A DNA stretch of 64,000 nt, from positions 148,436-212,435 of the forward strand of contig JBKJLI010000003.1 in the NCBI GenBank assembly GCA_046597065.1, given 5' to 3'. Below, piece by piece: positions 1 through 64,000 of the stretch (within the stretch, counting starts at the first letter, position 1; every line of letters starts with the position of its first letter). This stretch comes from Candidatus Saccharimonadia bacterium (GTDB taxonomy: Bacteria; Patescibacteriota; Saccharimonadia; UBA4664; SCTI01). The translations under genes were made by a program, and so were the position numbers. Under the pieces are notes generated by a model that saw only the letters and a list, made by a program, of their open reading frames with translations, had not been told where the DNA came from and did no database searches.

Positions 1-84
1 AGCTCTGCACCCACCAAAACCAAGGACGTCGTGATTGAGGATCTTAAAGACGACGAGCCGGTTAATTTAGACGAAATACCGTTT
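1..84 (+). CDS. ssb: single-stranded DNA-binding protein, C-terminal fragment (truncated by window start)
   Basis: Frame running in from the window edge ends ...DDEPVNLDEIPF*, the acidic D-I-P-F tail typical of SSB. It sits immediately upstream of rpsR, the classic rpsF-ssb-rpsR arrangement. Confidence 0.55.
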
Positions 85-99
85 TAGTAAGGACACCCC

Positions 100-318
100 A
101 TGGCAAATTTTTACAGTAAAAAAGTCTGTCGCTTCTGCGCCGAAAAAATCGACGAAGTTGATTATAAAGACGTTAAGTTGCTACAGCGCTATTTGAATAG
201 TTACGGCAAGATCGAGACTCGCAAGCGCACCGGCACCTGCTTAAAGCACCAGCGCCGTGTGGCAGTGGCCTTAAAGCGCTCGCGCCATCTGGCATTACTG
301 CCGTTCGTGGTCCGTTAA
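100..318 (+). CDS. rpsR: 30S ribosomal protein S18
   Basis: 72 aa with the [10 protein letters not shown]...RYLNSYGKI...[26 protein letters not shown] signature of bS18. Confidence 0.9.
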
Positions 319-333
319 GCTGGGCAAAAGCCA

Positions 334-897
334 GTGATTTACGGCCACACCGATCTTAAAAAGGGAGTTGCCATCGAGCTTGATGGTGCTCCGTTTTTGG
401 TGCTTGAATCTTCGCACATGGCCACCGGCCGGGGCGGAGCGGTTATGCGCACCAAGTTAAAAAACCTGCGTACCGGAGCGGTAGTAGATCGTTCGTTTCG
501 GGCATCAGACAAACTAACATCGGCCGACCTAAGTCGGGTTAATTTGCAGTACTTATATAGTGATGATGGCGGCTATCACTTTATGAATCCCGATAGCTAT
601 GAGCAGATTACGCTGGATTCTAGCTTGGCTTCTGATGCCGGCGAATACTTGGTAGAGGGCACCAAAGTGATTGTTTTATACTCTGGCGACAGCCCAATTG
701 GAGTCGATATCGGTAACAACGTTTTGCTAAGAGTTACCGAAACCTCGCCCGGGGCCAAGGGCGACACTGCTACCACCGCACTTAAACCTGCTACCGTGGA
801 AACCGGCCTAGAAATCATGGTGCCGCTATTTATTAATGAAGGCGACTTAATTAAGGTGGATACTCGTGATGGACGCTACCTTGAACGCTCCAAATAA
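334..897 (+). CDS. efp: elongation factor P
   Basis: 187 aa with the EF-P KOW-like N-domain and OB domains (GVAIELDGAPFLVLESSHMATGRGGAVMRTKLKNL...). The modification-loop residue is Arg (TGRGG), not Lys. Confidence 0.9.
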   Translation: MIYGHTDLKKGVAIELDGAPFLVLESSHMATGRGGAVMRTKLKNLRTGAVVDRSFRASDKLTSADLSRVNLQYLYSDDGGYHFMNPDSYEQITLDSSLASDAGEYLVEGTKVIVLYSGDSPIGVDIGNNVLLRVTETSPGAKGDTATTALKPATVETGLEIMVPLFINEGDLIKVDTRDGRYLERSK

Positions 898-1633
898 GCC
901 CACTAAAATTCGCTTAGATAATCTGTTAGTCGAACGCCAGTTAGCCGACAGTCGCACCCAGGCCCAGGCCATTATTATGGCTGGCGAGGTGCGCGTGGGC
1001 ACCACAGTCTTGACCAAACCTGGACAGCTGGTTGCTAATGAAATCGAAATCGTACTAGCTCAAAAGTCACGATATGTTTCGCGCGGAGGAGATAAGTTGG
1101 CTTCGGTTGCCAATGCTTTAAAGCTCGACTTTACGGATGCGGTCGTATTGGACGTTGGCTCCTCTACGGGTGGCTTTACCGATTACGCCCTCCAAAATGG
1201 GGCTAAACAAGTAATCTGCGTAGATGTGGGAAGCGATCAACTAGCATACAAGTTGCGCCAAGATTCGCGCATTACCATTATGGAACGCACCGATATTCGC
1301 GAGGTCAGCCAAAATGATTTTAAACACCATCCAAACGTTGCCGTTATTGATGTTTCATTTATCTCACTAACCAAGATTTTGCCCTCAGTCGCAAAGCTTT
1401 TAATACCTGGTTCGATAATAATTGCGATGGCTAAGCCCCAGTTCGAAACCGATAAAGCTACGGCCAGCAAGTATAAAGGCGTCATTAAAGACGATCGTTT
1501 GCGCAAAAGCATTCTTAATCATTTCGAAGCCACCATTAAGCCAGAGTTTCAAATCCTAGATTCAGCTGATTCTGAAGTCTTCGGAGCCAAGGGTAATAGA
1601 GAGCGTTTTTATCTGTTGAAGGCTCAGCTATAA
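866..1633 (+). CDS. tlyA: TlyA-family rRNA 2'-O-methyltransferase (S4 domain + FtsJ-like MTase)
   Basis: N-terminal S4-like RLDNLLVERQLA followed by the SAM-MTase motif VLDVGSSTGGFTDYALQNGAKQVICVDVG. The start is uncertain because it overlaps the efp 3' end. Confidence 0.75.
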   Translation: MMDATLNAPNKPTKIRLDNLLVERQLADSRTQAQAIIMAGEVRVGTTVLTKPGQLVANEIEIVLAQKSRYVSRGGDKLASVANALKLDFTDAVVLDVGSSTGGFTDYALQNGAKQVICVDVGSDQLAYKLRQDSRITIMERTDIREVSQNDFKHHPNVAVIDVSFISLTKILPSVAKLLIPGSIIIAMAKPQFETDKATASKYKGVIKDDRLRKSILNHFEATIKPEFQILDSADSEVFGAKGNRERFYLLKAQL

Positions 1634-1640
1634 ATAATAC

Positions 1641-2696
1641 TTATGCCCCAGTCCTAAACTCCACCACGTCATCCGGGCGCATTACATAATCGCGACCCTC
1701 AACCCGTGCCACACCGGCCGCGCGGGCAGCCACTAGCGATCCGGCCGCAATCAAATCTTCATAGCTCACAACCTCGGCGCGAATAAACTGTTTCTCAAAG
1801 TCGGTATGAATCACACCGGCCGCTTCGGGCGCAGTGGCTCCTCGCACCACCGTCCAGGCGCGCACTTCTTTTGGCCCGGCCGTTAAAAAGCTTTGTAAAC
1901 CCAGGGCCTCTTGCCCCAATCGCACCAATGCGTTTAGCCCAGGCTCGTTTTGCCCCAACTCCGCGAGTAGCTCACCAGCTTCAGAAGCCTCTAGCTCCGA
2001 AAGCTCTGCCTCAACTTTGGCGCACAGCATCACCGACTGGGCGGGGGAGACTAGGCCGGCCAACTCTTGTCGCAGTTCATCATTACTTAAAGCACCTTCA
2101 TCAACATTAAACACATATATAAATGGCTTGGCGGTTAACAGTTGAACCTCTTGCACCGATTCTAGGTCAAAACCGGCCGCAAACAGCGTTTCACCACGGT
2201 CTAAAACAACTCGAGCCTTTTCCAACACGCTCATCAAACCCTTTTGGGCAGCATCCTTTTTTATCTTGGCAAGGCGCTTATCGATAGTTTGCAAATCGGC
2301 CAGAATTAGCTCGGTATTAATGGTCGCGATATCATCGGCCGGGCTAACCTTGCCATCTACATGCACGACATCGCTGTCACTAAACACCCTAACCACCTGG
2401 CAAATTACACCGGCCTCGCGAATATTGGCTAAAAACTGGTTGCCTAAACCTTGTCCCTCGCTGGCGCCGCGCACCAACCCGGCAATGTCTACAAAGGTTA
2501 CCGCCGCGGGTACAATTTTTTTGGCATCATACAAAGCCGCCAGCTTGGCCAGGCGGTTATCGGGCACGGCTACAATACCAACATTGGGCTCAATGGTGGC
2601 AAAGGGGTAGTTGGCCGCCAACACTTGGTTGTTGGTTAGCGCATTAAATAGGGTTGATTTGCCGACATTCGGCAAACCCACAATTCCGATTTTCAT
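1641..2696 (-). CDS. ychF: redox-regulated ATPase/GTPase YchF (Ola1)
   Basis: MKIGIVGLPNVGKSTLFNALT P-loop, TGS-like C-terminal domain, ~350 aa. Confidence 0.9.
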   Translation of the reverse strand: MKIGIVGLPNVGKSTLFNALTNNQVLAANYPFATIEPNVGIVAVPDNRLAKLAALYDAKKIVPAAVTFVDIAGLVRGASEGQGLGNQFLANIREAGVICQVVRVFSDSDVVHVDGKVSPADDIATINTELILADLQTIDKRLAKIKKDAAQKGLMSVLEKARVVLDRGETLFAAGFDLESVQEVQLLTAKPFIYVFNVDEGALSNDELRQELAGLVSPAQSVMLCAKVEAELSELEASEAGELLAELGQNEPGLNALVRLGQEALGLQSFLTAGPKEVRAWTVVRGATAPEAAGVIHTDFEKQFIRAEVVSYEDLIAAGSLVAARAAGVARVEGRDYVMRPDDVVEFRTGA

Positions 2697-3082
2697 AATT
2701 TTTTAACCTTTGAGTGGGCCTTAACCCACTTTGCAATCTCTTCAATCGGGGTGCTGTCGGTCGCAACCGATACAGTGTGGTCCACAAGTTCACGATTAGA
2801 CAACTCAATGCTATAGCCATTTAGGTCTAAAAAGCGCCCTAGGGCCGCCACGGAGGTACGCTTGTTGTCGTCTACAAACACGTGGTAGTTAACGATGGCT
2901 TTATATAGTACCGCGCTTTTTGTCCAAAAGTCGGGATAAAGCTCTATGTCTCCAAAACCCATCTGGGGCTTAACGGCAATAGATTCAAGCAGCTCGTTGA
3001 CGCGAACGCCCGAAGTTCCGCCACTCCGGGCGATCACAACTTGGTTAATAACCACTAATTCAGCTGCAACTAGGTAGTTCAA
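2693..3082 (-). CDS. doc: type II toxin Doc (Fic-fold, death-on-curing family)
   Basis: 129 aa. The Fic/Doc active-site motif HVFVDDNKRTS matches HxFx(D/N)xNKR. It overlaps the ychF stop by 4 nt and directly follows a Phd-like gene. Confidence 0.7.
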   Translation of the reverse strand: MNYLVAAELVVINQVVIARSGGTSGVRVNELLESIAVKPQMGFGDIELYPDFWTKSAVLYKAIVNYHVFVDDNKRTSVAALGRFLDLNGYSIELSNRELVDHTVSVATDSTPIEEIAKWVKAHSKVKKL

Positions 3083-3088
3083 TCGACC

Positions 3089-3304
3089 TTACTTGTCGGC
3101 CAACTCGTCAAAACCAGCTTGGTGTTTCGCAACAAACCCATTGGCCCATTCTTTGGTAGCAGCTAAATCGGGGGAGGTAGCGGTTGGCACAACATTAAAA
3201 ATCGGCTTGGACCGCTTAACGACTGTAAAACTCTCGCCGGCTTGTACGCGGCGAGTGATCTCTTCGGTATTGGTTCTAAGCTCTTTCATACTGATAATAG
3301 TCAC
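3089..3304 (-). CDS. phd: Phd/YefM-family antitoxin
   Basis: 71 aa, MTIISMKELRTNTEEITRRVQAGESFTVVKRSKPIFNVVP, which is a typical YefM/Phd N-terminal fold. It sits 6 nt upstream of doc on the same strand in antitoxin-then-toxin order. Confidence 0.65.
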   Translation of the reverse strand: MTIISMKELRTNTEEITRRVQAGESFTVVKRSKPIFNVVPTATSPDLAATKEWANGFVAKHQAGFDELADK

Positions 3305-3444
3305 TATACGCTCCTCATATTAAATCCAGTTTAACACAAAGGTTATCTTTAAGTCATCTTTAAGTTAGCAATACTCAAACTAGTACTCGGGACGGCAAGA
3401 ATGAAAAGGAGGAAAAGTTCTTATGTTTGTGGTAGCCTGAATTT

Positions 3445-4104
3445 ATGAATACCGGAAAGTCAGTCTTGCGGAAGTTGAAGATATTTACACTTTCTCTAAC
3501 AATATTGGCGTTACTATTTTCAATGTCATATTCGCTTTTTGCGCCATCATCAGTCTCCGCCGAGTATTCAATAGGACAGTATGGCACGCCGTACACGCGC
3601 TTAAGCCCAAAAAGGCTAAAGCTCTATCGACTCGCGGCCTACTACTACTGGTCTCATTTTGATAGGTACAATCAAATTGATACTGCCAATTGTAAGCCGA
3701 ATAATGTAAAGATCGAGTATGGGCATTGGGGTAGTACTGAGCTCGCTCATGTTCGCGGAATCTACGGTGCGTTTCCTAATTTTGATGATTATTATGGCAA
3801 GAATCCTATACAGTGGATTAAGGATGGTCACTGCAAAATATACTTCAATCTTGATTGGCCTACAGATAGTCATGTTGGGTGTGCTGTTTTTGTACATGAG
3901 TATGGCCACCTACTAGGGTTCCAACATAACCTTGACCCCGGTAGCCCCATGTACCAGGGCTATACCTCCAACCATACAAATGACTATGACGAGGGGGTTA
4001 GAAGGTGGAATCGAAATCGTACGCTTGTTTATGCAAAGACATTATGTAATGCATCCGAGATATTTACCAATCCAGTGAAACCACCCGGCTTTGGGTCCTA
4101 CTAG
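3445..4104 (+). CDS. secreted metzincin-type zinc metalloprotease (matrixin/M10-like)
   Basis: N-terminal signal peptide (LTILALLFSMSYSLFAPSSVSA). HEYGHLLGFQHN is an exact HExxHxxGxxH match, followed by the Met-turn SPMY. The gene is AT-rich relative to its neighbours. Confidence 0.65.
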   Translation: MNTGKSVLRKLKIFTLSLTILALLFSMSYSLFAPSSVSAEYSIGQYGTPYTRLSPKRLKLYRLAAYYYWSHFDRYNQIDTANCKPNNVKIEYGHWGSTELAHVRGIYGAFPNFDDYYGKNPIQWIKDGHCKIYFNLDWPTDSHVGCAVFVHEYGHLLGFQHNLDPGSPMYQGYTSNHTNDYDEGVRRWNRNRTLVYAKTLCNASEIFTNPVKPPGFGSY

Positions 4105-4130
4105 TTAATAAGACTTAACTTAAATATTTA

Positions 4131-4168
4131 GCGCCCCGCTTGCGATCATGAGATCGCTTACGGGGCGC
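4131..4168. terminator. GC-rich hairpin between convergent genes (bidirectional terminator candidate)
   Basis: gcgccccg...cggggcgc outer stem with an inner gcgatc/gatcgc palindrome. It lies between the metzincin stop (4104, +) and the lipoprotein stop (4176, -). An A/T run lies on the side facing the minus-strand gene. Confidence 0.4.
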
Positions 4169-4175
4169 GGGGTGG

Positions 4176-4577
4176 CTAGCAGACCAGGCGCTTCATCGCA
4201 TTCAGGCTGGGTGCCTTTCTTGGCAGGCTGCCGTCGGCGTGTGCTCGCTGGCTAAGCCGGTCGTAGGCGATCTTCTGTGCATGATAGATCGCCCGCAGTT
4301 GCGGCGCAATGTTGTCTATAACCACTACTTGGTTATCGCGTGACTGGCGCTGGATGTGAACCTCTCGGCAGTACTGGTGTGCAGCCAGCCTTAGGGTGGC
4401 AAAGACATCACGCGGAGTACTCATCCTGGCGGGAGCGAGCGCTCGGTGGACTGGGGAAGTAGTAGTGGTATCGGTCTGCTGAACGACTGACCCAGTGGAA
4501 ACATCGGAGGGGCTTACGCCGCAGCCGGTCGCCACTAGGCAGGCGATACAGGCAGCCATTGCTGCGATCGTACGCAT
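4176..4577 (-). CDS. hypothetical lipoprotein (GC-rich)
   Basis: 133 aa. The N-terminus MRTIAAMAACIACLVATGCG carries a lipobox (LVATGC). It is markedly more GC-rich than the flanks. No recognisable domain. Confidence 0.45.
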   Translation of the reverse strand: MRTIAAMAACIACLVATGCGVSPSDVSTGSVVQQTDTTTTSPVHRALAPARMSTPRDVFATLRLAAHQYCREVHIQRQSRDNQVVVIDNIAPQLRAIYHAQKIAYDRLSQRAHADGSLPRKAPSLNAMKRLVC

Positions 4578-5179
4578 TTGCTTCTGACCTCCGTCGGTTG
4601 GGTGGGGATCAAGACCGCTACACTATACCATAAGTATTATAATAATACAAGTATATTATATATTGCTAGTTTATGCACTGGGCAAATTGCCGCCATGGTA
4701 TAACGTGGCTAGTATTCGATCTAAACACCCCCATATACCACTAGCATGACAGCTAAAGTTGACGTTAGGATGAGGCTGTTTCCTATTTGGTATGCCCCAA
4801 CCAGATGAGGAACTTATTCCGTTTTAGCGCGATCGACAGCATCGAATTCGCTTGAAAACGGGTTATTACTAATATAAAGTGGTAATCCCAACCTTTACAT
4901 GGAGGCTGGAGCAGCTTACATATAGGAGAAACATTGATGACTTGCCCCTTAAGCATTAGGAGCAGCGGTCGAGAGCATCTTTTTTTCGACCAATCCTCAG
5001 CCAAAGCGCGCATGTCTCTTGGGTCAAAGGCTGGGCTTTATGAGCCACCGCTCGAGCCCAATGAAGTTCCAGACGACCTAGTAGGCCACGCCGACTAAAC
5101 CCAGGTGGGGCTTCTCGTTCCCAAACTCCAACTTTGTAGAAAACTTCCATATCCAGCGATGCTAGAAAGGAGGTACGTC

Positions 5180-5293
5180 ATGGGTGATGAGCTCAGTGGA
5201 GGCGGTTCGGGATCCGCGACTGAGGGCGATGCGGCTGAAGAGGCTGCAACGCAGGCCGCAGAAGACGCGGACGTTGCCGAGAGCAACGCCTAG
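5180..5293 (+). CDS. small acidic Gly/Ala/Glu/Asp-rich peptide (37 aa)
   Basis: ATG preceded by a strong SD (aaaggaggtacgtcATG). It encodes MGDELSGGGSGSATEGDAAEEAATQAAEDADVAESNA and is followed directly by a GC hairpin plus T-tract. Confidence 0.4.
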   Translation: MGDELSGGGSGSATEGDAAEEAATQAAEDADVAESNA

Positions 5294-5303
5294 CGGCTGA
5301 ACT

Positions 5304-5335
5304 GGGACCCGGGGGTAACCCTGGGTCCCTTTATT
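5304..5335 (+). terminator. rho-independent terminator
   Basis: Stem gggaccc...gggtccc with an inner gggg/ccct extension and a gtaa loop, followed by tttatt. Confidence 0.5.
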
Positions 5336-5357
5336 AACTATAGGTTAGAATACATTC

Positions 5358-6650
5358 ATGATTTCACATCAATACTCGACAACTTTAAGCAATGGCATCA
5401 AGCTATTAATTAATCCGATGCCAGGCGCTTCCACTATCGATTTTAGATACTACATTCTCAGTGGATCAGCCTATGCTCCAAGGGGTCAGTTTGAAATATC
5501 GCACCTGCTAGAGCACTTAATTTTACTTGGCAATCGGCGCCAACCAGATCCCACGAAATTTGCATCCGAAATGGAGCGTTATACGTCGGCGTGGGGTGGT
5601 AAAACTAATAGATACCTAAACACTTTTTGGTATCAAAAAAGCTCACGTCATTTCGAAGAATTTTTGGAGCTTGCGACAGCCCAAATGTTAGATCCTGTGG
5701 TCAAAGATTCGGCCGTCCATGAGCAGATCGAAGTCATAAGCCAAGAGCTAAAGAAAAGTAGTTCTAATGATAGTGTACTCAGGTTTTATATGGGTCATCA
5801 ATCATTTCTCCCGGATCTATTTCCGGACTACTCTGCCAGAGTGGCGTCCTTAAAAAAAATTACCTCGAGCGATGTCCGAGGTTATCATAAAATAAATTAT
5901 GTTACTGGGAATACGGCGATAGCGATAACGGGAAATATTGATCTTAAAAAGATTAAGAGTATCGTAGCCAGCCTAGACGCCTTGCTTTCCAGCTATCCAG
6001 CTGGTGCCGGAAACAAGTTTTCACCCCACAAACCCCTGATCAAAAATGAAAGAGTGATTGAGTTCGCCCCAAATAACCGCAACTTAGTGTATTTTAATTT
6101 AAGTTTTGATAAGCCTGGACGGCAGCTTGATGACCTCTCGGCCCTGAAAGTCCTACAGGCTTTGTGGGGCGGCGGAAAAGGATCGCGATTTTATCAAAGG
6201 GTGAGGCCGGCTGGCTTAACCTATTCGCCCCAAACGTTAGCCCTACTAGAGTACGAGACTACCAGATTAGCGCTGTGGGACGATATTGACCCCAAGAACT
6301 TCATTAAGTTTATTAAATTAGCTATCTCGGAACTGGTGGAACTTGCTAATGGTAATTTTAGCGACGACGAGCTTGAGCGAGCCAAGCTTTTTCGCTCGGA
6401 AAGAGAGGTTACGGCATATCCAACGCCGGGGCAGTGGGTCAATGCTTTTGGTGATGATTGGGCACTTGGGCTTAAAAGACCGACTCCGGCTGAGATTGTT
6501 GCGGAAACCGACAAAGTCAGCCGCGAAAAAATAATGGGTGTTGCAAGAAACTATTTATCATCGTGGCAACTTACAACTGGCAACAACCACGGCTCGTCTG
6601 CCGCCGAACTCAAAGCAGTAGTTAACGATCAACTGTCCAAACTGCGCTAA
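5358..6650 (+). CDS. M16-family (insulinase/pitrilysin-like) zinc peptidase
   Basis: 430 aa. The inverzincin motif HLLEHLIL (HxxEH) is near the N-terminus. AT-rich gene. Confidence 0.8.
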   Translation: MISHQYSTTLSNGIKLLINPMPGASTIDFRYYILSGSAYAPRGQFEISHLLEHLILLGNRRQPDPTKFASEMERYTSAWGGKTNRYLNTFWYQKSSRHFEEFLELATAQMLDPVVKDSAVHEQIEVISQELKKSSSNDSVLRFYMGHQSFLPDLFPDYSARVASLKKITSSDVRGYHKINYVTGNTAIAITGNIDLKKIKSIVASLDALLSSYPAGAGNKFSPHKPLIKNERVIEFAPNNRNLVYFNLSFDKPGRQLDDLSALKVLQALWGGGKGSRFYQRVRPAGLTYSPQTLALLEYETTRLALWDDIDPKNFIKFIKLAISELVELANGNFSDDELERAKLFRSEREVTAYPTPGQWVNAFGDDWALGLKRPTPAEIVAETDKVSREKIMGVARNYLSSWQLTTGNNHGSSAAELKAVVNDQLSKLR

Positions 6651-6811
6651 AATTTATTAGTCAATTCGTTAAAGTGATAGCTCTCTGCCAACAAGGTACG
6701 TATGCCCCTGCAACAAAAACTTGCTTTTTAACCAACCTTAGGGTATAAGTAACTTACGAACCATGCGGCCCAATCGGGTCGCACAAATCGAGCACCAGGA
6801 GGTGAGGAGTC

Positions 6812-7237
6812 GTGAGGCTTAAGAATATGTGGGGGCTCATCCTTGTGGTGACCCTCGTGATGATGCTTGGACTTGTACCAAGCGTGTCTCAGGCAAGGCT
6901 GGATCTGTTGCGCTCTCATGTGAGCGCCTCGAAGAAGGGCTCCAGCTGTAAGCATCCGTGGACTGCTCAATTCAGCGCGATTCTCGGCCAAGGTGAGGGC
7001 AACCTGAGCAAGATAGGGTTCAAGGTCCTCAAGCACCCGGCACCGGGTGATCCTGAGCGGATTGACTGGCACACCAAGCGGCCGCATCTGCTTATCTGTC
7101 GGGCTTACCTGATCACCTGGTCGGGCAAGCGGATCCCGATCAAGACCGGCCGCACCAAGGGCTTCTATACGGAGCACCAGGAGTACGGCAAGCAGTGGCC
7201 GTTCGCTGCTCTCAAAGTCGCAGCCAGGAACACCTAG
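6812..7237 (+). CDS. small secreted protein (GC-rich)
   Basis: GTG start with the SD ggaggtgagga upstream. Signal peptide MRLKNMWGLILVVTLVMMLGLVPSVSQA. The overlapping minus-strand ORF looks like Arg/Pro-rich antisense noise. Confidence 0.45.
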   Translation: MRLKNMWGLILVVTLVMMLGLVPSVSQARLDLLRSHVSASKKGSSCKHPWTAQFSAILGQGEGNLSKIGFKVLKHPAPGDPERIDWHTKRPHLLICRAYLITWSGKRIPIKTGRTKGFYTEHQEYGKQWPFAALKVAARNT

Positions 7238-7346
7238 CTCTTGACTGCGCGGCGCCTTCGGGCGCCGCAAAGCACTTATCTATGTGTTGTGAAACTACTT
7301 ATGGTCGTCTATGATGGGGGCAGATCATAAGTGGTGAATATTTGAC

Positions 7347-10300
7347 TTGAATCCGACGACACTCGCAAGTAGAGCACTCATTGCTGCCACCCTGCTGCTG
7401 CTGGCTGTGGGTCTGTCAAGCTCGGCCAATGCCTCAACAATTCGCAGGGACTGCGACACTCGTACCGTCGCCGCCAGCGTCGACTACAGCTTCTTCCCCT
7501 TTGGCTTTATCTGTCAGAATATCAACCCTAGCTCGCCTGTAAAATCGACCAGCGTCTACCTTGATGGCTACACCAACAACTATGCCTCGTCGCTCAATGG
7601 CTTGGACGGCAGCAGTGATGCCAAATACACCAACGTCAGCCCTGGTCAGACGTTGGCATTCAAAACTGGTTTCGCCAACTGGCGGCCACCGCGTGAGAAC
7701 AGCCCCGGCGGCCCCGGATCGACGGCCACTAGGGACATCTACGTTTGGGTGACGATGGATGCCAATGACTCGCTGTTTGATGATCCCAACCCCTCAAACT
7801 CGATCGGCAACCTCGGTACCAACTTTGGCACCGGGGGCTCATATACAACCTCGACCAACGGATCGATCCCGGTCAATGGCCAGCACCTTGACTGCCCCGG
7901 GGCACACGGCAGCCCAATCGTGATCGCGTATCCGAATGCCAACAACATCACCGGCAATACCGACCGCAGTCCTTATTGGAACTCCACTCACAATGGCGAC
8001 GGTAAGGTCGACTGCAGCAACGAAGGCCAGATGATCTACTGGAAGCTGTCGGGCGTCAGCAATAATCAAAGCCCAGACTTCAAGTTCGATGTAAAACTGC
8101 GTGGTACCTATCCACCGCCGGGGGACAGCGGCAAGATTTGCGTGCGCATGAACGTATCGGTTGAGTACGCTGGCGAGACTCAGCTAGTGGACAAGCTGGG
8201 GCACATGGCGATAAAAAGCAGCAAGGAGTGCTACTGGATTCGAACCTCGGTCGTTGAGGGGAATATCAAGAGCCACCCCTCGCTGGCAACCGGGAAGAAT
8301 CTCGAAGGCGTGCATGTTTACTACACCCGCAATCACTCATGTGACTACGCCGGTGCGTGGAATGTGGTCAAAACCGACGTAGACGGCAATTACAAGTTCT
8401 ACAATGCTTCGGGTGACCAATTCTGCGTCAGGCCCGAGGCGACGACTACAGCGACCGTACCGGGCGGGACGACTTACAACAGTCCCGAGCGGCTGAAGCA
8501 GGATTATAATGGCGCAAATTATGACTATGGGGGAGCGTCACCCGACGATGGCTCAGATGTTGTCAATCGCAACTACTTTTACAAACCGATCCCCGTCGCT
8601 CCAACCATCGATAAAGACAAGGGTGGCCGCGGCACAGTCATAGCGCCTGACGGCCGTACCGTCAACTGCACCGGCACAATCACGCCAGATCCATTATCTG
8701 TGTGTGACCCGGACACACTAAGGCCGGGCGACTCGGTTACATTCTACATCACGGTCAAAAACAGCATCGATGCCAACCAGAATGTCAACATTCAGGATTG
8801 GATCCCACTGAACATCGACCCCGCGTCGGTGAGTGCCGCCAACGTGTCTTTGGTTGAAGACGGCAATGGTCCGCTAAACTGGTTTGTTAGTGGGAGTCCT
8901 GATCCTTTCGCAGCCGTTCAACAGTACTCATATGGAAACCGGGACATAAGCACCAATTTCACGGGAGACTACAGTTCGGGATTCTCGAGCGGATCGGGCT
9001 CTTCTTTACCTCGCTTCAGTTTTACATTCAGTCGGCTGCCCGCTTACAGCGAGGTGTTGATTGAGTGGACCGGTACAGTCAAATCTGCCAACAACATTGG
9101 CGTATATCCGGGGTCCCCAAATGACTATCGCTATTGTCCGGGAGTGAACTCCACCACATATGACAACCCAAATCGCGTGCTAACCGAATGCGAAGATAGG
9201 GCAACCGGCTTGCAGGGTGTAAGTAATGCAGTTGAGGTTGAATCCCCAACGGGGGGGTTTATTAAAGGCTTCTCAAACATTACCTATAACCCCGTACCCT
9301 CCAGCTTTAATCAGGCAGCCAAGACTATCGGCTCTGGTCTTACGCCCGACGAAAATGGAAATATCATTATTGACCCCAATGACCCATCCACAGCCAGTAA
9401 TATGCCAATATCATCCACTTTTGGGAGAGATACCAACATGGGGCCGATACCCAACATGACCATTGACGACCAGGCGGGCCCAGCCGATCTTGACTCGCAT
9501 ATTATCAATATTGATCTCACCGGCAGTGGTGGCGCCAACTTAGTGGGTGCATCCAACCGAATTGTTAGATGGACTGGCCAAGACCTGCGTGGTAGTGGAG
9601 CCATCGATAGCAACACATTTACCTTTAGGGCCGGCGTTAACCCAGCTACGCCAATTGGGACTAAAATATATAACACCACCCGGGCCTGCGCGCCAAAATA
9701 CTGGGAGGCTGGGCACGCTCCATTCTGTATCGACACCAATAAAGTTGGTGTAATTGTGGCTAATATAATTAATCCCTATCTAGTGGGAGACCGCGGAGAT
9801 GTCCGGGCCGGGCAAACTTGCACGGCCGCTACTAGCAGTAAGGCGTACGGTCCGGTTGGGTCGAGTAACAACAAGGGCAACTACACCGTAACCGCCACCG
9901 GCTCTATCACTAACTTTGGCGCTGGGGTTGGTAAGCCAGAATATGGCGTTAACTGTCAGCCGGATCTAGTAGGCTCAGCCAATATACTTGCCACGACCCC
10001 TGGTAAGTTCAAAGCATTTAATACTTGGGTGCCAGTGGCTTCGCAGAGTCAGTACGACGGTAAGGTTGTTACATCCGGCACAATTGATATACCCGCTAAC
10101 ACAACGATTAAGGGTCGCTGGACGCTGTTTGTGGATGGTGATGTTCATATTCTGGGCAACCTGACTTACGACTATGGATCGGTCACATCATTAAACGGAA
10201 CACCATCATTTGGTATTATCGCGACAGGCAACATTTCTATTGATCCTAGCGCTACTCAGCTGAACGGCTATTTTTATGCCAGAGGTAAGATCAATACCTG

Positions 10301-10589
10301 CCAGAGAGCCGATGGCGCTACGCTAACAACTGGTCTCTCGGTGGCTGATTGTAGAAACCGCTTAGTTGTTAATGGTCTGTTAATGGCCAACGGACTGCAA
10401 TTCAACCGTACCTATGTGAATAAAACTACTTCGGGTAATGTTACTACGCAGATTATTGGAGATGACTTTTCTTCCGAGTACGCCAAAATGATTGGGCAAC
10501 TATATGCAGCGACGCCACCAGCATTTAGTACAGTTACTAAGACCTACAACCCGCCGCAGTACTTGCAAGAGGCGCCGGCCAGGTATTAA
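7347..10589 (+). CDS. large secreted surface protein (1080 aa, Gly/Asn/Thr/Ser/Asp-rich), function unknown
   Basis: Signal peptide MNPTTLASRALIAATLLLLAVGLSSSANAS. Long uninterrupted ORF in the GC-rich block. No recognisable catalytic motif and no LPxTG. Lies immediately upstream of pilM. Confidence 0.7.
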   Translation: MNPTTLASRALIAATLLLLAVGLSSSANASTIRRDCDTRTVAASVDYSFFPFGFICQNINPSSPVKSTSVYLDGYTNNYASSLNGLDGSSDAKYTNVSPGQTLAFKTGFANWRPPRENSPGGPGSTATRDIYVWVTMDANDSLFDDPNPSNSIGNLGTNFGTGGSYTTSTNGSIPVNGQHLDCPGAHGSPIVIAYPNANNITGNTDRSPYWNSTHNGDGKVDCSNEGQMIYWKLSGVSNNQSPDFKFDVKLRGTYPPPGDSGKICVRMNVSVEYAGETQLVDKLGHMAIKSSKECYWIRTSVVEGNIKSHPSLATGKNLEGVHVYYTRNHSCDYAGAWNVVKTDVDGNYKFYNASGDQFCVRPEATTTATVPGGTTYNSPERLKQDYNGANYDYGGASPDDGSDVVNRNYFYKPIPVAPTIDKDKGGRGTVIAPDGRTVNCTGTITPDPLSVCDPDTLRPGDSVTFYITVKNSIDANQNVNIQDWIPLNIDPASVSAANVSLVEDGNGPLNWFVSGSPDPFAAVQQYSYGNRDISTNFTGDYSSGFSSGSGSSLPRFSFTFSRLPAYSEVLIEWTGTVKSANNIGVYPGSPNDYRYCPGVNSTTYDNPNRVLTECEDRATGLQGVSNAVEVESPTGGFIKGFSNITYNPVPSSFNQAAKTIGSGLTPDENGNIIIDPNDPSTASNMPISSTFGRDTNMGPIPNMTIDDQAGPADLDSHIINIDLTGSGGANLVGASNRIVRWTGQDLRGSGAIDSNTFTFRAGVNPATPIGTKIYNTTRACAPKYWEAGHAPFCIDTNKVGVIVANIINPYLVGDRGDVRAGQTCTAATSSKAYGPVGSSNNKGNYTVTATGSITNFGAGVGKPEYGVNCQPDLVGSANILATTPGKFKAFNTWVPVASQSQYDGKVVTSGTIDIPANTTIKGRWTLFVDGDVHILGNLTYDYGSVTSLNGTPSFGIIATGNISIDPSATQLNGYFYARGKINTCQRADGATLTTGLSVADCRNRLVVNGLLMANGLQFNRTYVNKTTSGNVTTQIIGDDFSSEYAKMIGQLYAATPPAFSTVTKTYNPPQYLQEAPARY

Positions 10590-10631
10590 AGGGTTTTCAA
10601 GCATAACGGTTATGATAGTATTAGAGGTGAG

Positions 10632-11672
10632 ATGGGACTGTTCAATAAACAGGTAGAGTATTTTGGCATAGATATCGGCTCGGGCGGCATCCGACTGGTA
10701 CAGCTAAAGCGTGGCGGCGGGCGACCAGTCTTGGTTACCTATGGTCACGTGGCCACTCCTGCCGGTTTAACTACCAGCGACAGCCCCGGCGACATTAGTA
10801 AAGTCGCAGCAGTTGTAAAACAACTCGTAAAAGATGCCAGGGTTACCACAAAGCACGTGGTAGCCGGTTTGCCATCGGCCAAAGTTTTTGCCAGCATCAT
10901 GACAACTCCAGTTTTGGGTCACGATGAACTGGGTAAGGCCATTCACCTGCAGGCTGATCAATACATTCCCATGGCCATTAAAGACGTAAAGCTTGATTGG
11001 GTAGTGCTTGGCCCCGGCAAAACCCCTCAAGAACAAGAGGTTTTACTGGTGGCCGCTCCAAATACCGTGGCTCAAAAGTACTTAAGCATTATGGAGCAAG
11101 CCGAACTAGAGCTGATAGCCCTTGAGCCCAATGCCGTAGCTTTAGCTCGAGCCGTTGTGGCGCCTAATGATCTTGCGGTGTTGGTTATTGACATTGGCAG
11201 CATTACCACTGACATCACCATTGTGCAGCACAACCTACCTAAGTTAATTCGCTCGGTTAACGTTGGTGGAACTACCTTTATGAAATCGGTGGCCCAGAAC
11301 TTGGGTCTAGATGAAGCTCAAGCCGATCAGTTTACGCGCAAGTTTGGACTGACTCAAACCAAGCTAGAAGCTCAGGTTTACAAGGCCATTAAGCCCAGTC
11401 TTGATCAGTTAATTGGCGAAATCGATAAATCGGTTAAGTTTTATTCAACGCAGTATCCCGACATCAAGATGGAAAAGGTGATTCTAACCGGCGGCACTAC
11501 CAGCCTGCCAGAGCTTAACACCTACCTGTCGACCGCTACAGGCTTACCGGTTGAAATTGCCAACGCCTGGACTAAAATTGGCTATCCCGCGTCATTACAA
11601 GATACGCTAATGGGCCTATCAGTGCAGTACGGCGTATCGGCCGGCTTAGCTGAAAGGGACGTGCTGGTATGA
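10632..11672 (+). CDS. pilM: type IV pilus assembly protein PilM (actin-like ATPase fold)
   Basis: MGLFNKQVEYFGIDIGSGGIRLVQL, a typical PilM N-terminus. 346 aa. SD agaggtgag upstream. Confidence 0.85.
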   Translation: MGLFNKQVEYFGIDIGSGGIRLVQLKRGGGRPVLVTYGHVATPAGLTTSDSPGDISKVAAVVKQLVKDARVTTKHVVAGLPSAKVFASIMTTPVLGHDELGKAIHLQADQYIPMAIKDVKLDWVVLGPGKTPQEQEVLLVAAPNTVAQKYLSIMEQAELELIALEPNAVALARAVVAPNDLAVLVIDIGSITTDITIVQHNLPKLIRSVNVGGTTFMKSVAQNLGLDEAQADQFTRKFGLTQTKLEAQVYKAIKPSLDQLIGEIDKSVKFYSTQYPDIKMEKVILTGGTTSLPELNTYLSTATGLPVEIANAWTKIGYPASLQDTLMGLSVQYGVSAGLAERDVLV

Positions 11673-12259
11673 CCAACGCCCGCGTTAACCTAGCACCAGA
11701 GGTTTACCAAGCGTCGCAGCGGGCCAAGCAGGTTCGCCAGATTGCGATAGCCATTGGTTCGCTAATTGGCATCATTTGCATTGGGTTGGTAGTTACCTCG
11801 CTGGTAATTTTGGGTGGCCAAAAAGTCTTTATTAACTCTTTGAATGGCTCGATTAAAGATAAGCAGGCCAAGGTTAAGACCTTTAGTGACCTTCCTAAAG
11901 CTGCTACAGCCACCGCACACGCTGATACTTTGGCCGATTTAATTAAGCAACGAATATACCTGTCGCGCTTTTTTGACACCCTTCAGACCGCTACTCCTCA
12001 AGGTGTGGCCTTAAGTTCCGTTAGCTTAAACAGTGCCAACGTAGTTTCCTTAAACGTTAGCGCCAAAAGTTATGCCTTGGCCACCAAATACGCCAAGGCT
12101 TTAGAAGCCAGTAATTTAACCGTGGGCCCCGGGGCCTCGCCTTTGCAGCAGCCCAATTTTAGTAACGTGCAACTTTCTGGGGTAACCGATAGTGGTGGCG
12201 GTAGCATCGACTTTAAGCTAACCGCAACAATATCTAGTGAGGTGCAGAGTGGCCGTTAA
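11669..12259 (+). CDS. pilN: type IV pilus assembly protein PilN
   Basis: 196 aa. Short cytoplasmic N-terminus and a single TM helix (IAIAIGSLIGIICIGLVVTSLVILGG). Translationally coupled to pilM by a 4-nt overlap. Confidence 0.7.
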   Translation: MTNARVNLAPEVYQASQRAKQVRQIAIAIGSLIGIICIGLVVTSLVILGGQKVFINSLNGSIKDKQAKVKTFSDLPKAATATAHADTLADLIKQRIYLSRFFDTLQTATPQGVALSSVSLNSANVVSLNVSAKSYALATKYAKALEASNLTVGPGASPLQQPNFSNVQLSGVTDSGGGSIDFKLTATISSEVQSGR

Positions 12260-12908
12260 ATACAGCAAATCCGTAACTGGTATAAAAAAGCCGGCTCCTA
12301 GCAAAAAAGAGCTATCGGCAAATAGCTTTGCCGCTATGGTAGCGGTGGGTACCACCATAGCAGTGATCATAACCGGGTTTGCATTGAACTACTTGGTTGG
12401 CCAAGTGATTTTATACTCTAAGGTTGCGATAGCTAAACAAACCGCCGTAAATGATTTAACTCAAAAAATCGACAACGCTCCAAAGTTAATTGAAGCTTAC
12501 AATCAGCTGGGATCTCGCAAGGATTTAATTTTCCATGGCCTGCCAAATACCGCCGACTTTCCCGAAATTGTCTCAATAATCGATAGCATGTCGGCAGCCT
12601 CGGCCGTTAAAACCACCGCAGTCACCCCGGTAACAACCGTTATTGCTGGTGCTACGGCATCCACATCTAGCACTACGGCCACCCCTAACGCCGGCGGAGC
12701 CCAAACTACCCAGTTTAGTGTGTCTGTTACCGGCCAGTACGCCAAGGTATTAGACTTTATTAAGAACCTAGAAAAGTCGGCTCGCCCGATGCGGGTCACC
12801 GCCATCGATTTTAAGGGTACCGGCAACAGCATTTCCGCCGATATCCAAATCACCTCTTACTACCAGTCGCCGGTTGATATTAACGACAAAACCGAGGTAA
12901 TAAAATGA
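12237..12908 (+). CDS. pilO: type IV pilus assembly protein PilO-like
   Basis: 223 aa. N-terminal TM segment followed by a periplasmic/extracellular domain. Sits in the pilMNO position. Confidence 0.6.
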   Translation: MRCRVAVKYSKSVTGIKKPAPSKKELSANSFAAMVAVGTTIAVIITGFALNYLVGQVILYSKVAIAKQTAVNDLTQKIDNAPKLIEAYNQLGSRKDLIFHGLPNTADFPEIVSIIDSMSAASAVKTTAVTPVTTVIAGATASTSSTTATPNAGGAQTTQFSVSVTGQYAKVLDFIKNLEKSARPMRVTAIDFKGTGNSISADIQITSYYQSPVDINDKTEVIK

Positions 12909-13168
12909 AACCCAAAGAAATAACTCAGCTAATCGTCGCCATCGTGATTTTTGCAATTGCCGGCTTCTTAATTTATTCACAACTTGGGCCTAAGTCTGGC
13001 GGCAAGGATGGAAAAGGGGTATCGGTTGAAAAGGTAACCAAGATTCCTTCAGGTTTTAATGACCAGTCGTTGAGCGTGATCGGGGATAGTTCAAGAGTTC
13101 GTGACTTTTACTCACCACCCGATTTGGGTAGTGGCCTCGGCAATTCTCAGCCCTTCGGTACCAAGTAG
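12905..13168 (+). CDS. small single-pass membrane protein within the pilus operon
   Basis: 87 aa with the TM segment ITQLIVAIVIFAIAGFLIY. Translationally coupled to pilO. Confidence 0.45.
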   Translation: MKPKEITQLIVAIVIFAIAGFLIYSQLGPKSGGKDGKGVSVEKVTKIPSGFNDQSLSVIGDSSRVRDFYSPPDLGSGLGNSQPFGTK

Positions 13169-13180
13169 GATTTCAGCGCT

Positions 13181-14944
13181 ATGCTGAACCTTAAAAGTCA
13201 AAAAAGCATCGAAAAGATGCTACTCGACAAGAAGATTCTGGATAAGGCTCAGCTCGAGGAATATCGAGTGCGCTCAATCCAAAATAACGAACCGTTATTG
13301 GCCGTAATTCAGCAGGCAGGTATTTTAGATGAAGAGCAACTCACCCAGCTTTCTGCGGCGGCTAGTGGATTGCAGTATGTGAATTTAAGTAATGTCACAG
13401 TACCACCGGATCTGCTTGCGGCTGTTCCGCGCGATATAGCCGAAACTTACCAAGCGGTGGCCTTTGGCCGCACCGATGGGCGTTTGGCTGTGGCCATGGT
13501 AGATCCAACCAACGTTCAGGCTATCGACTTTATATCTCGCAAAACCGGAGAAACACTGGTAACCTATCTAGCTTCGCAGGGTAGCATCGAAAAGGTCATG
13601 CTGCAGTATACCGCCGACCTATCGGGCGATTTAAAACAGGCGATTCAAAGCGCAGAGTTGCCGGTTTCGCGTCGCGCCGAAGCTAGCAAAATGCAAAACT
13701 TGGTTCAGGACGCACCAATTACCCGCGCACTTAACACCATTCTGGAGTATGCCGTTAACAGCCGCGCCTCTGATGTACACATAGAGCCACGCGAAAAAGA
13801 GGTCTCGATTAGATTTCGTATCGATGGCGTGCTGCGCGAGGCCATGAAGCTACCCAAAACGATTGAACCGGCGCTTATTTCGCGCATCAAAATTCTTTCA
13901 AATCTAAAGATCGATGAACATCGCATTCCCCAAGATGGTGAGTTTACGGTGCACGCCGGTAAAAAAGATGTTGATTTACGTATCGCCATCGCCCCAATTA
14001 CTTGGGGTGAGCAGGTTGTAATTCGTTTGCTCGATAAAACCAACGTGCTCTTAACTCTAGAAAACCTTGGCTTTAAAGGCCGCGCCTTTCGCACAATTGT
14101 AGAAGGCATCCACACCCCGCACGGCATGACACTAGCTACCGGCCCCACCGGATCCGGTAAATCGACCACGCTCTATGCGGTGCTACAGGCTTTAAAAAAT
14201 GTAGCCGTAAATATTGTTACGCTCGAAGACCCAGTTGAGTACAAAATGGAGGGCATCAACCAAATTCAGGTTAATGCCGATGTTGGCCTGACCTTTGCCA
14301 GCGGTTTGCGCAGCATTTTGCGCCAAGACCCCAACATCATCATGGTGGGGGAGATTCGCGACGAAGAAACCGCTAATCTGGCCGTGCAGTCTGCCCTAAC
14401 CGGCCACGTGGTACTTTCTACCATTCACACCAACTCGGCCGCTGGCGTGCTACCACGCCTCTTAGATATGCATATCGAGCCTTTCTTGGTAGCCAGTACT
14501 GTTAACACCGTAATTGGCCAGCGCCTTGTGCGTCGAATTTGTGATAAATGTAATGAGCAGCGCCAAAGTACTGCCGCCGAAGCCAAGTCGATTCAAGAAA
14601 CTCTGGGTAAAATTTTACCGGCAAGTGAAGCCGATATAACCAAGGCCCGTGAAGACTTAGGCTTTGACACCTTGCCACTAGCCAGCCAAACCGCTTATAC
14701 TTTATACAAAGGTAAAGGATGCAAAGAGTGTACCGACGGGTACAAAGGTCGCATCGGAATATATGAGGTGTTTGGAATGAGCGACGGCATGGAGCAGTTA
14801 CTGGCGGCAAAGGCCACTACTTCGCATATTCAAGCGCAGGCATCAAAGCAGGGCATGGTTACCATGCGCCAAGACGGCTACTTAAAGGCTCTCAACGGGT
14901 TGACCACATTAGAAGAGGTTGCCCGTGTAGCCTCGGATTTTTAG
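13181..14944 (+). CDS. pilB: type IV pilus assembly ATPase PilB (GspE family)
   Basis: 587 aa. GspII_E N-domain, Walker A ATGPTGSGKSTTLYA, and the tetracysteine motif CDKC...CKEC. Confidence 0.9.
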   Translation: MLNLKSQKSIEKMLLDKKILDKAQLEEYRVRSIQNNEPLLAVIQQAGILDEEQLTQLSAAASGLQYVNLSNVTVPPDLLAAVPRDIAETYQAVAFGRTDGRLAVAMVDPTNVQAIDFISRKTGETLVTYLASQGSIEKVMLQYTADLSGDLKQAIQSAELPVSRRAEASKMQNLVQDAPITRALNTILEYAVNSRASDVHIEPREKEVSIRFRIDGVLREAMKLPKTIEPALISRIKILSNLKIDEHRIPQDGEFTVHAGKKDVDLRIAIAPITWGEQVVIRLLDKTNVLLTLENLGFKGRAFRTIVEGIHTPHGMTLATGPTGSGKSTTLYAVLQALKNVAVNIVTLEDPVEYKMEGINQIQVNADVGLTFASGLRSILRQDPNIIMVGEIRDEETANLAVQSALTGHVVLSTIHTNSAAGVLPRLLDMHIEPFLVASTVNTVIGQRLVRRICDKCNEQRQSTAAEAKSIQETLGKILPASEADITKAREDLGFDTLPLASQTAYTLYKGKGCKECTDGYKGRIGIYEVFGMSDGMEQLLAAKATTSHIQAQASKQGMVTMRQDGYLKALNGLTTLEEVARVASDF

Positions 14945-14951
14945 GAGAATC

Positions 14952-16022
14952 ATGGATAAAACCGGACTTAAAATTGAACTGTTACTAGAAGAGGTAATCA
15001 AGCATGATGCCTCCGACCTGCACTTACAAGTCGGCCTGCCACCCATGTTACGTATCGATGGCGCCTTAAAGCCGGTTGATGACGCCCCAGTCTTAAAAGA
15101 CACCGATACCGACAAGCTGATTCAGTCGGTACTAGATGACGACCAAAAGGCAGTACTGGTTAAAGACAAAGAGGTCGATTTTTCATTCAGCTTTGGTAAC
15201 TATGGCCGCTTTCGCGTTAACGCCTTTCATGAAAAGGGTAATATTGCCGCCGCTCTGCGTTTAATTCCATCAAAAATTCGCACCCTAACCGAGCTTGAAA
15301 TGCCCAAGGTCGTATCAACCTTTGCCGAGTACCCACGGGGTCTTGTACTAGTAACCGGCCCAACCGGTTCTGGTAAGTCCACCACTCTGGCGGCCATCAT
15401 CGACAAAATCAACACCGAACAGGCCCGACACATTATTACAATTGAAGACCCAATCGAGTATGCTCATCACTCTAAAAAGTCGATCGTGGTCCAGCGAGAG
15501 GTGCACTATGACACCTTTAGCTTTGGTGCCGCGCTGCGATCAAGCCTCCGCCAAGACCCAGATGTGGTGCTTATTGGCGAAATGCGCGACCTAGAAACCA
15601 TTTCGGCTGCCATAACGCTTGCTGAAACCGGCCACTTAGTGCTTGCAACCCTTCACACCAACTCGGCTGCTCAGTCGATCGACCGTATCATCGACGTCTT
15701 TCCTCCGCACCAACAACAACAGATTCGCATACAGGTGGCTGGCATGCTGCAGGCCATTTGTGCCCAGCGCTTGGTGCCAAAGATTGGCGGAGGTCGCATT
15801 GCCGCTTCTGAGATCTTAGTGGTAACACCGGCCGCCCGAAACATTATTCGCGAGGGCAAAACTCATCAGCTTGATTCGGTTATCCAAACCGGTGCCGATG
15901 ACGGCATGCAGAGTATGGATCGCACCCTAGTTGAACTGATCCATTCCGGAACCATCACTTACGACGAGGCCAAGAACTACGCCGTCGATATAGGCGAGCT
16001 CGACCGCCTAATGAGGGGATAG
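14952..16022 (+). CDS. pilT: twitching-motility retraction ATPase PilT
   Basis: 356 aa. Walker A VTGPTGSGKSTTLAA and the PilT-typical length and motifs (IEDPIEY, LIGEMRD). Confidence 0.9.
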   Translation: MDKTGLKIELLLEEVIKHDASDLHLQVGLPPMLRIDGALKPVDDAPVLKDTDTDKLIQSVLDDDQKAVLVKDKEVDFSFSFGNYGRFRVNAFHEKGNIAAALRLIPSKIRTLTELEMPKVVSTFAEYPRGLVLVTGPTGSGKSTTLAAIIDKINTEQARHIITIEDPIEYAHHSKKSIVVQREVHYDTFSFGAALRSSLRQDPDVVLIGEMRDLETISAAITLAETGHLVLATLHTNSAAQSIDRIIDVFPPHQQQQIRIQVAGMLQAICAQRLVPKIGGGRIAASEILVVTPAARNIIREGKTHQLDSVIQTGADDGMQSMDRTLVELIHSGTITYDEAKNYAVDIGELDRLMRG

Positions 16023-16031
16023 CACAGCGCC

Positions 16032-17258
16032 GTGATTGATTACGTATATAAAGCTAAGGACTTAACCTCGGGCCAGATTATCACGGCTGGGGTTAAGGCC
16101 GATAGCCCAGAGTCGGCAGCTAAGGTGTTAGCCAAGCAGAATCTATTTGCCATTGATATTCAAGAAAAAAGTGACGGCGGCATACTTTCGAGAGTAGGCC
16201 TTAAGGGGCGTGTTACATCTAAGGAACGAGTGCTTTTTACTCGTCAGCTATCCACCCTCATTAACGCCGGTCTGCCCTTAGCCCGCGCGCTCCGTACAGT
16301 CCAAGATCAAATCAAAGGACAGACCTTAAATAACATCATTGGTGAGGTGGTGGCAGCGGTAGAGGGCGGCTCGTCATTGTCGAACGCTTTTGGCGTGCAC
16401 CCCAAGGTATTTAATGAGATCTACGTGGCTTTGGTAGCCGCTGGCGAGACCTCCGGTACACTTGATAAAGCTTTATTGCGGCTGGCCAACCAACAAGAAA
16501 AAGATGCCGAGATTATTACCAAAATTCGCGGGGCGCTCATCTATCCGGCAATCGTTCTGGTTTTAATCGTTGTCGTGGTAGGGATTATGCTGGTATCGGT
16601 TGTGCCTCAAGTTTCAAAACTATATAAAGACCTGGGCAAAAGTTTGCCATTCTTAACCCAGCTTCTTGTCAGCACATCAGATTTCTTAATTCATTTCTGG
16701 TGGCTAGCCATTTTAGGGCTGGTGGCTGCCGCATATGGCGCCAAAATTCTATATGCTCGCGAAAGTACCAAGCTGGAGCTGGACCGGCTGAAACTAAAGG
16801 CCCCTCTGTTCGGCGCAATTTTTGCCAAGGTCTACATGGCTCGTTTTTCACGCACCATGAACACCCTGATCGCTAGCGGCATTCCGATGCTCGATGCCCT
16901 GGCTACGGTTAAGCGGGCCATCAATAACCGGGTGGTAGAGGCGGATCTAGAAAAGGCCATCAGCCAGGTTAGGGGAGGCACCGCATTATCTGAGTCTCTT
17001 GGAGATAAAACCAGCTTTTTAGTACTAGTACCCCAGATGGTAAAGATTGGTGAAGAGTCCGGCGCCTTAGATGACATGCTCGATCGCACAGCACTGTACT
17101 ACGAGGCAGAGGTAGATGAAGCCATTAAGAACATTTCTACTACCATCGAACCAGTTATGATGGTAGTTTTGGGCGTAATTGTGGCCTTTGTGCTTGGGGC
17201 GATTCTGTACCCGATTTACAGCTTAGTCGGCAATGGCGGAGCCTCCAACATAAAATAA
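16032..17258 (+). CDS. pilC: type IV pilus platform protein PilC (GspF family)
   Basis: 408 aa with two GspF repeats and three TM segments. Confidence 0.85.
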   Translation: MIDYVYKAKDLTSGQIITAGVKADSPESAAKVLAKQNLFAIDIQEKSDGGILSRVGLKGRVTSKERVLFTRQLSTLINAGLPLARALRTVQDQIKGQTLNNIIGEVVAAVEGGSSLSNAFGVHPKVFNEIYVALVAAGETSGTLDKALLRLANQQEKDAEIITKIRGALIYPAIVLVLIVVVVGIMLVSVVPQVSKLYKDLGKSLPFLTQLLVSTSDFLIHFWWLAILGLVAAAYGAKILYARESTKLELDRLKLKAPLFGAIFAKVYMARFSRTMNTLIASGIPMLDALATVKRAINNRVVEADLEKAISQVRGGTALSESLGDKTSFLVLVPQMVKIGEESGALDDMLDRTALYYEAEVDEAIKNISTTIEPVMMVVLGVIVAFVLGAILYPIYSLVGNGGASNIK

Positions 17259-17260
17259 GC

Positions 17261-17289
17261 TTGACAAGCATAAGCTTAATCAAGATAAT
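17261..17289 (+). promoter_or_regulatory. sigma-70-type promoter for pilA
   Basis: TTGACA, a 17-nt spacer, then GATAAT, found directly in sequence. SD AAGGTGA lies ~9 nt before the ATG at 17337. Confidence 0.55.
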
Positions 17290-17336
17290 TTACATTAATT
17301 GAATTTATAGACTTAATTAAGAAGGTGAGAATCTAA

Positions 17337-17750
17337 ATGTCTAAACTAAACAACAAAAAAGGTTTTACCCTGATCGAAATCGTCATTGTACTGGCGATCG
17401 CGGCATTGGTATTAGCTGCCGTATTGTTGGCTGTATCAGGAGCCCAGAAGGCCCGTCGTGATACCCAGCGTAAGAATGATGCCGGCTCTTATGCCGCGGC
17501 GCTTGAGCAGTATGCTTCAAACACTAGTGGGGACTACCCAGCCACAGGCGTAGCTCTCGCCTCTACATATTTTGACCGAAAAGATCCCGGCAGTGGTTCC
17601 GTATACGCGGTTGTAAGTGCTGCGCCATCAGTTGGGCAAATTCAGTATGTTCTCGGCGTTGACTGTGCGGCCGCCGCTAGTGGTCGCTACTATGCATTGA
17701 CTGTTGGGTTAGAGCAGGGCGGTAGCGCCTGTTTCAGTAACCACAAGTAA
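17337..17750 (+). CDS. pilA: type IV major pilin (prepilin with class III signal)
   Basis: MSKLNNKKGFTLIEIVIVLAIAALVLAAV, a G|FTLIE prepilin-peptidase site with Glu at +5. 137 aa with a C-terminal Cys pair. Confidence 0.85.
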   Translation: MSKLNNKKGFTLIEIVIVLAIAALVLAAVLLAVSGAQKARRDTQRKNDAGSYAAALEQYASNTSGDYPATGVALASTYFDRKDPGSGSVYAVVSAAPSVGQIQYVLGVDCAAAASGRYYALTVGLEQGGSACFSNHK

Positions 17751-17780
17751 GTCACAAGGACACACTTTCTTAACCAGATC

Positions 17781-17806
17781 AGCCGCCTTCGGGCGGCTTT
17801 TGGTTT
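17781..17806 (+). terminator. rho-independent terminator after pilA
   Basis: agccgccttcgggcggct hairpin followed by tttggttt. Confidence 0.65.
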
Positions 17807-17820
17807 GATATAATGCGCTT

Positions 17821-18621
17821 ATGTTTTTAATCGGCCTGGGTGCCTTTATCGTCGGCCTGTTCATTGGCAGCTTCCTGTTTGTGGTCGTCGAACGGCTGCA
17901 TGCCGGACGCAGTTTTGTGCATGGCCGCTCCAAGTGCGACCACTGCAAACACCAGTTGGGGGCCGCAGACCTAGTGCCACTATTTAGCTGGCTGTTTCAG
18001 CGCGGTAAGTGTAGTCATTGTAAAAAGCCCATCTCGGCCCATTATCCGTTAGTTGAGTTACTCACAGGATCAGTATTTGCTTTGACTGTTACTACGCATC
18101 TACCATCAACAACCGCGCAGCTTTTGTCGCTTTTACTGTGGCTGTATGTTGGCGGAAGCTTTATCGTCCTCTCGGTTTATGACCTTAAATGGTATCTGTT
18201 GCCAGATAAAGTGTTGCTACCTCTAATCGCTCCAGCATTGGCCATAGCAGTCTTAACCGCGGCCTCGGCTGGCTCTTGGCAGGTGATTATCGGTCCAGTG
18301 GAGGCTGCGCTGGCCTTCGGCGGTGCATTTTACGCGGTTGCTGCCGTATCTGGAGGCCGCTGGATGGGTGGGGGAGATATTAAGCTGGCTTTCATAATGG
18401 GGTTGCTGCTGGGGCTTAAAAAGACGCTCCTGGCCATGTTTATTGCCTTTAACTCCGCAGCCATAATAGGGCTGCTCTTGATTGCATTGGGCCGTAAAAG
18501 CCGTAAAGATATGATTCCGTTTGGGCCATTCTTGATTTTAGGTACGATGGTGGCCTATTGGTACGGCGGATCTATCATTAACTGGTATATACAAGTTAGT
18601 GGTTTATACCTGTTGCAGTAA
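17821..18621 (+). CDS. pilD: prepilin peptidase PilD (A24 family)
   Basis: 266 aa. N-terminal zinc motif CDHC...CSHC, a polytopic membrane protein with a DUF/A24 core. Confidence 0.85.
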   Translation: MFLIGLGAFIVGLFIGSFLFVVVERLHAGRSFVHGRSKCDHCKHQLGAADLVPLFSWLFQRGKCSHCKKPISAHYPLVELLTGSVFALTVTTHLPSTTAQLLSLLLWLYVGGSFIVLSVYDLKWYLLPDKVLLPLIAPALAIAVLTAASAGSWQVIIGPVEAALAFGGAFYAVAAVSGGRWMGGGDIKLAFIMGLLLGLKKTLLAMFIAFNSAAIIGLLLIALGRKSRKDMIPFGPFLILGTMVAYWYGGSIINWYIQVSGLYLLQ

Positions 18622-18648
18622 TTACGCTTATGCTACAATTAACCTGAT

Positions 18649-20109
18649 ATGATGCGGCGTTTAACAGCTAAAGGCTTCACGCTAATAGAGGTGGTTATTG
18701 TAATGGCCATCGCTACGTTGTTGGCCGCTAGCTACATTGCCGGACAGGGCGCGTTACAGCAGTCAACCTCGTTTACTGGATCGATGGATCAGTTACGCAA
18801 TCAGTTAACCGGCATCCAGAATGAGGCCAGCCAGGTGGTGTCTAGTGGGGATGCCTCACATGGTAGTGTCGGCAAGTCCAATCAGGTTGTATTTGGAAAG
18901 CTTGTTGAGTTTTCGACCGCTAATCCAGACAAAATGCATGTTTATACACTAATTGGCGACTCGACCGATTTAACTGGCAGCCAGTTGTTAGCTTGCGACA
19001 ATGGCACGGTCGCACTAAAAAACGGCCTGCGCTACACCGATACTAGCAACAAGGCAGTAATTTTTCAGGGCAAGCCCAATCATATGTATACGGCCCCGAC
19101 TGGGTATGACTTAACCAATGTACCGACTGGGCTAAGCCCGCTCCCTGGCGGTTCCTGCAACGGCATCCTAGCGATGTATAGTGCTGGCGACGGCGACGGC
19201 GACGGCGACGGCGGAGGCGGCGGTGGTGGCGGAGGCGGCGGTGGTGGCGCTCCTATCGCAACCTGTGGTGGAGATACATCGTTTCACGTTGGGGTGCCTT
19301 CAGCCGAGCAGGCCGATACTTGCTACAAAAATACTCCTACCGAGGGTCTTATCGGTAAGTATTACACCAACGCCACCTTTAATGGCAGCCCAAAAACTAC
19401 CATCATTCAGTCAAATATCACAATCAGCGGGATAGGTGACCCAAGCTTTTTACCTACACTTCATTCGCTTGCTAAAAATCCGGCCGCAAATGTTTCGGTG
19501 AGCTGGGAGGGTGAGATTAGGGTAAACCCTTATGGCTATCAACTTTGCACCGAATCTGATGATGGAACAACCTTAACTGTGGGGGGTACGGTAATAACAA
19601 CTGATCGCGCAACTGCATCTCACCCCGCTACCGTTGCGTGTGGCACCACTTCGGCGATGGCCACTTTAAACACTTGGCAGTCTATCAAAATTGAATATGC
19701 TAATCTTGCCTGGAATGGTGGAGAGGCTGACGCTAAATTCAAACTATTCTGGAAAAATAATGGCAATCCTTTCCCGGTGTCCTTCTCGGATCTTAGAACT
19801 ATCGAAACAAAACCGGTCACTTACGTTGTTGCATTAAAGCAGAACGGATGGCAGCGCTTGAACTCGGTTGTCCAGAATATACTATCGCACCCGCTAGCGG
19901 CCATCAGCCAGTTCTTTAGCCCGGCGGCCGTAGCTAATGTTGGTTTTCTCGGGTGCGGATCAAGCTGTTTACTTGACCCCAACAACTATTACCCAAGTAA
20001 TAGTACTTATACCGCGGACCTTGAAGTCAAGTTTGATGACCAAGGTAGTCATACTGGCAGTATCAAGTTTTTACCATCCACCAACACCATTACCCGGATC
20101 TCTAACTAA
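18649..20109 (+). CDS. minor pilin with PA14-like domain and Gly/Asp low-complexity linker (putative pilus tip adhesin)
   Basis: Prepilin N-terminus MMRRLTAKGFTLIEVVIVMAIATLL. Linker GDGDGDGDGGGGGGGGGGGG. Downstream block GLIGKYYTNATFNG...VSWEGEIRVNPYGYQLCTESDDGTTLTVGGTVI...FKLFWKNNG resembles the PA14 signature. Confidence 0.7.
   Translation: MMRRLTAKGFTLIEVVIVMAIATLLAASYIAGQGALQQSTSFTGSMDQLRNQLTGIQNEASQVVSSGDASHGSVGKSNQVVFGKLVEFSTANPDKMHVYTLIGDSTDLTGSQLLACDNGTVALKNGLRYTDTSNKAVIFQGKPNHMYTAPTGYDLTNVPTGLSPLPGGSCNGILAMYSAGDGDGDGDGGGGGGGGGGGGGAPIATCGGDTSFHVGVPSAEQADTCYKNTPTEGLIGKYYTNATFNGSPKTTIIQSNITISGIGDPSFLPTLHSLAKNPAANVSVSWEGEIRVNPYGYQLCTESDDGTTLTVGGTVITTDRATASHPATVACGTTSAMATLNTWQSIKIEYANLAWNGGEADAKFKLFWKNNGNPFPVSFSDLRTIETKPVTYVVALKQNGWQRLNSVVQNILSHPLAAISQFFSPAAVANVGFLGCGSSCLLDPNNYYPSNSTYTADLEVKFDDQGSHTGSIKFLPSTNTITRISN
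19183..19257 (+). repeat. simple-sequence tract (GGCGAC)4 followed by a (GGN)~14 run inside the minor pilin gene
   Basis: ggcgacggcgacggcgacggcgacggcggaggcggcggtggtggcggaggcggcggtggtggc, read directly. Confidence 0.8.
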
Positions 20110-20654
20110 TGCGGCACTTGCGCCGGCAGAGTGGTGACACCTTGGTAGAGGTGGTAATGGCTGCCGCAATTCTGTCAGTGGTAATGGCCACTTCTTTTAA
20201 CATTGCAAACCTGTCATTTCGGTTGGGGGTACAAGCCCGAGAGCGCAGCGAGGCGGTGCGCTTGGTGCAAGAACAGGCCGAACGCTTGCATCTATACCGC
20301 GACAACTTGGCAAAGACTTATGCGGATGTACCTACTACAAAGATCTTCACTAACGCCTTTTTTGCTAACTGTGCGACCGAATGCTGGTTCGACCCCAATA
20401 CAGCAGTCAACGCCGCCACACCTCCTACGGATTGCAGCGCTCCGGGAGCCTGTAAGCAGGATCGCTACCATGTCGGGATTAAATTGGCAGGTCCTTTAAC
20501 CGGTGCAGATTCGATACAACCCATCATTAACGTTAGCTGGCAGAGCATTCTGGGTGGCGTGGCTAACAACAGCCAAGTCAAGCTTTTCTTAGTCGACAAC
20601 CGTGCGATCCAACCACGTGATTGTAGCGTCGCGGGGCAGGCCGAATGTCAGTAA
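20109..20654 (+). CDS. minor pilin / pseudopilin
   Basis: 181 aa. N-terminus ...RQSGDTLVEVVMAAAILSVVMATSF is prepilin-like with Glu+5. Overlaps the preceding stop. Confidence 0.6.
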   Translation: MRHLRRQSGDTLVEVVMAAAILSVVMATSFNIANLSFRLGVQARERSEAVRLVQEQAERLHLYRDNLAKTYADVPTTKIFTNAFFANCATECWFDPNTAVNAATPPTDCSAPGACKQDRYHVGIKLAGPLTGADSIQPIINVSWQSILGGVANNSQVKLFLVDNRAIQPRDCSVAGQAECQ

Positions 20655-21370
20655 TTAGCTCAAACCAGCGTGGCTTCACGTTTGTAGAGCTAATTATTGC
20701 CATGGCGATCTTTAGCTTTATCCTGGTAATTATTACTAGTGGCATAATTCGGTTATTTAACATCTATCAGTCTGGTATTGGCATTCGCGCCACTCAGCAG
20801 AATGCCCGCAGCATTGCCGACGAAATAAGCAATCGGGCTCGTAGCTCGGTAGGATACACCTTCAACCAGGCAACCAGTACAGTGGTTGGGGCTTCAGGAA
20901 ATGTTAATCTTCATCAAGACAGGCTTTGTTTTTTCGATAGTAGTACAGAAGTCTTTAACCCAATAACCGGCATTAAAGATCTAAAAGTGACCGGTGAGAT
21001 GCTTTACACCGTACAGAATCCAGGGGGGTTGGGGGACAAGGTCTTTGAGTTGCATCGCGCTAGAATCAAACCGGCAATTATTACAGTCGGTAACTGCCCA
21101 GCACCCGGTGGCGCCTTAACTACAGATGACCAACTGTTGTCTACGGCGGATGTGTCGATTGCAAGTTTTGGTATAAACCGAGGCTCCGCCGCAAGTAATC
21201 CCCAAATTGTTGATTTTGACTTAGCGGTTGCCGCTCGTACTGCATTAGACGTACTGTCAATTGAGTATAGTGAGGGCGACGCACTGGGTTGTCACGGTAC
21301 CGATAGCGGGAATCAGTATTGCTCGGTTACACACATCCACTCATCGGCTGCCCTAAGGGAGACGCCATGA
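20645..21370 (+). CDS. minor pilin / pseudopilin
   Basis: 241 aa, MSVISSNQRGFTFVELIIAMAIFSFILVII with the G|FTFVE class III signal. Confidence 0.7.
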   Translation: MSVISSNQRGFTFVELIIAMAIFSFILVIITSGIIRLFNIYQSGIGIRATQQNARSIADEISNRARSSVGYTFNQATSTVVGASGNVNLHQDRLCFFDSSTEVFNPITGIKDLKVTGEMLYTVQNPGGLGDKVFELHRARIKPAIITVGNCPAPGGALTTDDQLLSTADVSIASFGINRGSAASNPQIVDFDLAVAARTALDVLSIEYSEGDALGCHGTDSGNQYCSVTHIHSSAALRETP

Positions 21371-22413
21371 TGATGACTAGACCCGCTAATAACCAGGGAG
21401 GAGCGGTATCATTAATTGCGGTTACTCTGACTTCGCTGCTGACCTTAATAATCACCATAGCCTTAGTAGGAATGATGCTGGGGGAGCTTCGCCAATCAAT
21501 TGATGCTGAAAATGGAGTTAAAGCCTACTACGCGGCCGAGTCTGGGGCGGAGGAGGCTATTTACGGGATTAAGGATCAGCTAGCTCATAACGTTACTATT
21601 GGAGACCTAAACCAGGAGTGTGATAACGTTATTTCCAACGGTGGGCCCAGTTACCAGTACTTTAACTCGACGCAAAGTGGCATTAATGATACCGCGTCGG
21701 GCGTGCAAATTACCTGTCGAGCAATTCATACCAATGGCTCTCCTGTTGGTATTCTGAATAAGGACGAGCCAACCAGTTTTGACCTTTTTGGGCATAACGT
21801 CGCGAGCATCCAGGTGAATTGGGACACAAATGATCCCGCGGCGGGGGGTACTATTCCAGATCTCGCTTTTACATTGGCAGCCTATCCAACCGGCAATGTG
21901 GCTGCAGTTGATAGCGTTCCAACCAAGTCGATACTATTACAGCCCTGTTCGCCAGCATCTGGCACTTGTGTCAATCGTACCTCGTCGCCGTACCTATTTT
22001 CACTACCGGGTTATGCCGTTGCAACTTACTGCAACACTGGATCAGCGCCATCGGCTACCAGTTATCGTTGTCATGCTGAGATAAAAAATATTTCCGGCAT
22101 AGGTAACTTGGTTGTACCGGGTAATTTTGCTGTACTTCGTCTTCGCCCTCAAGACTTTGGGGCCAGTTACAGCTTAAAGATAATTGATGACAGCAACAAT
22201 AGCGTTAATGTCCGGCTGCAGCAGGCCACCGTCGACGTCACGGCCAAGGTAGGCGATAGCTTTAGGCGGATTCGCCAACAGATTGATGTGCGCTCAGGAG
22301 TCTACGCTGGCTTAGATGTGATATCGTCTCAGACCGATGTGTGCAAAGACTTTGACTACAACTTCTCGCCATCATATGAGAGTGTTACTAAAAAGAACTG
22401 TGCGCTGCAATAA
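21319..22413 (+). CDS. PilX-like minor pilin (N-terminal hydrophobic segment)
   Basis: Probable true start at the ATGATGATG around 21367 (MMMTRPANNQGGAVSLIAVTLTSLLTLIITIALVGMML). Last gene of the pilus block. Confidence 0.55.
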   Translation: MLGYTHPLIGCPKGDAMMMTRPANNQGGAVSLIAVTLTSLLTLIITIALVGMMLGELRQSIDAENGVKAYYAAESGAEEAIYGIKDQLAHNVTIGDLNQECDNVISNGGPSYQYFNSTQSGINDTASGVQITCRAIHTNGSPVGILNKDEPTSFDLFGHNVASIQVNWDTNDPAAGGTIPDLAFTLAAYPTGNVAAVDSVPTKSILLQPCSPASGTCVNRTSSPYLFSLPGYAVATYCNTGSAPSATSYRCHAEIKNISGIGNLVVPGNFAVLRLRPQDFGASYSLKIIDDSNNSVNVRLQQATVDVTAKVGDSFRRIRQQIDVRSGVYAGLDVISSQTDVCKDFDYNFSPSYESVTKKNCALQ

Positions 22414-22451
22414 CCCTTGGTCAACCACACTTATTAAACTTTAACGAAATC

Positions 22452-23414
22452 TTAGCTCTTTTTACGGTGAAAGCGTTCGTGAACCTTTCGTAACTGAGGG
22501 TCGGTTAAATGGGTGTATATTTGCGTGGTCGAAACGTTAGCGTGCCCCAATAGGCTTTGAACACTGCGCAAATCGGCACCGTTGCTTAATAAATCGGTTG
22601 CAAAGCTGTGGCGCAAAGTATGTGGCGTAACGCGTTTGGTAATTCCGGCTAGGCGAGCGTAGCGCTGCACCAGCCGCTGCACACTACGAGCGGTAAGGCG
22701 GGTGTAGGCGCCGTCATCCAGCCCATCCTTGCTGCCGGAATAATGTACAAACAGAGGTTTAAAGTTGTCTGGCCGACTTTTAATATACTGATCTAACCAA
22801 TTGGCGGCTTCTGGTGAAATGAAAATCAGCCGGTCTTTTTGGCCCTTACCTCGAATACTGAACTCGCGCCGCTCTAAATTTATATGATCACGATTCAAGC
22901 TAACCAGTTCACTTACTCTAAGCCCGCCGCTAAAAAGTAGCTCAATGATGGCGCGGTCGCGCAGCCCCACCGGATGACTAACATCCATAGCCACCAGTAA
23001 TCGCTCTACTTCGGATGGGTCTAAAAAGGTCACTTGTGGCCGAGTAACGCTGGCCAGCTCTACCTTGTCACTAGGCATGGCCTCGATATCGCGTTTTGCC
23101 AGGTACTTTAAAAAACTGCGCAGAGCAATTAAGTGGTAGTTTTGAGTGGTTTTACTGATAGACTGGCCACTTTTATCGGTTAGTCGGTTTAGCCACAGCC
23201 GCCATTTGCGCAATGTTTCGGGATCAAACTTGGCTATGGGAATGTCTCCGGCAAACTCCACCAGTCGGCGTAAGTAGTGATCGTAGTTGGCGATGGTTTT
23301 TTGCGAGCGGTTTTGTTCGATTTCTAAGTGCTCTAAAAAATCAGTGATAAGTTCGGAAAGTTTTGATGTTGTGGAGGCCATATCAATATTGTACGACATA
23401 AGCGCAATCGGCAA
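22452..23414 (-). CDS. tyrosine recombinase XerC/XerD family
   Basis: C-terminal catalytic region HTLRHSFATDLLSNGADLRSVQSLLGHANVSTTQIYTH (R...HxxR...Y). N-terminal SAM-like core-binding domain. Real start probably a few codons inside. Confidence 0.85.
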   Translation of the reverse strand: MPIALMSYNIDMASTTSKLSELITDFLEHLEIEQNRSQKTIANYDHYLRRLVEFAGDIPIAKFDPETLRKWRLWLNRLTDKSGQSISKTTQNYHLIALRSFLKYLAKRDIEAMPSDKVELASVTRPQVTFLDPSEVERLLVAMDVSHPVGLRDRAIIELLFSGGLRVSELVSLNRDHINLERREFSIRGKGQKDRLIFISPEAANWLDQYIKSRPDNFKPLFVHYSGSKDGLDDGAYTRLTARSVQRLVQRYARLAGITKRVTPHTLRHSFATDLLSNGADLRSVQSLLGHANVSTTQIYTHLTDPQLRKVHERFHRKKS

Positions 23415-23450
23415 TCGGTTGATGTATTTGGCCAGGCTAATAAAAATAAA

Positions 23451-23476
23451 AACAACCGCCTAAACGGTTGTTTTTT
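23451..23476. terminator. orphan bidirectional terminator-like hairpin
   Basis: aacaaccg-cctaaa-cggttgtt hairpin flanked by an A-run (aaaaataaaa) and tttttt. It sits between the starts of two divergent genes, so it terminates neither. Confidence 0.45.
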
Positions 23477-23484
23477 CCAGATTG

Positions 23485-23526
23485 ATACCCTGGGTGCTCG
23501 GGGTTCAAATCCCCGCGCTTCCACCA
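23485..23526 (+). other. tRNA/tmRNA-like 3' fragment (T-arm + acceptor 3' strand + CCA) with no 5' half
   Basis: cggggTTCAAATccccg T-arm, then cgcttcc-A-CCA. No complementary ggaagcg 5' acceptor strand upstream. A T at the position-70 equivalent would imply G3:U70. Confidence 0.5.
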
Positions 23527-23561
23527 AGTGCATTGGTGCACAAAATGCTACAATTTAAAGC

Positions 23562-25424
23562 ATGAGACCACTGGTGATTGTGGGGGGAGTATTAATTGGG
23601 CTAATGCCTTGGGCATATGGTGGCCGTAACGCTACCTGGATGTTGGTGGCTGCCGCAACGCTGGCTCTAAGTGCCTGGCTATTATTGCGGCAAAAAAAGC
23701 CGGTAGCTATTGCCACGCTTCCGTTGGCAGCCGCTGCCACCGCTTGGATCGGTTGGGGTGCACTGTCACTGCTGTGGAGCGTTAATCAGTATCAATCCTA
23801 CATTTGGCTACTTTATGCGCTTCTGGCAGTTGCCGCCTTTGTTGTAACCGCCAACTTTGATCGTGACCAAAAGCGTTTGTTGATTACCGGATACGTATTA
23901 ACGGCTGCAGGCACCGCCTTAATTGGCTTGGTTTTTTACTTAACCGGCGATTACGAACGCTTAACTGCAACCTTTTACTGGGCCAATCCCGCCGCTGCCT
24001 ATCTGTTGCCAGCCATTTTTATCGCCGCCGCAAAATCCCTTACGCCCAATACCAAGTTACAGCCCAGCCGCCGCTTGCAGGCAACAGTTATCACGGTACT
24101 CCTGTTAGTGGCTTTTTGGCTGACCGATTCAAGAGGTGCGGCTTTGGTAATGTTATTGGTAGGGGTGCCGGGCTTAGCCGTTTCGCCGTTGCGCAAGCAC
24201 TGGCGCCGCATGGCCCTAATTCTCATCGGCAGTTTTACCCTGGCCTGGGGCGTTGCCGCCGTAAAGCCGCTTATTCATTCAAGCGGATATGTGCTTGCAC
24301 CCGGCTCGCGTTACGCTGCCGCTAAAGGAGAATCAAGCAGCTTGCACCAACGGGTTGATTATTTAACCAGCGCCGCCAGCGCCTGGTGGGATCGGCCGCT
24401 ACTTGGTAGTGGAGCCGGCACTTTTGGTACCATTCATCCGCAGTATCAACAAAAGGTGGTAAGTGCGACCAACGACGCCCACAACATCTATTTGCAGACA
24501 CTGTCCGAGCAGGGGATAGTTGGGGCAGTATTGCTAGCATGGCTGCTAATTCTAGTGGTGGCCGGTTTAGCTCGTGGCTTGCGTCATGATTCAACCAAAC
24601 TAACCTGGGCGCTAGGAGCGTTAGCCCTGATTTTGCATTTTGGTCTAGATATTGACGCTCGATATCTAGCACTATTACTGCTTTTGGCAGTACTGCTTGG
24701 CTCGGTATATAAGCCTATGCGCCAGGTTGAACCTAATCCTCGCCGCCGGTTTGCTCTGCCACTAGTACTAGTTATAGCTACTGGCTTGGCGCTAGCCAAC
24801 TACCTGAGTAACTTGCAACAGGCAAAGGGCGAAATCTATAACAGCCAGCACGATTTACCGGCTGCCGCCGCCGCCTATAAGCAGGCACATAGCTATTGGG
24901 TGGCCGATCCTGATACTTATACGGCCGAGGGCATCGATTACTTTGTTTTGGCCAGCTTTACCGGTGGCTCTAAGCAGTTTCAAGATCAGGCTCTTGATCG
25001 CGCCAATAACGCGATTAAACTCGATCCAAACGATGCTCAGCATTACTTTTTGCGCGGACGTATTAAGCGGCTGGCTGGCGATCTACCGGCCGCCCAATCT
25101 GACATCGAAAAAGCCTTGTCACTCGATCGCTTTAATCATGCCGACTATTACGCTGATTTAATCAGCATTCAATTGCAGAGATCTAACTTTGACGGCGCCG
25201 GGCGGACTGTTGATAGCGCCTTAAAGCTGTATACCGATGCGGTGATTGCCGATCGCAGCGCCGACAGTACTCTTAAGCCAGCTGTTGCCTCGATTCTATC
25301 AGTACGGGCTAGCCACCTTGAATCAATTGGGGATATTGTTGGCGCTAAACAGGTATTAGACCGCGCCATTTTGCTTGATCCAACCAATAGGGATGCCATG
25401 CGAGTAAAGGCCGCCTTAAACTAA
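23562..25424 (+). CDS. O-antigen ligase-like (Wzy_C) polytopic membrane protein with C-terminal TPR repeats
   Basis: ~12 TM helices. Wzy_C-like LTDSRGAALVMLL...GSGAGTFGTIHPQYQQ. C-terminal soluble TPR-like region. 620 aa. Confidence 0.65.
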   Translation: MRPLVIVGGVLIGLMPWAYGGRNATWMLVAAATLALSAWLLLRQKKPVAIATLPLAAAATAWIGWGALSLLWSVNQYQSYIWLLYALLAVAAFVVTANFDRDQKRLLITGYVLTAAGTALIGLVFYLTGDYERLTATFYWANPAAAYLLPAIFIAAAKSLTPNTKLQPSRRLQATVITVLLLVAFWLTDSRGAALVMLLVGVPGLAVSPLRKHWRRMALILIGSFTLAWGVAAVKPLIHSSGYVLAPGSRYAAAKGESSSLHQRVDYLTSAASAWWDRPLLGSGAGTFGTIHPQYQQKVVSATNDAHNIYLQTLSEQGIVGAVLLAWLLILVVAGLARGLRHDSTKLTWALGALALILHFGLDIDARYLALLLLLAVLLGSVYKPMRQVEPNPRRRFALPLVLVIATGLALANYLSNLQQAKGEIYNSQHDLPAAAAAYKQAHSYWVADPDTYTAEGIDYFVLASFTGGSKQFQDQALDRANNAIKLDPNDAQHYFLRGRIKRLAGDLPAAQSDIEKALSLDRFNHADYYADLISIQLQRSNFDGAGRTVDSALKLYTDAVIADRSADSTLKPAVASILSVRASHLESIGDIVGAKQVLDRAILLDPTNRDAMRVKAALN

Positions 25425-25462
25425 GTCCCAGCCGTATTACTAATTAAGGTATAATTTCTGAT

Positions 25463-26248
25463 ATGCAGTTTCTTCAAGCCATCATTCTCGGAATTACCCA
25501 GGGCTTAACCGAGTTCATCCCCGTTTCTAGTTCTGGCCACCTGATTCTAGTCGGTCACTTAATTAACTTTCAGTACAGCAGTTTGGGTTTCGATACCGCC
25601 CTAGATTTAGGCACACTGCTGGCGCTATTGATATTTTTTGGTCGCGAGTTCATTCAACTGGCAAAAGGCCTAGTTACCAATACCGACCAGTCTAAGCTGT
25701 CTTGGTTGATTGTTCTAGCCACGATTCCAGGTGTAGTAGCCGGCGTACTGATTCAACCGTTGGTTGAAACCAGCCTGCGCTCGGTTCAGCTTGTCGCCAT
25801 TAACCTAATTGTGGTGGCCTTTGTAATGCTAGCCGCCGATCACTTAGCTAAGCGTAACTTTGGCTTAAAAGATATTGGCATAGGCCGAGCACTGAGTATT
25901 GGAATTGCTCAAGCAGTAGCTCTAATCCCCGGTGTATCACGATCTGGCATTACTATCAGCGCCGGCATGCTTTCGGGTCTTGATGGCGTATCGGCTACCA
26001 AGTTTTCATTTCTACTTTCGGCGCCAATTATTGCCGGGGCAACCTTAAAAGTCATGGTTAAGCCGTCTAACTTTCAGGCTTTAACCGCCGAGCCCTTATT
26101 ATATGCCGTTGCGATTATATCGGCCTTTATTAGTGGTTACTGGGCCATCCGGTTTATGTTGCGTTACTTGAGCAAGCACGGTTTGGCGTTATTTGCCTAC
26201 TATCGCATTGTCGTCGGTATAATCATTTTAGCGATTGGTCTAAAGTAG
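25463..26248 (+). CDS. uppP: undecaprenyl-diphosphate phosphatase
   Basis: MQFLQAIILGITQGLTEFIPVSSSGHLIL, the canonical BacA/UppP N-terminus. 261 aa. Confidence 0.9.
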   Translation: MQFLQAIILGITQGLTEFIPVSSSGHLILVGHLINFQYSSLGFDTALDLGTLLALLIFFGREFIQLAKGLVTNTDQSKLSWLIVLATIPGVVAGVLIQPLVETSLRSVQLVAINLIVVAFVMLAADHLAKRNFGLKDIGIGRALSIGIAQAVALIPGVSRSGITISAGMLSGLDGVSATKFSFLLSAPIIAGATLKVMVKPSNFQALTAEPLLYAVAIISAFISGYWAIRFMLRYLSKHGLALFAYYRIVVGIIILAIGLK

Positions 26249-26859
26249 TGGCGCTATCGTTAACGCAGAGTGCGGTCAATCTAATTGATAGCGCCGGCTA
26301 CACCGGCCTAGCAATCGGGCTAATTATCGACTCGGCCGGCGTCCCGATACCATCCGAGGTGCTGATACCGCTGTCGGCCGTATCGGCCAAGCAGGGTAAC
26401 TTTAATATAGTGGCCGTTATTATCATCAGCATCGCCGCCCAAACTCTGGGGGCTCTAATTGCCTACCAGATTGGACGTCGCGGGGGAGTGCCGTTTATTC
26501 ATCGCTATGGTAAGTACTTGCTGCTGTCTCAGCACGACCTCGATGCCACCCATCGCCAGTTCGATAGGCACGGTCAACTGCTAGCCCTTGGGGGGCGCTG
26601 CATACCGGTGGTGCGCGGCTACATTGGTTTTGTGGCCGGTATCGCCGAAATGCCACTAAGGCGCTTTTTTGTGGCCTCGCTGATTGGCTCTACGGCCTGG
26701 ACACTCATTTTAACCACGGCTGGCTGGATTTTGGCCGATGACATCACCGTTATTGACCGCATTTTGCGACCGTTTTCGCTGGTTATCATCGTGGCCATTG
26801 TCACCGCCGCTTTCTGGTTTGTAATCGCTCGTCTAAAGTCTAACCGGAAAGTTAAATGA
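26248..26859 (+). CDS. DedA/SNARE-associated family membrane protein
   Basis: GVPIPSEVLIPLSAV motif region, ~200 aa polytopic. Confidence 0.7.
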   Translation: MALSLTQSAVNLIDSAGYTGLAIGLIIDSAGVPIPSEVLIPLSAVSAKQGNFNIVAVIIISIAAQTLGALIAYQIGRRGGVPFIHRYGKYLLLSQHDLDATHRQFDRHGQLLALGGRCIPVVRGYIGFVAGIAEMPLRRFFVASLIGSTAWTLILTTAGWILADDITVIDRILRPFSLVIIVAIVTAAFWFVIARLKSNRKVK

Positions 26860-28130
26860 AGCACCAAATCACCACTCTGCCCAATGGTCTGCGGATTGTT
26901 ACTCAAGAAATGCGCGAATCTTACAGTGCCAGCGTTTCGGTAGTGGTTGGGGTTGGCAGCCGCTACGAAGACGCCACCACCGAAGCCGGTATATCGCACT
27001 TTCTAGAACACCTTATGTTTAAGGGCACCAAGCAGCGCCCCAGCACCAAGGTTATTTCAGAGCAGGTTGATGCTGTCGGTGGCTACGCCAACGCCTACAC
27101 CAGCAACGAGTTAACCGACTACTACATTAAGGTGCCGTACCAACATGTTGAGTTAGCTGTTGATGTGCTTAGCGACATGCTGAGAAACTCTAAGCTTGAT
27201 GCCAAAGAGATTGATCGTGAACGGGGAGTGGTGCTAGAAGAAATGAACGTTTACCGCGACAATCCATCGAGCTACGTGCACAATCTACCACCGGAGTTGT
27301 TATGGCCGGGTCATGCCATTGCTCGCGACGTTATTGGCACCGAAGAAGTGATTAAAAAGGTTAACCGCGCCACCATTAATAGCTACTGGCAGCGCTACTA
27401 TCGCCCGTCTAACATGGTGCTGGCCGTGGCCGGCCGAGTTAAGCACGCCGCTGTAGTTAAGCTAGCCGAGCGCTATCTTGGCGACATGGTCGACGCCGAA
27501 ATCCCTACGCCTGACCCGGTGACCAAACTACTTTCCAAGCAAACCACCAAGGCTTTAATTAAAGATACGGCTCAAACCCACCTGATCATCGCCGCACCGG
27601 GGTACCAAGCGCTGCACCCAAATGGAGCCGCCGCCAAGCTACTAGCAACGATACTTGGACATGGTCTGAGTTCTAGGCTGTTCCTAAACGTTCGCGAACG
27701 CAAGGGCCTGGCCTACAGCGTTAATGCCAACCATAGCTCATTTACCGATACTGGTGAGTTTCAGGTTTATGCTGGTGTTAACCTGGCTAAAACCGTTGAT
27801 GCCATAGCTGCCATCATCGAAGAGCTGCAGCTAATAGTTACTAAGCCGGTTGGTGTCAGTGAGCTGTCTAAAGCCAAAAACCAGATTAGAGGTGCTTTGC
27901 AGATGTCTCAAGAAAGTAACTCGTCGGTAGCCGACCGCTTGGGATATCAACTGCTGCTTCAGGGCAAAATTCGTACCCTTAAAGCAGTGATGGCAGAAAT
28001 TGATGCCGTTACCCCCAAGCAAATCCAGGCCGTCGCCGCCGAAATGCTCGACCCGTCACGATTGCGCTTAGCCATCATTTCGCCAGCGCCAAAAAAAGCG
28101 GTGACGGCTTTTAACCGTTTGGTACAATAG
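26856..28130 (+). CDS. M16-family zinc peptidase (insulinase-like)
   Basis: HFLEHLMFKGT (HxxEH) near the N-terminus. 424 aa. Confidence 0.85.
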   Translation: MKHQITTLPNGLRIVTQEMRESYSASVSVVVGVGSRYEDATTEAGISHFLEHLMFKGTKQRPSTKVISEQVDAVGGYANAYTSNELTDYYIKVPYQHVELAVDVLSDMLRNSKLDAKEIDRERGVVLEEMNVYRDNPSSYVHNLPPELLWPGHAIARDVIGTEEVIKKVNRATINSYWQRYYRPSNMVLAVAGRVKHAAVVKLAERYLGDMVDAEIPTPDPVTKLLSKQTTKALIKDTAQTHLIIAAPGYQALHPNGAAAKLLATILGHGLSSRLFLNVRERKGLAYSVNANHSSFTDTGEFQVYAGVNLAKTVDAIAAIIEELQLIVTKPVGVSELSKAKNQIRGALQMSQESNSSVADRLGYQLLLQGKIRTLKAVMAEIDAVTPKQIQAVAAEMLDPSRLRLAIISPAPKKAVTAFNRLVQ

Positions 28131-28175
28131 TTCGGTATCACGCCCCGTAATTATTAAATTTTTGAGGATAACAAA

Positions 28176-28682
28176 ATGGAACAAACATTAGTTGTGTTTA
28201 AGCCACACGCCGTTTCACGCGGCATAGTAGGTGAGGTACTCAGCCGTTTTGAAAAGGTAGGTTTAACCATTGTGGGTATTAAAATGGTTCAACCCGACCG
28301 CAAACACCTGCATCATCACTACGAAACCATAGGCAAGGTGGTTACCCGCCATGGCCAGGAAATATTTGATAACACCTTAGATATGATGATGGCAGGCCCG
28401 GTAGTTGCTGTAGTTTTAGAAGGTATCGAAGCGGTTGAACTAGTGCGTAAGATGGTTGGTCCGACCGAACCAAAAAGTGCTCCACCAGGTACAATTCGTG
28501 GTGATTTTGCACATATAAGCTATGGTCACGCCGATGGAGAGGGTATCGGAATCCCTAACATAGTGCATGCATCGGGTGATCTGGCTGAAGCTAAAGTAGA
28601 GGTTGCTCACTGGTTTAATGGTAGTGAAATCTACAACCATTCTACGGTTCATAATGTCGGTACTCACAAACCTACAAAGTAG
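28176..28682 (+). CDS. ndk: nucleoside diphosphate kinase
   Basis: MEQTLVVFKPHAVSRGIVGEVLSRFEKVGLTIVG... with the active-site NIVHASGD. 168 aa. Confidence 0.9.
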   Translation: MEQTLVVFKPHAVSRGIVGEVLSRFEKVGLTIVGIKMVQPDRKHLHHHYETIGKVVTRHGQEIFDNTLDMMMAGPVVAVVLEGIEAVELVRKMVGPTEPKSAPPGTIRGDFAHISYGHADGEGIGIPNIVHASGDLAEAKVEVAHWFNGSEIYNHSTVHNVGTHKPTK

Positions 28683-28841
28683 CTGCTTAGCGTACTGATA
28701 ATTAGTAAATGACTAGGTGTGAAGACAATATTGATAAATATAGTGTTCAAAGTCGCCATACCTAAATAGTTAAAGGGCCAGGAATATCCTGGCCCTAGGG
28801 CTAGCCGGTCTTATCGCCGGCCTCGCCTGGTTGCATCTCAA

Positions 28842-29381
28842 CTACTGGCAGTGGCCCGTGAGGTGATGGCTGAGACACTCCGTTTCGTACATTCTTGGCC
28901 AATTGTTGCGATCGACTTCCCACCATTCGTTGGGCCAAGTGTCGTAGTAGTGCAGGTGAATGTCGCTCCTAGAGCGATAACGACCGCACTTGGAGCATAC
29001 GTAGCGTGGGGTGTGCTCTAGAACTTCGAGTTCGGCCACTGAACACAACCCCATGTGGCGACCATTCTGCGGTCTGTCCGGGTCGCACAACCTGAGTTCG
29101 TAGCCCATCCAAAATGGACCCAGACCCATGCTGTCCCATCCGTCACCCGGCAGGGTGAGGTCTCGTACCACATAGGTCTGCGGGGTGCCATTTGAAGGGA
29201 AGATACCCGTTCCGGCAACTCGGACCAAGTAACCTCTCATAGTTACTCTAAACAGCATGGCCTTTTCGTGGGTGATGCCAGCAAAAGGGCCGACATCGAT
29301 TCCGGCGATCGGTGCAAACGGATCTTCAACTGCCGCAAGTGCTCGATCCCACTGCGACGTAACTGCGGCTGCTGCCGACAT
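28842..29381 (-). CDS. hypothetical protein, GC-rich, Cys/His-rich C-terminus (possible HNH-like zinc-binding module)
   Basis: 179 aa, much more GC-rich than the flanks. C-terminus CSKCGRY...HLHYYD...NNW...CLSHHLTGHC. Ends 78 nt from tRNA-Arg. Confidence 0.4.
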   Translation of the reverse strand: MSAAAAVTSQWDRALAAVEDPFAPIAGIDVGPFAGITHEKAMLFRVTMRGYLVRVAGTGIFPSNGTPQTYVVRDLTLPGDGWDSMGLGPFWMGYELRLCDPDRPQNGRHMGLCSVAELEVLEHTPRYVCSKCGRYRSRSDIHLHYYDTWPNEWWEVDRNNWPRMYETECLSHHLTGHCQ

Positions 29382-29458
29382 GATTTACCATCCTTATTGA
29401 AAGATCGGGATGGTGTAGTTGTAATTCAGATTATGTCTCGATGTAAGCATAAGTCCAT

Positions 29459-29534
29459 TGGCGCCCCGGGAGAGATTCGAACTCCCGACGCCCTCCTTAG
29501 GACGGAGGCGCTCTATCCACTGAGCTACCGGGGC
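29459..29534 (-). tRNA. tRNA-Arg (anticodon CCT)
   Basis: Manual fold: acceptor GCCCCGG/CCGGGGC, D-arm GCTC-AGTGGATA-GAGC, anticodon stem CCTCC/GGAGG with loop GTCCTAA, T-arm GGGAG-TTCGAAT-CTCTC, discriminator G, CCA encoded. Confidence 0.8.
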
Positions 29535-29612
29535 ACGCTAGCCGAAATTATACCAGATGGTGTATTAAGAGCGCTTATGGTCAAAGCCTCGGCGCACAAG
29601 TAAAATACTTGC

Positions 29613-30131
29613 ATGGCCAAAAAATCCAATCAAACCGCCAAGGAGTTTCCGGGGCAACACGACGACGAAACCGTGGTACTAGTATTTCGCCAGCATCCAG
29701 TGGTGATGCGGATGGAGCTAATTTTTGGCATGCTAGCTATTTTGGCAGGAACGGGGCCTCTTCTGTTATGGCCGTTATCCGATCTCGCACTTAAGATATT
29801 TTTAATCATCCCTTTGCTAGTATTGGTGTACTGGTTTTACCACTGGGTGGGTTGGTATTACAGCGTATATATTATTACCGACCTGCGCCTTATTGATATT
29901 CGCCAACACGGCTTTTTTAACCGCAAGGTTAGCGAGGTCGGGTTTGATAAGGTGCAGTCGGTTAACTACCACATTAAAGGGCTGCAGGCGGCATTACTTA
30001 AGTTTGGTGATATTACAGTACAAACCTACACCGGTGATTGGGTGTTAAAATCGATATATCACCCCGAAGAGGTTCATACCCAGATGATGAAGGTGGCTCA
30101 CTCGGTTACCTCGACACCGCCAATCAACTAA
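29613..30131 (+). CDS. membrane protein with bacterial PH (YdbT/DUF304-like) domain
   Basis: Two TM helices followed by a YdbT-like PH fold. 172 aa. Confidence 0.55.
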   Translation: MAKKSNQTAKEFPGQHDDETVVLVFRQHPVVMRMELIFGMLAILAGTGPLLLWPLSDLALKIFLIIPLLVLVYWFYHWVGWYYSVYIITDLRLIDIRQHGFFNRKVSEVGFDKVQSVNYHIKGLQAALLKFGDITVQTYTGDWVLKSIYHPEEVHTQMMKVAHSVTSTPPIN

Positions 30132-30164
30132 GGTAAGCTATTTACAGCATAAGGAGTATTCCCG

Positions 30165-31223
30165 TTGGAAGAGAATAAGAAGCCGGCGCGCAAGTCTGCC
30201 AGCAAGACCAAGTCGACCCCCAAAACCAAAACTGATGCACCGATTAACGCATCCGTTACTAGCGTCATGCCTAACACCGGCGATAACGCTCCAGAAATAA
30301 AATCCAATAATCCCTCGCTTCCGCGTAACTGGTGGCTAATTGGTGGCATTGTTGCCGGTTTTATCGCCATTTTCTTGTTGGTGTTTGGAATACTGATATA
30401 TAAGTACAAGAATGATAGTCGCATTACTCAAGTGGTTGCTTCGGTTGTGCCGTATCCAGCCGAAAGCATTAATGGCCACTGGGTCAGCTATTCTAACTAC
30501 TTGTTCGAAGTTAACTCTATTAAGCATTACTACCAGAGCCAGACTACCGATGATAACAAGCCATCCGTCGATTTTAATTCCAAAGAAGGTAAGGCCAAGT
30601 TAAAGCAGCTGCAAGAGCAGGTTATCGATCAGCTTAAGCAAGAGTCGATGATTCGACAAATTGCCGCGAAGCATAAGATCAAGCTTGATAAGAACAAGGT
30701 AAAGGAAAACATCGACCAGATTACCAAGTCGGCCGGTGGCGACTCCAAGGTTAAGGAAGTCTTAAAAAAGTACTATGGTTGGGACTTAAACGATCTTAAG
30801 CGCAAGGTTGAGTTCCAGGTCTTAAAGCAGCAAGTATCCGACAAGGTTAAGGGCGATGAAAGCTTAAACGCCCAGGCCAAAAGCAAGGCAGAGGACGTTT
30901 TAAAGCAGGTTCAAGCCGGTGGCGACTTTGCCGAACTAGCCAAAAAGTACTCTCAAGATAGCTCAGCCGCTAATGGTGGTGACCTAGGGTTCTTTGGTAA
31001 GGGCCAAATGGTAAAGCCGTTCGAAGAGGCCGCTTTTGGCCTACAAGTTGGCCAGGTTTCTGGAATCGTAAAAACCGATTACGGCTACCACATTATTAAG
31101 GTAACCGCCAAAAAGGACGACCAGGTTCAGGCCTCGCACATCCTAATTAAAAGCATCGATTTCGATCAGTACGTGCAGGATGAGTTAAAGAAAGCCAAGG
31201 TTCAGCAGTACATCAAGCCGTAA
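30165..31223 (+). CDS. membrane-anchored parvulin-type peptidyl-prolyl isomerase (PrsA/SurA-like)
   Basis: N-terminal TM ([23 protein letters not shown]). C-terminal rotamase [41 protein letters not shown]...GYHIIKV. Confidence 0.8.
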
Positions 31224-31244
31224 GGCGCTAAATAAGTCCGTTGG

Positions 31245-31276
31245 GCGGCGCCAGGAGATTTAACTCCTCGCGCCGC
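31245..31276. terminator. 13-bp GC-rich hairpin at convergent gene ends (overlaps RT stop codon)
   Basis: gcggcgccaggag-atttaa-ctcctcgcgccgc with one mismatch. A T-rich run lies on the minus-strand side. Confidence 0.45.
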
Positions 31277-32234
31277 AATTGTATCGACCCCCCATTTGCA
31301 AGTGGGCGTAGTAGATCCGTAAATCACGCTCAGACAGACGATGAGATGGATCGCCAAATGGACCGCTGTTTGCCATTATAGACATGAAATGCGCAATATG
31401 GCCCTCCAGGAGAGCTTGATCAACATTGCTACCACGGCTACGTGCCCTGAGCAGTTTTTCGATCTCTCTCCGCTGTTTGCCGGGAACGAACAAACGTCCA
31501 CCGTACTCCAGCCCAACTCCAGCGATCACGATCCGCTGATGCTTCTCCAGATCAATTACTTGGGCCTTCGATCGTGAGATTGAAAAGCCGGCTGCTCGAA
31601 TGGCTCCGCGTAGTGCCCGGCGCTTGTGCTTACCAATCGGCTGTTGACTGCTAAAAGTCAGGTCATCGACATAACGGGTGTAGGTAACGCCCCATCGCCG
31701 ACACAGAACGCCTATGTCAAAGTCGAGATACTGCCGGCAGTACAGGTTGAACAGGTCTTGCGATGCCGGCCCGCCGAAGCGTAGCCCTTTGCCACTGCCC
31801 AGCAGGCAGTAGTCTTGCAAAAACCTCATCACTGCCTCATCACCAAGCAGTGAGAGCTGGTCTGCTCCGTTACCGAAACAGGCCGCCAACCTTAGCCCGT
31901 CAACGTTTTCGTAGGCCCGGTATAGATCGTAGCCAACCACGTACCGATTCTCACGATGGGGAAGAATGTTGTCGACTATTGAACTACCAGGCTTTGCCGT
32001 GGCATAGAGGTTAGGGAGCCCCTGGCGCCGCAGTACGACCAGTAGTCGGCTCTGGACAACTCGGGTATGATCGTTGGGGTCATGGATCAACCGTCGCTTG
32101 CCCTTAACCTCTTTCCAGTAGGAGTTAAAGCCGGGCTGCCCCGGCGTATTTGCCGTAAGCTGCTCGATTTCAAGGAACATATTGCCTTTCAGTTGGTTGC
32201 CCAGCAAGGGTGGTCTGGAAGGATCCACCGGCAC
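31260..32234 (-). CDS. compact reverse transcriptase, DGR-like by motif (YVDD; motif-4 GxxxSQ); retron/defence-RT not excluded
   Basis: 324 aa, RT domain only. Motif 4 GLRFGGPASQDLFNLY: Ser-Gln where group II and retron RTs carry Ser-Pro. Motif 5 YTRYVDDLTF. No maturase or endonuclease domain. GTG start with the SD aaggtgag upstream. GC-rich. Confidence 0.8.
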   Translation of the reverse strand: MPVDPSRPPLLGNQLKGNMFLEIEQLTANTPGQPGFNSYWKEVKGKRRLIHDPNDHTRVVQSRLLVVLRRQGLPNLYATAKPGSSIVDNILPHRENRYVVGYDLYRAYENVDGLRLAACFGNGADQLSLLGDEAVMRFLQDYCLLGSGKGLRFGGPASQDLFNLYCRQYLDFDIGVLCRRWGVTYTRYVDDLTFSSQQPIGKHKRRALRGAIRAAGFSISRSKAQVIDLEKHQRIVIAGVGLEYGGRLFVPGKQRREIEKLLRARSRGSNVDQALLEGHIAHFMSIMANSGPFGDPSHRLSERDLRIYYAHLQMGGRYNCGARS

Positions 32235-32244
32235 ATATTTACTT

Positions 32245-32600
32245 TTTACTCACCTTAACTAAATGCCTGGCCATGCTTGCAGGTCAAATTCGACCCATAG
32301 CTGGCGCGGCCTCGGCCTTGGTGCCCGTCCGTACCGCGAGGCACGGGGGCGATAGGGCGCTGGCGCTGTAGCGGACCTGCTCCCCGCGCCCCGACCACAG
32401 CTTGGTCGGAGAACGCAGCGGTGGCAGTCACGCCATTAGACCCCCGACATTACGAGAGCCGATTCCTACCGTTGGAACAGTAGGACTGCAACTCGCCGCG
32501 TGCTTTATAGGCAACTGGCGATGCGGGCATCCGACGAATCTTTAAATCCAGACCACCCAACACAGCTAGGCAAGCGCATTCTAGCCGTTTTCAGATAAGA
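32245..32600 (-). ncRNA. GC-rich hairpin-dense noncoding region upstream of the RT (candidate RT template RNA: DGR TR+spacer, or retron msr/msd-like)
   Basis: ~360 bp with no credible ORF on either strand. Multiple perfect hairpins, e.g. ccgaccacagcttggtcgg (7 bp) and gtgcc..ggcac. Same orientation as the RT and immediately 5' of it. Composition matches the RT, not the host backbone. Confidence 0.35.
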
Positions 32601-32622
32601 ACTCAATATTTGGGCTGATGTT

Positions 32623-32967
32623 TTAACAGCCGCCGTTTTGGTACTTGTCGCCCCACTTGGCCATGGCTCGAAGAATTGGCACTAAATCCCTACCCTTATC
32701 GGTAAGGGTGTACTCGATGCGCGGTGGCACCTCATGGAATGATTCCTTGGTAATAATCTCGCCGGCCTCCATATCATCCAGTCGTTGTGATAGTGTGCGC
32801 GGGCTAATTCCAACCAGCGAGTTTTGCAGCTGGCTAAACCTCCGCGGGCCATCAACCATATCGCGCAAAATCAGCCCCGACCAGCGATCGCCAACTACTT
32901 TTAAACTGGTGGCAATGCAGCCGCTCTTGGGCTCGATGGGGGACAGAATTTTATGGGTAGTTTTCAT
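32623..32967 (-). CDS. HxlR-family winged-helix transcriptional regulator
   Basis: ...VGDRWSGLILRDMVDGPRRFSQLQNSLVGISPRTLSQRLDDMEAGEIITKESFHEVPPRIEYTLTDKGRDLVPIL, the canonical HxlR/MarR-like wHTH. Start chosen at MKTTHKIL; an upstream Met is possible. Confidence 0.75.
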   Translation of the reverse strand: MKTTHKILSPIEPKSGCIATSLKVVGDRWSGLILRDMVDGPRRFSQLQNSLVGISPRTLSQRLDDMEAGEIITKESFHEVPPRIEYTLTDKGRDLVPILRAMAKWGDKYQNGGC

Positions 32968-33077
32968 AACGATTCTATTATGCACCATAATTCTATACTT
33001 TAAAATGTATAGTAATAGATCCCAAGGAGTATATATGAAAAACATCGCTGATATTAGATGAGCCGAATCATCCCGCA

Positions 33078-33449
33078 ATGCGTCATTACCAGCACGATCA
33101 CACTAAAAAGTGGTCTAAAATCGTGGATGAAGCCGATGGTTTTATTATAGTTACGCCAGAATATAATCATGGCTACTCGGCAGGACTAAACAACGCCATC
33201 GATTATTTATACAAAGAGTGGACCGGCAAACCCGTTAGCTTTGTAAGCTATGGAGGGGTATCGGGGGGTCTACGTGCGGTAGAGCAGTTACGCCAGGTTG
33301 TGATTGAGTTGCGTATGCAGCCACTGCGCGAACAAGTATCAATACCGTTTGTGAGAGGTGCAGTTAGGGAAGGCAAGCTGCCACACGATGATGCTAGACA
33401 TAAGCAACTACAAACACACTTAGCTGATTTAGCAAGCAGCCTAAGCTAG
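33078..33449 (+). pseudogene. NADPH-dependent FMN reductase family, 5'-truncated remnant
   Basis: The ORF begins inside the conserved core (ADGFIIVTPEYNHGYSAGLNNAIDYL aligns to ~residue 70 of SsuE-type enzymes). The N-terminal GSxRxxSxN FMN-phosphate loop is missing. A strong SD plus ATG upstream opens only an 8-codon out-of-frame stub (MKNIADIR*). Confidence 0.55.
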
Positions 33450-33469
33450 AATCATAGAATCAAACGAAG

Positions 33470-33515
33470 AAGAGCCCGAAGGCAAAGACATTTAAGTCAT
33501 CTCCTTCGGGCTCTT
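33470..33515. terminator. 13-bp hairpin between convergent genes
   Basis: aagagcccgaagg ... ccttcgggctctt with a ~20-nt loop. Lies between the FMN reductase remnant stop and the small peptide stop. Confidence 0.4.
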
Positions 33516-33525
33516 TAGGCCTGTT

Positions 33526-33645
33526 TCAGCTGAGGATCATCAGTACCAGAGTTGCACCAACGGCAACCCCTGGGCCGATAAATCCGGTGATCAACGCAAC
33601 GAAGATCACACAGGCAAAGACCTGAACAGTCTCATGATCGCGCAT
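33526..33645 (-). CDS. small hydrophobic membrane peptide (39 aa)
   Basis: MRDHETVQVFACVIFVALITGFIGPGVAVGATLVLMILS. GGAGG SD ~11 nt upstream of the ATG. Not in the ORF track because it is <60 aa. Confidence 0.4.
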   Translation of the reverse strand: MRDHETVQVFACVIFVALITGFIGPGVAVGATLVLMILS

Positions 33646-33673
33646 TTAAACTATTGCCTCCAGGGCGTAAGAA

Positions 33674-33994
33674 CTACTTGCAGTTGGTGGTGATCGTCGG
33701 CGCAGAAGTACCGTAGACTACATTGTGCTGGCCTTCGGGCTGCTGGGTTAGCGAGAGAATCGTCAGACATCGCCTGAGTTCTCCGTTCTGAGGATCCTTC
33801 CAGGTGTTCCAGAGCGACATCTGGGTTAGCTTGACCTTGCCAAAGTCACGCTTTTTAACAGCCGCCGCACGAGCCGTCTCGGATTTGTGCTTTTCGTTCG
33901 AGAACGTTGGATAGGCGATGGCGCCCAAGATCAAGATGATCAACATGATCACAGCGAGCTCAGTAAATGTAAGGCCGTACTTAAATTTCTTCAT
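33674..33994 (-). CDS. orphan type IV pilin-like protein
   Basis: Start at MKKFKYG|LTFTELAVIMLIILILGAIAYP (Gly-1, Glu+5). C-terminal Cys pair. ggagg SD 9 nt upstream. Confidence 0.65.
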   Translation of the reverse strand: MKKFKYGLTFTELAVIMLIILILGAIAYPTFSNEKHKSETARAAAVKKRDFGKVKLTQMSLWNTWKDPQNGELRRCLTILSLTQQPEGQHNVVYGTSAPTITTNCK

Positions 33995-34220
33995 TCGGCT
34001 TAAGCCTCCAGGTTTCGGGGTGCGTCGCACATCGAGGACGTGAGAACGACTTATTGTACGATATATCTGGGCAATAGTCTAGCGGTAAATATTTATATGC
34101 TTGTAGCCAACTTAATCAAAAAGCCCCTCATGGCATAAGCCTTAAGGGGCGGCGGCAGACTCTCCGGTTATTTGAGAGTCTGCCCGGGGTTTGCACAGAT
34201 CTAGCCCCAGCTGAGGTGGG

Positions 34221-34685
34221 TTAGGTGGGTAGTGCCTTAGACTTAGCCGATTCGCTGATCTTGAGATCTAGCTCATCAAGCTGGTCGCGATCAAAACCGG
34301 CTGCAAGAGCCAGCTCGCGCATCGCTTTGTATCGCGCTCGGCTCCCATTCGGACTCTGTGAGTCGAAGGCGCTTGCCAAGATTGCTACCACTCCACCGGC
34401 AGGGTCTCCGTGAACCATATGGCTGTTGGCTACTTCGATGAGGTAGGGCTGAGTAGAACCAAGTTCGATGAGCGTCTCGATGACTCTGGGCTGAAGTTCA
34501 GCCAGTTGGGCATCGTTACGTGGGGCATTGAACTTGAAGGCCTGCAAGAACTTGGCGCGGAATTCCAAATCTTGGAGCTCCAGTTCCTCGGTATTGCGGG
34601 CCTTGTTCTTGGCCCGCAACTGAAGCGTGATTGCCATCAACACAATGATGACGATGATCAGAGCTGCATCGATGAACCAAATCAT
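34221..34685 (-). CDS. hypothetical N-terminally membrane-anchored protein
   Basis: Start placed at MIWFIDAALIIVIIVLMAITLQL, with AGGAGG SD 10 nt upstream. The longer ORF-track version would run into tRNA-Asp. Confidence 0.5.
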   Translation of the reverse strand: MIWFIDAALIIVIIVLMAITLQLRAKNKARNTEELELQDLEFRAKFLQAFKFNAPRNDAQLAELQPRVIETLIELGSTQPYLIEVANSHMVHGDPAGGVVAILASAFDSQSPNGSRARYKAMRELALAAGFDRDQLDELDLKISESAKSKALPT

Positions 34686-34776
34686 TTTACCGTATCCTCC
34701 TGGTTGGTGGTGTACGCTCACGGCAAAAAACCTTGAGATGCTGAATATCATACAATAAATAGCTGAATAAGTCCAA

Positions 34777-34853
34777 TGGCGGGCCCGACCGGATTCGAAC
34801 CGGCGATCTCCTCCGTGACAGGGAGGCATGTTAGGCCTCTACACCACGAGCCC
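34777..34853 (-). tRNA. tRNA-Asp (anticodon GTC)
   Basis: Manual fold: acceptor GGGCTCG/CGGGCCC, anticodon stem CCTCC/GGAGG with loop CTGTCAC, T-arm GCCGG-TTCGAAT-CCGGT, CCA encoded. Confidence 0.8.
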
Positions 34854-34953
34854 ACACCTTGAATAACTGATTTATACTAGCACCAAATACCGTCGGTTGC
34901 AATCTGTTAAATCGGCATAAAAAGTTAAGCATAAGTTGAATCGTTAGCCATCG

Positions 34954-35370
34954 ATGACCTATAATAAAGAGACTATGGATCCAAAAGAAACATCTAAGCC
35001 AATTCGAAGCTCTCGTAGCATTGACGCCGTGGCCAAGCGAGCATCCTCGACATCGCCGGCCGCAAGTCGTCCTCCGGTTGCGATTTCCTCGAAGCGCAGT
35101 GGCAATGTCATCGATCTTCGTAAGCCAGCAAGTGAACCTAAACCAGTTGAAAAGCCCGAGCTTAAAACCACCCCCGGACACAAAGCTAAGCCTAAAAAAG
35201 AGGCAGCCAAAAAGGCCGAACCCATAGCTGCAGCTTTGCCAATGCCGAGTGGCAGCGCCCCAAGGCGTAAGTTTTGGCCGGCATTTGGGCGATTTATCAT
35301 TCTACTCATCGTATTATCCGCCTTGATAGCCGGCGCCTATTACGTTTATATAACTTATTACCACACCTAG
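34954..35370 (+). CDS. Lys/Pro/Ala-rich protein with C-terminal TM anchor
   Basis: 138 aa. Low-complexity basic region followed by FGRFIILLIVLSALIAGAYYVYITYY. Confidence 0.45.
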   Translation: MTYNKETMDPKETSKPIRSSRSIDAVAKRASSTSPAASRPPVAISSKRSGNVIDLRKPASEPKPVEKPELKTTPGHKAKPKKEAAKKAEPIAAALPMPSGSAPRRKFWPAFGRFIILLIVLSALIAGAYYVYITYYHT

Positions 35371-35374
35371 AGCA

Positions 35375-35827
35375 ATGCAAGAGCGGGCGGTACCACACCG
35401 GTTTGCCGACCACCTGGTGGTAGTTTTTGCCGTTTTAGCCTTAGCGTTTAGCTTGAGTTACTTAGAGGTAGTTCGGCCAACCATTAGTGATCTAGCGCAC
35501 CAGCTTGGGCTTACTGCCGTTTACGCACCAGCTCCCGCTAAAGTCGAGGTGGCTCAGCCTCAGCCAGCACCTACCCCAGCCCCCGTGGTTCAGCCTACCC
35601 CAGCGCCGGCACCAGTTGTGGCCCCACCAGCGGCACCGGCCGCCAAAACTGCAGCTACAGTCTCTTTTGTGCATATGCGTGCCGGTAAAAGTACCTCAAC
35701 AGCTATTGTGCTAGATCTTGATGGTGGCACCGTTGTAACGCTGCGTAATGATAGCGACCCCACCTGGCAGGGGGTATCTGTAAATGGTAAAGACGGCTAC
35801 ATTTACAAGACCTATCTACAATATTAA
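35375..35827 (+). CDS. membrane-anchored protein with Pro/Ala-rich linker and C-terminal bacterial SH3 (SH3b) domain
   Basis: TM segment, PAPTPAPVVQPTPAPAPVVAPP linker, then VSFVHMRAGKSTSTAIVLDLDGGTVVTLRNDSDPTWQGVSVNGKDGYIYKTYLQ, which is SH3_3-like. Confidence 0.6.
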   Translation: MQERAVPHRFADHLVVVFAVLALAFSLSYLEVVRPTISDLAHQLGLTAVYAPAPAKVEVAQPQPAPTPAPVVQPTPAPAPVVAPPAAPAAKTAATVSFVHMRAGKSTSTAIVLDLDGGTVVTLRNDSDPTWQGVSVNGKDGYIYKTYLQY

Positions 35828-35956
35828 TTCTGGCTGATCGGTTCTTCCAAAACTAACATTTATAACAGTCACAGCTTTGGAACTCGCACCAATGTTACCA
35901 AGTAAGGACTCAGCGATACTAACTCATGTAACTTAACGAATTGGGGAGGGTAAAAC

Positions 35957-36133
35957 ATGGGTCGCTCAAGGGGAAGTAAAATCAAATCATTACGGGCCAA
36001 CCCGTATTTAGATCCGAATCTGTTTTTTATGAGTTTAGAAGAGGCCAAAAATTTAATATCCGGCAAGCAAGAGTTTGAGAGTTTGGCCGAGCGTCATGAA
36101 CGACCCAAGCCCAAGCCTATTCGCTCGATGTAA
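35957..36133 (+). CDS. hypothetical small protein (58 aa)
   Basis: GGGAGGG SD 6 nt upstream of the ATG. MGRSRGSKIKSLRANPYLDPNLFFMSLEEAKNLISGKQEFESLAERHERPKPKPIRSM. Confidence 0.3.
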   Translation: MGRSRGSKIKSLRANPYLDPNLFFMSLEEAKNLISGKQEFESLAERHERPKPKPIRSM

Positions 36134-36170
36134 ATAAGCTCCCACCTGGGAGCTTTGTTGTTATAAGTCC

Positions 36171-36244
36171 TGGAGCGGGTAAGGGGAATCGAACCCCTCT
36201 CTCAACCTTGGGAAGGTCGCGTTCTACCGATGAACTATACCCGC
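36171..36244 (-). tRNA. tRNA-Gly (anticodon CCC)
   Basis: Manual fold: acceptor GCGGGTA/TACCCGC, anticodon loop TTCCCAA, T-arm AGGGG-TTCGATT-CCCCT, CCA encoded. 74 nt. Confidence 0.75.
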
Positions 36245-36247
36245 CAA

Positions 36248-36323
36248 TGGAGCCGATGGGCGGATTTGAACCGCCGACCTTTGCTTTACGAAAGCACTGC
36301 TCTTCCAGCTGAGCTACATCGGC
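36248..36323 (-). tRNA. tRNA-Thr (anticodon CGT)
   Basis: Manual fold: acceptor GCCGATG/CATCGGC, D-arm GCTC-AGCTGGAA-GAGC, anticodon loop TTCGTAA, T-arm GGCGG-TTCAAAT-CCGCC, CCA encoded. 3 nt from tRNA-Gly. Confidence 0.75.
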
Positions 36324-36406
36324 GTAAGACCTATTAATTGAACCAAATAATTGCGAGTAATACTAGAAGGAGTGGATCCCAAGCCCATGGCTCAAGATCC
36401 ACCCCT

Positions 36407-37126
36407 TTATGGTTTCAGCTCCCTTAGAGCAATATCAGCCCTAAGGGCCATACGTTCTACAAGTAGCTCGGAAAGCTGCCGCTCCTGGCCTGGCGTTAGG
36501 TCTGAGACTCGGTGCTGGGCATAAAAGTCGGCTAGCGAAACACCAACTTCTGCCAGCCATCTTTTGGTGTCGGTCATAGTGGGGCGGCCGGTTCTGTTAC
36601 GACCGGACACTTTAACCGGATGAACAAGCGGGTTGCCAGTTACCCGCACGCCGAGCATTGTTGACGCGTCTAGGTGCAGAGCTGGCACCCATTGGTGTAG
36701 CTGCGTTGACAGTTGCAGCCGCTTCATCGCCGCAAAGCGATCATGCGCAACTTGTGAGGAAGACTTTAGCCCAAACATTTTTACCAAGTCGCTGTCGAAG
36801 TAGCCAAGAGGCTTCAGCCGGCAAAGTAGCAAGATGCACCATTGGCGAGCAGCGGTAGCTTCGGGTTGTCTGTTTCCGCCCTGCATTTGCTCCAACGGCA
36901 TCCTGGTGTTTTGGGCGACAGTGCAAAGCACAAACCAGGTAACCCGGCACTTTTTGGCGAAAGCACTATTGCCGTATTCCAGCTCAGCTTTAATTAGGCG
37001 GATTTCCAGCTTACGAATGTGGCGCGCTTCGGTTTCACGAGCTTTTTGGGCCACCGCGTTGTCGATTGCTCGACGCAGACTGGCGCGGTCCTGTGGGGCC
37101 AGCGTATCCATCGAGTATCCTTTCAA
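36407..37126 (-). CDS. hypothetical protein, GC-rich, next to tRNA pair
   Basis: Longest ORF in a GC-rich patch (239 aa; probable start at MDTLAPQDR). No recognisable motif. The + strand ORFs in this patch look like antisense noise. Confidence 0.4.
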   Translation of the reverse strand: MKGYSMDTLAPQDRASLRRAIDNAVAQKARETEARHIRKLEIRLIKAELEYGNSAFAKKCRVTWFVLCTVAQNTRMPLEQMQGGNRQPEATAARQWCILLLCRLKPLGYFDSDLVKMFGLKSSSQVAHDRFAAMKRLQLSTQLHQWVPALHLDASTMLGVRVTGNPLVHPVKVSGRNRTGRPTMTDTKRWLAEVGVSLADFYAQHRVSDLTPGQERQLSELLVERMALRADIALRELKP

Positions 37127-37219
37127 GGGGCGTATTGACTTTGCCTATTTTGATATGAAGAAGCAAATTGTTCAAGCACAAGAGGGATTATCAGGGCCGC
37201 CAGATGATATAATATCGTC

Positions 37220-37615
37220 ATGAATTTCAACGCTCTGCGTGAGGCGTTGGCGCACCTGCGCCCATCCGTCATCCGGCAGCATCCCTTGATGCACGATCCC
37301 ATTTCGGTGGCGACTTTGTTCGTTGCCGTGGCCGTTAATATCATCACGATTGTACTGGTGGTGGGCCGGGTTCATCGCGTTGACTACCCAGTGCCTATTC
37401 ATTACCAGAGCCTGGTGGGTTTTGATCAAGTGGGTGGTTGGTACCAAAATTATCGACTGGCCTTATTTGGAGCAGTAATTACCGTGGCCAACGGGCTGCT
37501 AGCTGCCAAGAGTTTTCAGCGAAACCGGTTAGCAAGCTTCTTTTTACTGATTGGCGCTGCAACTGTGGCAGTGCTGTGTTTAGTAATCAGCTCGGCCTTT
37601 GCGGTGGTGATTTAA
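37220..37615 (+). CDS. hypothetical polytopic membrane protein
   Basis: 131 aa, 3-4 predicted TM helices. Immediately precedes the GT2 synthase gene. Confidence 0.45.
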   Translation: MNFNALREALAHLRPSVIRQHPLMHDPISVATLFVAVAVNIITIVLVVGRVHRVDYPVPIHYQSLVGFDQVGGWYQNYRLALFGAVITVANGLLAAKSFQRNRLASFFLLIGAATVAVLCLVISSAFAVVI

Positions 37616-37616
37616 C

Positions 37617-39356
37617 ATGGCCGCCCCAAGTACGCAGTACCAGTTTTTAACCGATCGTCGCTGGTTTATACGGGGGCTAGAAATCTTTCCTGGGATGGTA
37701 TCTTGGTCGTTTCTGATTGCACCAATCTTGCTGAGTTTTTTCCAACCCCTGTGGGTGGCCTACTTTATCGTGGCCTTCGATTTAATCTGGTTAATTAAAG
37801 CCTTTCGATTGAGTGGATTTTTAATCCGCGGTTACCGTCGGCTACATAAATCAGAACAGATCGATTGGGGGGAGAGGGTCGACTGGCTGCGCCAGCCAGA
37901 CCATTACCGCCGCTTGGCCGAACGCCGCCTGCGCGACTTACTTGCACGTCACCCCCATATCACACGACCGCTTCAGTTCGAGGCCGAACCTCGTCGCCAG
38001 CGCCGCCGCTATTTAGCAATCAAGTCCGAAATCGACACCCTGCGCACTATCGAAGATCGCCAAGCCGCCATTATGGATCCGGCATCGTTATACCATTTGG
38101 TGATTCTGGCTACCTACAATGAGCCCCAGGACATACTAGAGCCATCAGTAAGGGCGCTACTAGAAGTCGACTACCCAGCCAAGCAAATCATGCTAGTAAT
38201 TGCTTACGAGGAGCGCGGGGGCCCCGACACCGAACGTATTGCCTTAGAGTTAATTGAGCGCTACGGCCATCGCTTTGCCTATGCCAAAGCCATTAAGCAC
38301 CCCGATGGGATTGCTGGCGAGGTTCGTGGTAAAGGAGGTAACATTACCTATGCCGGTCGCCAAGCTACTGCCGACATTCTGGCCGAGGCTATCGATCCCG
38401 AGCGAGTGGTGGTGACCACCTTTGATTCCGACCATCGCGCCGGTCGTCAGTACTTTTCACTGCTTAGCTACAGCTACTGCATAAATCCCAACCGTTTGCG
38501 CAAGTCTTACCAACCGGTGCCAATGTTCTACAACAACATTTGGGATGCGCCGGCCCCAATGCGTGTGATAGCTACCAATAACTCGTTTTGGCTACTTATA
38601 GAAACCATGCGCCCGCACCGTCTGCGCAACTTTGCCGCCCACGCCCAAAGCCTAAAAGCCTTAATTGAAACCGATTACTGGAGTGTTAGCACTATTGTCG
38701 AAGATGGCCATCAGTTCTGGCGCAGCTATTTTACCTTCGACGGCGATCACGAGGTGGTGCCGCTTTACGTACCGGTGTATCAAGATGCCGTACTGGCCGA
38801 AACCTACCCCAAAACCTTTGTGGCCCAGTACAAGCAGTTGCGCCGCTGGGCTTGGGGCGTGTCCGATTTTGGCTATGTAGTGCGCGAGTCAATTCGTAAC
38901 CACCGGATTGGCTGGGGCAGCAAGATAGTGCATATCTGGCGGCTGTTTGAAGGCCACTTTAGCTGGGCCACCGCCGCGCTAACCATTGCCTATGTAGCTT
39001 GGTTACCGCTGTTTTTAAATGAGCGCTTTAGCCACCTAGAGCTGGCCCATCAGCTTCCAATCATCGCTAGCCGTCTGCAAAATGTTGCCCTGATCGCACT
39101 GGTAATTACCGTGGCCATTAGCGTTATTTCGCTGCCGCCCAGGCCTTCGCGTTACACCCGCCGCCGCAGCTTTGCGATGGTGCTGCAATGGGTGTTGTTG
39201 CCGGTAGTGGGGATTGGCTTTAGTTCGATGGCGGCGATTGATGCTCAAACTCGTTTAATGCTTGGTCGCTATTTAGAATTTCAGGTAACGGTTAAGCATC
39301 GTCACGACCAGTCCGGGGGTGATGACATGCCAGGTACCACCGAGGAGCCAGCCTAA
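37617..39356 (+). CDS. processive family-2 glycosyltransferase (cellulose/chitin/hyaluronan-synthase-like, QxxRW)
   Basis: 579 aa. N- and C-terminal TM helices. GT-A core with DSD/DxD-type acidic motifs and the processivity motif QYKQLRRWAWG (QxxRW). Confidence 0.75.
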   Translation: MAAPSTQYQFLTDRRWFIRGLEIFPGMVSWSFLIAPILLSFFQPLWVAYFIVAFDLIWLIKAFRLSGFLIRGYRRLHKSEQIDWGERVDWLRQPDHYRRLAERRLRDLLARHPHITRPLQFEAEPRRQRRRYLAIKSEIDTLRTIEDRQAAIMDPASLYHLVILATYNEPQDILEPSVRALLEVDYPAKQIMLVIAYEERGGPDTERIALELIERYGHRFAYAKAIKHPDGIAGEVRGKGGNITYAGRQATADILAEAIDPERVVVTTFDSDHRAGRQYFSLLSYSYCINPNRLRKSYQPVPMFYNNIWDAPAPMRVIATNNSFWLLIETMRPHRLRNFAAHAQSLKALIETDYWSVSTIVEDGHQFWRSYFTFDGDHEVVPLYVPVYQDAVLAETYPKTFVAQYKQLRRWAWGVSDFGYVVRESIRNHRIGWGSKIVHIWRLFEGHFSWATAALTIAYVAWLPLFLNERFSHLELAHQLPIIASRLQNVALIALVITVAISVISLPPRPSRYTRRRSFAMVLQWVLLPVVGIGFSSMAAIDAQTRLMLGRYLEFQVTVKHRHDQSGGDDMPGTTEEPA

Positions 39357-39358
39357 TC

Positions 39359-40432
39359 GTGATTTACGAGATTGCAAGTGTTAACTACCTGTGGGCCTTT
39401 GTAGCCGCCTTTGGTATCGCGTTTATCCTAACACCGCTTATTCGCAAACTGGCTGTTAGCAAGGGAGTGCTGGCTCAACCCGGCGATCGCAAAATCCACC
39501 TTGCCCCAGTGCCATATCTGGGCGGCCTGGCCATGGTAATCAGCTTTATTGTTGTGGCGCTGTTGTTTATGCCCTTTGGCCGCGAGTTGGTCGCCCTGCT
39601 GCTGGGCTGCACTATCTTAGCCGTAGTTGGTGCCATCGATGATATCCGCGGCGTTAGCAGCTGGGCACGCTTGGGCTGGCAAATAGTGGCGGCCTGCGTG
39701 GCTTTAGCTGGAGGCATTGGCATTGTTAGCATCACCAGCCCTTTTGGCGGGCAGATAGACCTTACTGCTGGCCGCTTTGCTTTTGACGCACTTGGCCACA
39801 CCTACCACATCACACCCATTGGTAATTTGATTTCGATCTTATGGATGGTCGGTATGGTTAATACCATCAACTTTTTAGACGGGCTGGACGGGCTGGCCGG
39901 GGGAGTTTCGGCCATCGCCGCCCTGGTACTGTTTGCGCTGGCCATTAGCCCAGAAGTCAACCAGCCGCTGGTGGCACTACTAGCCATTATTTTGGCCGGA
40001 TCGGCGCTTGGCTTTCTGCCCTTTAATTTTTACCCGGCGAAGATTTTTATGGGGGATTCTGGCGCCTACTTTTTGGGCCTAACACTGGCAATGCTGGCCA
40101 TTTACTCTGGTGGTAAGCTAGCCACCGCCGTATTAGTGTTAGGTTTTACGATTATCGATGCGCTGTGGGCGGCAATCCGGCGCATCCGTCGCGGCACGCA
40201 TCCATTTACTGCTGATCGCGAGCACTTGCACCATTTAATGTTGGCTGCCGGTTTAAGCCAGCGCCGAGCAGTACTGCTGCTTTATCTGATGGCGGCCGGC
40301 TTTGGGTTGGTTTCATTATCGCTACACAGCTTTGAAAAGCTAGTGGCTCTAATCATTATGTTTGTGGCAGTTGGGGTGTTGATTGCAGCCCTTAATCGTT
40401 CTGCTAAGCGTGGCGGTACCACAGCCCGCTAA
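39359..40432 (+). CDS. polyprenyl-phosphate N-acetylhexosamine-1-phosphate transferase (WecA/TagO/MraY family, GT4)
   Basis: MVGMVNTINFLDGLDGLAGG and other MraY/WecA motifs. ~10 TM helices. 357 aa. Confidence 0.8.
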   Translation: MIYEIASVNYLWAFVAAFGIAFILTPLIRKLAVSKGVLAQPGDRKIHLAPVPYLGGLAMVISFIVVALLFMPFGRELVALLLGCTILAVVGAIDDIRGVSSWARLGWQIVAACVALAGGIGIVSITSPFGGQIDLTAGRFAFDALGHTYHITPIGNLISILWMVGMVNTINFLDGLDGLAGGVSAIAALVLFALAISPEVNQPLVALLAIILAGSALGFLPFNFYPAKIFMGDSGAYFLGLTLAMLAIYSGGKLATAVLVLGFTIIDALWAAIRRIRRGTHPFTADREHLHHLMLAAGLSQRRAVLLLYLMAAGFGLVSLSLHSFEKLVALIIMFVAVGVLIAALNRSAKRGGTTAR

Positions 40433-40516
40433 CAACCACTTGGCAGAGGCATTTTTAGCCACTAGCCCCAGCCCACCCCATCAGGTATAATGAATTCGTA
40501 ATGTGGGGAGCCCTTT

Positions 40517-40846
40517 ATGAGTCGTAAACATCTGCAAGACCTGATTAACAACCTTCAGGAGTTCTATAAGTGCCCCTCTTGCGATACTAGCTACTTTTTA
40601 GAGGACATCACCTATTTGGGTGAGCTCAACCAGTTTTGCTTTATGCAATTGAACTGTCATGAGTGCTCATTACCGGTACTGGCTACCATTTCAACCGGTG
40701 GAAAGGCCCCCAAGCGGACTAAAACCGATTTGCGCAGCGCCGAAGAGGTTAAGTTTGCTTCGATGGGCGCCATCACCCCCGGAGAAATTGCCGATTTTCA
40801 CCGCTATATCTCGCGTAAGCGTGGCGGTTTCATTCGAAGCAAGTAG
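40517..40846 (+). CDS. hypothetical zinc-ribbon protein
   Basis: 109 aa with paired CxxC motifs (CPSCDTSYF ... CHECSLP). Confidence 0.45.
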   Translation: MSRKHLQDLINNLQEFYKCPSCDTSYFLEDITYLGELNQFCFMQLNCHECSLPVLATISTGGKAPKRTKTDLRSAEEVKFASMGAITPGEIADFHRYISRKRGGFIRSK

Positions 40847-40904
40847 TTTTTAAGCCACAACAGTATTAATAACGGCGGCCCAGTAACAGTTTAGGAGATT
40901 AGTT

Positions 40905-41627
40905 TTGTCTACCGATAAGATCACCGTTTCATTAAGTACTCGTGAGCAACGAGGCAAAAGCAACCAAGCCCTGCGCCTGGCCGGTCAAACTCCGGCTGTG
41001 GTTTATGGTCATGGTTCCGAGCCCCAGTCTGTCGCGGTAGAGACCAAGATAATTGATAAGGTTTATGCCCAAGCTGGTGGCAACAAGATTATCGGACTAA
41101 AGATCGATGATGAGCGAATGAAAAATGCCCGCATTCAAGATGTCCAGCGTAATGTCCGTAACGGTCATCTGTCGCACATCGACTTTTATCTGGTTAAGAT
41201 GGATGAAAAGCTCAAGGCCGAGATTCCGCTGCACTTTACCGGTGAATCAACCGCCGTCTACCAGCAAGAGGGTAGCCTGATTCGCCCAATCGAGACCATC
41301 GAAATCGAGGCGTTACCGGGCAATCTACCCGAGAGCTTTGAAGTCGACATTAGCGTTTTAGATGACTTTGATAAAACCATTACCGTCGCTGATCTTAAAA
41401 TCCCCGAAGGCGTGGAGCTTTTAACCGCTCTCGAAGAAGTGATCGCAAAGGTAGAGCCGCCACGTAGCGACGAGGAGCTCGAAGAGCTTGATGCCGAGAT
41501 TGACGAGAAGGCCGAAATGCCCGAGGGCGCAGTGGAGGACAGTGAAGTCGTTGACTCAAATGATGGAGGCACTCGAAAAGAGCCTCAAGATAAAGCCGCC
41601 GGAGCCGACCCAACCGCCACCAAGTAA
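40905..41627 (+). CDS. rplY: 50S ribosomal protein L25 / general stress protein Ctc (long form)
   Basis: bL25 N-domain (ITVSLSTREQRGKSNQALRLAGQTPAVVYGHG) plus a Ctc C-domain and an acidic tail. 240 aa. Confidence 0.85.
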   Translation: MSTDKITVSLSTREQRGKSNQALRLAGQTPAVVYGHGSEPQSVAVETKIIDKVYAQAGGNKIIGLKIDDERMKNARIQDVQRNVRNGHLSHIDFYLVKMDEKLKAEIPLHFTGESTAVYQQEGSLIRPIETIEIEALPGNLPESFEVDISVLDDFDKTITVADLKIPEGVELLTALEEVIAKVEPPRSDEELEELDAEIDEKAEMPEGAVEDSEVVDSNDGGTRKEPQDKAAGADPTATK

Positions 41628-41714
41628 CGCGTTACATTTTAGAGATTGTTTGCTTAAGCCATAAATTACCCACCAATCGGTGGGTAATTTATTGATAAAA
41701 GCACACATTTAATT

Positions 41715-42158
41715 TTAGTAGCGTTTAAGCTCGCGCTTCAGTTGAGCCTCATTTGCCAGATCGGTTTGGTTGGCCAAATAGCGCACAAATGCTGCCGTAC
41801 TATAGTGCTTTAAGGTTTGCAGCACAATATTGGCAATCTGGCTGACCGTCATTTCGGCCTGTCTGGCATCTAGTAGCTTGGCCTCGACCGTGTCGGTTAC
41901 CGCATCAACGGCGTTTTGCTTGGCTTTAATATCAAGAAACGCACCATAAATGCCCGAAAACAGCTTAGCCCTAGAGTAGCGCTCCTTTTTGCCATCTTTC
42001 TTAATGACTTTTAGAAAACCCAAATCAGCCTGTTCGTAGGTGGTAAAAGACTCGCCGCATTCCAGGCAACGCCGCCGCCGCCAGATTTGGGTACCGAACT
42101 TGGTAGGGCGGGTGTTGAACACGTCGGTGGTTTCACCGCGGCAAAAGGGACATTTCAC
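41715..42158 (-). CDS. nrdR: transcriptional repressor NrdR
   Basis: MKCPFCRGETTDVFNTRPTKFGTQIWRRRRCLECGESFTTYE zinc ribbon plus ATP-cone. Confidence 0.9.
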   Translation of the reverse strand: MKCPFCRGETTDVFNTRPTKFGTQIWRRRRCLECGESFTTYEQADLGFLKVIKKDGKKERYSRAKLFSGIYGAFLDIKAKQNAVDAVTDTVEAKLLDARQAEMTVSQIANIVLQTLKHYSTAAFVRYLANQTDLANEAQLKRELKRY

Positions 42159-42421
42159 TGCTTATTAGCCTCCCGTAAACCTGGTATTAGTGCAAAAAAA
42201 GGCCCCCGGCATGTGGCGATTACGTCGTAACCGCGACCGAGAGCTTCCTTACCACAAGAGGTATTGTAGGGAACCGTCATGGCGCTGTAAAGACTTTTAT
42301 GATAAATATGACAATATGTAGTCATGTAACTGGTAATTAGCCAGGTGGAAAAGTTAGTCCAAAAGGGGATAAGCCATTTCGGTTTGCTCGATTTTAGGGG
42401 CATATCGGTATAATTACTTAC

Positions 42422-43081
42422 ATGTGTGGACGTTTTACCCTCATATCTGAGGTCAATCAGCTTAAAAAGCGTTACAACGCGACCGATCCTGGTGGTTATC
42501 GAGCGCCAAACTACAATGTCGCCCCAACCCAGTTTGCGCCGATTGTTACAGCTGATGGCTTGGTTCAGGCCAGGTGGGGACTTATACCAGGCTGGGCTAA
42601 AAGCCTTAATGCCGGCTATTCAATGATTAACGCCAGGGCCGAAACAATTTTAGAAAAGCCAACCTATAAACCCTTAATGAAAACCGGCCGCTGCTTGGTT
42701 CCTGCCAGTGGATTTTACGAATGGGAGAGCACAGAGGCCAACCGCAAACAGCCGGTTTATTTTACGGTTAAGGGGGCCGAGATCTTTTCGCTGGCCGGCC
42801 TTTTTGCCAAACGCCAAGACGATGATGGCCATGTTTCTTACAGCTTTACGATCATTACAACCACTCCTAATAATCTGGTAGCAGCGGTGCATGATCGCAT
42901 GCCGGTAATCCTAGAGGAGAGCGAGGAACAGCATTGGCTCAATTCTTTAATTGCACCGGAGCAGGCTGCGCTAATGCTAGACTCTTATCCGGCCGGTGAT
43001 ATGATCAAGACTTTGGTTTCAACTGCGGTTAATAGCACCGCTAACAATAGCGCCAACCTGTTAGAACCAATCCAGCGATAG
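42422..43081 (+). CDS. SOS-response-associated peptidase (SRAP/YedK, abasic-site processing)
   Basis: N-terminal MCGRF with catalytic Cys2. 219 aa. Characteristic ...GLIPGWAK... and ...PASGFYEW... blocks. Confidence 0.85.
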   Translation: MCGRFTLISEVNQLKKRYNATDPGGYRAPNYNVAPTQFAPIVTADGLVQARWGLIPGWAKSLNAGYSMINARAETILEKPTYKPLMKTGRCLVPASGFYEWESTEANRKQPVYFTVKGAEIFSLAGLFAKRQDDDGHVSYSFTIITTTPNNLVAAVHDRMPVILEESEEQHWLNSLIAPEQAALMLDSYPAGDMIKTLVSTAVNSTANNSANLLEPIQR

Positions 43082-43149
43082 AGCATGGCTTAACGCTAAT
43101 GCTTGATGTTCGCCTTATGTTCGGCTAGTATTTAGTCGATCGGGGGAGT

Positions 43150-43419
43150 ATGTCGAGGTTTGAAAAGGTTAACAGCAGAGTCGCGGTTTTGGCTGGCTTT
43201 GGGCATACACCCGAGGGCTCGGTTCGAATTACGCCTTTTATTTTAAGGTGGGGCCGAAAGCGTTTTAGGGTTCAGATGGAGGGTCTTTATCATGTTGAGC
43301 GCAGGGGATCTAGGCGCATCCATATACTGGGTTTTTCATCTGGGGGTACGGCTTTTAGGGTAGAGTTCGACGCCGAGACTGCGGAATGGACCCTGGTAGA
43401 GGTTTATTATGGCGATTAG
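43150..43419 (+). CDS. hypothetical small protein upstream of Y-family polymerase (possible YolD-like accessory)
   Basis: 89 aa, overlaps the polymerase ORF. The YolD-like assignment is by position only; no motif support. Confidence 0.35.
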   Translation: MSRFEKVNSRVAVLAGFGHTPEGSVRITPFILRWGRKRFRVQMEGLYHVERRGSRRIHILGFSSGGTAFRVEFDAETAEWTLVEVYYGD

Positions 43420-43465
43420 ATCGGGCATTTTTGCAGCCCACATTAACCCTGAACCACCAGAGATC

Positions 43466-44692
43466 ATGCACATTGATCTTAATAGTGCTTTCGCCATGAC
43501 CGAGCAGCAGGCCAACCCTCTACTGCGAGGCAAGCCGGTTGGTATCACCAATCGCATTAATGACTACTCAATTTGTATTACTGCTTCATACGAAGCCAAG
43601 CGCCTTGGTATTTCAATTGGTACTCGGCAAAAGGACGCTCGATTACGAGCCCCGGGATTTATCATGCTAGAGAGTGATGCCCCCAAGTATCAGTTCGTAC
43701 ATAGAAAGCTTCGGGCCATATTTGAGAGTTACTCGCCAGTAGCTTATATGAAATCGATTGATGAGGGGGTGATCGACTTTAGGGGTATGAAAGCGGTGCT
43801 TAAAGGTCGCCCCCTAGAAGATGTAGCGGCCGAGATTAAACATCGGGTTAAAGATGAGATAGGCAATTACATGACCGTAAATATTGGTATCGGCCAGAAC
43901 CGGTGGCTAGCCAAGGTGGCGGCTTCTTTCATGAAGCCGGACGGTTTATTAACGATTGATCGTGATAGTTTAGAGTCAATTTATGCCGTGATGGACTTGG
44001 TTGATCTGCCATATATTAAAAAACGTAATCAACTAAGACTAAATGAGGCTGGCATCTACACGCCACTGGAGTTTTTTAGGGCGCCATACTGGCTGCTGTT
44101 CAGGAGGGTTTTTAAGAGCGTTAATGGTCATCACTGGTATTTTAAACTAAGGGGCTATGAAACAGAGGTGCAGTATGGGATCAGGTCGGTCGGCAGGAGC
44201 TACGTTTTAGAACATAGGACTTCTGACCCAGAGGAGCTGGCGACACTGCTGCACAAGGCTTGCCATAAGATTGCTCGTCGTCTTAAGAAAAACGATTTAG
44301 CAGCTCGTGGCCTGGCATTGGGCTTGGGTTATTCGGAGGTGGGCTGGGACGGCCGTTACCGGCGTTCTGGCTGGTATGAGCGTAAGATGTGGCCCACTAG
44401 CGCCTATCGTACCGACCAGCTGTACCAGAGGGCGTTAGCGCTGTTTGCTACTAGCCGGCTAGGCTATACCGTTACGTCGTTAGTCATGACCAGCTACGGC
44501 CTAGAGCCAGTCAAGCTGGACCAGCCCAGCCTATTTAGAGACACCGAGTTCAGAAGAAACCAACTCGAGGGAGCTATAAATAAAGTTAACGATCGGTATG
44601 GTGAACTATCCCTAGTGCCAGCGGCAGTAGTTAAATCTAAGAACCCGATGAAGGATAAGATTCCTTTTGGAACCGTCCGCTACTTTGATTAG
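43466..44692 (+). CDS. Y-family DNA polymerase (DinB/UmuC-like translesion polymerase)
   Basis: MHIDLNSAFAMTEQQANPLLRGKPVGIT... matches the Y-family N-terminus. Includes the palm motif region and little-finger domain. Start chosen at MHIDL; the ORF could begin at 43409. Confidence 0.8.
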   Translation: MHIDLNSAFAMTEQQANPLLRGKPVGITNRINDYSICITASYEAKRLGISIGTRQKDARLRAPGFIMLESDAPKYQFVHRKLRAIFESYSPVAYMKSIDEGVIDFRGMKAVLKGRPLEDVAAEIKHRVKDEIGNYMTVNIGIGQNRWLAKVAASFMKPDGLLTIDRDSLESIYAVMDLVDLPYIKKRNQLRLNEAGIYTPLEFFRAPYWLLFRRVFKSVNGHHWYFKLRGYETEVQYGIRSVGRSYVLEHRTSDPEELATLLHKACHKIARRLKKNDLAARGLALGLGYSEVGWDGRYRRSGWYERKMWPTSAYRTDQLYQRALALFATSRLGYTVTSLVMTSYGLEPVKLDQPSLFRDTEFRRNQLEGAINKVNDRYGELSLVPAAVVKSKNPMKDKIPFGTVRYFD

Positions 44693-45111
44693 CCGCGGGC
44701 GGCCATAAGCTCATCAACGGCTTGCCCTCGATGGGTAGTCGTATGACTGGCCTGGCGGCCGCGAAAATAGTGAATCAACCCCCACAGCTGTTTGGTGACG
44801 CCGACGGCTTCGGCTTTGAGCTCGCTAGCATTAGCGTAGCCGCGCTGTGAGCTCTCATCAAGATGCTGGTTAAGTTGTTCAACTTCAACCCGTGCCAGGT
44901 GTAAAGCCTCTATCTTAAGCCCTATGCTATGACGGCGAAAGGCCTCACTAATATAATGCGATATCGCGGCACTGCTGCGCCTCAAATCATTTCCTAACCG
45001 ATAAAACTCGGTTTGCGGCAACGAGCGGACCAGCTCGTAAACCTTATCTTCTAGTTTTCTGCTGGCTGTATACACCCGCAGATCCTCAATGGAAGTTTGG
45101 CGTGTGGCCAT
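44689..45111 (-). CDS. four-helix-bundle protein (PF05635 / 23S rRNA-intervening-sequence protein family; Avd-like fold)
   Basis: 140 aa. ...DLRVYTASRKLEDKVYELVRSLPQTEFYRLGNDLRRSSAAISHYISEAF... matches the family pattern. Confidence 0.7.
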   Translation of the reverse strand: MATRQTSIEDLRVYTASRKLEDKVYELVRSLPQTEFYRLGNDLRRSSAAISHYISEAFRRHSIGLKIEALHLARVEVEQLNQHLDESSQRGYANASELKAEAVGVTKQLWGLIHYFRGRQASHTTTHRGQAVDELMAARG

Positions 45112-45205
45112 AATCTACCCCCTCACAACTTAAAGGCATCCCCTGCGATCAAATATACCGAACAAAAACCGAACTGTCAAGACACTAAAAAAGCCAAGCC
45201 ATAGC

Positions 45206-45406
45206 CTAGGGAAGAATTGGATTGCTGTTTTCGGGAGATTGCTCGAACGGCACCTCAATATCTTGAGATAACAATTCAAGCTGGGATTCGTTAAGCCCCT
45301 TGGGTGCAGATGAAATTTCCGGTAATGGTTCATCAGATGAGGCAGAAGCTAGAGTCTCCAAATTTTCATAAAATACGGCAGTAATTTGGCGCAGGTGGCG
45401 GCTCAT
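45206..45406 (-). CDS. hypothetical small acidic protein
   Basis: 66-aa ORF only; no SD checked. Confidence 0.2.
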   Translation of the reverse strand: MSRHLRQITAVFYENLETLASASSDEPLPEISSAPKGLNESQLELLSQDIEVPFEQSPENSNPILP

Positions 45407-45616
45407 AGATCCCCAGTAATATTAGGTATTTATTTGCTTATACAGCGATTGCTGGCACCTATCAAATTTAGTCTTTTCTTTAGATTCAGTCAAACCCCAA
45501 CCTTACAAAAATACCGATATAATTAACGGCTATTTTGGAACAAAGTTGAACTTTATAAGAATTTGTTAATCTCGATCATGTATAACGGAGTTTAGGCAGT
45601 AACAGAGGAGTAAATT

Positions 45617-48178
45617 GTGATCAAAAAACTAGTGCTAGGAGTGGTTATAGGAGCATTGATTTACCCATTATTTATAAGACCAATAGCGGCAGTTAACGCT
45701 GTGGGATGGAGTAATATAGCTTTTCAAAACAGCACTATCAGCCTTGTAAAGGTGAATCGCTGGCGGCCTAATGAGGTTGCGGCGGTCGCAAACGGTAGTT
45801 TGCAACTGACGCGAGATGGCGGTATAACTTGGCGAAGTTCTGCCGTACCTAGCCTGACTCGCCAAATAGAATACGACCCAGTTGTCAGCGACCGGCTTTA
45901 TCCCGGTACCGACGCAGGGGTTTATATCAGTGATAATGCCGGAGTCAGCTGGCGCTTATTTGATTCCGGCCTATCGGCTCGCAAAATAACCCAGGCTTTA
46001 GTTGCCACCAGTCAGTATTTGTTTGCAGCGATGTATGATGGCGCCGGAACGCCCCAGCAGCTATTTAGGTTTGGACTTGACGGTAGCGTCGCGATTTTGA
46101 CACCACCGGATGGCGGTAGCGCTTGGCTTGAATACGACTTTGAGCGCCACCGTCTTTATGATGCCGCTGCTAATGGGGTTTATTCGAGTGAAGACTATGG
46201 CGTTTCCTGGCGCTTTTTGGGAGGTGGTCGTAGCGCTGAATCGATTGTTGCCAAGGGCAAAACGCTATGGGAGGGTTCGGCCGATGGTTTGTTCCGATCG
46301 CAGGACGACGGTGCCAATTGGGTTAGGCTAGCTAGAGCAGGAGAACTTAATGGGACCTATTATGGTAGTGATCTGCGAATAAGTGGTTTGGCCGTAAACA
46401 ATAATCGAGCCTTTTATGGCACTTGGAGCATTGGTTTTCCTTACCGTTTCTTAGGCGAGTACAGCGGCACTTTGGCCCATAGCGAGCTCGATGCTCGCGT
46501 TTATAGCGTGGCTTCCGGAGGCAACCGGGTCTGGGCTGCGACTGGGGCCGGTTTGTGGGTGAATGACCAGGTTGCTACTAGTGAGGTGCACATACAACGA
46601 CCAGTCATCGTGGTGCCCGGTGTACTTGGCTCAATGCCGGTGCCAAACGCCTTATTGAGGCAGTTTGTTGGCTATCTGCCTGAACCCACCGGTGCCAGTT
46701 ATCATACTAGTTTGGTGCTGGACCCAATCCAGCATACCTACGATGGCTTAATTTCAGGATTACGGGCAGCTGGTTACCAAACAGGTACTACTTTGTTTAG
46801 CTTTCCCTATGAATGGCGGCATGATAACCAGCAGAGCGGTCGCGAGCTAGCCGTAAGAATTGCCGACGTACTGCGAGTTTGTAGTTGTGCTCAAGTTGAT
46901 ATTATTGCGCATTCTATGGGTGGTCTGGTGGCCCGTTCATATATTGAAAGTGCAGCATATGCCGGTGATGTTCATGCTTTAGTACAGATCGCTACACCTA
47001 ATGCTGGCTCACCCTCGGCCTACGCTGCCTGGGAGGCAGGAAGTATTAATGACAATCATTCGCTTCAAGATCATTTAGCAAATCTAGTTTTTAAGATCGA
47101 GGCTGCTCACGCTGGTAGCGGCTCTTTGGCGCAGTACATCCGCCAGTCGGTGCCATCTGCCGGGCAGTTATTGCCCATTTCTAGTTATCTATCTGGGCGG
47201 ACCTACCCGAGCGGCTATCCTCGTAATTCATTCTTAGAACAGCTTAATGCAACTGCAGGAGTTCAGCAGCTTAAGCAGAGAGTGGCGTACTTTCTAGTGG
47301 GATCAACCTCTCAATCTACCCTCGCAAATCTAAGTGTTACTGCTTCAAGGCCTTTAGCTACAGAATGGCCAGACGGCGAGATAATTGGAAAAACAAACGG
47401 GAGTGGCGATGGAACTGTACCTATTGATAGCACTCAAGCAATCACGCCCGTTTCAAGAATGGTGGCCGGTAATCATGGTGACATTGTGGGTGCAGCGGAC
47501 ACGCTCAGCTATATTAAAAACACGCTTTTAGGCGACTATCTCGGAAGCAATGTCGCCAATGTGCCAACCTTCACCAAATACCTGGCAATTTACGTACATT
47601 CACCAGTTAAGCTACAAATTACCAATGCCATCGGGTTGCGGCTTAATGACCAAGTTAGTGAAATACTGGGCGCATACTATACAGGCTCTGAAGCAGCAAC
47701 TCAGTTTGCTTTGATACCAAACCCTAGCGGAGATTACACAGTTATTTTGAGTGGATTGGGGTTTGGTAATTTTGGAGTCGGCGCGCAGATAATTAATCTA
47801 GAAACCGGCGGTTCTCGGACTAGTTTTATCAGTTCGACGATTAGCATCGACCAGCAGAAACACTTCCTTTATGAAACAACCAAAGCAGCACTAGTTGGTA
47901 CCGACCCGCCCCAGCCAAGTGGGCCAGTATTGGCTACTAATATTGTTCAAAACCCAGGCCTGGTTAAGCCAGCGCCCGACCTGGCTCGTTATGCGTATAG
48001 AGGGGAACTGCTAAATCGCATAAAACGCACTACCTCAGGTCGCCTTAAAGCCGAGTCTAAGAGCGCGAGACGCAAGCAAACCAGCAGGCTAGCTCTGTTG
48101 ATTGTAGTAATTTCCGCAACAAGCCTGGTCGCGATCGTTGGAATTTTTAGGTTGCTGAGGCGTCGCAAAGTCGACTAA
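45617..48178 (+). CDS. secreted/membrane-anchored protein: BNR/Asp-box beta-propeller region + alpha/beta-hydrolase (lipase/LCAT/PGAP1-like GxSxG) + C-terminal TM anchor
   Basis: N-terminal hydrophobic segment. Four Asp-box-like repeats (TRDGGITWRS, SDNAGVSWRL, SEDYGVSWRF, SQDDGANWVR). Nucleophile elbow IIAHSMGGLVA. C-terminus LALLIVVISATSLVAIVGIFRLLRRRKVD. Confidence 0.7.
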   Translation: MIKKLVLGVVIGALIYPLFIRPIAAVNAVGWSNIAFQNSTISLVKVNRWRPNEVAAVANGSLQLTRDGGITWRSSAVPSLTRQIEYDPVVSDRLYPGTDAGVYISDNAGVSWRLFDSGLSARKITQALVATSQYLFAAMYDGAGTPQQLFRFGLDGSVAILTPPDGGSAWLEYDFERHRLYDAAANGVYSSEDYGVSWRFLGGGRSAESIVAKGKTLWEGSADGLFRSQDDGANWVRLARAGELNGTYYGSDLRISGLAVNNNRAFYGTWSIGFPYRFLGEYSGTLAHSELDARVYSVASGGNRVWAATGAGLWVNDQVATSEVHIQRPVIVVPGVLGSMPVPNALLRQFVGYLPEPTGASYHTSLVLDPIQHTYDGLISGLRAAGYQTGTTLFSFPYEWRHDNQQSGRELAVRIADVLRVCSCAQVDIIAHSMGGLVARSYIESAAYAGDVHALVQIATPNAGSPSAYAAWEAGSINDNHSLQDHLANLVFKIEAAHAGSGSLAQYIRQSVPSAGQLLPISSYLSGRTYPSGYPRNSFLEQLNATAGVQQLKQRVAYFLVGSTSQSTLANLSVTASRPLATEWPDGEIIGKTNGSGDGTVPIDSTQAITPVSRMVAGNHGDIVGAADTLSYIKNTLLGDYLGSNVANVPTFTKYLAIYVHSPVKLQITNAIGLRLNDQVSEILGAYYTGSEAATQFALIPNPSGDYTVILSGLGFGNFGVGAQIINLETGGSRTSFISSTISIDQQKHFLYETTKAALVGTDPPQPSGPVLATNIVQNPGLVKPAPDLARYAYRGELLNRIKRTTSGRLKAESKSARRKQTSRLALLIVVISATSLVAIVGIFRLLRRRKVD

Positions 48179-48180
48179 AT

Positions 48181-49341
48181 TTAATGTGGCTGATAAAACA
48201 TTAAGCCCAGCTTAATCTGCAATGCATCATCAAATATTCGCGGATCCAGACCAATCAACTTTTTGGTTTTCTCGAGGCGATAAATCAGCGTATTGCGGTG
48301 AATATGTAGCTTGGCCGCGGCATCGGTAAGGTTTAAGCCAGCCTGCAAAAAGTATTGCACCGTTTTATATAGTGCTTCGTCATGTAATAGTGGGTAAAGA
48401 ATTTGGTGAGCCAGTTCGGCCTTGTGTTCTTGAGCCACATTAGCCAGCGTTACAAACATTCCGACTTTTTTAATGTGATAGATTTGGCCGGGCCCCCACA
48501 CTTTAGTACCAACCGAGAGTGCCAACTTTGCCTCTTGAAAGCTTTTGCGCAGGCCTCCTAAATCGGGGTAGTACTGACCAACTCCGATGGTCGTGGTTAA
48601 GCCATCTAGCTCCTCAATCAAACCAAGTACCTCACTGATATAGGTGGCTTTTTCGTGCAAAAAACGGGCAGTATTACGGGTTGTAAGACCTTCGCCCCCA
48701 ATGCCCTTAAGAACCAAAAAGCGGCCATGGCCAAGATAGCTAAACAAATTATCTGAGTTATCGCGAAAAGCGGCTTTTAATCTATTGATAATCTTGATGG
48801 CTTGAATCAGTGCAGTCTCGGTTGGATGTCCAAATGCAGAGTCGCTGATACGCTCAAAACCATGAACGTCTATTAACATTACCGATTGGGGCTGGCGCAA
48901 ATTTAGCTGTAATATATCGGCTTGGCGGTAAACTTCGGCTGGCTCCTGACGGGGGGACATCAGTACCTGGCGCAAAAAATCAGCCTGCATCTTTTCGGAA
49001 GGTTGGGCGTGTTCAAGCAAAAAGTGCTGATGCACAATCACTTCGGCTAATCCCTGTAGCAGATTCAAGGCTTCGGGTGTAGTTTGAACCTCACTTTCAA
49101 TAACACCAAAGCAGCCGATGGTTTGCTGCTCGTATACAAAGGGACACCAAGCGATTGGCAGCCCACCTAGTTCACTGCGAATTACGCGACCCTCTTGGCA
49201 CGAACGCAAGGCATCCACAATCACGGCCGGAAGGGGTTCACCCAGCAGTCCGCCGTGTAAGTTACAGATGTAGATTTCACGGTTCAAGACTAATCTAGCT
49301 CGTCGGGTAATCTCAGCTGCAATCTCGGGACTCAGGTTCAT
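48181..49341 (-). CDS. PucR/CdaR-family transcriptional regulator
   Basis: 386 aa. C-terminal PucR-type HTH ...AAAKLHIHRNTLIYRLEKTKKLIGLDPRIFDDALQIKLGLMF. Confidence 0.75.
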   Translation of the reverse strand: MNLSPEIAAEITRRARLVLNREIYICNLHGGLLGEPLPAVIVDALRSCQEGRVIRSELGGLPIAWCPFVYEQQTIGCFGVIESEVQTTPEALNLLQGLAEVIVHQHFLLEHAQPSEKMQADFLRQVLMSPRQEPAEVYRQADILQLNLRQPQSVMLIDVHGFERISDSAFGHPTETALIQAIKIINRLKAAFRDNSDNLFSYLGHGRFLVLKGIGGEGLTTRNTARFLHEKATYISEVLGLIEELDGLTTTIGVGQYYPDLGGLRKSFQEAKLALSVGTKVWGPGQIYHIKKVGMFVTLANVAQEHKAELAHQILYPLLHDEALYKTVQYFLQAGLNLTDAAAKLHIHRNTLIYRLEKTKKLIGLDPRIFDDALQIKLGLMFYQPH

Positions 49342-50456
49342 AGTTCTGGCTCCACAAAGCGGGTGAACAGTATGGCCAGCTTTATTTGTACGGCGTCATC
49401 GAACTTGCGGGGGTCCAAACCTAACGCCTCAGTTATTCGATCAAGACGGTACACCAAGGTATTTCGGTGTATCCCCAACTCATCTGCAGTTTGTGTTAAA
49501 GCCATATTATTGCGAAAGAAGCTATCTAGAGTTTCGGTAACGCCCTGCTGTTGCTCAAGCTTTTCAACCAGTTCGCGGCTAAAGTAGATGTTACTTTCAT
49601 CTACACCGGCAAGTAGGGGAGCAACCACTCCAAAGTCATCAATATGGTAAACCCGACCGCTGTCCCAGTTTTGAGAACCCAGCTCAACCGCCGACACAGC
49701 TTCTTTATAACTACGCCGCAGTCCGTCGATGCCGGCGTGGTGGTTGCCGACCCCCATAGTAATCGACAGCTTTAGTTCGCCGGCTAGAATAGTGTGGATG
49801 GTTGGTAGCGAGCGCTTGAACTTTTCTAAAGCCAGATCCAGCGGAGTCTCATTGCCGTTTAAATCCTTTAAGATACAAAATGCATTGTGGCCCAGGTAGG
49901 CCACGATGTTGTTGCGGCTAGAGGTGTAGTACGAACTCAATCCTCGATTAATCCCAAACTTGTAACGGGCAATCAGCCCATCTCGGCCCTCGCGTCGGCT
50001 TTCACCCCTTAACACTGGGTCATCAACATAAATCATAATGGCCACTCGTGGCTTAGATAGATCGATTTCGAACAACCGGGCCTCGGCTGCGGGGGCGGCA
50101 AGATCTTCATATCGGCCGTTTAACAGATCATAAATGAACTTATCCAGCCGTTCCTCGCTGTGGGGCAAACGCTCGATCAACAGCGACTGGTGCATAATCA
50201 GCTCAGCCAGCGAACGAATTAAGGGTGCGATCTCGACGTGATTTTCCATTTGCTGTGCTAGCACCACATAACCAACCTTGGTGTTATCGTGGTGCAAAGG
50301 GATGGCCCAGCCGGTGCTATCGAGCTCAACCCGATTAATAATTGCAGAATCGTTCCCGGCAAGCACCAATCCCTCCCGATCGGTGATTGAGAGCGGTTGG
50401 TTAACCAGGCCACCTACCTTGGCGTGGATTTTTTCAGCGATTTCCGGAGTCAACAT
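49338..50456 (-). CDS. PucR/CdaR-family transcriptional regulator (tandem paralogue)
   Basis: 372 aa. ...TADELGIHRNTLVYRLDRITEALGLDPRKFDDAVQIKLAILF. Internal similarity to the neighbouring regulator. 4-nt overlap. Confidence 0.75.
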   Translation of the reverse strand: MLTPEIAEKIHAKVGGLVNQPLSITDREGLVLAGNDSAIINRVELDSTGWAIPLHHDNTKVGYVVLAQQMENHVEIAPLIRSLAELIMHQSLLIERLPHSEERLDKFIYDLLNGRYEDLAAPAAEARLFEIDLSKPRVAIMIYVDDPVLRGESRREGRDGLIARYKFGINRGLSSYYTSSRNNIVAYLGHNAFCILKDLNGNETPLDLALEKFKRSLPTIHTILAGELKLSITMGVGNHHAGIDGLRRSYKEAVSAVELGSQNWDSGRVYHIDDFGVVAPLLAGVDESNIYFSRELVEKLEQQQGVTETLDSFFRNNMALTQTADELGIHRNTLVYRLDRITEALGLDPRKFDDAVQIKLAILFTRFVEPEL

Positions 50457-50569
50457 AAGGCCTCACTTGGAATCTTGCCTAACAAGCTTATCCTGATGCA
50501 GCCTTTAGCAGCAAGCTTAAGCGAAATCATATTTGTAGGGTTGCATAACATAAGCAGTATAATGAGGAC

Positions 50570-50734
50570 ATGACAAAAAGCGTGGTCTGGTTGGGTGCAG
50601 GAATAGGGGGCTTTATCGGAGGCTGGGTTCCTAGTATTTGGGGCGACAGCTTGTTATCCCCCTGGTCGCTACTATTAAGTGGTGCCGGCAGCCTAGCAGG
50701 CATCTGGGTGATCTACAAACTCTACAACTCTTAA
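50570..50734 (+). CDS. small Gly-rich membrane peptide (54 aa)
   Basis: TATAAT immediately upstream. MTKSVVWLGAGIGGFIGGWVPSIWGDSLLSPWSLLLSGAGSLAGIWVIYKLYNS. Confidence 0.35.
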   Translation: MTKSVVWLGAGIGGFIGGWVPSIWGDSLLSPWSLLLSGAGSLAGIWVIYKLYNS

Positions 50735-50793
50735 TAATTACTTTGTGACCGAGCACAGCCCGCAATGGGCCGCACTCGGTCAAGAACCGGGAC

Positions 50794-51402
50794 TTACTGC
50801 GAGATGTCGTCGGCCGGCGGGTCGGCCAGGATCTTGATGTCCAGCCGCCTTCCAGTCACCTGTCGTGTGAATAGTCCCTTCGGCGGATCTCCAAGAATTC
50901 TGTGTTCCCGCAGTTCATCCAGCCTACCGTTGTTGACTTCGGGCTTAATGATGACATTATCACCATCGCCAAACGCTCTCTTTAAAACCGAGCACACAAG
51001 CTTGGGGTCTCGACCCATGATTGTGACTTTGACGCCCGTGATCACATCGCCTCGGTATGCGCCTGCGTATTCGATCAGAGCCTCAATCGGTCCGCTGTCT
51101 GTCGTGTGCGTAGTAACAAACTTTGCCTCCAAGGAACCAGGAATCAGTAGACCGCTCAGTTGCTGAACCCAGGCTCCGTCGATCAGCTCGCGGTCTCGCT
51201 TATTGACATGCCCAAGCCTAGCGATTTCAGCCCGTCTTAAAGCCGTATTGATTAGCAATGGTTCTGCTCCACGAAGCTGCATCTGACGAGCAACGCTCAG
51301 TGAAGGAGCGCGCCTTCTTCCGATGCCCTGCAGCTGCATGCCACAACCGTATACGTCACTTGGTACATATCCATCTTCTACGCTTGCCACCTCGTACTCC
51401 AA
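50794..51402 (-). CDS. hypothetical protein, GC-rich, adjacent to tRNA-Val pair
   Basis: 202-aa ORF in a GC-rich patch. No recognisable motif. Its start lies 126 nt from tRNA-Val. Confidence 0.4.
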   Translation of the reverse strand: MEYEVASVEDGYVPSDVYGCGMQLQGIGRRRAPSLSVARQMQLRGAEPLLINTALRRAEIARLGHVNKRDRELIDGAWVQQLSGLLIPGSLEAKFVTTHTTDSGPIEALIEYAGAYRGDVITGVKVTIMGRDPKLVCSVLKRAFGDGDNVIIKPEVNNGRLDELREHRILGDPPKGLFTRQVTGRRLDIKILADPPADDISQ

Positions 51403-51527
51403 TCTGTCGCAGTTTTGTCAAAATTGGCTGCTGCTAGTTTGCCATCTTCAAGGGGTGAGTACAAGCACAAGCGGCTCGCCCAACAGATTGATTTTGACCC
51501 AAATATTCGCTATAGTTGTCTGGTCGT

Positions 51528-51604
51528 GGGCCCTTAGCTCAGCTGGCTAGAGCGCTTCCTTGACGTGGAAGAGGTCAGAGGTTCGAGTCCTCTAGGGCCC
51601 ACCA
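51528..51604 (+). tRNA. tRNA-Val (anticodon GAC)
   Basis: Manual fold: acceptor GGGCCCT/AGGGCCC, anticodon stem CTTCC/GGAAG with loop TTGACGT, T-arm AGAGG-TTCGAGT-CCTCT, CCA encoded. Confidence 0.8.
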
Positions 51605-51613
51605 TTTACCCAC

Positions 51614-51690
51614 GGATCTGTAGCTCAGCTGGTTAGAGCGCTTGATTCACATTCAAGAGGTCACAGGTTCGAGTCCTGTCAGATCCACCA
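51614..51690 (+). tRNA. tRNA-Val (anticodon CAC)
   Basis: Manual fold: acceptor GGATCTG/CAGATCC, anticodon stem CTTGA/TCAAG with loop TTCACAT, T-arm ACAGG-TTCGAGT-CCTGT, CCA encoded. Confidence 0.8.
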
Positions 51691-51752
51691 GCAATTATCA
51701 TCGAGATTAACTTTTTCTTACCAGATGCGATAAAATTGTCATAGGAATATTT

Positions 51753-53600
51753 ATGGCAACATCAAACCCCAAAATTGATCTAGACACCATGCGCCACTCA
51801 TTGGCCCATATAACAGCTGCAGCGATAAAACAGTTGTACCCCGAGGCCAAGTTTGGCGTTGGCCCGGTTATTGATAACGGCTTTTATTACGATATCGAAT
51901 TAAAGCAGCCGTTGACTCCAGATGACCTAAAATCCATTGAGAAACAGATGGCTGCGATTATTAAATCTGATGTTCCATTTATTCGCCAAGATTTGGCGAT
52001 TGCTGATGCCATAAAATTGTTCAAAGAACTCAAGCAGCCCTACAAAGTGGAGCTGCTCGAAGATCTTAAAATGCACGGCACTACCAATCTACGCGATATG
52101 GATCTAGAGCAAGCCGGCGCTAGTAGTGATGCAAAAATTACAACGGTCAGTGTTTATCATACTGGCGACTTTACCGATCTTTGCCGTGGCCCTCATCTGG
52201 AATCCACCGCGCAGGCCGGAGTGTTCAAGCTGACAAAACTTGCTGGCGCCTATTGGCGCGGCGACATTAACAATCCGCAATTGCAGCGGGTTTACGGTGT
52301 TTCGTTTGCAACTAAAGATGAGTTGAACAAGTATCTACGCCAAGTCGAAGAAGCCGAAAAGCGCGATCATCGCAAGCTGGGCAAGCAGTTGGATTTGTTC
52401 AGCTTCTCATCGATGGTTGGCCCTGGATTGCCACTTTGGAGCCCGCGCGGCACAGCTATCCGCCAGGCGTTACAAGACGCACTCATGGAGTTTAGTGCCG
52501 AGTTCGACGTTGAGCCGGTAGTAATACCGCATCTTGCTAAGGTAGAGCTTTATCAGGCTTCGGGCCATGCTGAAAAGTTTGGTGACGAGCTTTTTCAGGT
52601 TAAGGGTAAGTATCAGGACTTCATACTTAAGCCAGTTAACTGCCCTCATCATACTCAAATTTATGCCTCGCAGCCCCGTAGTTATCGCGATCTACCAATC
52701 CGTTACGTAGAGTCTACAATGCAGTACCGCGATGAAAAGCCCGGAGAGTTAAGCGGTTTAACCCGAGTTCGCGCCATCACCTTAGATGATGGCCACACCT
52801 TTTGTACGGTTGATCAAATAAAAGATGAAGCCATCGCCATCGCCACCATCATAAAGCGTTTTTATAGTGCGCTGGGTATGTACGGCGACCATTGGGTGTC
52901 TTTGTCAGTCCGCGATCCAAACACTCCTGATGCCTACATTGGCGAGGATGAGGGCTGGAACCAAGCCGAAAAGTTGTTACAACGAGTTTCGGATGAACTT
53001 AAGCTTGATGCCCGTCGAATGGAAGGAGAGGCCGCTCTTTACGGGCCCAAACTCGATTTTATGTTCCGTGACGCGATTGGCAATGAGCGCCAACTAGCCA
53101 CTATTCAAGTAGATTTTGCGATGCCTAAGCGCTTTGGCCTGACATATGTCGATAAGGATGGGAGTGACCAGACCCCGGTTATGCTCCATCGCGCCATCTT
53201 GGGTTCATTCGAGCGCTTTATGGCTATTTTGATCGAGCACTTTGCCGGTAATTTTCCGGTTTGGCTATCGCCAGAGCAGGTGCGTTTGGCCACCGTAAAT
53301 GATAGCGAGGCCGTAACAAAGCGTGCCGCCGTTATTAAGCAGCAACTAAAAGCCGCCGGCATAAAAGCCACCCTTGATATGTCGGCCGAATCGGTTGGTA
53401 AAAAAATTCGCACCGCCTCAATTGCTAAGGTGCCCTATACCATTGTAGTGGGGGACAAAGAAGTGGCTAGCGAGGAGGTTTCGATTAGAGTTAGAGCCGA
53501 TTTAAAACCATCGGTAGAGTCGCCTCAGCTGGCTCTAGACCAGTTTATTGCCAAACTTAATCAAGAGATTGCCGATCGTGAACCAGCCAGTAGCCTCTAG
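51753..53600 (+). CDS. thrS: threonine--tRNA ligase (lacks N-terminal TGS domain)
   Basis: Begins at the N2/editing region (MRHSLAHITAAAIKQLYPEAKFGVGPVIDNGFYYD). Class II catalytic core and anticodon-binding domain. 615 aa. Confidence 0.9.
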   Translation: MATSNPKIDLDTMRHSLAHITAAAIKQLYPEAKFGVGPVIDNGFYYDIELKQPLTPDDLKSIEKQMAAIIKSDVPFIRQDLAIADAIKLFKELKQPYKVELLEDLKMHGTTNLRDMDLEQAGASSDAKITTVSVYHTGDFTDLCRGPHLESTAQAGVFKLTKLAGAYWRGDINNPQLQRVYGVSFATKDELNKYLRQVEEAEKRDHRKLGKQLDLFSFSSMVGPGLPLWSPRGTAIRQALQDALMEFSAEFDVEPVVIPHLAKVELYQASGHAEKFGDELFQVKGKYQDFILKPVNCPHHTQIYASQPRSYRDLPIRYVESTMQYRDEKPGELSGLTRVRAITLDDGHTFCTVDQIKDEAIAIATIIKRFYSALGMYGDHWVSLSVRDPNTPDAYIGEDEGWNQAEKLLQRVSDELKLDARRMEGEAALYGPKLDFMFRDAIGNERQLATIQVDFAMPKRFGLTYVDKDGSDQTPVMLHRAILGSFERFMAILIEHFAGNFPVWLSPEQVRLATVNDSEAVTKRAAVIKQQLKAAGIKATLDMSAESVGKKIRTASIAKVPYTIVVGDKEVASEEVSIRVRADLKPSVESPQLALDQFIAKLNQEIADREPASSL

Positions 53601-54186
53601 CAGACCCACTCTTGCCATCGACATCGATGACACTTTGGTGACTAGCGAGGCCGCCCTACGCGCCAATCACAACCAAAAGTTTCCTCAAGTTTCGGTACTA
53701 GGCAGTTTTTATACTCAAGACTTTACGCGTGCTAACGCATCTACTGCCGACATTGAGGCCGAAGTCCAGCGCTTCTTTGATTCGGATGAATTTTATGATT
53801 TACACCCGTTTAAAGGGGCAGCTACAGCTATTGATCATCTTGCAGCGCACTACAAATTGGTACTTATAACTGCCAGACCGCAGTACACTCAGGCCCGTAC
53901 AATGCAGTGGGTTGATCAACATTTTCCTGGTAGCTTTGCTTCGACTCGCTTTGTGGGCACCGACGAGCACCAAAAAACTGATCTGCAACAGGGCAAACAA
54001 GAGGCTTTGCGCGAACTGGGTGTGACCATATTAATCGACGATAATTTGCGGCATTGCGAAGAGGCAGCAGCCGAGGGAATTCAAGCGCTGCTGTTTGGTG
54101 AGTACGGCTGGAATCGAGCGGCCAGCCTAGCCCCAGGAATTACCCGCGTTCGCGATTGGGCAGAAGTCGAGGCGCAGCTTTTATGA
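53548..54186 (+). CDS. HAD-superfamily hydrolase, 5'(3')-deoxyribonucleotidase-like
   Basis: HAD motif I LAIDIDDTLV. ~200 aa. The annotated start overlaps the thrS 3' end; the true start may be internal. Confidence 0.5.
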   Translation: MPNLIKRLPIVNQPVASSRPTLAIDIDDTLVTSEAALRANHNQKFPQVSVLGSFYTQDFTRANASTADIEAEVQRFFDSDEFYDLHPFKGAATAIDHLAAHYKLVLITARPQYTQARTMQWVDQHFPGSFASTRFVGTDEHQKTDLQQGKQEALRELGVTILIDDNLRHCEEAAAEGIQALLFGEYGWNRAASLAPGITRVRDWAEVEAQLL

Positions 54187-54986
54187 GCGTAACCGCCAAC
54201 TCGCAAATCATAAAATCGTTGGTTGATCAGTACCAGCTAGAGGCCGATGGCGTAAAGTTCTGGACGCCCTACTTTATCAATAGTGCCAAGTTAAGTCCCG
54301 ATCCGGATAATTTTAAACCTGGGCCTTATAAGGGAAAGGGGACGCCTAAACAACTGCAAGCTTGGGTGAATTTGTATGCGAAAAGCCACCCAAGCAAGAG
54401 AAGCTCAGATGAGTGGCATAAGTTATTAATATCAATGTCGGTTGGTATCGAATGCTCTGGCTTTGTTTACTATATTCTTGATTCATTTTTAGCAGCTACC
54501 GGCAACGGTCGACTTTGGGACCAACTGTTTATCCCAAAGCAGGATTTATTAAATGCCTTTAATGTCGGCCGAGCTCCTAGGGGCGTGACTCGTCAACAGA
54601 TTGAATCTGGGCCTAATCAGTACACTATGCATCAGTTTTGTACCCGGTGGGGCAAAGACCCGCGACGCAACACCAACGTAACCCGACTGGTCGATACCAA
54701 GTCTAGTAATTTGGTGGGCTGTGTAGGCAAGGCTCAACCCGGAGACTTGGTGGTTACATCTGGGCCGGCGGGTGATCACATTGGTATCATTACAGAAATT
54801 GGTTCAACTTCTGTAACTTATGCCGATTCTATTGGCTTGAATCTAAAGGGTGTGTCAATTTATCAAATTACAATAACCAATCCGAACGCTGGGTTAGAGC
54901 AGCAGGATTGGGGTAAAAACCGATGGTATATCAAGCGCTATAAGTTTCATGGGCTCCGCCGATTAAAAGTTCTAGATGCCGACTAA
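54156..54986 (+). CDS. papain-fold (NlpC/P60- or CHAP-like) putative cell-wall hydrolase
   Basis: Candidate catalytic Cys (GIECSGFVYYIL) and His (GDLVVTSGPAGDHIGIIT) in the spacing typical of NlpC/P60/CHAP. Start probably at MSVTAN. Confidence 0.4.
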   Translation: MGRSRGAAFMSVTANSQIIKSLVDQYQLEADGVKFWTPYFINSAKLSPDPDNFKPGPYKGKGTPKQLQAWVNLYAKSHPSKRSSDEWHKLLISMSVGIECSGFVYYILDSFLAATGNGRLWDQLFIPKQDLLNAFNVGRAPRGVTRQQIESGPNQYTMHQFCTRWGKDPRRNTNVTRLVDTKSSNLVGCVGKAQPGDLVVTSGPAGDHIGIITEIGSTSVTYADSIGLNLKGVSIYQITITNPNAGLEQQDWGKNRWYIKRYKFHGLRRLKVLDAD

Positions 54987-55314
54987 GCGCCAGATCAGCC
55001 AGTTTAGCCAAGATGTTTATGATCTAGTAGCTAAAATACCAAAAGGGCGAGTGATGACTTACGGACAGATTGCAGCACTGGTAGGTAGTCCACGTTCAGC
55101 TATCATCATCGGTCAAATTGCCCACTGGGGCCCACCAGACTTGCCCTGGCAGCGCGTTGTAAACAAGAGCGGCGGGTTGGCCGCTGGCTATACTAGCGGA
55201 GGTCGATTGGCCCATCGTCATGATCTGGAGGCTGAGGGAGTTATTGTTAATGATAACGACACCGTGGATGTTGGGCGGTTGCTTTGGTGGCCACCCGGAG
55301 CCAAGACCGAGTGA
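54976..55314 (+). CDS. alkyltransferase-like protein (MGMT DNA-binding domain, catalytic Cys replaced by Trp)
   Basis: HTH region VMTYGQIAALVGSPRSA, then PWQRVV in place of PCHRV, as in ATL/YbaZ-type proteins. Confidence 0.7.
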   Translation: MPTKRQISQFSQDVYDLVAKIPKGRVMTYGQIAALVGSPRSAIIIGQIAHWGPPDLPWQRVVNKSGGLAAGYTSGGRLAHRHDLEAEGVIVNDNDTVDVGRLLWWPPGAKTE

Positions 55315-56180
55315 GTCAGCCGCTAATAGTGATCGTTGGGCCAACAGGGAGTGGTAAGTCGGCCTTGGCTATGCAGATTGCGCGGCAGTACCGGGGTGAA
55401 ATTATCTGTGCCGACTCACGCACAGTATATAAGGGTATGGATATTGGTACCGCCAAGCCCAGCGCAAACGACCGAGCCGAAGTGCCTCACCATTTGTTGG
55501 ATTTGGTTGAGCCTGATCAACGCTACTCGGCCGCCGAGTTTCAACGGGCTGCGGGCACCGCAATTACTGAAATTCGAAGTTGCGATCATCTACCCATCAT
55601 AGTTGGAGGTACCGGATTGTATGTTGATGCGGTTGTTTATGATTATAAATTTCCTATAGATCGGATGAGCGCAGACAGAGCGGCGCTTGAGCAGTTATCT
55701 ATAGATGAGTTGCAGTCACGCGTTGATGAGTTAGACGCGAGCTTAAACCATAGTGACTACCATAATCGGCGACGGTTGATACGTGCCATTGAAACCGATG
55801 GTCTGCCTAAAGCTAGGGGTAAAATAAGCCATAATACGTTTATGGTTGGTTTAGACGTTGTGCCGGATCAACTCGAGTCTCGCTTAACCCAACGTACAGG
55901 GCAGATGTTTGCAGATGGCATTGTAGCTGAAATAGAGGGCTTGTTGACGCGATTCGGCCCAGATGCGCAAGATTTGTCTGGGATCGGTTACCATAGCGTA
56001 ATAAAACAAATAACCGGTGAGTTACCAGAAGTTGAAGCACGCTCTGAAATTATTAAAGAATCAGTAAGTTTCGCCAAGCGACAGCGAACTTGGTTTAAGC
56101 GTAATCATGACATCCACTGGTTTAGCGATCCAACGGCTGCCAAAAAGGCCATCGCTGCCTTTATAGCAAAAGCGCTATAA
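55284..56180 (+). CDS. miaA: tRNA dimethylallyltransferase
   Basis: P-loop VIVGPTGSGKSALAMQIA, ...ICADSRTVYKGMDIGTAKPS. 298 aa. Confidence 0.9.
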   Translation: MVATRSQDRVSQPLIVIVGPTGSGKSALAMQIARQYRGEIICADSRTVYKGMDIGTAKPSANDRAEVPHHLLDLVEPDQRYSAAEFQRAAGTAITEIRSCDHLPIIVGGTGLYVDAVVYDYKFPIDRMSADRAALEQLSIDELQSRVDELDASLNHSDYHNRRRLIRAIETDGLPKARGKISHNTFMVGLDVVPDQLESRLTQRTGQMFADGIVAEIEGLLTRFGPDAQDLSGIGYHSVIKQITGELPEVEARSEIIKESVSFAKRQRTWFKRNHDIHWFSDPTAAKKAIAAFIAKAL

Positions 56181-56187
56181 TCAGAGT

Positions 56188-57558
56188 ATGCCGATCGTAA
56201 TCATCATCGCTATTGCTAAATTCATTCTACTATCTAGCCGCTTATTGGGCCGAGGGGGTGGATCAGCACTGCCCGGTTTGGTAGCCGAAAAACTCGACGC
56301 CAACCTGGGAGCCAAGCTGGCAGAGCGCATCAGCGGGGGCAGTATTATAGTAACCGGTACCAATGGAAAAACTACTACGGCCAAGATGTTAGGGCAAGTA
56401 TTAAGTGACGCCGGCGAGCAGCTAGTGGCCAACCGCGCCGGCTCTAACCTTAGTCGTGGTGTGGTTTCGGCTCTAATTGAAAACGTTGGTTGGAATGGCC
56501 AGTTTAAGCAAACACTGGGGCTGTTCGAGGTTGATGAGGCCGCCATGCCCGTCGTCTCGCGTATGCTGCAGCCTCGAGTGATTGTGGTATTAAATCTGTT
56601 TCGTGATCAGTTGGATCGCTATGGCGAACTAGATTCCACTGCCGCTCTAATTGGCAAAGGCATTGCCGCCACCGAAGCCAAACTATATCTAAATGCAGAT
56701 GACCCGTTAGTGGCAAGGTTAGGACTCTATGCTCATTCAAGCGACGCCGTGAGCTGGTTTGGGGTTGAGTCTATGGCCACCAACCAATTGCCAAGTGATG
56801 CAACCGCCGATTCCACGCTTTGCCAAGTTTGTGGCCGAGCTCTAAAGTTTAGCGTCACATACTATGGCCACATTGGGCATTACCGTTGTCCCAATGGGCA
56901 CGGGGTCAGACCCACTCCAACCGCCATTATTAACCGTGCTAAGTTAACGCCATCGGGATCGCAGTCTCAGCTACAAATCGGAGAGCTTAAAACCGATTTA
57001 ACACTGCATTTACCGGGTGCATACAATCTGTACAATGCCTTGGCTGCGGCCGCCGTTGCCAGTGGCTTAGGCATCGAAATCAACAGTCTAGCTGACTCGC
57101 TAAGTCGCACAAAAGCCGCCTTTGGCCGAGTAGAAACGGTGACGGTTGAGGGCAAGCAACTGCACTTGCTGTTAGTCAAAAATCCGACCGGCTTTAACCA
57201 AATTATTCAAACCTTTTTGTTGAATAAAAAACAACAGAACCTGCTTTTCATCATCAATGATAAGTACGCCGATGGTCGCGATGTGTCCTGGTTGTGGGAT
57301 GTGGCGCTAGAAGACATTGCCAGCCAAAATCACCGAATAAGTGTTGGTGGTTTGCGCGCCAGCGACATGGCATTGCGGCTGAAATACGCCGACATATCGA
57401 CAATCGATATTGACCCAACACTTAAATCCAGCCTGAATCAGTTTATTGCTCAATTACCGGCCGGAGGGGAGGGTTTCATAATACCAACCTATACCGCAAT
57501 GCTGGATGTTCGGCGCCGACTTGGCCGTAAAGCCAAGCTGAAGGGGACTTGGGAATGA
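56188..57558 (+). CDS. murT: lipid II isoglutaminyl synthase subunit MurT (Mur-ligase domain + Cys4 ribbon + DUF1727)
   Basis: Mur-ligase P-loop IIVTGTNGKTTTAKM. Zinc ribbon CQVCGRAL...YRCPNGH. Followed by a GATase partner overlapping by 10 nt. Confidence 0.8.
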   Translation: MPIVIIIAIAKFILLSSRLLGRGGGSALPGLVAEKLDANLGAKLAERISGGSIIVTGTNGKTTTAKMLGQVLSDAGEQLVANRAGSNLSRGVVSALIENVGWNGQFKQTLGLFEVDEAAMPVVSRMLQPRVIVVLNLFRDQLDRYGELDSTAALIGKGIAATEAKLYLNADDPLVARLGLYAHSSDAVSWFGVESMATNQLPSDATADSTLCQVCGRALKFSVTYYGHIGHYRCPNGHGVRPTPTAIINRAKLTPSGSQSQLQIGELKTDLTLHLPGAYNLYNALAAAAVASGLGIEINSLADSLSRTKAAFGRVETVTVEGKQLHLLLVKNPTGFNQIIQTFLLNKKQQNLLFIINDKYADGRDVSWLWDVALEDIASQNHRISVGGLRASDMALRLKYADISTIDIDPTLKSSLNQFIAQLPAGGEGFIIPTYTAMLDVRRRLGRKAKLKGTWE

Positions 57559-58286
57559 CCATTAAGAAACAAAAAACTGTAACTATATTGCATCTATACT
57601 CTGAAGAATTGAATATTTACGGAGATTTTGGGAATATTGCAACCTTAGTTAAGCGGCTGGAGTGGCGCGGATATAAGGTTGAGGTAAAGCGCTCGGGGAT
57701 AGGCCAAGTGGCACCAATAGCTACTGCCGATATCATTTTTGGCGGTGGGGGCCAGGACCGCGGTCAGCTGTCGGTAGGCCATGACTTGCAGCGAGACACC
57801 AAGGCATTACATTCAGCGGTTAAAGGCGGAGTACCAGCACTTGTAATTTGTGGTACGTACCAGCTCTTTGGCCGCGGGTTTACTACATCAGACGGTGAGG
57901 TAATTCCCGGAATCGGATTGTTCCAAGCTAGTACGATAGGTTCTGATAAAAGGATGATCGGTAACGCCATTGTTGAGTCGCCATTTGGACGGTTGGTCGG
58001 ATTTGAAAATCACAGCGGACGAACTTTACTAGAAGAGGGTCAGTTGCCGTTAGGCAAAGTGCTGCAAGGCTATGGCAACGATGGTCGAAGTGGCCAGGAG
58101 GGTGCTATTGTAAACAATTTGATTGGCACCTATTTGCATGGCCCGGTGCTACCAAAAAATCCGGCGTTGGCCGATCACTTGATTAAAATCGCACTCGAAC
58201 GCAAGTTTGGGATTACCAAGTTGGTCCAGCTAGACGACGACTTGGAACATAGGGCAGCAGCTGTGGCCGCCAAGCGTCCACGCTAG
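57549..58286 (+). CDS. gatD: lipid II isoglutaminyl synthase glutaminase subunit GatD (CobB/CobQ-like GATase)
   Basis: 245 aa. Catalytic Cys in LVICGTYQLFG. His near the C-terminus (YLHGP). Confidence 0.75.
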   Translation: MGMTIKKQKTVTILHLYSEELNIYGDFGNIATLVKRLEWRGYKVEVKRSGIGQVAPIATADIIFGGGGQDRGQLSVGHDLQRDTKALHSAVKGGVPALVICGTYQLFGRGFTTSDGEVIPGIGLFQASTIGSDKRMIGNAIVESPFGRLVGFENHSGRTLLEEGQLPLGKVLQGYGNDGRSGQEGAIVNNLIGTYLHGPVLPKNPALADHLIKIALERKFGITKLVQLDDDLEHRAAAVAAKRPR

Positions 58287-58351
58287 TTAAAGTAACCATC
58301 AGTCTCCCAGATATAGACAACCATAAGCATAAGCGCTAAGATGACGCTAAG

Positions 58352-59770
58352 ATGAGTCATCAGTCGCCCAAAGCCAAGCCGAACTTGGAGACCAACTTAG
58401 AATCTGAAGCTATTCAGATGGTAGACGCAGTTGGCGATGAGCTACGCCATGAGGCCGACGTCATAAAAACCCGGGTGGTTGAAAACCAATCACGGTTTAA
58501 TCGTTTTTTACGCATACTTGGCCCAGGCCTAATTACAGGTGCAGCCGATGACGATCCCTCGGGCATTGCAACCTACTCGCAGGCGGGAGCGCAGTTCGGC
58601 CTGCAAATGGCCTGGGTGCTCTGGTTTACGCTGCCCATGCAAGTGGCGGTGCAAGAGGCCTGCGCTCGAATTGGTGCTGTTAGTGGTAAAGGCCTGGCCA
58701 CAATCATTCGCGAGCACTACTCGCGGCCAGTATTGTTCTTTGCGGTTGGTCTAACCGTAGCCGCCAACTTGCTAAACATTGGCGCCGACATTGGCGCCAT
58801 GGGCGCGGCCGTCCAGTTAGTCTTTCCTCAAATTCCGTTTGTTGCCATCACGCTCGTATTTACAATTTGCGTGCTGATGCTTGAGATATTTACCTCATAC
58901 CGTACCTACACCAAGTTACTTAAGTGGTTAGCCATTGCGCTGTTGGCTTATCCGGTGACCGCCATTATTGCAAACCTTAACTGGGGTGAGGTCTTACATT
59001 ACAGTGTTGTGCCGCAGATAAATCTAAGCCCAGAGTTTCTATTTTTGATTGTTGGCGTACTCGGTACTACCATTTCCCCGTATCTGTTCTTTTGGCAAAC
59101 TTCGGAGTTGGTCGAAGAAGAGATTGCCGAACACCGCCTGGCTCAGCGTGGTGGTATCCCGCGATTGAGCAATGTTTTCTTGCGTAGAATGCGGATCGAT
59201 AACTTTGTTGGGATGCTGTTTTCGGCTATGGCTGCTTGGTTCATCATCATTACCACTGCAGGCGTTTTAAACTCACATGGCATCACTAACATCCAAACCT
59301 CAGCCGATGCCGCTCGAGCATTAGAGCCGCTAGTACAGGGATTTCCAGCTGCCGGGCTGATAGCCAAACTGATCTTTGCAGTTGGCATCATCGGACTGGG
59401 CTTGTTGGCCGTACCGGTACTTGCCGGCAGTAGTGCCTATGCTTTTTGCGGAGCCTTTGGTTGGCATGAAGGCTTATATCGCAAACTGCGAAAGGCTCAG
59501 ACATTTTATGCCATGATTGCCATCGCTACTTTGGCCGGTTTGTTGTTCAACTTTAGTGGGGTCGATCCCATTAAAGCGTTGGTGTACACCGCTGTGTTCA
59601 ACGGCTTGGCAGCTGTGCCGTTGTTATTTCTCATTTCTAGAATCGCCAAGAATCCCGGAGTGATGGGGCCGCACGTTAGTGGTAAGTTATCAAAGTTTTT
59701 CGTGATGTTGGCGTTTTTACTGATGGCGATAGCCGCTACCGCCATGATTATCAGTTTTATTAAGTTTTAA
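58352..59770 (+). CDS. mntH: NRAMP-family divalent metal (Mn2+/Fe2+) transporter
   Basis: LGPGLITGAADDDPSGIATYSQAGAQFG, the NRAMP signature. ~11 TM helices. 472 aa. Confidence 0.85.
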   Translation: MSHQSPKAKPNLETNLESEAIQMVDAVGDELRHEADVIKTRVVENQSRFNRFLRILGPGLITGAADDDPSGIATYSQAGAQFGLQMAWVLWFTLPMQVAVQEACARIGAVSGKGLATIIREHYSRPVLFFAVGLTVAANLLNIGADIGAMGAAVQLVFPQIPFVAITLVFTICVLMLEIFTSYRTYTKLLKWLAIALLAYPVTAIIANLNWGEVLHYSVVPQINLSPEFLFLIVGVLGTTISPYLFFWQTSELVEEEIAEHRLAQRGGIPRLSNVFLRRMRIDNFVGMLFSAMAAWFIIITTAGVLNSHGITNIQTSADAARALEPLVQGFPAAGLIAKLIFAVGIIGLGLLAVPVLAGSSAYAFCGAFGWHEGLYRKLRKAQTFYAMIAIATLAGLLFNFSGVDPIKALVYTAVFNGLAAVPLLFLISRIAKNPGVMGPHVSGKLSKFFVMLAFLLMAIAATAMIISFIKF

Positions 59771-59850
59771 TTAGGCCAAACCAGCTAGGGTCAAAAACCG
59801 GCTTCTGCTATAATCATTTTCAGCACTAACCGTTGGAATGAGGACGCAAA

Positions 59851-60516
59851 TTGTTCGAACATCTGTTTGGTTCAAAGACCCGAGTAAAGTTATTAAGTCT
59901 ATTTCTTAATAATCCTAATCGACCGTTTTATGTCCGCGAAATCACCCGAAAGGTAGATGAGCAGATAAACTCAGTACGTCGTGAATTATCAAATTTACTG
60001 GCTATCGGAATTGTCCGCTCATCCGGGGCCAACAACAAGCTATATTATGAGGTTAACCAAGAATATCAGTTTTATGCTCCTTTGCGCGCTATCTTTACTA
60101 ACGTGGTTCGCAACCAGCCAGAGCTCAAAGACACCGGCGAGGACCAAGAATTAATTAAGCAATTAAGGACCGCCGGTAACCTCCAATTAGCTTTTCAAAC
60201 TGGACGTTTTGTACGCGACGATAATTCTGGTACCGACCTTTTCATTATGGGTGATGTAAACCGTACCAGAGTATCAAAGATAGTGGGGGAAATGGAAAAA
60301 GAGCTGGGCCACGAAATCAATTTCACAATCATGACACCGGAAGAGTATGGCTATCGCATGCGCTTAAACGACCGCTTTTTACTAGGTGTACTCGAGTCTA
60401 AGAAGATTGTTCTAGTTGATGAGACCAATACTAAAATTAAGCAGGCCCCAGCCATGCTCACCGATGACATCGCCGAAACGGCTGTTCCGGTAGAGGTGCA
60501 GGGCGCCACCTCATAA
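59851..60516 (+). CDS. hypothetical protein with N-terminal winged-helix domain
   Basis: 221 aa. The N-terminus KTRVKLLSLFLNNPNRPFYVREITRKVDEQINSVRRELSNLLAIGIV is wHTH-like. The C-terminal domain is unassigned. Confidence 0.45.
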   Translation: MFEHLFGSKTRVKLLSLFLNNPNRPFYVREITRKVDEQINSVRRELSNLLAIGIVRSSGANNKLYYEVNQEYQFYAPLRAIFTNVVRNQPELKDTGEDQELIKQLRTAGNLQLAFQTGRFVRDDNSGTDLFIMGDVNRTRVSKIVGEMEKELGHEINFTIMTPEEYGYRMRLNDRFLLGVLESKKIVLVDETNTKIKQAPAMLTDDIAETAVPVEVQGATS

Positions 60517-60550
60517 ACCCGTTCTCTCGATAAGTTAAGGAAGGAAGATC

Positions 60551-61180
60551 ATGGAAATCTCATTTTTAGGCGAAAATAGCATTCGTATTACTGGCAAAGA
60601 TCTAGCCATTATTTGTGACCCCGTTAGCACCAAGAGTGGGTTGGCTACTAGTAAGACCACCAACGAGGTTACACTACTTTCAGTTGCTACCGAGTCGAAT
60701 TCGGGCGAAAAGACCGGCATGGTGATTGATGGGCCAGGGGAGTATGAAGTTAAGGGGGCTGCGATTACCGGTGTGCCAGCCCAACTACATATTGATGAAA
60801 ATGGTCATCGTAGTACCATTTATGCCATTAGCGTAGATGGTATTCAGGTAGCCTACTTGGGCAATATTGCTCCGGAGTTATCGAATCTACAGGTTGAGGC
60901 GTTAGGCGAGGTGGATGTCTTAGTTTTGCCGGTTGGGGGCCATGGCTTTACGCTCGATGCCACTGCTGCAGCAAAAATCATCAGCCAGCTTGAGCCAAAG
61001 TATGTTATTCCGACTCACTTCGATGACGGCAAAACCAAGTTTGAGGTACCTCAAGATAAGCTCGAAGTCTTACATAAAGAGATTGGCGCTAGCCCTGAGC
61101 CACAGGCCAAACTTCGCCTTACCACCAAAGACCTGCCGCTAGAGACCCAGGTTGTAGAACTTGTGGCCCAGCCGGCCTAG
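60551..61180 (+). CDS. metallo-beta-lactamase-fold metal-dependent hydrolase (UPF0173-like)
   Basis: 209 aa. MBL-like strand/metal-ligand pattern (...VLVLPVGGHGFTLDA...VIPTHFDD). Confidence 0.55.
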   Translation: MEISFLGENSIRITGKDLAIICDPVSTKSGLATSKTTNEVTLLSVATESNSGEKTGMVIDGPGEYEVKGAAITGVPAQLHIDENGHRSTIYAISVDGIQVAYLGNIAPELSNLQVEALGEVDVLVLPVGGHGFTLDATAAAKIISQLEPKYVIPTHFDDGKTKFEVPQDKLEVLHKEIGASPEPQAKLRLTTKDLPLETQVVELVAQPA

Positions 61181-61271
61181 CAAGCATTAAGCAGACTCTT
61201 AAATTTACGTATTATGGCAAAAAAGTAGAGTCCCCGAAGGGACTCTGGAAATTATTCTAGGCCGAGCCAAT

Positions 61272-61547
61272 TTATTTTGCAAGCACTTTTTCGGGGGACT
61301 TTTCGGCTGGGGTTTTAGTAGTGGACTTTTCGGCTGCAACTGCGGCCTTGGCAGCAGCTTCGCGGTCGTACTTAGCCAATGTACGCATGCACTGAGTACA
61401 GATCTTTACCCGCACTTTGGTGCCGTCGACTTCTAGGTGGGTACGCTGAAGATTCGGCTTCCACACCTTGTTCGTCTTCTTTTGTGAGAAGGGAACGTTG
61501 TGACCGAACTGTTTGCCTTTACCGCAGATTTCGCAACTATACGCCAT
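61272..61547 (-). CDS. rpmB: 50S ribosomal protein L28 (with Ala/Lys-rich C-terminal extension)
   Basis: MAYSCEICGKGKQFGHNVPFSQKKTNKVWKPNLQ, the bL28 zinc-ribbon core. Confidence 0.85.
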   Translation of the reverse strand: MAYSCEICGKGKQFGHNVPFSQKKTNKVWKPNLQRTHLEVDGTKVRVKICTQCMRTLAKYDREAAAKAAVAAEKSTTKTPAEKSPEKVLAK

Positions 61548-61593
61548 GCGTTGATTCCGTAATTAACCCAGGTATCCTATCAAATATCAGGTT

Positions 61594-62262
61594 GTGGGTC
61601 AACCTATTAGCCTGCTATTTGTTATCATCTTAGTAATGAATATCATCTATCTAATCATTGCCCTCATTAGCGCCCTAACATTGCATGAGTTTGCCCATGC
61701 CTGGGCGGGCGACCGCCTTGGTGATGATACCGCTCGTAAGCACGGCCGCCTTACCCTAAACCCGGCCTCTCATATCGACCCGTTTACCACCTTAGCGTTG
61801 CCGATACTATTAATTCTGCTTCATTCCCCGGTAATTTTTGGCGCTGCCCGCCCGGTGCCATTCAACCCATGGGCTGTGCGCTACCAAAAGTGGGGAGTCG
61901 CCCTAGTGGCTGCTGCCGGGCCGTTAATGAATTTAGCGCTGGCCATCTTCTTTGCCATGTGGCTGCGGTTTATACCGGTGTCGGTCAGCATTATCCCGTT
62001 ATTCATCTCGATCATTTCTGTAAATATTGCCTTTGCGGTATTTAACTTAATCCCGATCCCGCCGCTTGATGGCTCGCGCATCCTTTACGCCGCTGCCCCA
62101 GCCGGGCTACGCAACGCTATGGACAACTTAGAGCGCAACGGCATAGTTGTTATATTCGTGCTGTTATTTGTGGCTGCGCCGGTAATTATGCCACTGCTTG
62201 GTGATATCATTGGCACCATCATGGGTTGGTTGGTTCCCGGCCTCAGCGGTCTATCGACTTAA
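61594..62262 (+). CDS. site-2-protease-family (M50-like) membrane metalloprotease
   Basis: HEFAHAWAGDRLGDDTARKHGRLTLNPASHIDPFTT (HExxH ... LNP.HIDP) in a 5-6 TM protein. Confidence 0.75.
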   Translation: MGQPISLLFVIILVMNIIYLIIALISALTLHEFAHAWAGDRLGDDTARKHGRLTLNPASHIDPFTTLALPILLILLHSPVIFGAARPVPFNPWAVRYQKWGVALVAAAGPLMNLALAIFFAMWLRFIPVSVSIIPLFISIISVNIAFAVFNLIPIPPLDGSRILYAAAPAGLRNAMDNLERNGIVVIFVLLFVAAPVIMPLLGDIIGTIMGWLVPGLSGLST

Positions 62263-62476
62263 TCGTCTAGCCCCATTTCATCAGAAAAGCTATACTTACA
62301 ATAGCTCTGCTGCATTGGTTAGGGCCGGTAATTTTTTCCTGTATGAGTTTTACTTGGGAGCCTTAGATTGGCTGTCGCTTTGGCCTCAGACCTGCGGGCA
62401 CCCACCTGCGTTATGCGCGGGAAAAGAACTCCAGGCCCAACCATGCAGGCGGAGTAGATCTAATAATAATAATTCC

Positions 62477-62552
62477 TGGTCGGGGTGACAGGACTTGAAC
62501 CTGCGACCTCCCGGCCCCCAGCCGGACGCGCTACCAACTGCGCCACACCCCG
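62477..62552 (-). tRNA. tRNA-Pro (anticodon GGG)
   Basis: Manual fold: acceptor CGGGGTG/CACCCCG, D-arm GCGC-AGTTGGTA-GCGC, anticodon loop CTGGGGG, T-arm GCAGG-TTCAAGT-CCTGT, CCA encoded. Confidence 0.75.
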
Positions 62553-62635
62553 TCGCTAACTCGACAACATTCATCCTAGCAGATTGAATCACGTGCGAGT
62601 AGGGTTCTACTACTAGCTAATCAAGAGGAAATAAA

Positions 62636-63019
62636 ATGCTTAAACCATTCCTAATCTCCCTGGCAGTTTTTATGGCCATCGACTTCACCTGGATTGGTCT
62701 GGTCGCCAATAAATTTTATCGTACCCAGATCGGTTTTTTGCTAAAGGATCGGTTCGATATGGTCGCGGCCGTTTCATTTTATCTCATCTTTCTAATTGGC
62801 CTGTTGGTGTTTGTGATTAAGCCGGCCATCGACAACAATAGTGTTCAGCAGGCTGTCACAATGGGCGCACTGTTTGGCTTAGTTACATATGCCACCTACG
62901 ACCTTACTAATTTGGCTACGGTTAAAGACTGGCCACTTACCCTAACTTTTGTTGATTTAGCCTGGGGAACGGTACTTTCGGCAGCCGTTGCTGGCATCAC
63001 TGTAGCACTTAGCATATGA
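62636..63019 (+). CDS. DUF2177-family membrane protein
   Basis: 127 aa, 4 TM helices, sequence pattern typical of DUF2177. Confidence 0.5.
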   Translation: MLKPFLISLAVFMAIDFTWIGLVANKFYRTQIGFLLKDRFDMVAAVSFYLIFLIGLLVFVIKPAIDNNSVQQAVTMGALFGLVTYATYDLTNLATVKDWPLTLTFVDLAWGTVLSAAVAGITVALSI

Positions 63020-63789
63020 CACTTTTACAACATCTAGCCATTAACGCAGCAGCCATTTTGGCCTATATGAGTATTTGGTTTATTGTTGGCCGCCGGCTCA
63101 AACGGTTGGATGTGGCTGATACGGCTTGGGGTGGGGGATTTGTGCTGATTGCCATTGTAGGATTGATATTGAACCCTACCAATCACATGGTTTTAATCAC
63201 CTGTTTAGTTTTAATTTGGGGTGCTAGACTGGCCAATCATATCTGGAAACGCAATCATGGCAAGACCCAGCAAGATCCTCGATATACGGCATTAAGCGCC
63301 CAGTGGAAGACCAACTTTTGGTTGCGCGCATACACTACCGTTTTTTTACTTCAGGGCGCATTAGTACTGCTAGTAGGCATGTCGATTACCACGGCATCAG
63401 CTGCACCGGCTACCAGCCTTGGTTTGTTGGCTTTGCTAGGTGTAATCGTTTGGGTAGCTGGCTTTATTACAGAATCTGCAGCCGACCACCAGCTAAAAAA
63501 GTTCGTATCAACCGCTACAAACAAAGGTAAGATTCTTGATACCGGGCTGTGGCGCTTTAGCCGCCATCCCAACTATTTTGGCGAGGTGGTGCAATGGTGG
63601 GGTATTTGGCTAATTGCCGCCGAACTGCCTAACGCATTATTAGGATTAATCGGCCCGATCACTATCACAGTTTTGATCCTATTTGTCTCAGGTATCCCAC
63701 TGCTAGAGCGCCGCTATAAAGACGATGCGGCCTACCAGTTATATGCTCGACGCACCAGCATGTTTATCCCACTGCCGCCACGAACTTAA
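63016..63789 (+). CDS. DUF1295 / steroid-5-alpha-reductase-ICMT-like membrane protein
   Basis: C-terminal LWRFSRHPNYFGEVVQWWGIW motif. ~7 TM helices. Confidence 0.7.
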   Translation: MTLLQHLAINAAAILAYMSIWFIVGRRLKRLDVADTAWGGGFVLIAIVGLILNPTNHMVLITCLVLIWGARLANHIWKRNHGKTQQDPRYTALSAQWKTNFWLRAYTTVFLLQGALVLLVGMSITTASAAPATSLGLLALLGVIVWVAGFITESAADHQLKKFVSTATNKGKILDTGLWRFSRHPNYFGEVVQWWGIWLIAAELPNALLGLIGPITITVLILFVSGIPLLERRYKDDAAYQLYARRTSMFIPLPPRT

Positions 63790-63835
63790 ACAATATCTGT
63801 TAACCCGAGTATAATGAACCAATCATGGCAGAGTT

Positions 63836-64000
63836 AATTAACGCACTGACGCCCCAGGCGGAACTCATCATCAATACTGACGGCGGATCGAGGGGTAACC
63901 CCGGTCCATCGGCAATTGGTGTGGTGATTTCTGACACCTCTGGAGACCATCTTGAGTCTTTTGGTGAATACATTGGCGAAACCACCAACAACCAAGCCGA
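63836..64000 (+). CDS. rnhA: ribonuclease HI, N-terminal part (runs off window)
   Basis: MAELINALTPQAELIINTDGGSRGNPGPSAIGVVI, the RNase H DGGxRGNPGP signature. The overlapping minus-strand ORF is rejected. Confidence 0.75.

Follow-up and report, generated by a model that had tools for sequence, protein, structure and literature searches.

A probable minimal retron in a Saccharimonadia chromosome, composed of a retron-clade reverse transcriptase and a structured RNA directly upstream

Retrons are currently understood as tripartite defence systems resembling toxin-antitoxin modules, in which the complex of reverse transcriptase (RT) and msDNA restrains an effector. The gene content of DRT2 is a solo RT and an ncRNA, and the defence RTs of the UG/Abi clade are usually longer than 400 aa, with a C-terminal alpha-repeat domain. 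An NAxxH-like region is a signature of retron RTs. In the definition of retrons as tripartite, the third component is a linked effector gene or a fused domain, and type VI retrons combine the RT with a Cro/C1-type helix-turn-helix (HTH) protein and a small three-helix auxiliary protein (Mestre 2020, PMC7736814). About 25% of retrons are without a known effector, and VTG has been cited as a retron signature (PMC8632793). DRT9 consists of an RT and an ncRNA (PMC12483538), and UG38 is a UG/Abi RT reported from CPR bacteria (PMC9226505). In literature searches on retrons in Patescibacteria, CPR, Saccharibacteria and Parcubacteria we found no description of the lineage reported here.

In this study, we analysed a 64-kb stretch of a Candidatus Saccharimonadia contig (the window) and report a locus that we read, with a probability of about 0.78, as a minimal retron in the chromosome: a 306-aa RT of the retron clade and, directly upstream on the same strand, its cognate msr/msd-type ncRNA of ~370 nt (Table 1). 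A previous reading made from the letters of the window (the sequence-only reading) had described a 324-aa RT ORF (31260..32234, minus strand), which is intact in the ORF list. The motifs it had named, RYVDDLTFSS and LRFGGPASQDLFNLY, are present, and the absence of a maturase or endonuclease domain was confirmed, RVT_1 being the sole Pfam match. The start codon is probably the ATG at 32180 rather than the GTG at 32234, because in the family alignment all homologues start at the position matching this ATG, residues 1-16 of the 324-aa ORF were modelled by AlphaFold with a pLDDT <50, and the a2 arm of the ncRNA overlaps the first codons of the GTG-started ORF. An RBS-like AAAGG is located 5 nt upstream of ATG 32180. 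The model as a whole is a single compact RT fold (pLDDT 85.8). In an alignment of 23 family members the window RT keeps all 20 invariant residues, including YxDD. The family consensus contains the retron signatures N[VI]xxH, Y[TV]RYxDDLTFS and [IV]TG, and the window RT has NILPH in the N[VI]xxH region and IAG at the VTG position. The hairpin at the end of the RT gene is possibly a bidirectional transcription stop, though it has no T-run, and it was not among the terminators called by terminator prediction. The RT locus lies within a variable, tRNA-rich stretch of atypical composition.

Table 1. Features of the RT locus, in window coordinates.
Feature	Coordinates	Strand	Basis or remarks
13-bp hairpin, one mismatch	31245..31276	no strand	spans RT stop, between convergent RT and isomerase genes
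Retron-clade RT	31260..32180	minus	306 aa from ATG 32180; GTG 32234 gives the 324-aa ORF
Putative retron-type ncRNA (msr/msd-like), ~370 nt	32200..32570	minus	fold, GC 0.598
a2, 3' arm of inverted repeat, UCCAGACCACCC	32208..32219	minus	28 nt upstream of ATG 32180
Variable, very GC-rich hairpin region, presumed msd-like template	32220..32436	minus	between core and a2
Two-hairpin core H1+H2	32437..32488	minus	covariance model R1, 27.9 bits, E = 4e-4
a1, 5' arm of closing inverted repeat, GGGUGGUCUGGA	32547..32558	minus	inverted-repeat search
Promoter-like site, TTGAGT-17 nt-TAGAAT	32578..32606	minus	9/12 consensus matches

Judged by sequence profiles, solved structures and the AlphaFold model, the RT belongs to the retron RTs. 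All PADLOC retron RT models matched it, with E values from 1e-21 to 1e-25, the best being RT_VI (2.6e-25, 87 bits), with RT_II-A at 82 bits and RT_X at 75 bits. The matches to all 13 retron-type models were weak and about equal, with no type preferred, and across the RT family the best-scoring models were RT_III-A and RT_II-A, not RT_VI. The top NCBIfam match was retron_St85_RT (3.7e-26), at 92 bits against a cut-off of 235, and for every curated retron model the score was far below the family cut-off. When the RT was compared with the PDB by phmmer, only retron RTs were found at E <0.01, followed by Drt2 at 0.019. The family profile retrieved Ec86 from the same database over nearly its full length (117 bits, 8e-33) and Ec83 at 1.5e-31; a group II RT scored 41 bits there, and Drt2 31 bits. 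A Foldseek search of the PDB with the AlphaFold model gave retron RTs in the first 18 positions (E 3e-15 to 1e-11, TM 0.6-0.7). In a tblastn search of 50,697 phage records nine matched, four of them annotated as retron-type RT. The retron placement, which the sequence-only reading had set against its own proposal should a phylogeny give it, is the one reached here by profile and structure evidence rather than by a tree.

The region upstream of the RT is, from its predicted fold and its comparison among relatives, a retron-type ncRNA of msr/msd-like organization. As the sequence-only reading had stated, it is ORF-free (no ORF above 58 aa from the RT up to the stop codon of HxlR at 32623), GC-rich (0.60, in the top 0.5% of 371-nt windows; window mean 0.497) and hairpin-dense (MFE -168.9 kcal/mol, z = -4.2, equalled by 0/100 shuffles). 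Together, the RT and RNA have a GC content of 0.558, which places them among the top 1.1% of 1.3-kb windows. The predicted fold has an outer stem (CCUAGC/GCUGGG), a stem formed by a1 and a2, an inner stem of 10 bp and then multi-branch hairpins. The a1/a2 repeat, missed by the earlier reading, is 12 nt long and 100% complementary, with 327 nt between its arms; the 351 nt from a1 to a2 are long for a retron, and in the fold the presumed msd consists of several hairpins, not of one long hairpin. Perfect repeats of at least 12 nt bracket the RNA at 10 of the 33 family loci, versus 9 of 270 random positions. The a1 arms across the family loci have in common a GGUCUGGG-like G-run, and a2 is followed by UUGCUGGG, which resembles the family motif (C)GCUGA(U). 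A G follows the perfect a1 arm in only 10 of 21 loci, and no invariant priming G is assignable from sequence. The variable region, by analogy presumed to be the msd (template) part, differs between loci in both sequence and length, and the a1-to-a2 spans range from 158 to 426 nt.

The promoter-like site is proposed from its position alone, since the region has no excess of such sites (5 versus 2.3 +/- 1.8 in shuffles); transcription from it would begin at ~32570, where the outer stem of the ncRNA has its first base. An Rfam scan of positions 28000-36000 at E <= 1 gave no match to the ncRNA and found tRNAs only, as did a scan of the whole 64-kb window at gathering thresholds. Stop-free frames compared with dinucleotide shuffles showed no consistent coding signal (mean z 0.5, window z -1.3). 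In two AT-rich members, L022 (p = 0.017) and L012 (p = 0.033), frames are almost fully stop-free across the RNA. Among the family loci the signal is inconsistent in strand, and a protein-coding or DRT2-like never-ending ORF in the RNA was therefore dropped. The possibility, raised in the sequence-only reading against itself, that the GC-rich region is a protein gene finds no support in the small ORFs and the missing coding signal.

The RNA contains a conserved two-hairpin core, in which H1 is a 9-bp stem with the loop UCCA and H2 is formed by GGCUCUCG...CGGGGGUC. Covariance model R1 located the core next to an RT homologue at no fewer than 15 independent loci, of which five are outside the seed. 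Paired bases occupy 86% of the cells, versus 66% in shuffles and 45-53% with slid partners; double changes are present in 15 of the 16 pairs, and none of 500 shuffles attained the observed covariation score. Depending on the locus, the core is linked to the RT either upstream or downstream of its gene. A covariance-model search did not find it in any of 51 non-family retron-like loci, and it has no Rfam counterpart. It was detected in ~17 of the 33 family loci, the window core being the weakest confident match (26-28 bits), and with a second-generation model, R2, the more divergent family members were still undetected. By analogy, the core is presumed to be the RT-recognition (msr-like) element. 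The functional RNA that the sequence-only reading had placed upstream of the RT is thus where the inverted-repeat bracket and the covarying core were found, and its reservation that the region might lack conserved structure is contradicted by the covarying core in 15 loci.

The RT family comprises ~583 clusters at 50% identity (E <= 1e-30), and the best-scoring 150 of these are nearly all 290-350 aa in length. The relatives with a named source are almost all Patescibacteria, and the host range of the family appears largely restricted to this group. The RNA and the gene neighbours were compared in 33 family loci. In the window, the neighbours are those given by the sequence-only reading, namely a PPIC/SurA-type isomerase, an HxlR regulator and a truncated FMN reductase that lacks profile positions 1-54. 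The HxlR gene lies directly upstream of the RT on the same strand and is paired divergently with the FMN reductase, the usual partner of HxlR regulators. PADLOC gave no significant defence match on the ten window genes flanking the RT, with two marginal matches for HxlR (E 0.005-0.007). Using naive ORF calls, BLAST clustering of ORFs of at least 60 aa within +/-3.5 kb gave no cluster in more than 4 of the 33 loci, and phmmer clustering of ORFs of at least 35 aa within +/-2 kb gave none in more than 3; the small recurrent neighbour 'ORFs' were translated tRNA genes only. The immediate neighbours in the family loci are UvrB, MiaA, TGT, ClpB, glutaredoxin, an aminoacyl-tRNA synthetase and similar genes, and HTH domains among the Pfam-scanned neighbours were limited to those of a MarR regulator and of an HTH-fused EPSP-synthase-like protein. 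A type VI retron completed by the HxlR neighbour was also considered and rejected, as no HTH neighbour recurs in the relatives and no retron type is preferred.

Since the neighbours in the 33 loci differ in every genome and are unrelated housekeeping genes, we found no conserved effector linked to the RT family; the third retron component was likewise not found within the RT, which is single-domain. As to the synteny among relatives to which the sequence-only reading had pointed, the core recurs next to the RT in at least 15 loci and no gene neighbour does so in more than 4. Given the GC island and the different neighbours in each genome, the RT-RNA module looks horizontally acquired. In the closest locus, L088, the isomerase has 63% identity and upstream synteny is kept, with complete divergence after the isomerase; no precise empty insertion site was obtained from this comparison. 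The recurrence of the effector-less layout in hundreds of diverged, constant-length members, together with compensatory changes in the RNA, indicates that selection acts on the two-part RT and RNA module itself.

The sequence-only reading had presented the locus as a DGR-type RT, either acting on a remote target or orphaned. The RNA upstream would then consist of a template repeat (TR) and a spacer, and the RT would mutate a variable repeat (VR) elsewhere in an adenine-specific manner. This is very improbable. It is true that motif 4 (G-G-P-A-S-Q) fits the DGR pattern [LIVF]GxxxSQ, that DGRs make up ~80% of the RTs in CPR bacteria (PMC8632793) and that a target may lie outside the 64-kb window searched. 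However, the Ser-Gln that had been taken as the DGR hallmark is, in the 23-member alignment, a lineage-specific substitution at a variable position and no hallmark here, since just five members have SQ and the consensus is Ser-Pro (SP 13, SG 3, ST 1, IP 1). The prototype DGR enzyme, bRT, scored 20.8 bits (E = 0.002) on the family profile versus 117 for Ec86 at equal database size, gave E = 0.12 with the window RT in BLASTP and E = 2e-7 in hhalign, which reflects generic RT similarity only; its structure (8ub7) ranked 22nd in Foldseek, behind the 18 retron RTs, and none of the nine matching phage records is annotated as DGR. The anatomy of the RNA, with its inverted-repeat bracket and covarying hairpin core, is that of a retron, not of a TR. 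As the earlier reading had noted, there is no near-identical copy in the window: by sensitive blastn, 31000-33100 has no match >18 nt on either strand, and the same search gave no TR/VR pair within the 64 kb. Neither Avd nor a C-type-lectin or Ig-like target gene is among the ten nearest window genes, in agreement with that reading. That the locus is a piece of a group II intron or of some other mobile retroelement is hardly credible. Its generic RT similarity (GsI-IIC 1.7e-9 by profile) and an insertion site that differs in each genome are outweighed by the lack of maturase, X and endonuclease domains in Pfam, a score of 17.7 bits versus a cut-off of 300 for group_II_RT_mat (TIGR04416), the absence of intron RNA in the Rfam scans and the position of the RNA outside the ORF, not surrounding the RT gene.

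In its last alternative, an undescribed module of RT and ncRNA resembling the defence-associated RTs, the sequence-only reading was essentially right, while its DGR alternatives are not supported. A form of such a module that we regard as unlikely is a self-sufficient system like DRT2/DRT9, in which triggered cDNA (a concatemer, a homopolymer or a de novo gene) would be the effector. A solo RT and a structured RNA with no partner in 33 loci fit this explanation, which would also account for the missing linked effector gene; the RNA is found on either side of the RT gene, and L022 and L012 have the nearly stop-free RNA frames mentioned above. Against it, the RT is of the retron clade and not UG/Abi (Drt2 26.5 bits where the cut-off is 390, and 31 bits with the family profile; Drt3a 21 bits versus 200; no UG/Abi model among the top PADLOC hits), and its ~300 aa are taken up by the RT fold, with no space for a further C-terminal domain. 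The stop-free-frame signal is strand-inconsistent and absent overall, and the a1/a2 bracket is the geometry of retron priming. That the locus is a decaying remnant, left by a retron after the loss of its effector and non-functional in this genome, is clearly improbable. The truncated FMN reductase next door shows a neighbourhood that tolerates decay, the locus is in a variable stretch of atypical composition, and the window copy departs from the family at IAG and SQ and has the lowest core-motif score. Nevertheless, the ORF is intact with all invariant residues and the catalytic YxDD, all 12 nt of the a1/a2 repeat match perfectly, and the same effector-less layout is maintained, with compensatory RNA changes, in hundreds of members of constant length.

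If the locus is a minimal retron, one transcript driven from the promoter-like site at ~32606-32578 would carry both the ncRNA and the RT. Folding and comparison show an RNA in which a1 pairs with a2 and the conserved two-hairpin core is exposed, and by analogy with solved retron complexes the core would be bound by the RT. For priming, the RT would then use the 2'-OH of a guanosine close to the a1/a2 stem, and the GC-rich variable part would be copied into multicopy single-stranded DNA still joined to the RNA. With no linked effector, the RT-RNA-DNA complex must act alone or via a partner encoded elsewhere in the genome. We tentatively consider it possible that Patescibacteria widely carry two-component retrons, each a 300-aa RT with a family-specific ncRNA that is maintained among the core genes of tiny episymbiont genomes without a dedicated effector, in which msDNA-RT would itself be the functional end-product (for example as a decoy or sensor made of nucleic acid, or as a cDNA effector) or the partner of a conserved housekeeping protein. 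If true, it would add an as yet undescribed mode of retron function. A large and diverged lineage keeps the RT and RNA only, under evident selection, in genomes of ~1 Mb that shed most dispensable genes, and the role of RT-msDNA by itself therefore becomes directly testable. Retrons would also be added to a retroelement repertoire of Patescibacteria that is taken to be ~80% DGRs, and with the core, annotation of the Rfam type gains a new RNA motif associated with an RT. The RT/ncRNA pairs are very compact and may be of interest for genome editing with retrons. A lesson for annotation is that a motif-4 Ser-Gln is unsafe as a DGR diagnostic.

Among known systems, Retron-Eco1 (Ec86, II-A), Ec83 and Eco7 (Ec78, I-A) resemble this locus in RT length (~300 aa), clade and fold (Foldseek TM 0.64-0.70), as well as in a same-strand adjacent ncRNA closed by a1/a2, in which a variable hairpin region comes after small conserved hairpins. 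They differ in having linked effectors, of NDT type in Ec86 and an ATPase plus an HNH nuclease in Ec78 and Ec83, whereas none is linked here. In addition, the RNA of the window locus is longer and multi-hairpinned, its core is not in Rfam and was not seen beside other retron-like RTs, and no retron-type model is preferred. Type VI retrons are alike in that RT_VI is the best PADLOC model for the window RT and that an HTH gene, HxlR, is directly upstream on the same strand; HxlR, however, is a winged-helix regulator, and no neighbour of its family recurs in the 33 loci. From bRT of BPP-1 (328 aa), a compact RT of similar length with which the window copy has Ser-Gln of motif 4 in common, the window locus differs in being without a TR/VR repeat, Avd and a target gene. 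Finally, the locus shares with DRT2 and DRT9, defence RTs of UG/Abi class 2, a single RT and a structured ncRNA with no separate effector gene, but their RTs are of another clade and have chain lengths of 425-499 aa, compared with the ~300 aa found here together with a retron a1/a2 bracket and no signal of a never-ending ORF.

ORF calling revealed an intact, genuine RT ORF of 324 aa (31260..32234, minus strand) carrying LRFGGPASQDLFNLY and RYVDDLTFSS, as had been described from the sequence alone. Its sole Pfam domain was RVT_1 (E = 6.6e-9), in agreement with the reported lack of a maturase or endonuclease domain. Given that the start of 22/22 aligned homologues coincides with Met19 (MFLEIEQ..., ATG 32180), that residues 1-16 have an AlphaFold pLDDT below 50 and that AAAGG lies 5 nt before this ATG, the RT is most likely a protein of 306 aa encoded at 31260-32180. 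In the longer ORF, which starts with GTG, the 3' arm of an inverted repeat (see table) falls among the initial codons.

The 25 best PADLOC matches of the window RT were all retron RT models (RT_VI 2.6e-25, RT_II-A 9.3e-24, RT_X 1.9e-21), and its top NCBIfam match was retron_St85_RT (3.7e-26); the NCBIfam Drt2, Drt3a and group II maturase models gave just 17-27 bits. A phmmer search of PDB placed retron RTs first (Ec83 at 8.4e-11, then Ec78, Ec67 and Ec86); Drt2 came next at 0.019. When PDB was searched with a 23-member family profile (A1), the values were 8e-33 for Ec86 (117 bits, nearly full length) and 1.5e-31 for Ec83, vs. 1.7e-9 for the top group II RT and 1.4e-6 for Drt2. A Foldseek search of PDB with the AlphaFold model of the window RT (pLDDT 85.8, pTM 0.82) gave retron RTs at ranks 1-18 (3e-15 to 1e-11, TM 0.6-0.7), the DGR RT 8ub7 being found at rank 22 (1e-9). 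Nine of 50,697 phage records were matched by tblastn, and none of them was annotated as a DGR RT: four were annotated as retron-type RT, and the other annotations were plain reverse transcriptase/RNA-directed DNA polymerase (two) and hypothetical protein (one), with three unannotated.

The sequence-only reading had proposed a DGR-type RT, with the Ser-Gln of motif 4 as its hallmark. The DGR prototype RT of phage BPP-1 (bRT) reached 20.8 bits against A1 (E = 0.002, at equal database size), an E-value of 2e-7 in hhalign and 0.12 by BLASTP against the window RT. The Ser-Gln argument fails within the family, since motif 4 has SP in 13 of the 23 members and SQ in five (SG in three, ST and IP in one each), the consensus being G.PASPDLFNLY. 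This consensus also holds N[VI]xxH and [IV]TG, present as NILPH and IAG in the window copy; VTG is a retron signature (PMC8632793). No TR/VR-like copy of 31000-33100 was found in the window, the longest match being 18 nt, which bears out the earlier remark that no near-identical copy exists there. The DGR interpretation was thus rejected because retron RTs far outscore bRT, SQ is a minority state and no such copy occurs in the window. As judged from sequence and modelled structure, the window RT belongs with the retron RTs and not with those of DGRs.

At E <= 1e-30, a HMMER scan of 1.84 billion representatives yielded 583 clusters; among the 150 top-scoring ones, almost all were 290-350 aa long. 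Due to this near-constant length, fused effector domains are not a feature of the family, a zinc-ribbon sub-clade excepted. In that sub-clade (L167:4001-5236, protein P0058; P0042; L032), a DnaG-type zinc ribbon (PF01807), the sole recurrent extra domain seen, is fused to the RT C-terminus. The relatives belonged almost exclusively to Patescibacteria (Saccharibacteria, Parcubacteria, Kaiser-, Lipton-, Kerfeld-, Harrison- and Andersenbacteria). Since the retron-type RT models are all matched about equally well by 23/23 aligned members (1e-22 to 1e-33), without any clear favourite, the family is considered a retron clade in its own right, outside the 13 described types.

Between the RT ORF and the stop codon (32623) of the upstream HxlR gene there were no ORFs longer than 58 aa. 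The G+C content of 32200-32570 was 0.598 (top 0.5% of equal-size windows) and that of the RT plus RNA module 0.558 (top 1.1% of 1.3-kb windows; window mean 0.497, sd 0.022). Folded as RNA, the upstream region gave -168.9 kcal/mol (z = -4.2 with respect to dinucleotide shuffles). With the ORF intact and the stretch 5' of it devoid of long ORFs, GC-rich and strongly folding, the original observation of a hairpin-dense region was confirmed. In addition, the region is bracketed by an inverted repeat that had been overlooked, with 327 nt between its arms, a1 and a2. No match was found in Rfam 15. The upstream region is the putative ncRNA of the retron. Right after a2, many loci have a (C)GCUGA(U) motif, represented by UUGCUGGG at 32200-32207 in the window and with equivalents in L007, L010, L019, L021, L026 and L033; some folds show it paired to sequence 5' of a1 in an outer helix.

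Features of the region upstream of the RT gene (window positions)
Feature	Position	Strand	Remarks
Inverted repeat, 5' arm (a1)	32558-32547	RT strand	GGGUGGUCUGGA, perfect 12 nt
Inverted repeat, 3' arm (a2)	32219-32208	RT strand	UCCAGACCACCC, perfect 12 nt
Conserved two-hairpin core	32437-32488	-	Covariance-model match, 27.9 bits
Putative sigma-70-like promoter, TTGAGT-17-TAGAAT	32606-32578		By its position, transcription would begin at the base of the outer stem

The comparison set comprised 33 loci with family RTs, including some obtained by scanning GTDB species representatives. Perfect inverted repeats of at least 12 nt were found in 10/33, bracketing 158-426 nt and ending 27-109 nt before the RT start; the same arrangement occurred at 9/270 random positions of those loci. 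A G-run resembling GGUCUGGG is common to the 5' arms, and in each individual fold the a1/a2 closing stem was succeeded by a pair of small hairpins and these by variable hairpins. At E < 1e-3, a covariance model of the two-hairpin core, built from 10 seed sequences, detected it beside the RT of 15 loci, including five that had not contributed to the seed (L002, L009, L012, L022, L031). In the core alignment, 86% of cells pair vs. 66% when shuffled and 45-53% with slid partners, 15/16 pairs show changes on both sides, and 0/500 shuffles reached the observed covariation score, although these counts lean somewhat towards structure because the alignment was fitted to the model. The covariance and structure analysis that had been suggested thus supported a conserved RNA element. 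The core had no match in 51 loci with other retron-like RTs; its sole match among the 55 loci (461 kb) searched lay beside another family member (L169). A second-generation model (R2) failed to reach more divergent members, and the core is recognizable in about 17 of the 33 loci. In three loci the ncRNA, with core and own a1/a2, lies downstream of the RT (L009:6061-6318, L011:1662-1854, L022:1113-1399) and no second RT follows; therefore, the linkage of RNA and RT is independent of gene order.

Conserved synteny, for which a search among relatives had been advised, was not observed: no neighbour cluster occurred in more than 4/33 loci (ORFs of at least 60 aa within 3.5 kb of the RT), and phmmer clustering of ORFs of at least 35 aa within 2 kb gave at most 3/33 loci per cluster. 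The existing clusters were housekeeping genes at varying distances, and the small recurrent ORFs were translated tRNA genes. Immediate neighbours included UvrB, MiaA, TGT, ClpB, glutaredoxin, a SET-domain protein, RmuC, MarR, an aminoacyl-tRNA synthetase, permeases and similar genes. Those in the window were much as previously listed, a PPIC/SurA-type isomerase and HxlR divergently paired with an N-terminally truncated FMN reductase, and none had a significant PADLOC match. The reductase (33078-33449, plus strand) matches profile positions 55-149 of 152, its N-terminal third being missing. The RT/ncRNA module has no linked effector; therefore, either the RT-msDNA complex would act alone or its partner would be unlinked.

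Housekeeping genes assign the window to Saccharimonadia, the named M16 peptidase homologues showing 50-59% identity. The neighbours of the module differ in every genome. L088, the closest relative found, retains the genes for Ndk, the bPH protein and the isomerase and lacks the module at the syntenic position; the region beyond the isomerase is unrelated to the window, and no precise empty site was obtained from this comparison. The GC island that it forms, its differing neighbours and its absence from L088 suggest that the two-part module alone was acquired horizontally. The sole mobility gene seen adjoining a family member was a XerC/D-type tyrosine recombinase (Phage_integrase; L031:3614-4543), on the same strand and 89 nt upstream of the module. 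tRNA genes lay within about 500 bp of the module in 7/31 loci (L003:4906-4978, L004, L015, L019, L020, L021, L023; rough expectation, about three); in L003, where the core was not found, 23 nt separate the end of a tRNA-Arg gene from the RT start.

The retron lies inside 28800-37200, which looks like a variable region: it interrupts an otherwise plus-strand gene order and contains five tRNA genes (29462, 34780, 36174, 36251 and neighbours) and ORFs without family match at 33674-34030 (pilin-like), 34221-34829, 34954-35370 and 36407-37126. The start of the second of these (minus strand, 202 aa) is probably over-called, as its 5' end overlaps the tRNA gene at 34780-34853. A 179-aa ORF (28842-29381, minus strand) without Pfam or PADLOC match lies in a second GC-rich patch (0.56), adjoining the tRNA at 29462-29534; the corresponding position in L088 is occupied by an unrelated ORF of 110 aa.

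Taken together, a retron-clade RT is co-inherited with a neighbouring RNA that a1 and a2 bracket and that has a conserved core, and we assign the retron reading of the locus a probability of roughly 0.78. The alternative offered along with the DGR interpretation, an undescribed module of RT and ncRNA, was therefore broadly right, the DGR part being discarded. By analogy with known retrons, Ec86 and other complexes of solved structure included, ncRNA and RT would be co-transcribed, the RT would bind the conserved hairpins, a G close to the a1/a2 stem would provide the priming 2'-OH, and the variable GC-rich part would be reverse transcribed into msDNA. It could also be considered that the ncRNA encodes a DRT2-like "never-ending ORF". 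Stop-free frames were nominally significant against dinucleotide shuffles in L022 and L012 only, and no consistent one exists in the family (mean z 0.5; window z -1.3). The ncRNAs of these two AT-rich genomes are nearly stop-free in one frame (L022:1113-1399, p = 0.017; L012:704-922, p = 0.033), on differing strands, the family overall being without signal.

With respect to known systems, the element has the RT and the RNA of a retron and is predicted to work like one, but lacks the effector that the tripartite definition includes as third component (PMC7736814). Since about 25% of retrons are reported without an identified accessory component (PMC8632793), this state is not unprecedented. RTs of CPR bacteria have been described as about 80% DGRs (PMC8632793), and UG38 is a small CPR group of UG/Abi RTs (PMC9226505); retrons are much nearer to the present family than are the UG/Abi RTs with which it was compared, such as Drt2 and Drt3a. 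No description of a Patescibacteria retron lineage was found in the literature searched. On comparative grounds, the locus represents a distinct effector-less retron clade, almost confined to Patescibacteria and with a new RNA motif. Still of a known class, it raises a testable question, namely the role of an effector-less retron in a minimal genome.
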